IMG/VR virus record: IMGVR_UViG_3300032327_000258
Span: 1 to 39,076 of that record
DNA from: a virus
Taxonomy: Duplodnaviria; Caudoviricetes
Strand: one strand, 5' to 3'
DNA length: 39,076 nucleotides
The first letter of the stretch is position 1. Each line of letters begins with the position of its first letter. The notes beneath the pieces were generated by a model. That model saw only the letters and a list, made by a program, of their open reading frames with translations, was not told the DNA's origin and searched no databases. A program made the position numbers and the translations under genes. Below, piece after piece: positions 1-39,076 of this stretch.

Positions 1-305
1 ACCAGACTACAGACCTCGCGCAAGTGGATGTCAATAAGATTGAAGCGGCGAGTAGCAGCCTATTTGTCTCTGGTTGGCGTCCTGCTGTGGGCTGGATTGG
101 GGTTCTGGGTTTGGCTTACCAATTTCTTGGTTACCCGCTAATGCAGTGGGGATGGGCTTTTGGACAGGGAGTAGATATAATCCCAAAGGAACTGCACCCT
201 CCGCCTGATCTTGATGTTGAGCAACTTATGACTCTTCTTGCGGGTTTGCTTGGGTTCGGTGGCATGAGGTCTTTTGAGAAGCACAAGGGAGTGGCAGCAA
301 AATGA
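1..305 (+). CDS. Holin, 3TM/GTA-holin family (5' truncated)
   Basis: Frame open from the window start (QTTDLAQVDVNKIEA); family-typical 'SLFVSGWRPAVGW' and 'LLGFGGMRSFEK' motifs with hydrophobic segments. Confidence 0.85.
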   Translation, partial: QTTDLAQVDVNKIEAASSSLFVSGWRPAVGWIGVLGLAYQFLGYPLMQWGWAFGQGVDIIPKELHPPPDLDVEQLMTLLAGLLGFGGMRSFEKHKGVAAK

Positions 306-937
306 CGGTTGCGGCAGTCATGACGTATTCGTCTCTTGTGGACGACATCTCAACTTACCTTGAGCGCAATGATCAGGCGACGTTAGACAAGATTCCGCAG
401 TTTATTATGTTCGCGGAGCAGGTCATTGCGTCTGAGATTAAGTTCCTTGGGAACTTGACGGTGGCTGATGGGACCATGACGGCAAACGATCCTGTGTTAG
501 ACAAGCCGGCAAGATGGAGAAAGACGGTATCGTTTAACGTTACTACGGGTGGCGAGCGCTACCCGGTGTTCCTGCGCAAGTACGAGTACCTACGAGAGTA
601 TTGGCCAGACGACACTCAGACTGGGCTGCCTGCGTTCTACTGCGATTACGATTACACCCACTGGCTCGTGGCTCCAACTCCTGCGGCGGCGTACTCATTT
701 CAGGTGTTGTATTACGAGCGCAATCAGCCTTTGGATTCGGCCAATCAGTCTAATTGGTTTACCCAGTACGCGCCTCAAGCGTTGTTGTATGGAAGCCTCC
801 TGCAGGCGATGCCGTTCCTCAAGAACGACGAGCGCATTCCGGTGTGGCAGGCAATGTACGACAAGTCAATTGCGTTGCTCAAGCAAGAAGATATGACTCG
901 TGTTGGTGATCGTCAAACGGTGGTGAAAGACTCATGA
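302..937 (+). CDS. Head-tail adaptor / tail tubular protein A-like
   Basis: 211 aa; 'MTYSSLVDDISTYLER...IPQFIMFAE', 'APTP', 'SNWFTQYAPQALLYGSL' typical of podovirus adaptors; first gene of tail module. Confidence 0.7.
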   Translation: MTVAAVMTYSSLVDDISTYLERNDQATLDKIPQFIMFAEQVIASEIKFLGNLTVADGTMTANDPVLDKPARWRKTVSFNVTTGGERYPVFLRKYEYLREYWPDDTQTGLPAFYCDYDYTHWLVAPTPAAAYSFQVLYYERNQPLDSANQSNWFTQYAPQALLYGSLLQAMPFLKNDERIPVWQAMYDKSIALLKQEDMTRVGDRQTVVKDS

Positions 938-2154
938 GTTACAACAGCCCATTTACGGGTAACGTTATCCAGCCAACGGACGTTTCCTATGCGTCCTACG
1001 CGCTAACGTCCACTACTGGGACCATTCAACTTGAGTGGCCACTGAACGGTAATGATACGGACTATGTTGCCGCGAGGGTGATGCAAGTCAGCACGACTAG
1101 CACGGCGTATGAGTTGTGGATGCCACCGGCGAATCAAGCGTCCGTAGGTCAGGATGCGCTGATCTACAACACAGGTGGAGTTACGCTAACGGTCAAGTCG
1201 TTTGGCGGCGCAAACTCAATCATTTCCATTCCTCCAACGGGTGGCAGCGCTCAGTACATCTTTATCACGTCCAACGCTACTACAACAGGGACGTGGGGCG
1301 TCATAGCGTTTGGGTCAACGACGACAAACTCTAATGCTGCAACGCTTGCTGGATACGGCCTAACGGCTATTGGGGCAACCTTAAACCAGTCGCAGCCGGT
1401 AACGACCTTTGCATCTAACTACACGGCGGTTGATTCTGATCGAGCAAATACTTATGTTTGGACGGGTGGTGCGGGGACGCTTACGCTCACGTCGGCTTCA
1501 ACGTTAGGTAATGATTGGTTCTTCTTGGTTCGCAACGGAGGGACCGGAACTCTTGCGGTAACGCCGAGCGGTGGAGATTTGATTAACGGATCGGCCTCGC
1601 TCGATCTGCAGCCGGCTGATTCGTGTCTGATTTCAAGTTCAGGGACGGCGTTCTATTCGGTTGGCCTTGGCAAGAGCACGCAGTTCAACTTCACGCAGTT
1701 GACGAAGGCGGTTACGTTTGCCGGATCGCCGTACACCCTGACTTCTTCGGAAGCGGCTAACGTCATTCAGAAGTACACTGGGACTCTAACCGGCAACGTA
1801 GTAGTCAACCTGCCACAGACCATTCAGGTTTACTACATCACTAATCAGACTTCTGGTGCGTACACGATTACGTTCCAGACTGGGGTTGCAGGTGGAGCTA
1901 CGGCGGTGGTTCCTGCAGGCCAGCAAGTTATCCTTTTGTGTGACTCTGTAAACCTCTACAACGCGTCAACGATTGCCGCCGGGGCGTCTACCCTAGCACT
2001 GGCCAATGGATCGGCTGGAGCCCCTTCGCTGGGGTTTTCCTCAGAAAGCACAACTGGAATTTTTCGACCGTCATCTGGTGTGTTTGGTATTTCCATACTA
2101 GGAAACCAAAAGTTTTACCTTGACGCCAATGGGATACAGGCTGGAATTTTCTGA
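934..2154 (+). CDS. Virion structural protein (tail fibre/spike-like)
   Basis: 406 aa, T/S/G-rich beta-type composition; C-terminal 'GSAGAPSLGFSSESTTGIFRP' repeat common in phage tail fibres. Confidence 0.65.
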   Translation: MSYNSPFTGNVIQPTDVSYASYALTSTTGTIQLEWPLNGNDTDYVAARVMQVSTTSTAYELWMPPANQASVGQDALIYNTGGVTLTVKSFGGANSIISIPPTGGSAQYIFITSNATTTGTWGVIAFGSTTTNSNAATLAGYGLTAIGATLNQSQPVTTFASNYTAVDSDRANTYVWTGGAGTLTLTSASTLGNDWFFLVRNGGTGTLAVTPSGGDLINGSASLDLQPADSCLISSSGTAFYSVGLGKSTQFNFTQLTKAVTFAGSPYTLTSSEAANVIQKYTGTLTGNVVVNLPQTIQVYYITNQTSGAYTITFQTGVAGGATAVVPAGQQVILLCDSVNLYNASTIAAGASTLALANGSAGAPSLGFSSESTTGIFRPSSGVFGISILGNQKFYLDANGIQAGIF

Positions 2155-5138
2155 TGACCGCGAAGGTTTTTCAGTTAGATACAAAGGCGGGAATCCAGCG
2201 GGACGGGACTGTTTTTGACATGAACTTCTATACGGACGGTCGCTGGGTTCGATTCCAGCGTGGGCGTCCAAGGAAGATTGGTGGTTACGCAACCATTTCG
2301 GATCAATTGACCGGTCCTTCGAGAGGTGTGTGGGTCAACCCGTCAAATGGTTTCAATCAAATCTTTAGCGGGTATAACAACGGATTGCAGTCGCTTTCGG
2401 TTGACAACAACGGGGTTGGCGCTGGTATCAGCAACTATACGTTGAGTAACTTTACGGCCAGCAACCTCAATCTGTGGCAGTTTGATGGTTTCTACGACGT
2501 TGGTGGATCTGGGGTTGCGTCAATTTTGGCTCACCCCGGTCAGAACCTTGCGCAGATTGATGCGACTACAAATACTCCAGTTTTGATTGGTGACATCAAT
2601 GGAACGACGCTCTCCCAAATTGGGGCGTTTTCTGATGCTAATGCTTATCTAAACGCAACGACGACGGTTACTTTCAGCAAAGCTGACATTCTGATTGGTG
2701 CTGGGCAGTCGGTGACTGGGACGGGAATTCCGGCTAACACGACTGTTGTCTCAAAGGTTGAGGCTGCAGACATTCTTTCGTCTGTTGCGGTGACGGGGAC
2801 TGGTGGGCAGTTATCTTGTGCTTCAACCTCTGGTCTGTTTATTGGCCAGACGGTATCCGTCACCGGAACAACAAGTCCGCAGACGTTGGCAAGCGTAGCA
2901 ATCACAAATACGGGTGGTGCGTTTTCCTGCACTGCAACAACGGGACTGTACGTCAATCAACCGGTTTACGTTACAGGTACTCAAAGCGGGGTTGCTTTAT
3001 CCGGGGTGGCGGTTACGGGAGTGGCCGGGCAGTGTTCTTGTACTGCGACGAGCGGGTTGTATATCGGGCAGGCTGTAGTGGTCTCAGGGACTCTTACGGG
3101 GACTGCTACTGGCATTTCGACTGGCTTGACCTACTACATCATTGCAACGAACGGCACGACAACTTTTACTTTGTCGGCGACTCCTGATGGGACTGCGATC
3201 ACAACGACTGCAGGTACGACAACCGGGTTGGTTTTTACGGTACAGCAGTTCACTGGGGTCACGTCAGGAACCACTTACTACATTACGGCAACCAACGGGA
3301 CTTCGACGTTTACGTTGTCTGCTTCAATCGGTGGACCATCGCTGATAACGGCGACGAATAGTGTGTCTGGGTTGGTGTTCTCGGTTCCCAAGGATACTGG
3401 CTTGGTGTCTGGGACGACGTATTACATCATTGCCACCAACTATTCGACCACTTTCACGTTGTCGGCTACGAGTGGCGGATCCGCTATTACTACGATCGTC
3501 AATTCAACAACTGGACTTGTGTTTACGTTAGGTTCGTATACAAAGGTAGTGTTGTCTAACGCGGCTACAACAAGCGGCAACTCAACGCTTACGTTCAATA
3601 ACAATGTATCCGTTTCTGGGGGTGTAGTCACGTTGCACCCCTACATTTTTGTTTACGGCAACAATGGCTTGATCAAGAACTGCGCGGCGGGAAATGCTCA
3701 GGACTGGGTTTCTGCGGACGCAAACGAGGTCAATGTAGCGACCGGGAAGATTGTCCAAGGGCTACCCGTCAGGGGTGGCTCAAACGCGCCCTCCGGGTTG
3801 TTTTGGAGCCTTGATAGCCTAGTTCGCGTCTCGTACATTGGTGGAGCAGGTACTCCTGCGCAGTATTGGCGTTACGACATCATCACAAGTCAATCATCAA
3901 TTCTTTCAAGCCAGTCGGCGATTGAATATGACGGTGTGTACTACTGGTGTGGAGTTGACCGATTCTTGTTGTACAACGGTACGGTCAAAGAGATCCCGAA
4001 CAACTTTAATCAGAATTACTTTTTTGACAATCTGAACTATAGCCAGCGCCAGAAGGTGTGGGCTACCAAGGTTCCAAGGTACGGTGAGATTTGGTGGTTC
4101 TATCCTCGTGGCGATGCGACTGAGTGTACTGACGCCATTATTTTTAACGTGCGCGAGGGGGTCTGGTACGACGCTGGCGAGGCTCTAGGTGCGCGTAGGT
4201 CCGCTGGGTACTTCTCGCAGGTTCTAGCTCACCCTGTGTCTGCTGGATGGGAAGTAACGGACGCTACGGCGGTGTTCGATCAGTCCATGACGACGGTAAG
4301 CGGTAGTGTTTTCATCAATCTGGGCGCGTTTAATACTCAGGTGACGGTTGGCCAAGTGGTTTCGGGAACTAACATTGTTTCTGGCACGACTGTCAGCGCG
4401 ATTACTTCGAGCGCTATTCAAACGCTTGGTTCGGTTACTGGTGGATCTGCCTATACCAATGGGACTTACAACAATGTCCCTTTGACTGGCGGTAGCGGGG
4501 CCAACGCAACGGCTACGGTAGTTGTGTCTGGTGGAGCAGTGACTACGGTGACGATCACGTTGCGTGGCGCAAGCTATGTAGTTGGGGACGTGTTGAGCGC
4601 GTCCAATACTAATCTCGGAGGTACTGGCGCTGGGTTCTCTATCCCGGTGACGGCAATCTATGCCCAGACGATCAGACTGTCGGTGGCGGCATCTGGGAGC
4701 GGGACGCAGACTTTGACGTTTAGCACGCCTGCAAATTTAATTTCAATGTACCAGCACGAGGTTGGGGTTGATGCGGTGTCTGGTCAGAACGTGGTTGCGA
4801 TTGATTCGTTCTTTGAGACTAGCGATCTTGGTTGGGTTGCTGGCGGACCTGCGGAGCCTACGATGATGGGTGAGAACCGTTGGTTGAGATTGGAGCGTAT
4901 TGAGCCTGACTTCATTCAGAGCGAAGAGATGACGGTTGTTGTAACTGGGAGGCCGTTTGCGCAGAGTCAGGATGTTGACTCGGATCCGTACACGTTTGGG
5001 CCGAATGTTGGCAAGGTTGATATGCGAGAGCAGCGCCGAGAGCTAAGGTTGCGGTTTAGATCAAACGTGGCTGGCGGAGATTACCAGTTAGGGAAGTTGC
5101 TACTAAGCGCGGCGTTGGGCGATGTGAGACCATACTGA
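2154..5138 (+). CDS. Tail tubular/nozzle (stabilisation) protein with inserted beta-rich domains
   Basis: 994 aa; N-terminal 'WVRFQRGRPRKIGGY', central 'YWCGVDRFLLYNG', 'EIWWFYP', C-terminal 'RELRLRFRSN' typical of nozzle proteins; repeats inserted. Confidence 0.7.
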   Translation: MTAKVFQLDTKAGIQRDGTVFDMNFYTDGRWVRFQRGRPRKIGGYATISDQLTGPSRGVWVNPSNGFNQIFSGYNNGLQSLSVDNNGVGAGISNYTLSNFTASNLNLWQFDGFYDVGGSGVASILAHPGQNLAQIDATTNTPVLIGDINGTTLSQIGAFSDANAYLNATTTVTFSKADILIGAGQSVTGTGIPANTTVVSKVEAADILSSVAVTGTGGQLSCASTSGLFIGQTVSVTGTTSPQTLASVAITNTGGAFSCTATTGLYVNQPVYVTGTQSGVALSGVAVTGVAGQCSCTATSGLYIGQAVVVSGTLTGTATGISTGLTYYIIATNGTTTFTLSATPDGTAITTTAGTTTGLVFTVQQFTGVTSGTTYYITATNGTSTFTLSASIGGPSLITATNSVSGLVFSVPKDTGLVSGTTYYIIATNYSTTFTLSATSGGSAITTIVNSTTGLVFTLGSYTKVVLSNAATTSGNSTLTFNNNVSVSGGVVTLHPYIFVYGNNGLIKNCAAGNAQDWVSADANEVNVATGKIVQGLPVRGGSNAPSGLFWSLDSLVRVSYIGGAGTPAQYWRYDIITSQSSILSSQSAIEYDGVYYWCGVDRFLLYNGTVKEIPNNFNQNYFFDNLNYSQRQKVWATKVPRYGEIWWFYPRGDATECTDAIIFNVREGVWYDAGEALGARRSAGYFSQVLAHPVSAGWEVTDATAVFDQSMTTVSGSVFINLGAFNTQVTVGQVVSGTNIVSGTTVSAITSSAIQTLGSVTGGSAYTNGTYNNVPLTGGSGANATATVVVSGGAVTTVTITLRGASYVVGDVLSASNTNLGGTGAGFSIPVTAIYAQTIRLSVAASGSGTQTLTFSTPANLISMYQHEVGVDAVSGQNVVAIDSFFETSDLGWVAGGPAEPTMMGENRWLRLERIEPDFIQSEEMTVVVTGRPFAQSQDVDSDPYTFGPNVGKVDMREQRRELRLRFRSNVAGGDYQLGKLLLSAALGDVRPY

Positions 5139-5386
5139 TGGGTCAGGCTCTGGTCTATGATCCAAGGTTTCATACGTTTGAGTCTTGGGCTGCATTGATG
5201 TGTGAGCAGTATGCGGCGCAGCAATTAGAGATCCCGACTGCGACAACGGATTGGAAGACGTGGGGTAACGGCATCAATGCTATTGATGTGTTTGCGAACG
5301 AAGCCATCCCTCACACTGAGAATTACGACAACTGGTTTGATTGGGCTGCGGCCTTACTTGGAACAGTAAACCCGGAAGCAGGTTAA
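5138..5386 (+). CDS. Small phage protein, tail module
   Basis: 82 aa Trp-rich ORF coupled to upstream gene (TGATG overlap). Confidence 0.7.
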
Positions 5387-5387
5387 G

Positions 5388-8300
5388 ATGGCCCTTCTTA
5401 TTTTACAAAAAGATTCGACTGGTGTTGCTCCAGCAAGCGCGTTGTCGTCTGTCGCGCCAAACGCTGAATCACAAAATGTTTCTGCATTATCTACGGTTAA
5501 TTCAGGTTTACCGTCAAATCTGACAACTGACAATACCAATTCAACAGTATCTGATTCGTCAGCTCTAAGTCCGTTGACTTCCGCGCAAGTTACTAACCCT
5601 GTAACTCAACAAACCAGTGCGCTGCCTGCCGCGACTCAGCAAGCGACGACGGCTAACAACGTTGCTAGTGACTCTCATTATGGTGATCCAAAATTTGGTT
5701 TTTTTGAACAAGACACAAACCAATGGATTCCGTATAGTGATGCTGAAATAGCAAATAAAGCGAATGCAACAACTTCAAATGTTAATAACACCTCGTCAAA
5801 CAACAACATTATTGATAGATATGTAAATCCTATTGTTGACACAATCACAACCGGTCTAAAGGAAAATTTAAAAACAGCAGATCCTTTGGTTTTTCCAACA
5901 GGTGTTGTCTCATCTATTCCAAATTTATCCGGAACAACATTTTTTAATACAGATCGAAGCAATAAACTTGGAACCGCTTGGGATTTTGGAGCAATTTTCC
6001 CAAAAGGGGATGAATTTACTGTTGACGCTACAAAACTTCCGCCCGGAAAAACCATAGAACAAGCAAGAGAAGCGGCAAGGGCGTATAAAAACAAAGACTA
6101 TGAAACATTAAGAAGTTTAAGTCAGACCGAAAGTGGTCCAATTACTTCCGTTCCAAGAAGCCTGTATTCTGTATCTTCAGACCCAAGGATACAGTTAGAG
6201 AGTAGTTGGGACTTTAATTCAATATTTGCAGATCCAAAAAATCCGAATCTATCAGCGTTGCCGCGTGGAAAGACCCTGTATGACGCAATGCAGGCGAAGC
6301 AGGCTTACGACACAGGGAATTTTGAGGGTTTACAAAAACTAAGTTATTCTCCATCCACAAATATTGCGATGGAATTATCGGGAACAACAAGCGTTCCTAC
6401 GGAAGGATTCAACCAAGTCACAAAAATTATTTCTGAAGGCTTGGCGGCCAACGGACTTACGAGTGTAAACGACCTAAAATACGAAAAAATACCAAAATAT
6501 CAAAATGAACAATTACAATATATTGCAAGAACTTCAGTTTACGAAGACGGAACAACTGTTGCTCCGGGGTACTATTTTCAAGGCAAAAAATTATTTGAGC
6601 TTAATGATCCGAAAATAGAAGAACTTAAAGCAAAAGGACAGTGGCAAGAAGGATTAATTGATGAACCTGACGGTACTTATCATCAAGTTACAACTCCGGT
6701 GCCAACAGGTGGTTACGATGAGTATTGGTATAACCAAGCAACAGGACAAAGAATAAACGACCCACGCAGAGTTGCCATGATTGGCAACGGCAGTATGGGG
6801 GTTAGTGGAGGTGATGTATTTTTTGAACTTGGCACAACTCCTGAAGGTCAAATAACCTTCAATCCGTGGTTTAGCAAAAGACAAAGCTGGGCCGACAATG
6901 ATTTTGGTCAAATTGCAAATTTTGGTCTTAAATTTACTCCGTTTGCTCCTGTTGCATATGCAATTGATGCCTATCAAGCATATAAGAACGATAATCCGTT
7001 AGGAGTTGCGATTGCCATTGCTGGTGGCGTTGGGGAACTTGCTGGTTCTAATTTATTTTTACCAGATGAAGTTGGGTCTGATTGGGCGACCTCTGGTGCT
7101 GGAACCGCTGCTGCTACCACCCCAACAGATGTTCTTGCTGGGCAGGTGGCAACAGCAGCAAACATTGCCAGACCAGCGCTGATGGCTGTTGATGCAGCAT
7201 TGAATAACAAATGGGGTACTGCGTTGTCATTGGCCGGGAATTTGGCTGGTGCTGGTAGTACGCCCATTGGAAATACAGGGTTTACCTACGGCGATGCAAG
7301 CAAGTTTGTGTCTATTGGTGCCAACATTGCAAATGGAAAATTTGGTGATGCTGCAATTACAGCGGCTCCATATTTAAATAGCCCAAATTTAGAGCTTGCT
7401 GGACGTGCTAGTAACTTAATCCAAGCAATTAACACGTATGAAACAACAGGAAATTTTACCCCTCTTTTAGAAGCTGGGAATGCGTTTAGAAAAACCGCAT
7501 CAAACGTCCTTAATGCAAAATCGGCTACTACTGGTGGGACAACAACCCCAGTCACTGGTGGTTCAACGGATACCGTTAAAGGCGGCGCTGGGAATGACAC
7601 GATCATCCAGACAGATGCTGGTGACGCCGGAGCAGACGAAATCCTGACGGCTTCCCAAGGGGTTGGCAACGTAAGTGGTGAAGGAACTCAGGTTGCTGGG
7701 GCGGATACCGGAACCAAAACAGACGAAACCAAATACCAAAAGTTGCCTAGGCGACCGTCAGAGATGACGGATGAAGAACTAGATGAATACGTTATTGGAA
7801 AAAATCCAGAGACTGGTGAGTATCTTTATCTAGGTGTTCATTCTGATGAAGATCGTCAAGATCTCTTTGATGAGTTTTATAAGAGACTTGGGGTAGATAG
7901 AAATTCTTCTTCAGGAGGAGATGGGTCTGTAACTGGAGCCGGTACCACAACTGGGCCACAAATAACTTCATTGGTTAGTTTGGCTGGAACCGCTAATGCA
8001 AACGAAAATTTAAGAAGAGTTTTAGTTGAAAATGGCGGTGATCTTGCATATTTAGGAGCCCAGCCTCCTAGCGCCCCCGGAACGAGCCCAACGGAAGATA
8101 CATTTGCATGGAAAAAAACTATACAGCCGGTCATAGGTGGGCCAGACCAATATGAGTTAACTGACTCAACTGGCAAGGTTCTTTCATTATTTGTAGAGGT
8201 TCTTCCGCCAAGAATAGAGTCAGAAGACTCGGATGATTATTTTGTTGACGAGAACGGCAATAGGCATTATTACCTTAAGTTTAATATTTCGTCTCCTGAC

Positions 8301-10346
8301 AACCCAAACAAAAAAATTCAAGTCACCTCCGAGCAAGCAAAAGAATTTCTTCCGTTCAGTCTTGTAGACACACTAACAAAAACTACTTCTGAAAGCCAAA
8401 CAACCAATCCTTCAGCAACTACCGACCCGACAAAAACCGATCAAACCCAAATTGATCAAACAAAAACACCAGAGCAGATTGCCAGAGAAACAAGAGCTAA
8501 CAACAGCAGCAAGGTTGCAACCCGTGCCAGTGAGTTGATCAATGGCGGATCAAGTGTTAGTTCGGCTTTGTCGCAGGCTGCATCTGAGAGTGGATTGACC
8601 GCTGCAGACTACGATCCTCCTTCTTGGGCTTCTTCTTCTAGTGCTTCTGACAGCAATGCGTCAAGCGATGCTGCTGCATCAGGCAGCGGTGCAGCAAGTG
8701 ATTCAGCGTCCCAAGTGGAGTCTGATGCCTCTAAGTTTATTGCTTCGGGTTCTTCTCCTTCGGATGCTTGGTCGCAGGCTCTAGCCAAGAACGGCCTCAA
8801 AGAATCTGATTTGACTCGGCCAAACTGGGCTGTTCCCGGTGGCGGCTTAGACGTAGCAAATCCAATTGGAGAAGAAATTCTGGGTTTTCCCAACCCAGAA
8901 TTTCCAATCCCGCCCGGAAAAACCGGGACCGGTGGGTTATTGGGTTCCATTGGAACGTCTGGGGTCGTTGGTACGTCTGGTTCATCGGGCGCGTCTGGAT
9001 CAAGCGGGTCGTCTGGGGGTAGCGGAACTTCGGGTACAACAGGAACCACCGGCACTACTGGAACTACCGGAACCACAGGCACTACGGGTACAACGGGCGC
9101 GATCGGAACAACCGGAACAACCGGAACAACCGGAACGACCGGAACGACTGGCACGACTGGCACGACTGGTACAACCGGAACGACTGGCACGACTGGCACG
9201 ACTGGAACTACCGGCACTACGGGTACAACTGGCACAACCGGAACTACCGGAACTACCGGAACTACCGGAACTACCGGAACTACCGGAACTACCGGAACCA
9301 CAGGCACGACTGGCACGACTGGCGCGATTGGAACAACCGGCACGACCGGCACAACCGGGTCAACCAGCACAGGAACTGGCACAGGTACCGGAACAGGAAC
9401 CGGAACTGGGACTGGGACTGGAACTGGAACCGGAACAGGAACCGGAACAGGTACGGGTACTGGCACGGGTACTGGTACTGGAACCGGGACTGGTACCGGA
9501 ACTGGTACCGGAACTGGTACTGGAACGGGAACTGGCACCGGAACAGGTACTGGAACAGGTACTGGAACCGGGACTGGGACGGGAACAGGAACTGGTACAG
9601 GCACCGGAACTGGAACGGGAACAGGAACTGGAACCGGAACTGGTATTGACCTTATAGATTTGAAAGATAAGCCGTCAAGACCTTCTGGACCTTCCGGGAC
9701 TTTGGCATCAGGCGAAAGCGCATCAACCCCGATCGTTGACGCAAATTTACCTCTGCGTAAAGTTGGAGATCTGGGAAAATACGTTAGTCCGTTGGTTGCA
9801 TATCAAATGGCCGTCCAAGAGATGTACAACAAGTCTATGGATGAAAAGGCTCGTCAGGAACAGCCAAAGGGAAAGAACTTGGAAACCGATACATCTTTCT
9901 GGAGTTATGGACAAGAGAAGCCTCTTGAATCAATCTTTGGTGCGTTTGACAAATTCTTTGGCTCTGAAGAACCCAAAGAAATCAAAGCTGCTACTGGGGG
10001 TTCAATTGCTGCGCTCTTGGCGGCTGGCGGCGCATCAAGAACTGGTCGAGGGAGTACCACTCTTGTGCCTCATTCGGGTAAGATGCGAGTTGACTTCCGG
10101 CGTGGCGATGCTGTAACGGGTCCGGGGGATGGGCAATCGGACGACATTCCTGCCATGCTTGCGGACGGGGAGTTTGTGTTCCCAGCGGACGTTGTGTCTG
10201 CTTTGGGTAACGGATCAACAAAAGCCGGATCGGACAAGTTGTACGAAATGATGCATTCAATTCGAGCACGGGCACGGAAGGCACATCCAAAGTCTTTGCC
10301 TCCGCCGGCTAAGTCACCTCTTGAGTATCTGCGGGGTAAAAAATGA
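5388..10346 (+). CDS. Large putative internal virion/ejection protein with (GTT)n and (GT)n repeats
   Basis: 1652 aa ORF; C-terminal '[28 protein letters not shown]' domain seen in phage virion proteins; follows tail genes. Confidence 0.75.
9033..9645 (+). repeat. In-frame tandem repeats: ~36 x 9 bp (GGN ACN ACN) then ~45 x 6 bp (GGN ACN)
   Basis: Directly visible, e.g. ggaactacc runs near 9240-9295 and ggaacaggaacc units; counts estimated from span. Confidence 0.95.
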
Positions 10347-11320
10347 GTATCACCCAAGGAAGTGCGCTTCCCAATATTACGACCACTACAAGCGCTACGG
10401 TCCCTGATTGGTATACCAACACGGTCAATGCCGGCACGAAGATCGCTCAGGACCAGATGAAGAAGACCGCCGCCGAAGGGCTGGCAGGTCAAGATCCTCT
10501 TCAATTACAGGGGTATGCGGCAACGACGGGTGCTGCTAATTCGTATCTTCCGGGGCTGACTTCGGCGACACAAACCGCTGGTCAAGCCGCGAGCGCAATG
10601 AATCCTGCTGGCATCCAGCAGTTCATGAACCCTTACATCAACAACGTTACCAACGAGCAGGCAAGGCTGGCCAATCAGAACTGGCAGCGCAACCTTATGC
10701 CAACGCTTGGTGGCCAGTTTGTTGGGTCCGGTGGGTTTGGTGGACAACGCTTTGCAAGCGCCCTAGGGCAAGCCGGGGCAGACTTCCAATCCAATCTAAC
10801 GGGACAGCAGAACAAGTCGCTTGCAGACGCTTACAACAGCGCTCTGACGGGGGCGTACAACCAAGGCAATTTGCTGAACAATGTCGCACAAACGCAAGGT
10901 ACGTTAGCCGGCAAACAACAAGAACTTGGATTGAAGGGTGCGAGTGCTTTGACGGCGGCGGGAACAGCGCAACAGCAATACAACCAGTCGGTGCTGGATT
11001 ACGACCTTACCAACGCATTGAACTCAATGAAGGTTTTGAGCGGGTTGACAGTGCCTCAAGGAACGGTCAAGACAGGTCCGGGGACTAGGGATCAGTATGG
11101 TTTGTCTGATTTGCAGAAGGCAGGGGTTGTTACTTCATTCCTTGCAAGCCCCAACTTTGATAAGTTGTCAAGCGCGGCAAAAGAAGCGTGGAGATGGTTC
11201 AACTCTACTGGCGATAGCAGTAAGCTGACTGGTTTTAATAGCAGTGACATACAAACGCTAAGAGATCAAGGTCTTGATGCTTACAACGACGAGTTCGGTA
11301 AATTGGTTATTAATACATAA
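10343..11320 (+). CDS. Putative DNA pilot/ejection protein
   Basis: 325 aa Q/A/G-rich; '[11 protein letters not shown]' and 'GGFGGQR' motifs typical of podovirus ejection proteins. Confidence 0.65.
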
Positions 11321-11329
11321 GGTTAAATA

Positions 11330-13075
11330 ATGGCCAAGCCTACTACTCAGCCAATGCCCCCGTTTGCAATGGGGGACGACCCGGAAAGCGTTAGCGCCAA
11401 TCAAGCGTACAAAGAAGCAATGGATAAGTTGCTTCAGACGTATGAGGCAAGGAACGAGAAACCATTCTTTGATCCGAAGATGCTTTCTCTTGCTCAGGCT
11501 TTTGCGAAGCCAACGCAAACAGGGAGTTTCTTTGAGTCGCTCGGCAACGTCGCTGGTAGTTTGGGAGCTTCTCAAGAAGCGGAGCAGAACAAGGCTGAAG
11601 ATCTTGCAAGGATGCGCCTTGAAATGGCCGGAATGGGCGTTGGCCAAGCCAACCAACGTGCTGCCATGCAGATGTATCGTGAGGGGGCTAAACCCCCTTC
11701 TGCGCCTTCCGGAGTGCCTGTTGAACCTTCCGAAGCTCCACAACCAAAATCTCCGTCAGACTTTGCGTTGCAGTCAATGGGTATTGATGAGCAAGGTATT
11801 CAAATTTTTCCTCCTCAGCCGTTGACGCCAGAAAAGCAGTTCCTTGCGGCTCAGGCGTTCAAAGGGGTAAACCCAATGGACGCAAAGATTGCGTACCAAG
11901 ACTATCTTCGGAAAGACATTGAAATTGCCCAGAACGGAAACGTAATCCAACGCTCAACGGGGCGGGTGTTTGATCTTCCTGATCCGACTCCGGTTAAGGT
12001 GCCGTTCCTCACGCTTGGCGGGGAGGAATTTACGGTAAGCAAGACCCAATCAAGAAAACTTGATGAGGCCATAACGTCCGGAAATCAACAAAAGCGTATT
12101 GATCTTGAGAACAAGTATCGCGGGGTGGCTCCTTCTCCTGCACAGCTTGCTGCGAAGGTTCCTGCTGCCCCTCTTAATCAGGGGGTGTCAACAGAGCCGG
12201 TAACGCAACCTAAAATTATTGCTGCGCCACCGACTACGGCCGCTCCTTCTGTTCCTCCTCCTCCTCCTCCTGCTCCTACGGGGATGAAGTCACCAGCGCA
12301 ACTCGAAAGGGAAAAAGCCGAAGAAGCGCAAAGGAGGGCAATCTCACAAGCGACGGCTATTGAACAAGCAAAAACCGACATTGGCACAAAGGCAGAAACT
12401 GCAAAAGCAAACAAAAAGGATGAGCAAGAGACGATTGTTGAGATAAAGAAGGCGGGAAGGAATCAGGTCAACATTGCTGACCAGTACGCCAAACTTGTTA
12501 CTGAGTATCCTAACGCTATCGGTACGGCAGCAAAGCCGGGGTTCTTGTCCGCTGGCATCAAACTCTTAGAGAGCGGTGCAAGTCTTGGCGGTGAGAGCGC
12601 AAAGGCATCTGCGTTGCAAGAGGCTGTGGCAACGCTCAGAGGAACGCCAGAAGAGTTATCTGCTCGACGGGTGATGATGGGTCTAGCCGCAGAGTATCTG
12701 TTCAACCTGCGGTCGTTGGCCAAGGGGCAGGGCGCGATCACTGACTACGAGACGCAGATTTTGTCACGCATCGGGCCGGGAATTGAGGACGATGCGAAGA
12801 CGGCTCGGTTTAAGGCATCTATTATGAAGATGCACGGCGAGGCTGAGATTGCTCGCGCTAACGAGTACAACGAGTGGAAGAAGCGCAATCAAGGGATGGG
12901 TTGGAAAGACTACCTTGGCAGTGAGACTCACGATGAGTTTGCTGCAAAGTATGACAAAAATCTTTCTAAGGCTTACGATATTTACCTTGGACGCAAGCCA
13001 CAGGCGGCACAACCTTCGGCACAACCACGCCAGACATCAAATCCTGCCTTGGACTTTGCGAGGAGTCTAAAATAA
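11330..13075 (+). CDS. Putative internal virion/ejection protein
   Basis: 581 aa helical, Pro-rich linkers, 'GQGAITDYE' motif; position in ejection cluster. Confidence 0.6.
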   Translation: MAKPTTQPMPPFAMGDDPESVSANQAYKEAMDKLLQTYEARNEKPFFDPKMLSLAQAFAKPTQTGSFFESLGNVAGSLGASQEAEQNKAEDLARMRLEMAGMGVGQANQRAAMQMYREGAKPPSAPSGVPVEPSEAPQPKSPSDFALQSMGIDEQGIQIFPPQPLTPEKQFLAAQAFKGVNPMDAKIAYQDYLRKDIEIAQNGNVIQRSTGRVFDLPDPTPVKVPFLTLGGEEFTVSKTQSRKLDEAITSGNQQKRIDLENKYRGVAPSPAQLAAKVPAAPLNQGVSTEPVTQPKIIAAPPTTAAPSVPPPPPPAPTGMKSPAQLEREKAEEAQRRAISQATAIEQAKTDIGTKAETAKANKKDEQETIVEIKKAGRNQVNIADQYAKLVTEYPNAIGTAAKPGFLSAGIKLLESGASLGGESAKASALQEAVATLRGTPEELSARRVMMGLAAEYLFNLRSLAKGQGAITDYETQILSRIGPGIEDDAKTARFKASIMKMHGEAEIARANEYNEWKKRNQGMGWKDYLGSETHDEFAAKYDKNLSKAYDIYLGRKPQAAQPSAQPRQTSNPALDFARSLK

Positions 13076-14637
13076 TGAGTAACAAACAAGAACTTGCTGA
13101 TTGGTTGTACGCCAACAAGGACAAGCAAGGCGCCCCTGAGTTTGAGCAGAAGAAAAATCAATTTTTTGCTGTTGATTCTGCTCCGCAGGCGATAAAGGTT
13201 CCTCCTCGCGGGGAGACAACGGTCAAGATTCTTCAAGACGAGTTCATCAAAGAGTATGAGCGGCCAGCAGGGACGCCAGAAGAGCAGAGTCGAAAAGAAG
13301 CAAACCTTGGGGCGCTAACCCGTGAACTGGCGACGTTGAAAGCGCAGCCGCCAGAGATTGCAACAAAAGAGCCTTCTGTAGAGGAAGAGTCTCCAGCGTT
13401 GTCCGGGCTCAGGCAAGACATTGGACAGATTGAAACCAAAAGGCAGGAACAGCAGCCAGAAGATATGCGCTTGAATGCGCAGATTGCCGGTGCTGCGATC
13501 GGTGCGGTTCCGGGCGCGGTTCAACAGGCTGCGGTTTTAAAAGACGCTACTGGCCGAGGCATAAGAGGTTCAGAGGGGCGGATTGCAAATCTTCTTGCTC
13601 AAAGAATGCAGCCACCCGGTGGCGCGAGCACGGTTGCAGATCTTGCGAATGACGTGATTACCGGAGAAATGCCGCAAGGTGTGACACCTGCGAACATCAA
13701 TCAAACTGCAACGAGGTTTTACCGTCAGTTTCCGAATGAACTTGCAAACGGAGATATGGCTGCCGGTGGACGCGGGACTTACGCTTACGCTCGCAGTTTC
13801 CAATTGCCGATTGAGCTTTCAATGCAGGCGGTTGATCTGAAGGATGCTCAACGATTAGTCCAAGAGCGCCGAGCAGGAACCTTGGCTGCGCAAGCAGCGT
13901 TCCCCAGTGAAACTCTTATAGAGAGACCTACCTCTGGCGTGCTTACGCTTGGGGAACGTCGAGAGCCCCGCGCAAGGTTAATTATTGGTGGAGATCAATC
14001 TCCCCCTCCTCCTCCTCAGCAACCTCCACAACAACCTCGGTCGGCATTGCCACCCGGCCAACCGCTAACCGGGGCTCCATCGCCTCGTTTGACGGCAGGA
14101 ACCAATCCGTTCCAACCCGGAAGGCCTGCTCTATTACAAGCGCCTCCCGCAGAAGCTCCTATGCCACCTATGTCTGCGGGGACGCCACCTCCGGGCGCTG
14201 CTCCGGGAGTTAGGACGGAACCTATATTAGGACCCGCTGCTCTCGGCGAAGCCCCACGGCCAACATCGGCTACGAGAGGCCCTATACGGTCTGGATTAGA
14301 TGCGGTGACGGGTATGTTTGCCCGTAACGTAGCTGAGCCTGCACAACGCGTTCTAAGTGCGCTCCCGATCATTCCTAAGACCATTGGCGGAATGCAAACG
14401 CTGGGTGGTGGTGCCGAGGCGATAACGGGCGCTCGTCAGGGTGACGCTGGGAAGATTGGAACCGGTGCGGCCGAGATGTTAGGAGGCGGCCTGTCTATGT
14501 TTAGAGGGACCGCCCCGGCCGGTATGGCTATCTCAATCCTGACGGAGTTGTATCGCAACGCGAGAACTCCGGAGGATCGTCAAAAGATTATGGATACGCT
14601 AAACAAAATGATGTTCGGCGAGCAGCAGACTATGTAA
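13075..14637 (+). CDS. Putative internal virion protein, Pro-rich with Gly-rich hydrophobic C-terminus
   Basis: 520 aa ORF, TAATG coupling; last gene of rightward virion operon. Confidence 0.6.
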   Translation: MSNKQELADWLYANKDKQGAPEFEQKKNQFFAVDSAPQAIKVPPRGETTVKILQDEFIKEYERPAGTPEEQSRKEANLGALTRELATLKAQPPEIATKEPSVEEESPALSGLRQDIGQIETKRQEQQPEDMRLNAQIAGAAIGAVPGAVQQAAVLKDATGRGIRGSEGRIANLLAQRMQPPGGASTVADLANDVITGEMPQGVTPANINQTATRFYRQFPNELANGDMAAGGRGTYAYARSFQLPIELSMQAVDLKDAQRLVQERRAGTLAAQAAFPSETLIERPTSGVLTLGERREPRARLIIGGDQSPPPPPQQPPQQPRSALPPGQPLTGAPSPRLTAGTNPFQPGRPALLQAPPAEAPMPPMSAGTPPPGAAPGVRTEPILGPAALGEAPRPTSATRGPIRSGLDAVTGMFARNVAEPAQRVLSALPIIPKTIGGMQTLGGGAEAITGARQGDAGKIGTGAAEMLGGGLSMFRGTAPAGMAISILTELYRNARTPEDRQKIMDTLNKMMFGEQQTM

Positions 14638-14857
14638 CGAGTTTGGGGACCTCTCCTCCCCTGAACCCCGCAGGAGCGGGTTTAGCCGGTACGATTACCG
14701 GCTTTTTTTCGCTCTGAGCGAGGACAAACTGCTCAACGATCCGAGCAAACTCCAGAACGTCAACGTACCCATATACCCCGTTAGGGTTACGAGACTTGTC
14801 CGTATAAAAGTACAACTGCTTAATCGTGGCGTCGGTTAGGTAGGACTTACTTAACAT
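14630..14857 (-). CDS. Hypothetical protein (75 aa)
   Basis: ATG at 14857 preceded by ggaggg; last gene of leftward operon. Confidence 0.55.
   Translation of the reverse strand: MLSKSYLTDATIKQLYFYTDKSRNPNGVYGYVDVLEFARIVEQFVLAQSEKKPVIVPAKPAPAGFRGGEVPKLVT
14684..14709 (+). terminator. Rho-independent terminator of virion operon
   Basis: agccggta-cgat-taccggct perfect 8-bp stem followed by T6, ~45 nt after stop at 14637. Confidence 0.8.
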
Positions 14858-15059
14858 TCTTAGCCCTCCATAGTTCCCAGCGCAGGATGCTTCCCTGCAC
14901 AATGCTGCGGTGGGCTGATCCTTTGTACGGGTTCTCTTCTGACGACAGAAAGTCTTCGACTAGATCCTTGTTTTCAAGGAAGAATTCATGACGACTAGCG
15001 CTTTCCTGATCGGGGAAGATCTCACCGTCAGAGGTTTGGAATGCGGATATTGGTTTCAT
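14847..15059 (-). CDS. Hypothetical protein (MKPISAFQTSDGEIF...)
   Basis: ATGA overlap with exonuclease stop; 'F.T.DG..F.....A..HE' pattern common in small phage proteins. Confidence 0.7.
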   Translation of the reverse strand: MKPISAFQTSDGEIFPDQESASRHEFFLENKDLVEDFLSSEENPYKGSAHRSIVQGSILRWELWRAKNVK

Positions 15060-15802
15060 TTGTAGTTGTGTTTGAGTTGCCAGAAACGGAGAAGGCACTT
15101 GAACTGTTCCCAGCCCCTTACTAGTTCATCTTCGGTCCAGTTCTTGATGACCGTCAAGCCGGGGTGAGTGCGAGATACAAAGATGTTTGCGCACTTGGCT
15201 TCTGGGACTCCCAGACCTACTCGGTAGGCCGCAAGCTGCATCAGGTGCTCGTCATACCCGTCAACGTCATCACCGGGTCCAAATTCCTTTGTCTTAACGT
15301 CAACGACGACCTCCAAAGAATGGAGATCACATTTCCCGCCAAAGCCAAGCTCGTGGCCAAAGGACTTCTCAGCGATCCAGTCCTGATCACCGAACTCTTC
15401 CTGCAGGGCGTCAGAGACCGCTTTAACGTGCTCAAAGTGACGGGAAGGTTTGTTGCCTGAATAGAACGCTTCGATTGAGTTGTGGATGTCCGTGCCTGCC
15501 GCTGCTGAAGCCTTAGCAAGTTCCCGTGAGTCAACGAGGATACGGTCCATGTAGGCCGCGTCAGGCTCGTCACCGATCCGTTGCATAGTCAGGGCACTCA
15601 TGAGTACCTGCTTCTGCATCCACGCGATTAGAGCGGGTTTGGCGGCCACGTTTAGGATCGTGGTAACGGAGGGTACTAGGTCCTTAGTTCTCGCGTCACG
15701 CAGCGTTGTAGGGCGGACCCCGGTCTTTCCTACGACTGTGTACATCGGCTCACCGTCTCTGGTGTACCAATGCTCACTTGTTTTTTTCTCGGAAACGATC
15801 AT
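15056..15802 (-). CDS. PD-(D/E)XK exonuclease (phage recombination nuclease)
   Basis: 'PSVTTIL', 'GTDIH', 'FGGKCD', 'VDVKTK', 'QLAAY' motifs; start set at MIVSEKK. Confidence 0.85.
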   Translation of the reverse strand: MIVSEKKTSEHWYTRDGEPMYTVVGKTGVRPTTLRDARTKDLVPSVTTILNVAAKPALIAWMQKQVLMSALTMQRIGDEPDAAYMDRILVDSRELAKASAAAGTDIHNSIEAFYSGNKPSRHFEHVKAVSDALQEEFGDQDWIAEKSFGHELGFGGKCDLHSLEVVVDVKTKEFGPGDDVDGYDEHLMQLAAYRVGLGVPEAKCANIFVSRTHPGLTVIKNWTEDELVRGWEQFKCLLRFWQLKHNYK

Positions 15803-15939
15803 TTTCCTTTCCCTGTGATGACTAAAATTATTGTTGCAACGCAACTGACCGCCATGATCTCTCGCTCACCAGCTAACGCTGCGGCGACAGTAATAACGAA
15901 TGCCGATAGTACGGCCCAATCTCTAAGATTCTCTGGCAT
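15799..15939 (-). CDS. Small two-helix membrane protein (46 aa; not in ORF track)
   Basis: MPENLRDWAVLSAFVITVAAALAGEREIMAVSCVATIILVITGKGK; fills gap and has ATGA overlap with exonuclease start. Confidence 0.6.
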   Translation of the reverse strand: MPENLRDWAVLSAFVITVAAALAGEREIMAVSCVATIILVITGKGK

Positions 15940-16360
15940 TTTTTCTCACTTTATAGAACGCTTTTGTGTTGATGAAAACAACGGGCTCTTGGTCTTGTGA
16001 GTCTCCGCGATCGGACCTCCCGCCGAACCCATAAGTACGAGCCACTGCTTCCGTGTCGCAGTAATAGAGGCCATCATCCCACTCCACAATGATCAGAAAT
16101 GGCACCCCGAGTTCTTTGCCGATCTCTCTTCCGTGTTTCCATTTGTTTAATGAAATCATGAAGGTAGGGTAGCGATCCTTGGGGTTGTGACGGCGCTTGA
16201 ACTCTGCGAAGGCTTTGATCTCTGGTCCCCTAATGACAGCCCAGACAACGTAGTAGGCCATCGGTAGCTTCACAAACTCCGCGTTCCAGCAATCCTTGAG
16301 GTGTGCAGAGACGCGGAGTTCGTTAGAGAGATCCTTAGAACTCTCGTAGAGCGGTCTCAT
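15923..16360 (-). CDS. Putative PD-(D/E)XK-fold nuclease-like protein
   Basis: 145 aa; 'AFAEFKRR', 'ISLNKW', 'PFLIIVEWDDG' resemble restriction-endonuclease-like fold. Confidence 0.55.
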   Translation of the reverse strand: MRPLYESSKDLSNELRVSAHLKDCWNAEFVKLPMAYYVVWAVIRGPEIKAFAEFKRRHNPKDRYPTFMISLNKWKHGREIGKELGVPFLIIVEWDDGLYYCDTEAVARTYGFGGRSDRGDSQDQEPVVFINTKAFYKVRKNARES

Positions 16361-16992
16361 CAGAAGGGAATATCGTCATCAACGTCAGCAACACCGCCGC
16401 CAGTGTAGGCAACAGCACTACGACTCTTCCACTCCGGCGACCCTTCGATCTTGGCCCGTAGGTAATCGGAGAACGTCGCAAACAACTCCATGTCTGGCGA
16501 GTCAATTGAGAAGATCTTTGCCTCGTTAAAGTGCTGAGGCATACCGTTCTTCTTAACGACCGCTGGGACGGGAGTAATGGTGTTGATGTTTGAGTACTCT
16601 TTGCCGTCCGAGCCGGGCGTCTTGATCACGCTGATCATTCCCCATACTCCTAAAAGGTTCTTGAGTTCAAATCCCTTGAGTTCTTCGGGGGTAAAGGCTT
16701 TGCCACGCCACGAGGCTAGATCCTGACGCAGGCGAGACTTCTCACCGATAGATAGGGTGTAGTTCTTCGAGATAGACATCGGCTCTCCGGCACGAGTGAT
16801 CAGGGCAAACCCATTCTCATCGTCACCGTGAACCTCAAACTGAATCATCACCTTGCGCTGGTTCTTCACTTGCCCAAGGTAGGTTGACTCTTGTGTTCCG
16901 AGATCAACGATTCTGTAGCACCTTGCAAGGTGGGTTCCTTCTGGCACTGGTTTGAAGGTCGATTCGCTTCCTGCTGTCGCAATTAAACTCAT
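16360..16992 (-). CDS. Putative ssDNA-binding protein (NGO0469-like phage replication protein)
   Basis: 'PEGTHLARCYRIVDLGTQ', 'EKSRLRQDLASWRG' and SSB-type acidic tail DVDDDIPF. Confidence 0.75.
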   Translation of the reverse strand: MSLIATAGSESTFKPVPEGTHLARCYRIVDLGTQESTYLGQVKNQRKVMIQFEVHGDDENGFALITRAGEPMSISKNYTLSIGEKSRLRQDLASWRGKAFTPEELKGFELKNLLGVWGMISVIKTPGSDGKEYSNINTITPVPAVVKKNGMPQHFNEAKIFSIDSPDMELFATFSDYLRAKIEGSPEWKSRSAVAYTGGGVADVDDDIPF

Positions 16993-17125
16993 ATGTAACT
17001 CCAACGGTTTCTAAGATCACTGTTCTCCTGACGCCGGACTTGGCGAGCAGGATCAAATCCTCCTCAGAGGCTCGGTCATTCTCGGCCCGGTGATAGGCCA
17101 TCAAGGCTTCAAACGGATCAATCAT
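16904..17125 (-). CDS. Hypothetical protein, first gene of leftward operon
   Basis: Good RBS (aggaga) and upstream promoter; long 3' overlap with next gene lowers confidence. Confidence 0.5.
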   Translation of the reverse strand: MIDPFEALMAYHRAENDRASEEDLILLAKSGVRRTVILETVGVTYEFNCDSRKRIDLQTSARRNPPCKVLQNR

Positions 17126-17148
17126 GGGAGTCTCCTAAGAGTGAACGA

Positions 17149-17177
17149 ACTCTAACATCGAAAAGAAAAAGTTACAA
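17149..17177 (-). promoter_or_regulatory. Leftward sigma70-like promoter
   Basis: TTGTAA-17 bp-TAGAGT with extended TG on minus strand. Confidence 0.6.
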
Positions 17178-17181
17178 GAAC

Positions 17182-17211
17182 TTGTTCACAGAAGAAAATC
17201 TCGTGTAAGAT
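17182..17211 (+). promoter_or_regulatory. Rightward sigma70-like promoter
   Basis: TTGTTC-18 bp-TAAGAT followed by strong RBS aaggaggtga before cro-like gene. Confidence 0.5.
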
Positions 17212-17231
17212 GAAGTTTCACAAGGAGGTGA

Positions 17232-17438
17232 GTGATGACACTCGAAGAGTATTTTTCTGACAAGCACCGAGGCGCGAAGACTGATCTGGCGCGGGATCTA
17301 GGCATTTCGTTGCAGTGGCTCATTGCGTTGACCGCCGGCCGCGAGGTCCCATCGGCCACGTTAGCGATTGAGATTGAGCGAAGGACCGGGATCAGCCGCA
17401 AGGTTCTCAGGCCCGACTTGTTCGGGGACGTGATATGA
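17232..17438 (+). CDS. Cro/YdaS-like HTH regulator
   Basis: 68 aa; 'LARDLGIS', 'PSATLAIEIERRTG', 'LRPDLF'; first rightward gene before the initiator. Confidence 0.85.
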   Translation: MMTLEEYFSDKHRGAKTDLARDLGISLQWLIALTAGREVPSATLAIEIERRTGISRKVLRPDLFGDVI

Positions 17439-18184
17439 AATGGTACAAATTTGCTGCGGCTGAGTACCAGATTAAGACCATCCATCTAACGGATGCCGAG
17501 GACCTTGCGTATCGCAGACTGCTTGATATGGCGTATTTGAGCGAGAGGCCGATCCCGTTGGACACGAACCTTGTTGCTCGGAGGGTTCGGATTGATCAGG
17601 ACATCGTTGAGCAGGTGCTCGCGGAGTTCTTCGAGCGCACCGAGGGCGGGTTCAGAAACCGTCGAGTTGAGGAGGAAGTGAAGGCTTACCAGACGATCAT
17701 CGAGCGGAACCTTAAAGGTACAAAAGCTGCCGCAGAGAAGGCAGCAGAGCGTGCTGCGCAGGGGATGAAGAGAAGGTCACCGCGAACCAAGAACGAACCA
17801 ATAAGCAACCATAGTCATGACCTTGATGGAAGCCATGAAGGAGTCCTTGAAGGTTCGTCAGATAGCACCGCGAACCATGAAGGCATCCAGAATAAGAATA
17901 AGAATATATCCCCCTTACCCCCTTCCGGGGGCTTCGACCGCTTCTGGGAGGTCTGGCCGAAGTCACCCCGCAAGGTTGGCAAGGGTGCTTGCATCCGGAC
18001 GTGGATCACCAACGGCATGGACGAGCACGTCGAACGGATCATCTCTCACGTCTCACGGTTGAAGGGCACCACGCAGTGGCTCTCCGGGTTTGAACCCGCA
18101 CCCATGACGTATCTCAACCAACGGCGCTGGCTAGACGACGACGTTGCAACCACCGCCCTACCCTTCGGGAGAAAAGTGCTATGA
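17435..18184 (+). CDS. Replication initiator, DUF1376/YdaU family
   Basis: 'MKWYKF...T.HLTDAEDLAYRRLLD' N-terminus; C-terminal 'FDRFWEVWP...P.P.TYLNQRRW.D'; internal iterons. Confidence 0.85.
   Translation: MKWYKFAAAEYQIKTIHLTDAEDLAYRRLLDMAYLSERPIPLDTNLVARRVRIDQDIVEQVLAEFFERTEGGFRNRRVEEEVKAYQTIIERNLKGTKAAAEKAAERAAQGMKRRSPRTKNEPISNHSHDLDGSHEGVLEGSSDSTANHEGIQNKNKNISPLPPSGGFDRFWEVWPKSPRKVGKGACIRTWITNGMDEHVERIISHVSRLKGTTQWLSGFEPAPMTYLNQRRWLDDDVATTALPFGRKVL
17706..17910. repeat. Putative replication origin: CC-N5-GG iterons plus AT-rich tract
   Basis: ccttaaagg 17710, ccttgatgg 17821, ccatgaagg 17833, ccttgaagg 17845, ccatgaagg 17875, then agaataagaataagaatatat; lambda O-like placement inside initiator. 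Confidence 0.7.
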
Positions 18185-18285
18185 GAGCCTCTACAACGTG
18201 TTTTCTTAACGGGGGGCTACTCAGGTATCAACCCACGCCTGATCGCGTCTCCTGCGTCGATCTAAGTGCCGTGGAGGGCATATGA
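18181..18285 (+). CDS. Possible 34-aa coupling ORF (not in ORF track)
   Basis: MRASTTCFLNGG...; ATGA overlaps with both neighbours. Confidence 0.35.
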   Translation: MRASTTCFLNGGLLRYQPTPDRVSCVDLSAVEGI

Positions 18286-18689
18286 ACCCCAAGGACATCC
18301 TGAGCAGACTTTCCCAAGTGCGGGGACGGGGGGAATCGTGGACGGCTAGGTGTCCGTCTCATGACGACAAGTCACCCTCGCTGGCGATCCGGTTCAAGTC
18401 GGACGGGAGGGTGCTGATGCACTGCTTCGGTGGCTGTTCCGTTGACGAAGTTCTCGGGGCGATGGGTCTTGACATCAACGACCTGTTTGATGACGGCCCG
18501 GTCCAACGGGGGGAGCAGGTCAAGCCAGCGTTCTATGCGGCTGATTTACTTAGAATTATTTCTGTAGAAAGCCTGATCGTAGCTCTTTCAGCGATTGATA
18601 TATCTAATGGAAAACCCCTAAGCCCAGACAACTTAGAAAGACTTAAACTAGCGGCAGAGCGAATTTTAGAGGCGACTCATTATGCATGA
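18282..18689 (+). CDS. Primase-type CHC2 zinc-finger protein (no TOPRIM domain)
   Basis: 'ARCPSHDDKSPSL...MHCFGGC' motif; 135 aa. Confidence 0.8.
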   Translation: MNPKDILSRLSQVRGRGESWTARCPSHDDKSPSLAIRFKSDGRVLMHCFGGCSVDEVLGAMGLDINDLFDDGPVQRGEQVKPAFYAADLLRIISVESLIVALSAIDISNGKPLSPDNLERLKLAAERILEATHYA

Positions 18690-19662
18690 TATTGAGCAGA
18701 AAGCGAGGGATCTGGACGCTGCCCGGAAGGTGAGGCTTGTCAAATCTGGCGATGTTGATATTGAGAAGTGGGCTAAGGCTCAGGACATTGGGCAGCACGT
18801 TAAGGATCCGATCGGTTGGCTTTTAGAGATTGCAGAGGAGTATGAGCGCCCGGAGGTGAAGGTCAAGGTCACGATGCCGTGGCTCAAGACCCACGGATCG
18901 TTTGACTATCGACCCGGTGAGGTAACGATCTACGCTGGCTCCAACGGTGGCGGAAAGTCTTTGATGACGGGTCAGGTTGCGCTAGGTTTAATCAAGCAGC
19001 GTCAGAAGGTTTGCATCGCATCGTTTGAGATGAAACCTAAGAGAACCCTGATGCGAATGTTACGGCAATTTGCCGGGTATGAATTTGACCTGCTTGGTTT
19101 TGGGGTAGTAGATAAGGTCGCAAAGGCTTGTGTTGACTTCTCCGTCTGGTCTGAGGGCTGCTTGTGGTTGTATGACCAGCAGGGTTCTGTGAATGCACGG
19201 CAAGTGATTGCGATGGCTCGGTACTGTGCTGTAGAACTTGGGATACAGCACGTCTTCATCGACAGCTTGATGAAGTGCGTCTCGGCTGAAGATGCCTATA
19301 ACGAGCAGAAGATGTTTGTTGATGAGCTTTGCGCGGTGGCCAGAGATCACAACATTCACATCCACCTGATTCATCACATTCGCAAGGCCTCGAGCGAGGA
19401 GGTGATGCCTAACAAAATGGACATCAAGGGATCTGGATCTATAACGGATCAGGTTGATAACGTTTTCATTTGGTGGCGAAACAAGAAAAAAGAGCGCCAG
19501 TTGCAGGCCGGGGACAACACTGAGGTGCTTGCCCCTGATGCGATTTTGATGTGTGAAAAGCAGCGCAATGGGGAAGGAGAGGAGTGGTACACGCTCTTTT
19601 ACGAGCGCACTAGTCAGCAGTACGTTGAGATAGCAAACCAAGGAGCAATGACGTGGAGTTAA
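18682..19662 (+). CDS. DnaB-like (SF4) replicative helicase
   Basis: Walker A 'AGSNGGGKS', 'ASFEM', 'FIDSL', 'HLIHHIRK', 'KGSGSITDQVDN', 'KQRNG'. Confidence 0.9.
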   Translation: MHDIEQKARDLDAARKVRLVKSGDVDIEKWAKAQDIGQHVKDPIGWLLEIAEEYERPEVKVKVTMPWLKTHGSFDYRPGEVTIYAGSNGGGKSLMTGQVALGLIKQRQKVCIASFEMKPKRTLMRMLRQFAGYEFDLLGFGVVDKVAKACVDFSVWSEGCLWLYDQQGSVNARQVIAMARYCAVELGIQHVFIDSLMKCVSAEDAYNEQKMFVDELCAVARDHNIHIHLIHHIRKASSEEVMPNKMDIKGSGSITDQVDNVFIWWRNKKKERQLQAGDNTEVLAPDAILMCEKQRNGEGEEWYTLFYERTSQQYVEIANQGAMTWS

Positions 19663-19994
19663 CTTTACCGTGGCCGCCGAGCCTAAACACTTACTGGCGG
19701 ACATTTCAAGGCCGGATGATTTTGTCGGAGAAGGGCAGGATCTACCGACAGTCCGTAATGGAACAGTGCCTGCTACAGCGGGTGGACACCTTCACCGGAC
19801 CGATCAGGATGGAGATCGTGGCATTTCGTCCTGATAACAGGAAGAGAGATCTAGATAACCTTCTCAAGGCAGCGCTCGACGGGATGGCCAAGGCTTTGGT
19901 TTACGAGGATGACTCGCAGATCCGGGACTTGCGGATCCGTTGGGGCGACACGATCGGCGGAATGTTGAAGATCAACATTGAGGAGATGCCGTGA
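19653..19994 (+). CDS. rusA: RusA Holliday junction resolvase
   Basis: 'LPWPPSLNTYWR', 'RDLDNLLKAALD', 'DDSQI'. Confidence 0.92.
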   Translation: MELTLPWPPSLNTYWRTFQGRMILSEKGRIYRQSVMEQCLLQRVDTFTGPIRMEIVAFRPDNRKRDLDNLLKAALDGMAKALVYEDDSQIRDLRIRWGDTIGGMLKINIEEMP

Positions 19995-20314
19995 TTGATC
20001 CTAATGACGCCGTTGAATTCATTTTCAAGCAAGGGAAGATCTACGCGAAGGCGAAAGCGGAGCGGATCTATCTTGAGGAATATCGTAAGAGTTTGAAGGC
20101 AATCCTGATGAAGGGGAGCCTAGAGAGTGCGGTTAACGCGCAGGAGAGGGATGCGTACAGTCATCCCCAGTACATCACGCTGCTAGAGGGTTTGAAGGCG
20201 GCGGTGGAGACAGAGGAGGAAGTGCGCTGGGCATTGGTCGCCGCACAAGCAAGGATTGAGGTTTATCGTACACAACAGGCGTCAGCACGCCATGAAATGA
20301 GGGCTACGTTATGA
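19991..20314 (+). CDS. Phage coiled-coil protein
   Basis: 107 aa; coupled ORF; 'AQERDAYSHPQY'. Confidence 0.7.
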   Translation: MIDPNDAVEFIFKQGKIYAKAKAERIYLEEYRKSLKAILMKGSLESAVNAQERDAYSHPQYITLLEGLKAAVETEEEVRWALVAAQARIEVYRTQQASARHEMRATL

Positions 20315-20553
20315 AAGATCAGGCATGGAGAGAGTGGTGGTCAAAGGCTCGCGGTGATGCACCGGTGGGTAACTATGACCCGCGAGAAGAGCACATTTAC
20401 AAGGGGTGGTCTGCTGGTTGGGATGAGGCTGAGGCTCAATCTCAACTTGAGATTATGCACCTCAAGGCTCAGTTATTGAGAGTTGGGAACCATGAAGGAG
20501 CCTACAAGGCTGCCTACTTGGCTGGCCAGATGTCGGTGAAGGAGAAGAAATGA
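20311..20553 (+). CDS. Hypothetical protein
   Basis: 80 aa, ATGA coupling. Confidence 0.65.
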   Translation: MKDQAWREWWSKARGDAPVGNYDPREEHIYKGWSAGWDEAEAQSQLEIMHLKAQLLRVGNHEGAYKAAYLAGQMSVKEKK

Positions 20554-20690
20554 CCCATAACTGTCAGCAGTGCCGAGTGAATCCTGCAAGCCACAAGGTT
20601 CCAACGTCAAACGGTAAGGGGTTCCGTTGGAAGTGCGAGGCTTGTTTTAAGCGACTAGCCCCGAGCGGGTTCAAGGACAAGATCGCATGA
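20550..20690 (+). CDS. Small zinc-finger protein (46 aa; not in ORF track)
   Basis: MTHNCQQC...WKCEAC...; two CxxC pairs; ATGA overlaps both sides. Confidence 0.65.
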   Translation: MTHNCQQCRVNPASHKVPTSNGKGFRWKCEACFKRLAPSGFKDKIA

Positions 20691-20968
20691 AATACAAGGA
20701 CATCAAAGACTTTTATGAACGGTGCGACAAACATCCAGATCATCAGAGCGGCATGATTTCCTACAGGATGATTGAACAGCGACTGGAAGAAGAGATTGAG
20801 GAGTTGCGCCAGTACATTGAACAACGCAAATGGGCAAAGCTGACAAATAAAGAGATAGAGGAAATATGGGACGCAGACACAACACCTGAGGACACAACTG
20901 GTAGTTTGTACTATGCCAAGTTACTAATCAGGAAAGCAGAAGCCAAACTTAAGGAGAAGAACGCATGA
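20687..20968 (+). CDS. Hypothetical protein
   Basis: 93 aa; C-terminal 'W..LT..EI...EAKLKEKN' motif common in small phage proteins. Confidence 0.7.
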   Translation: MKYKDIKDFYERCDKHPDHQSGMISYRMIEQRLEEEIEELRQYIEQRKWAKLTNKEIEEIWDADTTPEDTTGSLYYAKLLIRKAEAKLKEKNA

Positions 20969-21135
20969 TCGTCGGCGGCAAAATCATCAAAAACTGGGAC
21001 AAGTCCCAGATCTCAACGGCTTACCAGAAGCCTAACCAGTTCCGCATCATTACGTGGGACATGGGTCGTATACAGAGCTGGCTGCTTGGCCAGAAGCCGT
21101 TAGCTCGCAACCTAATCGAGAGGGCGATCAGATGA
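20965..21135 (+). CDS. Hypothetical protein (56 aa; not in ORF track)
   Basis: MIVGGKIIKNWDKSQISTAYQ...; ATGA overlaps both sides, RBS aaggag. Confidence 0.6.
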   Translation: MIVGGKIIKNWDKSQISTAYQKPNQFRIITWDMGRIQSWLLGQKPLARNLIERAIR

Positions 21136-21278
21136 AACGATTGATCTGCTGGCTACTTGGCCACAAGAACGTCATAAGTTGCATTGATGCGCACTACCGT
21201 TACACCCATGATAGGTGCCAACGGTGCGGCGCTAATCTACCGGCTGGACAACACAAATTCTATGAGGATTGGTCATGA
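21132..21278 (+). CDS. DUF1660-like small Zn-binding phage protein
   Basis: 'MKRLICWLLGHK...CQRCG' pattern. Confidence 0.65.
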   Translation: MKRLICWLLGHKNVISCIDAHYRYTHDRCQRCGANLPAGQHKFYEDWS

Positions 21279-21538
21279 GCGGAGGATATTTCAACTACAA
21301 ACAGTTTGAGTTGCAACGGATCGCGGACGAGATTGAGCAGCTAGTTTTGGAAGATGCACGCCACGACTGGGACGACAAACTCCATGAGCAGACCATAGAC
21401 GAGTTTAAGGAGGCGATCAGGCTCCTGCGACGGGCGTATATCTATGTTCAACGGATCGACTGGTTGGCTTCGGGCGACGACACCCAGCATGAGTTTGCCC
21501 AGCGTCTGCACGCACAACTGAAGGATCACGATGTTTAA
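21275..21538 (+). CDS. Phage protein (MSGGYFNY...)
   Basis: 'MSGG.F.Y' start and 'RIDWLASGDD' motif; paralog at 26074. Confidence 0.7.
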   Translation: MSGGYFNYKQFELQRIADEIEQLVLEDARHDWDDKLHEQTIDEFKEAIRLLRRAYIYVQRIDWLASGDDTQHEFAQRLHAQLKDHDV

Positions 21539-21644
21539 TCGATACGACGGCGTTTACAGCGGCGAATTCTTGGGTTCGTTGCTAGATCAGGTCAAAAAGT
21601 ACGGCTATGACTTCCTAGCCTTTTTGTTAGGGGACGGGCAATGA
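21531..21644 (+). CDS. Possible 37-aa protein (not in ORF track)
   Basis: MFNRYDGVYSGEF...; fills gap, RBS aagga, ATGA overlap with next gene. Confidence 0.4.
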   Translation: MFNRYDGVYSGEFLGSLLDQVKKYGYDFLAFLLGDGQ

Positions 21645-21910
21645 GAGACGAAGTAGTTGAAGCTCTGCGCAACGCAGGTGAGCTAACCCTGCCGCAGATC
21701 AAGGTAACGGGCAACCGACGAGCCTTAGTAAACCTGATGACGAAGATGTGCGAGGAAGGGGTCATTCACCGCCGGATAGTGTCGGGGCCTAAAGGCGATC
21801 TCTGGGCATATATCGCAATAGACACATCGGGTCCGTACCTGCGTGGAGAACCGGACTATTGCTATCACTTACGGACGTTAGGAAAGCCGATTGAAAACGT
21901 CGGAGCGTGA
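21641..21910 (+). CDS. Hypothetical protein, possible winged HTH
   Basis: 89 aa; helix pattern then 'EGVIHRR' wing-like segment. Confidence 0.55.
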   Translation: MRDEVVEALRNAGELTLPQIKVTGNRRALVNLMTKMCEEGVIHRRIVSGPKGDLWAYIAIDTSGPYLRGEPDYCYHLRTLGKPIENVGA

Positions 21911-22187
21911 GCACCTCAGCCGGGTGGCGGCACTCGGCTGCATGGTTTGCAGGAGACTCCACGGTCCCCATGATCCCGGTCCGGTAGAAATCCATCATAA
22001 ACGGGCCGGGACGGGGGCTGGGAGACGCGCTAGTCACTTTGACGCCTTCGGTTTGTGCGTAGAGCACCACCGAGGCAACACGGGCGTACACGGGCTAGGA
22101 ACGAAGGGTTTCGTTAAGCACTACGGGTTCGATGAGGCCGATCTTCTGAAGGACGTGCGTGATCTACTAGGGGAAACCCTAGGTTAG
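21891..22187 (+). CDS. Ref-family (recombination enhancement) HNH-like nuclease
   Basis: 'VAALGCMVC', 'EIHH', 'LCVEHHRG..GVH' motifs. Confidence 0.8.
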   Translation: MKTSEREHLSRVAALGCMVCRRLHGPHDPGPVEIHHKRAGTGAGRRASHFDAFGLCVEHHRGNTGVHGLGTKGFVKHYGFDEADLLKDVRDLLGETLG

Positions 22188-22286
22188 TAATATTTTTGCC
22201 GAAATCTCACACAAAAGATTTTAGCTGTGAGACTATCTGTTCATGCACTGCACTTCGCGGGGCACAACAGAGAAGGAAAGCGAATC

Positions 22287-22571
22287 ATGAACAACGACCT
22301 GCAAATCAACAACATCGACACCCTCGGCGCACTGCTCGCACAGATCGCTGACCTAACCAAGCAAGCTGACGCGATCAAGGACGCCATCAAGGAGTCCGCG
22401 AGCGCAGGCGGCGACAAGGTTGTGGAAGGTGCTCTGTTTAAGGCTACTTACGTTGAGGCAAACCGCGAGACGTTCGACAAGGCTAAGTTTGTCAAGACCT
22501 TCGGTGAGGACGTGTACAAGCAGTTCACTAAGGTCTCCGCAGTGTTCTCAGTCAAAGTAACCAGCAAGTAA
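22287..22571 (+). CDS. Phage early protein
   Basis: MNNDLQ...'IDTLGALLAQIADLTKQADAIKD'; RBS gaagga; start moved to ATG 22287. Confidence 0.75.
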   Translation: MNNDLQINNIDTLGALLAQIADLTKQADAIKDAIKESASAGGDKVVEGALFKATYVEANRETFDKAKFVKTFGEDVYKQFTKVSAVFSVKVTSK

Positions 22572-22583
22572 TCAGGAGCCAGC

Positions 22584-22790
22584 ATGAGCAAGACACTCAA
22601 CACTCTGCTGGCCCAACGGGGCTGGATTTCACACATTGACGATGAGCGTTCAGAGGGCAACAGCATCATCGTGACCCTCAAGCCTGATTGGTTTTTTGTC
22701 TTAGAGAATTCAGGCGGCGTGCGTGGTTTTGATACCGTCCGAGAAGTAGAGGAAGGCACCCGCAAAGGTGCCGTGTACAAAACAAAGTAA
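22584..22790 (+). CDS. Hypothetical protein
   Basis: 68 aa, RBS aggag. Confidence 0.7.
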   Translation: MSKTLNTLLAQRGWISHIDDERSEGNSIIVTLKPDWFFVLENSGGVRGFDTVREVEEGTRKGAVYKTK

Positions 22791-22797
22791 ACCAACC

Positions 22798-22818
22798 GCC
22801 CTCGAAAGGGGGCATTTC
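22798..22818 (+). terminator. GNRA-tetraloop hairpin (weak terminator or processing signal)
   Basis: gccctc-GAAA-gggggc followed by atttc in intergenic gap. Confidence 0.4.
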
Positions 22819-22850
22819 AACGCCCACTGGGCATCACAGAGGAGGCCATC

Positions 22851-23129
22851 ATGGCTAGTTACGAAGAGCTAAAAGCACAAGCAGACGCAATCCTTAAACA
22901 GGCAGAGGAGATGCGTAAGCAGGAGAACCGCGAAACTATTGCTGACATCAAGGCGATCATCCGCGAGAAGGGAATCACAGCAGAGCAGCTCGGCTTTGCC
23001 CCTGCGGGTAAGGGATCGCGCAAGCCAGCCCCGGCCAAGTACCGCGATCCGGTATCAGGCCAGACTTGGGCAGGACGTGGCCGCACCCCAAAGTGGCTCA
23101 ACGGCAGCCGCGAGCAGTACGCGCTATGA
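22851..23129 (+). CDS. hns: H-NS family nucleoid-associated protein
   Basis: N-terminal coiled coil 'SYEELKAQ', C-terminal 'PAKYRDPVSGQTWAGRGRTPKWL' H-NS DNA-binding signature; RBS ggagg. Confidence 0.93.
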   Translation: MASYEELKAQADAILKQAEEMRKQENRETIADIKAIIREKGITAEQLGFAPAGKGSRKPAPAKYRDPVSGQTWAGRGRTPKWLNGSREQYAL

Positions 23130-23284
23130 GCGAGTATTACGAGGGAATGAAGGCAGGGGAGACCCTGATCATTGCTGAGATTGAGCGCCTTGCTGGCGGG
23201 GCTGAAACGCCCCAAGAACAGGCCATCCTGATCAGCTTGCTCAACCACCTGACGCTCAAGTATCCGGAGGCGGAAACAGTCTAA
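23126..23284 (+). CDS. Hypothetical protein (MSEYYEGMKAGE...)
   Basis: ATGA overlap with hns stop. Confidence 0.6.
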   Translation: MSEYYEGMKAGETLIIAEIERLAGGAETPQEQAILISLLNHLTLKYPEAETV

Positions 23285-23296
23285 AAATATTTTTAC

Positions 23297-23322
23297 AAAA
23301 GGGGTTGTGAGCCCCTTTTTTT
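23297..23322. terminator. Bidirectional Rho-independent terminator, adjacent to a TATACT -10 element
   Basis: aaaaggggtt-gtg-agcccctttt followed by more T; TATACT at 23326-23331. Confidence 0.7.
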
Positions 23323-23373
23323 GTGTATACTGACTTCACTGCACTACAGCAGCAACCAGCGAAGGAGAAGAGA

Positions 23374-23592
23374 ATGAAAACTGCAAGCCGCCTAGTCAAC
23401 GTGATGGACTACCACCCAACGATCGCTGAGGCGATCATCGAAGACCGCTCACGGCTTCTCGGGACGACAACCCACAAGTGTTTCTATGTCTTCGACGAGG
23501 ACGATAGCGTGATCGTGCGGGACGGCAACGGGTTCTGGTACAGCGAGACCCTTGAGTGGGCGCTTGACGAGATCGCTGAGAACTGGCTCTAA
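23374..23592 (+). CDS. Hypothetical protein
   Basis: MKTASRL...; RBS gaaggag; start moved to ATG 23374. Confidence 0.65.
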   Translation: MKTASRLVNVMDYHPTIAEAIIEDRSRLLGTTTHKCFYVFDEDDSVIVRDGNGFWYSETLEWALDEIAENWL

Positions 23593-23631
23593 ATCAACCC
23601 GGCTTCTACGGGGGCTACGAGGAGGAGACCA

Positions 23632-23796
23632 ATGCGTAAGCGTAACCCTGTAGTCAGGGACCTGATCCAGCGGCCTCCTCGTGGGGCCGGCAAGCACAAG
23701 GACCGGCGTGCGAACCAAGGACGAACCAAAAAGGATCCATCTTGGTTCCATGAAGGTTCCCGTATGGATGTAGCATCAATCAGAAATGTCCTGTAA
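23632..23796 (+). CDS. Small basic protein (54 aa; not in ORF track)
   Basis: MRKRNPVVRDLIQRPPRGAGKHKDRR...; strong RBS ggagga. Confidence 0.55.
   Translation: MRKRNPVVRDLIQRPPRGAGKHKDRRANQGRTKKDPSWFHEGSRMDVASIRNVL
23710..23767. repeat. Second iteron-like array, five units with 11-bp period
   Basis: Units at 23715, 23726, 23737, 23748, 23759 (four are CC-N5-GG); 19/20 identity to 17782-17801. Confidence 0.75.
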
Positions 23797-23799
23797 AAT
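23771..23799 (+). promoter_or_regulatory. Putative late promoter for terminase operon
   Basis: TAGCAT-17 bp-TAAAAT, 28 nt upstream of terS. Confidence 0.45.
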
Positions 23800-23827
23800 C
23801 AACACTCCAACGCAATGAGACTGGAAT

Positions 23828-24469
23828 ATGTCGGACGCGCCGAAGAAAACACGCAAACCGAAGGCGATCACGCCTAACCAAGCCGCAAAGATCGAGGGCG
23901 CATTTGAGGCCGCAATGGCCATAAAACGCCAGCAGGAGATGATCACCGCAATGGGTGGCACTCCAGTACCAACCACGCCGCAAAAGACCACTGGAAGACC
24001 ATCTAAGTACAGCTCAGCCATAGCACAGGAGATCTGTGAAGGATTGGCTGAAGGAACTCCATTGAGAGAGATCTGCCGCAGGGATCATATGCCTGAGTGG
24101 CGTACTGTTTATGATTGGATGGGCCGCGACGACGCTCTATCCGCAGCCATCGCGCGAGCCCGTGATATTGGCTACGACAAAATGGCCGAAGAGTGTTTGC
24201 AGATCGCTGATACGCCTGTGCAGGGCAGTAAGATCGTTGAGACTGATGACGGGAAGGTCATGTATACCCGCGAGGATATGCTGGGCCACAGAAAGCTCCA
24301 GATCGAGACCCGGCTGAAGTTGCTGGCCAAGTTTAACCCTAAGAAGTACGGGGACCGGGCGATCCTTGCGGGTGATGCAGACAACCCGCTGCAGGTGAAC
24401 ATTCAGGCGACTGAGATGTTCGATAGCATCCTGAAGAACGCTGAGATGACAAGGCAGATCGAAGAGTGA
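23828..24469 (+). CDS. terS: Terminase small subunit (Sf6 gp1-like)
   Basis: 'GRPSKYS...EICEGLAEG.PLREIC...MP...TVYDW', 'IETRLKLLAKFNPKKYGD'. Confidence 0.9.
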   Translation: MSDAPKKTRKPKAITPNQAAKIEGAFEAAMAIKRQQEMITAMGGTPVPTTPQKTTGRPSKYSSAIAQEICEGLAEGTPLREICRRDHMPEWRTVYDWMGRDDALSAAIARARDIGYDKMAEECLQIADTPVQGSKIVETDDGKVMYTREDMLGHRKLQIETRLKLLAKFNPKKYGDRAILAGDADNPLQVNIQATEMFDSILKNAEMTRQIEE

Positions 24470-24539
24470 CCTCCCATTTTCACCCCTGTTTTGGGGGTCA
24501 AAGTGGGAAATTGTCTCGATCGCTCGCCGGCCAGTACCG

Positions 24540-26000
24540 ATGAAAGTGGGAAATGCCCCTAAAAGTGGGGGTAAATTGCCCCCCGACGTGGTTGAGATCC
24601 TCAAGGATCCGGAGACCAAGCGGCAATTCCTGACCCTGAAGCCCGAGCAGCAGGTTGCTTGGGCGTGGCGCATGAGGTGGCTTCAGCAGGCGCACAAGCA
24701 TCAGATAGCCCCGGCTGGAGACTGGTACTCGGTTTGGTTGCTTCTGGCGGGGAGGGGAGCGGGGAAGACCCGTACAGCGGCGGAGCAGATCTCTTGGCTG
24801 GCGTGGACCAACCCCGGTACCCGATCGCTTGTAGCGGCTCCTACGTCGAGTGATGTGCGCTCGACTTGCTTCGAGGGGGACAGTGGGCTGATGAGCGTGA
24901 TACCGCAGGCGCTGATCGCGGACTACAACAAAGCCCTGCATGAGATCCGCCTGACTAACGGAAGCCTGATCAAGGGGATTCCCGCTAGTGAGCCTGAGCG
25001 CTTCCGAGGTCCACAGTTCCATTTTGCTTGGGCAGATGAACTTGCGGCTTGGGAATACCTGCAAGAGGCGTGGGATCAGATCCAGTTCGGTTTGCGGCTA
25101 GGTCAGCGCACAATCATGATCTGCACTACTACGCCGAGGCCCAAGGACCTGATCATTGATCTGATCGGCCGGGACGGTGACGACGTTGCTGTGACTACGG
25201 CATCGACGTATACCAACCTCGACAATTTGTCCGCGAACTTCAGGAAGCAGATCCTGCAGTACGAAGGGACGACGCTAGGCCGGCAGGAGATCTACGCAGA
25301 GATCATCGACCCCGAGGAGGGCGGGATCGTCAAGCGGGAGATGTTCAAGTTGTGGCCGGCCGGCAAGGAATTCCCGAAGTTTGAGTACATCATCCAGAGT
25401 TATGACTGCGCGAACACAGACAAGACCGCGAACGATCCGACTGCCTGTATCACGTTCGGCGTGTTCAAGCCGTTAGATGGCCCGATGGCCGCGATGGTGA
25501 TCGACTGTTGGCAGGACCGGCTGCAGTACCCGGACCTACGCCCGAAGGTCATCGAGGAGTACGAGGCAGTATTCGGCGAGGGGAAGGAGAAGAAGCGCGT
25601 GGACCTGATCCTCGTGGAGGACAAGAGCGCGGGGATAAGCCTGATACAAGATCTTCAACGGGCGCACCTTCCGGTTCGGGCGTACAACCCCGGCAACGCG
25701 GACAAGACACAGCGGTTGAACATCGTGTCCAACATCATCGCCAGAGGGCGGGTATGGATACCGGAGAGCAGCCAGAGAAAGGGATACGTCCGGGACTGGG
25801 CAGAGGGATTTGTATCGCAGATCTGCAGCTTCCCTGAGTCAACGCATGATGATTTCGTTGACGCCTGTACGCAAGCTCTGCGCTTCCTGCGGGATAGTGG
25901 ATGGTTGGATATTGACCCGCCGCCTGACGATGACTGGGACGAGGATGACTATGTGGACAGTGGCCGATCGCGTCGGAGGGAGAATCCGTATGCGCAATAA
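24540..26000 (+). CDS. terL: Terminase large subunit
   Basis: Walker A 'AGRGAGKT', Walker B 'WADE', 'TTTPRP', RNase H-like 'QSYD', 'VEDKSAG', 'HDDFVDA'; true start may be slightly downstream. Confidence 0.96.
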   Translation: MKVGNAPKSGGKLPPDVVEILKDPETKRQFLTLKPEQQVAWAWRMRWLQQAHKHQIAPAGDWYSVWLLLAGRGAGKTRTAAEQISWLAWTNPGTRSLVAAPTSSDVRSTCFEGDSGLMSVIPQALIADYNKALHEIRLTNGSLIKGIPASEPERFRGPQFHFAWADELAAWEYLQEAWDQIQFGLRLGQRTIMICTTTPRPKDLIIDLIGRDGDDVAVTTASTYTNLDNLSANFRKQILQYEGTTLGRQEIYAEIIDPEEGGIVKREMFKLWPAGKEFPKFEYIIQSYDCANTDKTANDPTACITFGVFKPLDGPMAAMVIDCWQDRLQYPDLRPKVIEEYEAVFGEGKEKKRVDLILVEDKSAGISLIQDLQRAHLPVRAYNPGNADKTQRLNIVSNIIARGRVWIPESSQRKGYVRDWAEGFVSQICSFPESTHDDFVDACTQALRFLRDSGWLDIDPPPDDDWDEDDYVDSGRSRRRENPYAQ

Positions 26001-26073
26001 GGCTGTCATAAGGATGAGGGAATACGCAAGTAGACTTCTTGTGGGCGACGTGCCCTACTCGAAGGAGGTGATC

Positions 26074-26385
26074 ATGGTGGGTGGATTCTTTGATGGCGAC
26101 GACAAGTCGATCGCTGTTGTAGCAGAGCGGATTGAGTTTGAGGCCGAGCATAATGTCTCGGAGTATTCAGAGCAGACGATCGAGAACTTCAACTTGACGG
26201 TTGCGTTGCTGAATTGCGTCGGCGATATGGTCAAGCGTATTGACTACCTCCTGAATGGGGACGAAGACGAGGACACGTTTCTCGCGCTTTGGGCTGATCG
26301 TTTTGGCGCTGACGAGTCCGAAGATGCCGAGGATGCTGAGGAAGAGGATGAAGAAGGCGAGTTTGACGAGCAGACCGACGCCTAA
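26074..26385 (+). CDS. Acidic protein, paralog of 21275-21538
   Basis: RBS aaggaggtga before ATG 26074; 'MVGGFF...EQTIENF...RIDYLLNGDE'; Asp/Glu tail. Confidence 0.7.
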   Translation: MVGGFFDGDDKSIAVVAERIEFEAEHNVSEYSEQTIENFNLTVALLNCVGDMVKRIDYLLNGDEDEDTFLALWADRFGADESEDAEDAEEEDEEGEFDEQTDA

Positions 26386-27350
26386 TTAACGTCGATCAGA
26401 TTACCCCGGAAGTCCAGCATCCCTTCGGAGTGCTTCCGGGCAATCTCTGGCCACAGTAGTTGGCTATCGCGGATCGTTAGTACCGCAAACCCAGAGCGCC
26501 AGTTGGCCGGGTTATCTTCCATGTAATCGGAGAACTGTGGGCCGTCGGTGTCCGCCAATGTTCCGGTGTCTATGCCGAATCTCGTGCCGTTATAGTCATC
26601 AAACGGGGTGACTTTGAGGCTGTGCAGGTGCCCGGTTACGATTGACTTGCCGCTACCTACGGTGTTGTTGTGGGTAGCGTGAACGCCGTTCTTGTAGCGG
26701 TGCTTGACCACTAGATTTGGAGTAGGCCAGCAAGTCCAGCAGGGAGTCCACTTAGGGAAGTGGTCTTTAAGGGTGAGGCCTTGGACCCCCTCAAATTCGG
26801 GCACGAACGAGCTTAGGCGCGACTCAAACCTAGCGTCATGGTTACCTAATGGCCAGACGAGTTGCGTGTGATGGCGAGCCTTGTGGCAGGCCTTCTCAAT
26901 CTCGGTCATGGCATCTTTGCAGGCCTCTAGTTCTTGTTTCACGTTTGGCCTCTGGCTCCAGCCCGATCTTGGGTGCCGGCTGATCGAGGCCCCGTCAAAT
27001 ATGTCGCCGTTAGCGATGACCATGTGGGGCTTTAAAGTCTTTATAGCCCAGAGGAGGCCTTTAAAGGCGGTTGTGCGGATGCCGGGCCAGAAGTGTGCGT
27101 CGGAGAAAACGAGGATGATGCCGTCGGTCATGCCGCCGACGTGGCGCATCTTAGTGAGGTGGAGCTTGGAGTCGAACTGAGCGCAGGACGGGTTTTGGTT
27201 TTCTGAGGGAAGGGAGATGTGCAGTTTCTTTTCGATTGCTCTGCGTCTGCCGTAGACGTTGCGCACGGTAATGCCGACCTCGTCGGCGATCTTCTGGGGG
27301 CTACGGAGCCGCTCCCAGAGTTGGATGAACTCATCGTCGGTGATAACCAT
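26382..27350 (-). CDS. Calcineurin-like metallophosphoesterase with N-terminal HTH
   Basis: 'SDAH', 'NGDIFD', 'GNHD', 'H', 'GHLH' motifs; N-terminal 'IADEVGITVRNVY'. Confidence 0.88.
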   Translation of the reverse strand: MVITDDEFIQLWERLRSPQKIADEVGITVRNVYGRRRAIEKKLHISLPSENQNPSCAQFDSKLHLTKMRHVGGMTDGIILVFSDAHFWPGIRTTAFKGLLWAIKTLKPHMVIANGDIFDGASISRHPRSGWSQRPNVKQELEACKDAMTEIEKACHKARHHTQLVWPLGNHDARFESRLSSFVPEFEGVQGLTLKDHFPKWTPCWTCWPTPNLVVKHRYKNGVHATHNNTVGSGKSIVTGHLHSLKVTPFDDYNGTRFGIDTGTLADTDGPQFSDYMEDNPANWRSGFAVLTIRDSQLLWPEIARKHSEGMLDFRGNLIDVN

Positions 27351-27430
27351 AGCGTGCCCATGTGTTGTGCAGACCGCTTGATATCAGAGGATAGTATGGT
27401 TGTCTAGCGCAACATGAAGACACAAGGGTA

Positions 27431-27460
27431 TTGACAAGATGCACTTAGATGGACTAAGGT
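27431..27460 (+). promoter_or_regulatory. Sigma70-like promoter for ncRNA/glycosyltransferase
   Basis: TTGACA-18 bp-TAAGGT just before the structured RNA. Confidence 0.6.
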
Positions 27461-27467
27461 TGCGGAG

Positions 27468-27570
27468 TTGGCCGTGGAAAGCCAAGAGAACCGCTAAGAA
27501 AGATCCCGCCCCGCAAGGGGGCACGTCCACAAGATGTGTTTCCACCGGGGTCTTCCTTAGCGGTTTTTTG
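27468..27570 (+). ncRNA. c4/P4 CI-like structured RNA (three-way junction) with 5' complementary hairpin
   Basis: Stems 27489-27498/27556-27565 and 27500-27508/27546-27554; P2 cccc-GCAA-gggg; P3 gcacgtc/gatgtgt; U-tract; tttccac complementary to upstream loop gtggaaa. Confidence 0.65.
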
Positions 27571-27804
27571 TTGTCCACAGTTTTCCCTTGCCATGCGGTA
27601 CGTCGGTGGTGGCATTGAATAACCCCGTTACACGAGCGAGCCAGAGCGGGGGCGGTGGGCGAATCCAAGAGCCGGGTGGTTGAAAGAAGTCTGGGATGCT
27701 GTGCGATGGATGGCTCCATACGGAAGGAAAGCGGGTCTGTGCTTAACGGTATGGGCTTGCTATGCTCAGAATTCACCACCGGCAGTGCGAAATTGGAGAA
27801 GTAG

Positions 27805-28467
27805 ATGAGGAAGATTGCGATCTTGGTTCCTTCTTATGATGGGAAGGTTGCTTGTGGATTTTCGATGGCGATGGCGGAGATCTTCAGGTTTGCCGGGCAG
27901 ATGGAGGGGATTGAGATCTTCCTGCGGTACTGGATGTACGACTCGTTGATTCAGGTGGTGAGGAACCGGTTGATCTGCAATGCGCTGGATGACGGGATGG
28001 ACGAGGTGGTGTTCATCGACGCGGATCAGGAGTTTACGGCGGAGACGTTCTTTAGGGTGATCAGCCATAACGTGGATGTGGTGGGCGTGCCGGTGAGGAT
28101 GAAGACTGAGGAGGAGCGGTACAACATACGGCCGGAGAGCATGGAGGAGCACCGCTGGGATCCGAAGTTGAAGTTGCTGGATGTGAGGGCGATCGGGACT
28201 GGGTTCTTGCGTGTGACGCGGCCGGTGATGGAGGCTGTGGCCAAGGCGAGCATGGAGTACAACGACGGCGACAAAATGCGCCGGATGATCTTTGAGATCC
28301 GGACGCTGGATGGGTGGATCCAGTCGGAGGACTTAGTGTTCTGCCACAAGATCAGGGATGCCGGGTACACGATCTACGCGGACATTGAGGAGACTTGCAA
28401 GCACTTTGGTACGAAGTGTTGGAGCGGAGACTTCAAGGGGTATTTCAAGGATCGGTTCTTAGCGTGA
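27805..28467 (+). CDS. GT-A fold (family 2-like) glycosyltransferase
   Basis: 'ILVPSYDG', 'RN', DxD 'FIDAD', 'GTGFL', 'SED..FC', 'CKHFG'. Confidence 0.82.
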   Translation: MRKIAILVPSYDGKVACGFSMAMAEIFRFAGQMEGIEIFLRYWMYDSLIQVVRNRLICNALDDGMDEVVFIDADQEFTAETFFRVISHNVDVVGVPVRMKTEEERYNIRPESMEEHRWDPKLKLLDVRAIGTGFLRVTRPVMEAVAKASMEYNDGDKMRRMIFEIRTLDGWIQSEDLVFCHKIRDAGYTIYADIEETCKHFGTKCWSGDFKGYFKDRFLA

Positions 28468-28516
28468 CTTGACAGCCTAGGCGCGATATGATGGCGGATC
28501 TACGCAAGAGGCGGCT

Positions 28517-31500
28517 ATGGATCAACGCAAGCAGATTGTTCGGGGATTGTTGGATGAATTCCTGACGGCAATCAGGCAGCCGGACAAGACCTCGATTGTG
28601 CCGGCACCCAATCGTTGGTTTGCCAAGCCTGAAGACTTCCCCCATCAGCAGCCAATGATTGAGAGGGCGCTGGCCGCCAACAATATGACGCGCAGTGATT
28701 TCCCTCATGGCGCATATTTAGATCCGCGAACTGGCCAAGACTTAACGGGCCGGATGATGCAAGACGTTGGCGCGGTCATTGATCCGAACACCGGTCGTCC
28801 GGTTATGTCTGGGCGTGAGTCCGGGCTGGAGAGTTTTGCTGAACTTGAAAAGAAGTTGGGCAACCAGACGTTGTCCAACCTTGTGCGGCGTTCCAAATTC
28901 AAGCCGCTCGGCGGTGATCCGCTGCTCAACGACATTCCTTTTATCACGACGGTTGAGTCGGGGCCGCACTTTTATGGCCTTGGGATGGAGTATGCGAGCC
29001 CTACGCAGTTGTTTCAAATTCAGCGCGGGGACAACCCTCACCTGCGGCCAAAGAGCCGTGGCGACGTGTTTGGGATGGGCGAGGTAGTTGGCCGGATGCA
29101 GATCGGCAAGGGACCTGAGCATGACGTGTACGAGAAGTTGTTCGTGGCCCCTCGTGGTTCTGACGTACCCGGCAAGAAGTTGAGCAAGGCAGAAGGCGGA
29201 GAGGTTCAGATGGGCTCCAATAAAAAAATGCCAAACGATGAAGCGGCATTTAAAAATTGGATTCGCGGCACGGATTGGTTTAAAGAGTTTAAGGCTGAGT
29301 ACAATGAGGAACCAGACTTAGACACTAAAGACTATGATTACAGGGCTGCGTGGAAAGCTGGCGTGCAACCTGAGCGCGACCCATATGACAACAATCGTTT
29401 TCACTGGCCTTCTTCCCTGCCAACGGGGGAAATGCTTAAATCGGCAGATCATCCTACGGCGTGGAAAGAATACTTTATGCGAGAAACAGGTGTAAACCCT
29501 GATGCTTTAGGATTAAAAACACCAGAAGACGCAAACATTTTTATAGAAAACATTTCTAAAGGGCAAGAGAAAGCCGCTGGCGGCGAGGTCCACATGGCTG
29601 ACGGTGGCGACCCGATGCTGGCGGACCTGATCGAGCGGTACAACACCCCTCGAAACAAGAGTCGGTACAGCGCTGGCATCTTTGACAGCAACGCGCCGGG
29701 TGAGGTTAGGTCTGTGACCCCAACGGTGAAAGAGCGCATGGCCAGCGGTCTGCAGGCCGCTATGGAGTCCGCAGGATCAGATCGATACAAGGCTAGGCAG
29801 CGAGCCCAAACGATCCTTGGCGGCCCTAACAGCAGGCTTCCCGGCGGGTTTGGCGTTGCGGACATTGGCGCAATGGTCAACCCTGTCGTAGCGGCTGGGA
29901 TGATCCCGTTGTACGGCGAGGCCGCCATGCACGATCTGGCTGGCGTACCTGATGCGATCAAACGCGGGGACTACGTTGGCGCTGGCGTAGACACGGCGTT
30001 TGGGTTGGCTGATGTAATTCCTGCGGTTGGCCAAGGGAAGCGAGTAGCCAAGGGACTTGCCAAGGGCATCAAGGATGCGGCAACCAGCGATGCTGGGTAC
30101 AACTTAGCGCAGAATGTGTTGAAGGCCACAGGGACTGCCCCCGCACAAATCATGATGGGTGAGAACTCCAAGACGTGGAACCATGGCAACGCTGCTTTAG
30201 CAAAGCATATGGAACTCCAAGGGGCAGACCCACTCGATATTTGGCAAGCAACCGGAACCTTCCGGGGCGCTGATGGCAAGTTGCGTCAGGAGATTCCTGA
30301 CTTTGCGATGGAATACAACCCTAAGCCTGCAAGAAAACGCCAAACCGATAAATATGAAAAGAGCCGGGATAGGTCAATGGCGGCAGCGACAACCCCTGAA
30401 GAACAACAGAACGTAAGGGATTATTACAAAAAAGAATTGCAGGACATTATATACAATGTCAAAGGAAAGACATCTGAGTTTATTGATCATCCTGAACTTA
30501 GGGCTGCGTATCCTGAATTGTTTGATCGGCCATTCAAACAGCTAGACCCAACCAATCCAGAATACACCGCGGCTGAAAACACTTCTGGTTTTTTCCAGCC
30601 AACAACAAAAACAATTGTTGTAAACGGCGATTTTCCAGAACACACCAAGCGAGACACGGTGTTGCATGAACTGCAACACGCCGTTCAGCAATTGGAGGGC
30701 TGGCAGGGCGGTTCTAGTCCGGCGCTGATGGCAATGCACATGGCGGACAGAGATGCGTTGAAGTACGCTGCTGAAAAGGAAAATGAATTATTAACCCTTT
30801 TGGCTCCAAAGGCAAAGATTCGTCCGTTGACAGAACAATCTTTGAAAGACATTGAAGGCAAACTTGAAAAGTATAAACAACTTGAAGGTATAGATGACCC
30901 TTTCAAGGCATATGAGCGTGCTGCTGGCGAAGAAGAAGCCAGAGCGGTTGAACGTAGAAGCCGTTTGTCTGATGAAGAATTGAAAGAGTGGCATCCTTCG
31001 GAAAACTACGATACTCCGTTCTCTGAGCACATTACCGACTTTGCCACTGGCGGTGCGGTGATGATGGCCGGCGGGAAGGACGTTACCAAAGAAGCAATTA
31101 AGCAAGGCGTCAAGAAAGGGATAGATGCAGTTGGAAATTTTTTAAACTCAATCAATCCGAACGACGCCATTGCAAGAGAAGCCGCTCGTTTGCAAACGGT
31201 AGCCAATCCAATCAAAGCGTCTGAAGCCCTAAGTCCTTACGAAGGGGCCTACCTTAAACTTGTGCCGTATGATCGGATGAAAGTTGATTTGTCTGGCAAA
31301 GAACGAGGTGGCCCAAACTTTTCAGGCATTCAGTTGGTTGACCCGCTGTATGCAAACGCGGTGTCTGGGGTTACAGATAAAAAAACCGCAACACGGCTAA
31401 TAAATAAAAATCAAAACGTCCCCGAAGGCGCTTCTGTCATATGGACCCCTTCTGTTGGGTCGCCAATTCAACACAGATCAAATGCAACAATGTTTAATAA

Positions 31501-33070
31501 GTTTGCAGATGAGTTTGATTTGGCAAAGTCTGGTATCGCGCCTGAATTAATAGAGGAAATGAACAAAGCCGCAAGCACCGCAGTTGACAAAAAGAAAAGA
31601 TTAATTTTTCCACAAGGCATGGACTTTAACGCTCAAAATTACAGAAAAATTCCACAAACGTATGATCAGCGCAGGTTAGTTGCGGATATTTTTTCCGGAA
31701 AGGGGGTTGGGGGAAAAAGAGGACAGACAGTTGCTAACTATGATCAATTAATTTTAGACAATACAGACCCTTTGTTTGTTGATGTTCCGAATGGTAGCAT
31801 TGGGCCGCGTTTGTTTACTTTAGACAACAAATTTGAAATACGCCCAGATTTGCACAGTGATTATCCATTTGTTTTAACCGGAAAAGATCTTGGGGTAACA
31901 TATACTCCAATTCCAAGAGAACCTGTGTTTACAGATTTTGCAGAAGCAGTTCAAGCAATTAAAGAAAGGCCTGTTACTGCAATGGATTTTGATAGGGGAG
32001 ATCCAACTCAATTAATTCACAGAGAATTAATTAACAGAATGAGAGATGAGGGTCACGCCGAAGGTGGCGAAGTCCATATGGACAAAGGCGGTGCGGCAAA
32101 AGACGCGGTAAAAGCAGCGGTCAAAGATGCAGCCGAAGCCCTGCGTGGTTACATTGACCCGATTTCCAACCGCATTTCGGATTGGAACTGGCGGCCAATG
32201 TCGGATGTGCGCCAAGACGTGCCGTTGACTGAGATCCCGGAGTACATTCAGGGCGGATTTGGCAACTTCATGGCAGAGCAGGCCAAGCGTGCTGCCGAAG
32301 GTAACTTAAACGCACGGGATCTGATCAAGGCGTACACCATCACCCGGTCAAGCGTAAACCGTGGCGGATTGCCGTATAACACTGCAACCAAGACCGGGAT
32401 GAAGTTGCCGCGCACCACAGAAAAACTTGTGCGCCCAGAGGGGGCGTTTGCGGAGTGGCTTGGATCAAAAGCAGGCCAACGGTATCTAGACGATGCTGTG
32501 CTTGGCAAATTTGACGAGAAAGACCTCGAAGATATGGTTACCCGGTTTGGTCCGTTTGGGATGCCTGCGGTGTTGGCTGATGACATGAGGTACGCGGCAA
32601 GGACTTTGTCGCCAAAAGGGGCGACCATTTCTGCTGATGTGACTGCACCTGCTGATGTATACCGGGACACTTCGCAGCAAATTAGAGGTATTGGACCGGC
32701 CAAAAGCGGGTTCATGGCTTCGTTGCTTGGCCGTGGAGATTTTCCAACTTTTGACGCTAGACAAATCAACCTTCACACGGGGGAAGGTGGAAAGCAAGCC
32801 AAAAAATATCTTGCTCGTGGTTACGGCGAAGGCGGAGAAGAGGCGGTTGCTCGATTGGCCGATCGTCAGCGTGCAATGAATATGTCGATTGATCCTGCGT
32901 TGGCCCCGTTCTATCAGCACCTTACCCATCACACTGTGTGGGACGCATTAGACAACAGCCAAGTAACGCACAATGACCTTATGAAAGCTATGCGCGGGTA
33001 TGCGGATGGCGGTGAAGTTGATTCAGACGGCGTTACACTTGACGACTTCTTGAGCAAACAAGGTTACTAA
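28517..33070 (+). CDS. Large polyvalent protein: five modules incl. LPD23-like + zincin metallopeptidase and HhH-GPD-like domain
   Basis: 1517 aa; 'IWQATGTFRGADGKLRQEI', 'LHELQHAVQ..EG', 'AGEEEAR', 'IRGIGPAK...PTFD'; repeated AxGGxV linkers. Confidence 0.8.
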   Translation: MDQRKQIVRGLLDEFLTAIRQPDKTSIVPAPNRWFAKPEDFPHQQPMIERALAANNMTRSDFPHGAYLDPRTGQDLTGRMMQDVGAVIDPNTGRPVMSGRESGLESFAELEKKLGNQTLSNLVRRSKFKPLGGDPLLNDIPFITTVESGPHFYGLGMEYASPTQLFQIQRGDNPHLRPKSRGDVFGMGEVVGRMQIGKGPEHDVYEKLFVAPRGSDVPGKKLSKAEGGEVQMGSNKKMPNDEAAFKNWIRGTDWFKEFKAEYNEEPDLDTKDYDYRAAWKAGVQPERDPYDNNRFHWPSSLPTGEMLKSADHPTAWKEYFMRETGVNPDALGLKTPEDANIFIENISKGQEKAAGGEVHMADGGDPMLADLIERYNTPRNKSRYSAGIFDSNAPGEVRSVTPTVKERMASGLQAAMESAGSDRYKARQRAQTILGGPNSRLPGGFGVADIGAMVNPVVAAGMIPLYGEAAMHDLAGVPDAIKRGDYVGAGVDTAFGLADVIPAVGQGKRVAKGLAKGIKDAATSDAGYNLAQNVLKATGTAPAQIMMGENSKTWNHGNAALAKHMELQGADPLDIWQATGTFRGADGKLRQEIPDFAMEYNPKPARKRQTDKYEKSRDRSMAAATTPEEQQNVRDYYKKELQDIIYNVKGKTSEFIDHPELRAAYPELFDRPFKQLDPTNPEYTAAENTSGFFQPTTKTIVVNGDFPEHTKRDTVLHELQHAVQQLEGWQGGSSPALMAMHMADRDALKYAAEKENELLTLLAPKAKIRPLTEQSLKDIEGKLEKYKQLEGIDDPFKAYERAAGEEEARAVERRSRLSDEELKEWHPSENYDTPFSEHITDFATGGAVMMAGGKDVTKEAIKQGVKKGIDAVGNFLNSINPNDAIAREAARLQTVANPIKASEALSPYEGAYLKLVPYDRMKVDLSGKERGGPNFSGIQLVDPLYANAVSGVTDKKTATRLINKNQNVPEGASVIWTPSVGSPIQHRSNATMFNKFADEFDLAKSGIAPELIEEMNKAASTAVDKKKRLIFPQGMDFNAQNYRKIPQTYDQRRLVADIFSGKGVGGKRGQTVANYDQLILDNTDPLFVDVPNGSIGPRLFTLDNKFEIRPDLHSDYPFVLTGKDLGVTYTPIPREPVFTDFAEAVQAIKERPVTAMDFDRGDPTQLIHRELINRMRDEGHAEGGEVHMDKGGAAKDAVKAAVKDAAEALRGYIDPISNRISDWNWRPMSDVRQDVPLTEIPEYIQGGFGNFMAEQAKRAAEGNLNARDLIKAYTITRSSVNRGGLPYNTATKTGMKLPRTTEKLVRPEGAFAEWLGSKAGQRYLDDAVLGKFDEKDLEDMVTRFGPFGMPAVLADDMRYAARTLSPKGATISADVTAPADVYRDTSQQIRGIGPAKSGFMASLLGRGDFPTFDARQINLHTGEGGKQAKKYLARGYGEGGEEAVARLADRQRAMNMSIDPALAPFYQHLTHHTVWDALDNSQVTHNDLMKAMRGYADGGEVDSDGVTLDDFLSKQGY

Positions 33071-35622
33071 TGGCTACCGAGTTCCCGATTGATCCAGAGT
33101 ACAGCCGTTTTGTTGACGGTCAACCCGATGATGTTAAACAGCCAGAACCGGAACTGAACCTTGATGGTTCCAACATTGAGGAGTTGCCGGATGGGTCTGC
33201 GATCGTTCACATGGAGATTGAGGGTCCGCTAGACAACGAGGACTTCTACCAGAACCTTGCGGATGACGCGAGTTTTGATTTCATTGAACTTGATGGAATT
33301 GCTCTGCGATATATCGAGTATGCGGAGAAGGACAAAGAAGCCCGGAAAGAGCGTGACAAGCAGTACGAGGAAGGAATTCGGCGCACTGGATTGGGCAATG
33401 ACGCACCCGGCGGGGCTAACTTTAACGGAGCGAGCAAAGTAGTTCACCCGGCGATGGCTGAAGCCTGTGTGGATTTTGCTGCTCGTGCCATCAAAGAGAT
33501 GTTTCCGCCTGATGGCCCAACCAAGACCAAAATTCTCGGTGATGTTGACGACGACAAGGTCAAGCAGGCAGAGCGCAAAGTCGAGTTCATGAACTGGCAG
33601 TTGACGGAGCAGATTGAAGAGTTCCGCGACGAAGAGGAGCAGATGCTCACTCAGTTGCCGTTAGGTGGCAGCCAGTACCTGAAGCTCTGGTACGACGAAA
33701 AGAAGAAGCGCCCGTGCGCTGAGTTCTTGCCAATTGACAACGTCCTGATCCCGTTTGCGGCAGGAAATTTCTATACGGCTCAACGAGTTACCGAAGTTCA
33801 CGACCTATCGGACTACGAATTCAAGAATCGGGTGCGGTCTGGGCTGTACCGCGACGTAGATTTTGTCAAAACGAGCATTGAGCCTGAGCAAACGGGGCCT
33901 CAGAAGGCCACGGACAAGATTGAAGGCAAGCGATCGGGCGACAACGAGGATGGGATTCGTCGGGTTTATCACGTCTACACTTGGTTGGAGTTAGATGACG
34001 ACCCGTACACCAAGGGGGAGATGGCTCCGTACATCCTGATGATTGACGATCAGAACACGGAAGTGATCGGGTTGTACCGCAACTGGGAGGAAGGCGATGA
34101 AACAATGGCCAAACTTGACTGGATTGCTGAGTTTAAGTTTATACCTTGGCGAGGTGCTTATGCTGTTGGTCTTCCTCATCTTATTGGGGGGCTTTCTGCT
34201 GCTCTCACCGGTTCTCTTCGGGCTCTTCTAGACACCGCGCACATCAATAATGCGGCAACAATGCTCAAACTGAAGGGGGCAAAAGTCTCCGGTCAGTCTC
34301 AGCAGGTTGAAATCACTCAGGTTAATGAGATTGAGGCCGCTCCGGGGGTGGACGACATCCGCAAACTTGCGATGCCGATGCCGTTTAACCCCCCAAGCAC
34401 AGTTCTGTTTGAGTTGCTGCAGTGGCTGACCGCTCAAGCCAAGGGGGTGATCACTACCGCGGAAGAAAAGATTGCGGATGTGAACTCCAATATGCCTGTT
34501 GGGACAACACAGGCGCTGATTGAGCAGGGCGCGGTTGTTTTCTCGTCCATTCACGCCCGTTTGCACCAGTCGCAGGGCAAGGTTCTCAACATTCTGAGCC
34601 GAATCAACCGCTGGTACCTCGATGACATGAGGAGGGGCGAGGTTGTTGAGGATTTAGAGATTGCTCGTGAGGATTTTGCTCGTTTGACGGACGTTGTGCC
34701 GGTTTCTGACCCGCATATCTTCTCGGAAACGCAGCGGATGGCCCAGACCCAAGCGGTTATGGCCATCATGGACAAGAATCCGGACCTTTTCAACCGTAAA
34801 GCGGTGATTTCGCGGTTCTTGAAGCAAATTAAGGTGCCGGGAATCAATGAGTTGTTGATTGATGAGCCAGCGCCGGAGAAGGCGGACGCGGTAAACGAGA
34901 ACGTGTCAATGTCTATCGGTCAGGCGGCGTTCGCGTACCCTGAGCAAGACCACTTAGCGCACATTCAGGTGCATTTGGACTACGCCAAGGATCCAGCGCT
35001 GGGAAGCAACCCTATGCTTGCTGGTGGTTACCTGCCCAAGGCTATGGAACACATCAAGCAGCACATTGTGTTGTGGTATCTGAACCGGATGAACGGGTAC
35101 GCCACGCAGGCGCTAGGCAAAGAGGTCAGGAACTACGAGATCGAGAAAGATCCGAAGATGATTGACAAGTTGTTTGCTGCTGCGTCTAAGCACATCACGC
35201 TTGATACGCAAGAAACGCTTGGCGGGATTGTGCCGGTAATCCAGCAAATGATGAAGACGATGGAGCAATTCAAACCTAAGCCTCCGATGGATGGTGCTGA
35301 CCAAGTGTTGATGCAGACCTCGATGGCCGAGACTCAGCGCCGGTCGCAGCGTGATCAGGCTGAGATTCAAATTCAGCAGCAGAAAGCTCAGGTGGACGCG
35401 CAAGAGAAGATGGCACGGATGCAGATGGATCACCAGATTGCAACGGAAGATCTACAATTGCGGCTTGCGATTGCGACGGGTGATAATGAAACCAAAGAGC
35501 GTATTGAAACTGCTCGATTGACTAGGGATGCGGCGCGTTTAAGTCATGATCAGCAGAAGACGGCTTTGGAATTTGCGAAGGGCGGTTTGGTTCAACAAGG
35601 AGATCAGTATGGGTACGAGTGA
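33070..35622 (+). CDS. Portal protein
   Basis: 850 aa; 'GASKVVHP..AEACVDF', 'FMNWQLTE', 'LPLGGS...K', 'PVGTTQALIEQG'; Q-rich barrel-like C-terminus; precedes head genes. Confidence 0.9.
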   Translation: MATEFPIDPEYSRFVDGQPDDVKQPEPELNLDGSNIEELPDGSAIVHMEIEGPLDNEDFYQNLADDASFDFIELDGIALRYIEYAEKDKEARKERDKQYEEGIRRTGLGNDAPGGANFNGASKVVHPAMAEACVDFAARAIKEMFPPDGPTKTKILGDVDDDKVKQAERKVEFMNWQLTEQIEEFRDEEEQMLTQLPLGGSQYLKLWYDEKKKRPCAEFLPIDNVLIPFAAGNFYTAQRVTEVHDLSDYEFKNRVRSGLYRDVDFVKTSIEPEQTGPQKATDKIEGKRSGDNEDGIRRVYHVYTWLELDDDPYTKGEMAPYILMIDDQNTEVIGLYRNWEEGDETMAKLDWIAEFKFIPWRGAYAVGLPHLIGGLSAALTGSLRALLDTAHINNAATMLKLKGAKVSGQSQQVEITQVNEIEAAPGVDDIRKLAMPMPFNPPSTVLFELLQWLTAQAKGVITTAEEKIADVNSNMPVGTTQALIEQGAVVFSSIHARLHQSQGKVLNILSRINRWYLDDMRRGEVVEDLEIAREDFARLTDVVPVSDPHIFSETQRMAQTQAVMAIMDKNPDLFNRKAVISRFLKQIKVPGINELLIDEPAPEKADAVNENVSMSIGQAAFAYPEQDHLAHIQVHLDYAKDPALGSNPMLAGGYLPKAMEHIKQHIVLWYLNRMNGYATQALGKEVRNYEIEKDPKMIDKLFAAASKHITLDTQETLGGIVPVIQQMMKTMEQFKPKPPMDGADQVLMQTSMAETQRRSQRDQAEIQIQQQKAQVDAQEKMARMQMDHQIATEDLQLRLAIATGDNETKERIETARLTRDAARLSHDQQKTALEFAKGGLVQQGDQYGYE

Positions 35623-35737
35623 CGCAGAGCAGAAGGGGCCTATGGTTCCGCAACACAAACGTATGGCTCAGGGTGCTCCGGTTAACGGTGCTCCGGCAAA
35701 ACAAACGGGAAGTGCATTGCCAGCGAAGAAAAAGTGA
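35609..35737 (+). CDS. Small basic protein (42 aa)
   Basis: RBS aaggag before ATG 35609; 'VPQHKRMAQG'. Confidence 0.55.
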   Translation: MGTSDAEQKGPMVPQHKRMAQGAPVNGAPAKQTGSALPAKKK

Positions 35738-35913
35738 AGACATTAGGCGACCTGATTGGCGGAATCAAAAGTAGACAGCTAGAAATAGCTGCGTCCCTAG
35801 CCGCAGGAAATGCGGTGAATTGGGACGCTTATGTCCGCATGACGGGTCATCACGCGGGGCTGCAAGAGGCCCTAGATATCCTCAACTCCTTAATGGAAGA
35901 AAAAGATGACTAA
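35734..35913 (+). CDS. Small head-module protein (59 aa; not in ORF track)
   Basis: GTG start overlapping previous stop; 'L..GNA.NWD.Y..M.G...GL' pattern typical of the gene between portal and GroES. Confidence 0.7.
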   Translation: MKTLGDLIGGIKSRQLEIAASLAAGNAVNWDAYVRMTGHHAGLQEALDILNSLMEEKDD

Positions 35914-36337
35914 CCAAGAGGCGCTGAAAGAAAGCGCTGAGTTAGCTTGGGCGTTTCCAAGCGTAGATCCCGGAGCCAAGCCACTTGGCGGCCGGATTCT
36001 TGTGCAACTACGTCGGACTAAGAAGAAGACTTCTGGTTCCGGCATTATTTTGGTTGAAGAGACCAAAGAGACTGAGAAGTGGCAGAACATGGTGGCCAAG
36101 GTCATTCATGTTGGACCGCTGGCGTTTAAGCACCGCGATTCAATGCAGTCATGGCCGGAAGGCTCGTGGTGTGAGCCCGGCGACTTCATCCGCGTTCCTA
36201 AGTGGGGTGGCGATCGTTGGGAAGTTGATGTGCCGGGTCAGCCTGACGAGGATCCTGCATTGTTTGCCGTTTTCAACGATCACGAGATGATTGCGAAAGT
36301 TACGGGTGACCCCTTGACCATGAGGGCGTACCTATGA
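35906..36337 (+). CDS. groES: GroES-like co-chaperonin
   Basis: 'KPLGGRILV', mobile loop 'TSGSGIIL', 'VIHVGP', 'GDFI', 'NDHEMIAKV'. Confidence 0.85.
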   Translation: MTNQEALKESAELAWAFPSVDPGAKPLGGRILVQLRRTKKKTSGSGIILVEETKETEKWQNMVAKVIHVGPLAFKHRDSMQSWPEGSWCEPGDFIRVPKWGGDRWEVDVPGQPDEDPALFAVFNDHEMIAKVTGDPLTMRAYL

Positions 36338-37257
36338 GCACCGAAGATCTCAAAGAGGAGATTGCGATCGTTGAGTCTGCTGATGGGTCGGTAACGGCGG
36401 AGTTGCCTGAAGGGGTCGAAAACCCCCAACAGGAAGCCTCAGGAGGCGACGACGACGCAGATCATCCCGATGATACGGACGCGCAGCGGGACGCTCGTAG
36501 GAACCGTCGCAGGGCCAAGAAGGACCACATCCGCAAGTCCAACGAAGAGAAGGACACGCGCCTGACGCTGCTGCATAAGCAGAATCAAGAGTTGATGGAG
36601 CGTCTTGCTGGTTTAGAGCGTAAGTCCTATTCGGCTGATCTTGCAAGATTGGACAAGGCCATTGAGGACGAGGAACTCCGTCTGAACTATGCCACGGCCA
36701 AAATGCGTGAGGCTACGGATACGGCCAACGGCACTGCGTTCACGCAGGCGCAGCAGATGTGGTACGACTCCAAGCGCAAGATTGAGGCAATGAATGGCTT
36801 CAAACATCGAGCGGCAGAGGCTGGTGAGCAGCAAAGCCAAGGAACGGTTAATCCTGATGCGGTTCGGTTAGCGCATCGTTGGATTGACAAGAATCCGTGG
36901 TTTGATCAAAACGGTGATGACGAGGATTCACAAATTGTTCGCGTCATTGACCAAAAGATGATTAAAGAGGGATGGAATCCTTCAGATGCAGACTTTTGGG
37001 AAGAATTAGATAGCCGCTTGCAAAAGAGGCTTCCAGAGAAGTACAATCAGAGAAGTGAATCAAATAGGAGCAGACCTAGAAGCGTGGTGACGGGAACGGG
37101 AAGGGAGACGGGTAGGGCCTCTGGGGGCAACACCTTTGTTCTTGAACCGGAGCAAGTGCGAGCGATGAAGGATGCGGGGCTTTGGGATGATCCAGAGAAA
37201 CGTGCCCGAATGATCAAACGCTATGCCGCAGAAGCCAAACTTAATAGGAATGCTTGA
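36334..37257 (+). CDS. Capsid scaffolding protein
   Basis: 307 aa acidic coiled coil, 'W..KNPWF'; position between portal and capsid. Confidence 0.7.
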   Translation: MSTEDLKEEIAIVESADGSVTAELPEGVENPQQEASGGDDDADHPDDTDAQRDARRNRRRAKKDHIRKSNEEKDTRLTLLHKQNQELMERLAGLERKSYSADLARLDKAIEDEELRLNYATAKMREATDTANGTAFTQAQQMWYDSKRKIEAMNGFKHRAAEAGEQQSQGTVNPDAVRLAHRWIDKNPWFDQNGDDEDSQIVRVIDQKMIKEGWNPSDADFWEELDSRLQKRLPEKYNQRSESNRSRPRSVVTGTGRETGRASGGNTFVLEPEQVRAMKDAGLWDDPEKRARMIKRYAAEAKLNRNA

Positions 37258-37258
37258 A

Positions 37259-37801
37259 ATGGATTCACGACTTAAAAAATCTCTTAGTGCCGGTGGACGC
37301 GAAACTCGCGCAAGCGAGGACGCAGAACGCGGACCTGTTGAAGAGAAGTTCATGACCGCGCAGGAACGTCGCAGGATGTGGAGCGAGGAATGGACACAAA
37401 GTGCGCTGCCAAAGGTTCCGGATATTCCGGGATGGCACCTTTGCTGGCTATCGACGACCAACAGCTACGACAGTATTGATAAGCGCATCAGACTTGGGTA
37501 CGTTCCCGTGCAAGCGGATGAGTTACCGGGGTTTGAGAATTGGCGTGTAAAGGCTGGCGAAGACATAGGTTTCATTGCTTGCAACGAGATGCGTCTGTAC
37601 AAGCTCCCAATGGAGTTGTATCAGGACATCATGTTGCAAATGCACCATGAGATGCCTAACGACGAGTCGGACAAGATCCGGCTACAAGTTGAGAACATTC
37701 AAGGTGCGCGTGACAGTTCAGGCAGGAGTCTGGGCAAGGTCGAAGGCGAAGGCTTTGGCGAATTGGACCGAACTGTTAGGACGCCGGTATTTTCCGGTTA
37801 A
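37259..37801 (+). CDS. Head-module protein
   Basis: 'P.IPGWHLCWLSTTN...R..LGY.PV'; start set at MDSRLKK. Confidence 0.7.
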   Translation: MDSRLKKSLSAGGRETRASEDAERGPVEEKFMTAQERRRMWSEEWTQSALPKVPDIPGWHLCWLSTTNSYDSIDKRIRLGYVPVQADELPGFENWRVKAGEDIGFIACNEMRLYKLPMELYQDIMLQMHHEMPNDESDKIRLQVENIQGARDSSGRSLGKVEGEGFGELDRTVRTPVFSG

Positions 37802-37816
37802 CAAAGGAGTATTGCT

Positions 37817-38389
37817 ATGTCAGCAGTTAGTGCTCCGTTCGGCTTGCGCCCCTCGTTCCATCCGTCTGGTCTGGATCGGGCTATTGCGCTCGCTAACGGT
37901 ATTGCTTCGACCTACAACACTGGTATTTTGAAAGGCCAGCCTGTAGCGTTGAACACGTCTGGAAACATCATCATTGCAACGGCTGGTAGTGCCTACCAAG
38001 GTGCTTTTGCTGGGCAAGAGTTTACCGACCTAACCGGTCGCCGCCAAATCAGCAACCAGTGGGTCGCCAACACGGCCTACACAACCGGTTCTCAAGTCAC
38101 CTATTACTACTCTGACCCGAATATCGTTTACGACATTCAGGCCAACGGTAGTTTGGCTCAGACCTCGATTGGTGATCAGGCTAACTTCGCTAGTGCAACT
38201 GCTGGCTCGACGACTACGGGTCTGTCGCAGTGCATGATCTCGACCACATTGGCTGGTTCGGGAGCAGTTGGCGATATGCGGATCATCGGCCTCACCCCTG
38301 CAGTTGACAACGACTGGGGCGATGCTTACACGGTTGTTCAGGTTCAAGTGAGCCGCAGCCAGTACGTTGCAACCATTAACGCATTTTAA
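37817..38389 (+). CDS. Capsid decoration/cement protein
   Basis: 'APFGLRP' N-terminus, 'DPNIVYDIQ', beta-rich; immediately before MCP; RBS aaggag. Confidence 0.65.
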   Translation: MSAVSAPFGLRPSFHPSGLDRAIALANGIASTYNTGILKGQPVALNTSGNIIIATAGSAYQGAFAGQEFTDLTGRRQISNQWVANTAYTTGSQVTYYYSDPNIVYDIQANGSLAQTSIGDQANFASATAGSTTTGLSQCMISTTLAGSGAVGDMRIIGLTPAVDNDWGDAYTVVQVQVSRSQYVATINAF

Positions 38390-38402
38390 GGAGGGGTAAG
38401 TC

Positions 38403-39076
38403 ATGGCAGCCCCAATGCGCAGTACGGACTTCCGGAGCATCGTTGAGCCGATCCTCAATGAGTGTTTTGATGGAGTCTATGATCAGCGTACCGATGAGTG
38501 GTCGCGGGTTTTCCGCGAGCAGACCGGTATTCCCCGTAACTACCACGAAGAGCCCGTCCTGTACGGTTTCGGTGCGGCACCTCAACTGCCTGACGGGACT
38601 CCGGTTTCGTACCAGCAGGGTGGTGTTCTGTTCCTGCAGCGCTATGTGTACAACGTGTATGGCCTAGCCTTCGCGTTGACCAAAGTGCTGGTTGAGGACG
38701 GCGACCACATCCGTATCGGTAACGTTTACGCTCGTCACCTTGCTCAGTCTTTGATTGAGACCAAAGAGACGTTGTCGGCAAACGTGCTCAACCGTGCGTT
38801 CAACAGTTCGTATGTCGGTGGCGACGGCGTCTCGCTGATCAACACCGCTCACCCGATCGTGAACGGTTCGTTCTCTAACCAGTTGGCTACCGCAGCAAAC
38901 CTGTCGCAGACCTCGCTTGAGCAGATGCTCATCCAGATCCGTCAGTCGGTGGACAACAACGGCAAGAAGATTCGTCTGGTTCCACGTCAACTGGTGGTTG
39001 CACCGGGCAACGTGTTCCAAGCGGAAGTTTTGCTGAAGTCGGTTCTGCGTGCAGGCACGGCTAACAACGACATCAA
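38403..39076 (+). CDS. Major capsid protein (HK97 fold, Mu gpT-like), 3' truncated; not in ORF track
   Basis: MAAPMRSTDFRSIVEPILNECF...GFGAAP..PDG...YGLAFALT...GGDGVSL....HP; RBS aaggagg; frame open to window end. Confidence 0.92.
   Translation, partial: MAAPMRSTDFRSIVEPILNECFDGVYDQRTDEWSRVFREQTGIPRNYHEEPVLYGFGAAPQLPDGTPVSYQQGGVLFLQRYVYNVYGLAFALTKVLVEDGDHIRIGNVYARHLAQSLIETKETLSANVLNRAFNSSYVGGDGVSLINTAHPIVNGSFSNQLATAANLSQTSLEQMLIQIRQSVDNNGKKIRLVPRQLVVAPGNVFQAEVLLKSVLRAGTANNDI

Follow-up and report, generated by a model that had tools for sequence, protein, structure and literature searches.

Unrelated modules are exchanged at a Gly-Gly peptide in a portal-linked phage polyprotein

The window, a 39,076-nt stretch of tailed-phage DNA (IMG/VR record IMGVR_UViG_3300032327_000258), encodes a large protein of five modules in a slot between the terminase and portal genes. 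This polyvalent polyprotein ORF (28517..33070; 1517 aa) lies on the plus strand, as do all features described here. The variable slot is anchored upstream by the terminase large subunit gene (24540..26000); the portal gene (33070..35622) closes it, with the stop codon of the ORF overlapping the portal start codon (TAATG), and genes for GroES, a scaffold-like protein and the capsid protein follow downstream.

Five motifs of the consensus [K/M/Y/F]-[A/K]-x-G-G-x-[V/A/I] punctuate the ORF: motif 1, KAEGGEV (29186..29206); motif 2, the doublet KAAGGEV-H-MADGGDP (29570..29614); motif 3, FATGGAV, then MMAGG (31040..31060); motif 4, the doublet HAEGGEV-H-MDKGGAA (32054..32098); and motif 5, YADGGEV, with an acidic C-terminal tail of the TLDDFL type (32999..33067), which recurs in 11 of 79 distinct C-termini. 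The second copies in motifs 2 and 4 (MADGGDP and MDKGGAA), eight residues on, are weaker. An earlier note on this DNA had described five such linkers, four with a Met; all are at the positions it gave (Ala codons at 29189, 29573, 31043, 32057, and 33002), and the Met lies two residues past the Val. When the residues of the ORF were shuffled 20,000 times, A.GG.V had no match in 18,796 shuffles, one in 1,169, two in 35, and three or more in none. Motifs 2, 3, 4, and 5 are each bridged by overlapping contigs of one public run, which may be the source sample; among the same-run contig pieces listed, none covers the full ORF, and the overlap at motif 1 is 28 letters on one side.

The segments between motifs comprise 224, 128, 490, 338, and 315 residues, plus a 22-residue tail. 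They are without mutual similarity, as the note had claimed: BLASTP between segments gave a best E of 0.13, the top matches being the motifs themselves. For modules 1 to 5, GC is 0.56, 0.44, 0.52, 0.43, and 0.54, and GC3 is 0.66, 0.41, 0.54, 0.35, and 0.54; modules 2 and 4 are AT-rich on both measures, which upholds what had been judged by eye. A further switch in composition, with no motif, lies inside module 3, where GC3 is about 0.65 over residues 341-540 versus about 0.35-0.4 over residues 600-700.

Modules 1 (28517..29188), 2 (29189..29572), and 4 (31043..32056) have no match in Pfam, PHROG, NCBIfam, PADLOC, or PDB sequences, and the Atlas matches of module 4 are all below 0.9. Module 3 (29573..31042) consists of a variable N-terminal part, an LPD23 domain (residues 548-599, 30158-30313; E 8e-11, above cut-off), and an HExxH zincin (HELQH at 30665-30679; DUF6782 at residues 687-735). 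An internal homology breakpoint falls near residues 545-553, where there is no motif. LPD23 and the zincin bear out the suggestion of a polyvalent-type protein. The accompanying proposal of anti-host effectors stands only in part: module 5, with its DNA-glycosylase fold, is the sole module given a predicted function, and three modules are without any assignment.

Module 5 (32057..33001) contains a predicted HhH-GPD domain at about 32192-32971. Modelled alone (pLDDT 95.7), it is predicted to be closest in fold to the Ogg-type 8-oxoguanine DNA glycosylases (against 3n0u, Z 17.5 and rmsd 2.7 with 203 aligned residues; Foldseek probability 1.00). In this one folded module the predicted domain is self-contained and spans no motif. 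Residues K202 (codon at 32702) and D219 (codon at 32753) are invariant in 80 homologues and may correspond to the catalytic Lys and Asp of Ogg enzymes. The predicted fold matches that of the Ogg2 glycosylases Tm1821 (3n0u) and MjOgg (3knt), and the two invariant residues of module 5 likewise come after its helix-hairpin-helix; module 5 differs from these enzymes in its embedding in a phage polyprotein and in sequence, at 12-14% identity. By language-model features it is DUF7178-like. A glycosylase fold in the cargo suggests that the particles of some phages contain a phage-derived enzyme for DNA repair or base removal.

Related phages exchange unrelated modules at the Gly-Gly peptide. The phage group is represented in IMG/VR by 479 portal-bearing stretches, and 54 complete terminase-portal slots display 43 architectures, some of them near-duplicate. 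The slot proteins comprise 233 modules in 58 families (derived from 94 proteins, most unnamed) with many different neighbours; modules of relatives include ADP-ribosyltransferase (ART-PolyVal, in family F1), PcfJ, ASCH, RadC/JAB, GDSL, and ParB. Module number and order thus vary and breakpoints cluster at the motif, as had been proposed. Protein homology ends near a motif in 44/83 cases at identities of at least 75% (14.3 expected), in 146/294 at 50-75% (44.9 expected), and in 165/400 at 35-50% (62.2 expected). At the DNA level, 10 of 22 ends of shared high-identity blocks lie at most 45 nt from a motif (1.5 expected), and 8 of the 22 lie at least 190 nt from any.

Single cases illustrate these joints. 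One relative (L004) matches module 2 at 96.8% DNA identity over exactly 29189-29589, from motif 1 to motif 2; the DNA match of another (L082) halts in motif 1 and restarts at motif 2; and public contigs have joints at 29197, 29589/31049, and 31113/31124. Module 1 is N-terminal here and in L082-L084, with a motif after it, and is the last internal module in L085/L086, with a motif before it; in L077, module 4 stands after a module 5 homologue. Homologues of module 2, collected independently of the portal, are mostly short stand-alone genes without the motif (present in 1/33, plus one with a variant). In long fusions the motif adjoins the module in 4/8, and three long proteins bear module 2 without any motif.

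Comparison of 211 distinct motif sequences indicates that constraint is on the peptide, not on a DNA recombination site, because synonymous sites vary: all synonymous codons occur, and the Ala, second Gly, and Val each use all four. GGY encodes the first Gly in 202/211 instances versus a 70% background, a bias that may reflect avoidance of an internal GGAGG. The idea in the earlier note that the motif DNA is itself a recombination handle fails on the free codons and the remote breakpoints; short homology is likely all that the DNA provides. A stronger form of that idea, in which the motif is the site of a dedicated recombinase (an integron-like cassette array) and the peptide a by-product, would account for breakpoints inside motif DNA at nucleotide resolution and for the GGY preference. 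It is most improbable, and a dedicated DNA site is largely refuted by the synonymous variation; the 8 remote breakpoints and the presence of the motif in non-modular head proteins also argue against it, as does the lack of a recombinase among the window proteins scanned (no integrase in 22, from a record about 70% complete). Integron-type arrays have a frame-independent conserved DNA site, a property that the 211 instances do not show.

The distribution of the motif suggests where it acts. It is found in 24/24, 16/16, 12/12, 9/9, and 4/6 members of slot families, and in 30/30 homologues of a Gly/Lys-rich protein encoded after the capsid gene (174 matches, about six copies each). The portal protein of the window carries it at the C-terminus (FAKGGLV, 35572-35592), a feature confined to the closest relatives, 10/91 family members. 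It is absent from homologues of terminase large (0/66) and small (0/42) subunits, capsid (0/42), GroES (0/60), exonuclease (0/55), and helicase (0/27), with residual matches in tail (3/73) and ejection (3/81) protein homologues. The motif is thus concentrated in proteins that probably belong to the head interior. It occurs at 51/79 distinct C-termini, followed by a tail of 8-39 residues, and at 14/70 N-termini. Two or more copies occur at 58/119 internal joints, most often spaced by 8 residues (20/43 doublets), and 41/119 joints have the Met two residues past the Val. A literature search, covering few subscription papers, found neither a description of the motif nor proteomics for this phage group.

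The C-terminal tails show a separate feature. A second tag, xAL[S/A], is enriched there (25/79 versus 2.8% of random windows); it partly overlaps the motif itself and has no family-wide enrichment.

What does the peptide do? A role as protease site or capsid tag, as first suggested from the sequence, is plausible, because its spread fits head-interior proteins and because a mapped cut in phage T5 has the same core. We lean, by a modest margin over even chances, toward a virion-borne polyprotein cut just before AxGG. Two steps of this mechanism are observed: the terminase-portal slot gains, loses, and reorders modules, with breakpoints often in the motif; and the conserved entity is the peptide, its DNA accepting every synonymous codon. 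The precursor would be built into the procapsid, as suggested by gene position and by restriction of the motif to likely head-interior proteins. A trans-acting protease would then cut every motif at maturation or ejection, as T5 pb2 suggests, with expected products of about 25, 15, 54, 37, 34, and 2 kDa, and the released modules would enter the cell with the DNA, there to shield it or to affect the host. Swapping would be ordinary short-homology recombination; joins at the motif would survive because both domains stay whole and separable.

T5 pb2 reads FVPR-AEGGMM at residues 1124-1133, and the T5 study used mass spectrometry to map a cut after R1127 (PMC10038345). This site and the motif have just the x|A-E-G-G core in common, and the site has a motif-matrix score of -6.7. 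Cutting after Gly-Gly, in the style of ubiquitin proteases or double-glycine leaders, is not favoured, given that the one mapped cut precedes A-E-G-G and that the searches revealed no peptidase of this kind. Two kinds of observation run counter to cutting: the C-terminal motifs and the multiple copies at joints are needless for module release.

Pfam and PHROG reveal no protease family in the window or in 48 representative conserved proteins, and some conserved genes are without assignment. The capsid protein matches a protease-capsid fusion family weakly and over the capsid part only, and the 192-aa product of the gene before it has no PDB match. The resident zincin is rejected as general cutter, and is unlikely as the protease, with HExxH in just 8/54 complete slots. 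Candidates are a host enzyme and the conserved "GE" module. This tape-measure-type module (10071..10322), which has an invariant Asp/Glu, ends an ORF at 5388-10346, is preceded by degenerate AxGG copies, and is a candidate reader of the motif. Its AlphaFold2 model is poor (pLDDT 58, pTM 0.28), and a fold search with that model gave no match. In genome contigs, the GE profile found 3 loci only. Among eight GenBank relatives (50 kb each), six have the GE module, four of these with matrix-level motifs in other proteins; CRP-902 and QDWS535 (50 kb each) have neither. Cultured carriers include HTVC023P, Pag-Yong1, and DSL-LC04, whose slot protein WJZ48068 has three N-terminal motifs; in Caulobacter phage RW the motif is confined to the GE protein. 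The profile matched the tape measures of Douge and of JBD30; for JBD30, a cut at R1066, downstream of the module, has been proposed on the basis of prediction only (PMC11445458). It did not match T5 pb2, which leaves a single site, compared by eye, as the basis of the T5 link.

A broader proposition, rather unlikely on present evidence, is that tailed phages have AxGG in common as a code for virion maturation, with the GE module as its reader or protease. An abundant freshwater phage group would have made general cargo punctuation out of a signal that is cut a single time in the tape measures of T5 and lambda. If true, the missing catalyst of gpH and pb2 cleavage would be named, the lambda cut would be placed next to F733, and a seven-residue handle would be available for loading or releasing phage-head proteins.

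Two explanations dispense with cutting. The motif may be a docking tag, a short strand that loads its bearer by binding a head component such as the portal, the GE module, or the inside of the capsid; avidity would rise with copy number, and joints would have copies because every gene that was fused came with its own terminal tag. Though doubtful, this is the main rival, because 51/79 C-termini bear the motif. The N-terminal copies, the 8-residue tandem spacing, the six or so copies in the Gly/Lys-rich protein, and the co-occurrence of GE module and motif among GenBank relatives agree with it, and the Met past the Val could be the relic of a start codon. However, one tag per chain is enough, yet nearly every joint keeps the motif; where a natural event at an AxGG core has been mapped, in one case, it is a cut; and stand-alone module 2 homologues mostly lack the motif, though these are possibly unpackaged. 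Alternatively, the motif could be structural punctuation, neither cut nor specifically bound: a hinge for independent unfolding and refolding through portal and tail. It is Gly-rich, lies between folded domains of likely ejected proteins, and is also retained in tape measures, which themselves travel through the tail. A hinge, however, has no need for a fixed A/K at +1, G-G at +3/+4, and V/A/I at +6 across unrelated families, nor for copies at the extreme C-terminus, and we regard it as improbable, well behind the docking tag. Cleavage before AxGG remains our preferred reading; against it stands N4 virion RNAP, a polyvalent protein described as packaged uncut (PMC5512222).

Together, these results describe a peptide seam for module exchange in a widespread phage group, with the zincin optional. 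The seam gives exact predicted cut sites and divides uncharacterised giant proteins into real units.

Motif-directed head maturation is exemplified by T4 gp21 and the capsid targeting sequence. In T4-like and giant phages, a short motif common to portal, core, and ejection proteins directs processing in the head; N-terminal propeptides are removed by a known protease, which in SPN3US (gp245) cuts after AXE (PMC10052503). The present motif likewise appears restricted to head proteins, apart from few residual tail and ejection matches. Unlike those signals, it is built on Gly-Gly and sits at internal and C-terminal positions; Pfam and PHROG named no prohead protease in the window or among the 48 conserved representatives.

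The tape measures offer a second comparison. T5 pb2 is cut directly before A-E-G-G, the core of the slot motif, and lambda gpH carries FATGG at 733 and YATGG at 778, both within the region that contains its cut. If the T5 link holds, it bears on where and by what gpH is cut, both given as unknown in a lambda study (PMC12617516). These long-tailed phages make one cut in a tail-lumen protein, whereas the portal-linked chain has five sites and many motif copies lie in other head proteins.

A third comparison is with the phage-type polyvalent proteins, in which unrelated domains are joined in one chain encoded among virion genes (Iyer et al. 2017, PMC5512222). LPD23, zincin, ART-PolyVal, and PcfJ domains are common to both systems; in the window, the chain includes LPD23, the zincin, and the HhH-GPD fold, and its gene lies between terminase and portal. 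The words "linker" and "glycosylase" do not occur in the main text of that paper, which proposes packaging and proteolytic release with the resident zincin as cutter. Here, by contrast, the zincin is optional, and a conserved inter-module peptide marks the points at which modules are swapped.

The open reading frame at 28517-33070 (+) encodes a product of 1517 aa with five matches to the pattern A.GG.V (residues 225, 353, 843, 1181, and 1496). The recurrence described in the earlier note is borne out, as 20,000 shuffles never gave more than two matches; and the five segments (modules 1 to 5: 28517..29188, 29189..29572, 29573..31042, 31043..32056, and 32057..33001) are indeed without similarity to one another. 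The gene does lie directly before the portal gene (33070-35622), with the terminase gene (24540-26000) upstream. A GroES-like co-chaperonin gene (35906-36337), retained throughout the group and in its cultured members as well, comes after the portal on this linear virus contig, which is about 70% complete; a scaffold-like gene and then the capsid gene follow it. The suggested switches of base composition at the linkers stand in part: modules 2 and 4 do have a high AT content (GC 0.44 and 0.43, versus 0.52-0.56 in the others), but composition also shifts inside module 3, where no motif lies.

Directly 5' of the polyprotein is a variable glycosyltransferase-like or sugar-metabolism gene (27805-28467), found at the same position in the closest relatives (loci L005-L010). 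The 60-70 nt ahead of the start (28464-28531) are 87-96% conserved between variable flanks; this stretch probably serves as a promoter or for ribosome binding, and as one more point of exchange. Short amphipathic segments of the type [IL][DE][DE]F[LI] occur at the beginning of module 1 (28517-28580) and within the C-terminal tail (33020-33067). The leader also precedes unrelated modules in three relatives (L001, L010, and L082), and the tail type occurs in 11 of 79 C-termini, versus 0.4% of random windows.

A portal search of IMG/VR matched 479 stretches, of which 80 were taken; 75 of these had upstream sequence and were analysed together with the window. The terminase-portal interval, or slot, encodes 103 proteins of at least 230 aa; removal of nine accessory enzymes left 94. 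A motif matrix, [K/M/Y/F]-[A/K]-x-G-G-x-[V/A/I], found 273 sites in slot proteins versus 1-5 in five shuffles, a consistency check rather than independent evidence, because the matrix was trained on the same 94 proteins. Cuts at motif clusters in these proteins yield 233 modules in 58 families, and the 54 complete-slot loci (from 80 of the 479 stretches) display 43 architectures, some of them near-duplicates. Named families include ART-PolyVal, LPD23, PcfJ, DUF7178, ASCH, GDSL, RadC/JAB, and ParB; the majority of 73 slot modules scanned against Pfam had no match. The slot of the cultured Caulobacter phage RW (L088:41888-46196; portal 47% identical) holds only tRNA-Val, which shows that phages of this group can do without slot cargo.

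In module 3, Pfam identifies LPD23 as well as a zincin, making the product a polyvalent protein as PMC5512222 uses the term. This zincin was ruled out as a general cutter, HExxH occurring in only 8 of 54 slots. Module 5 is predicted (pLDDT 95.7) to adopt an Ogg-type HhH-GPD glycosylase fold: Foldseek gives probability 1.00 at E 0.02; the best structural match has Z 17.5 and rmsd 2.7 over 203 aligned residues (next match, Z 10.7); and K202 and D219 are invariant. The predicted domain finishes ahead of motif 5. Sequence searches of family and structure databases gave no functional assignment for modules 1, 2, and 4.

Modules vary in order and context among relatives. Locus L004 carries module 2 (95.6% identical) between different neighbours, its DNA match (29189-29589, 96.8%) beginning at the motif 1 Ala codon and ending inside motif 2; the match to L082 runs to 29208 and resumes from 29570. 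L003 has a copy of module 3 at 90% identity, and in L077 the counterparts of modules 4 and 5 appear in the opposite order. Blocks of at least 85% identity in 17 genes of the closest relatives have 22 internal ends: 10 no more than 45 nt from a motif (against an expected 1.5), four more within 70 nt, and eight at least 190 nt away. Protein-level homology ends are enriched about threefold near the motif in every identity band, and contigs from other public runs have joints at the same positions, including 1615 extra letters at 31113/31124. Module 3 contains a second swap point near residue 550. Together, these results make the motif the main swap point, though not the only one.

What, then, does the motif do? 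The proposal that its DNA serves as a recombination handle did not hold: across 211 distinct instances, all four codons are used for Ala, the second Gly, and Val, so constraint acts mainly on the peptide. The first Gly codon is GGY in 202 of 211 instances (70% background). Such free synonymous variation leaves very little credence for a DNA site dedicated to recombination; the exchange pattern would be explained by short homology, together with selection for intact, separable domains. A passive hinge is improbable. Two counts speak against a role purely at joints: 51 of 79 distinct C-termini finish in the motif followed by a short tail, and at 58 of 119 joints the motif is present more than once.

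Two readings place the motif's role in the virion. Matrix scoring of 2876 ORFs from the collected loci found the motif in nearly all slot proteins; in all 30 members of a Gly/Lys-rich protein encoded after the capsid gene (174 matches); in several other small post-capsid proteins; and in 10 of 91 portals and 5 of 63 scaffold-like proteins. It scored in 3 of 73 tail and 3 of 81 ejection-like proteins, and in none of 66 large terminases, 42 capsid proteins, 60 GroES, 55 exonucleases, or 27 helicases. This distribution fits proteins inside the head. The favoured reading, held at slightly better than even odds by analogy, is that the polyprotein chain would be packaged and a trans-acting protease would then cut ahead of each AxGG, freeing modules of about 25, 15, 54, 37, and 34 kDa for delivery. 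An uncut docking tag is a weaker candidate, and the two could coexist: a terminal tail could do the targeting, and the motif the release. Independently fetched module 2 homologues (from 50 of 65 loci, in 43 distinct contexts) comprise 33 short stand-alone genes, of which one carries the motif and another a variant of it, and eight long fusions, with the motif beside the module in four and absent in three. Five stand-alone homologues (L183, L188, L189, L200, and L206) have repeated NALA/NSLA segments N-terminal of the domain, replacing the Gly-Gly motif; these are possibly a different targeting tag.

The post-capsid protein (L025:18125-19192, L091:29844-31193, and 28 others) is Gly/Lys/Met-rich and of low complexity, with about six motif copies each and no PHROG match. 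By gene order, its gene is expected just past the window's right end. It may be a core or scaffold protein, which would then be processed to small peptides, or else a binder with several contact sites.

A further element ends the window's ORF 5388-10346 (1652 aa, before ejection-like genes), where long GTT/GT repeats (a collagen-like match) and, at the C-terminus, degenerate AxGG copies precede an 84-residue GE module (10071..10322, +) whose structure model is of poor quality. The module is 76-100% identical among the best 150 matches, in host proteins from <300 to >3000 aa (some of them fragments); at E 0.001 there are 14,546 matching representatives. It matches tape measure families and also the tape measure proteins of Douge and JBD30, where it opens with YAGGG or FASGG. 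In 50 kb examined from each of eight GenBank relatives, six carry the module, and four of these also have motifs at matrix level elsewhere in their proteins; for CRP-902 and QDWS535, the 50 kb contain neither. HTVC103P gp79 (L245:42570-43865), an acidic 431-aa protein encoded between the portal and capsid genes, ends in the module, with MATGG-type motifs upstream; its position is one often held by head assembly proteins. Two further homologues (L174 and L175) are on contigs binned, possibly wrongly, to Burkholderiaceae and Limnohabitans MAGs, which points weakly to betaproteobacterial hosts.

Known systems offer partial parallels. In lambda gpH, FATGG lies at 733 and YATGG at 778; according to PMC12617516, this protein loses about 14 kDa, with neither the site nor the catalyst known. 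T5 pb2 reads R1127-AEGG, and PMC10038345 maps its cut after R1127; the motif core shared with the window polyprotein thus directly follows a mapped cut. This site fits the core only (matrix score -6.7), and the GE module profile did not recover pb2, making it one analogous site rather than proof of homology. Searches of open-access literature, covering PMC5512222 and PMC10038345 without their supplements, turned up no account of this motif. The model for the proposed AxGG cuts is SPN3US, whose head proteins are cut at a short motif according to PMC10052503. Polyvalent cargo and motif-directed maturation are each already known; a seam that combines the two and governs how modules are exchanged would be new.
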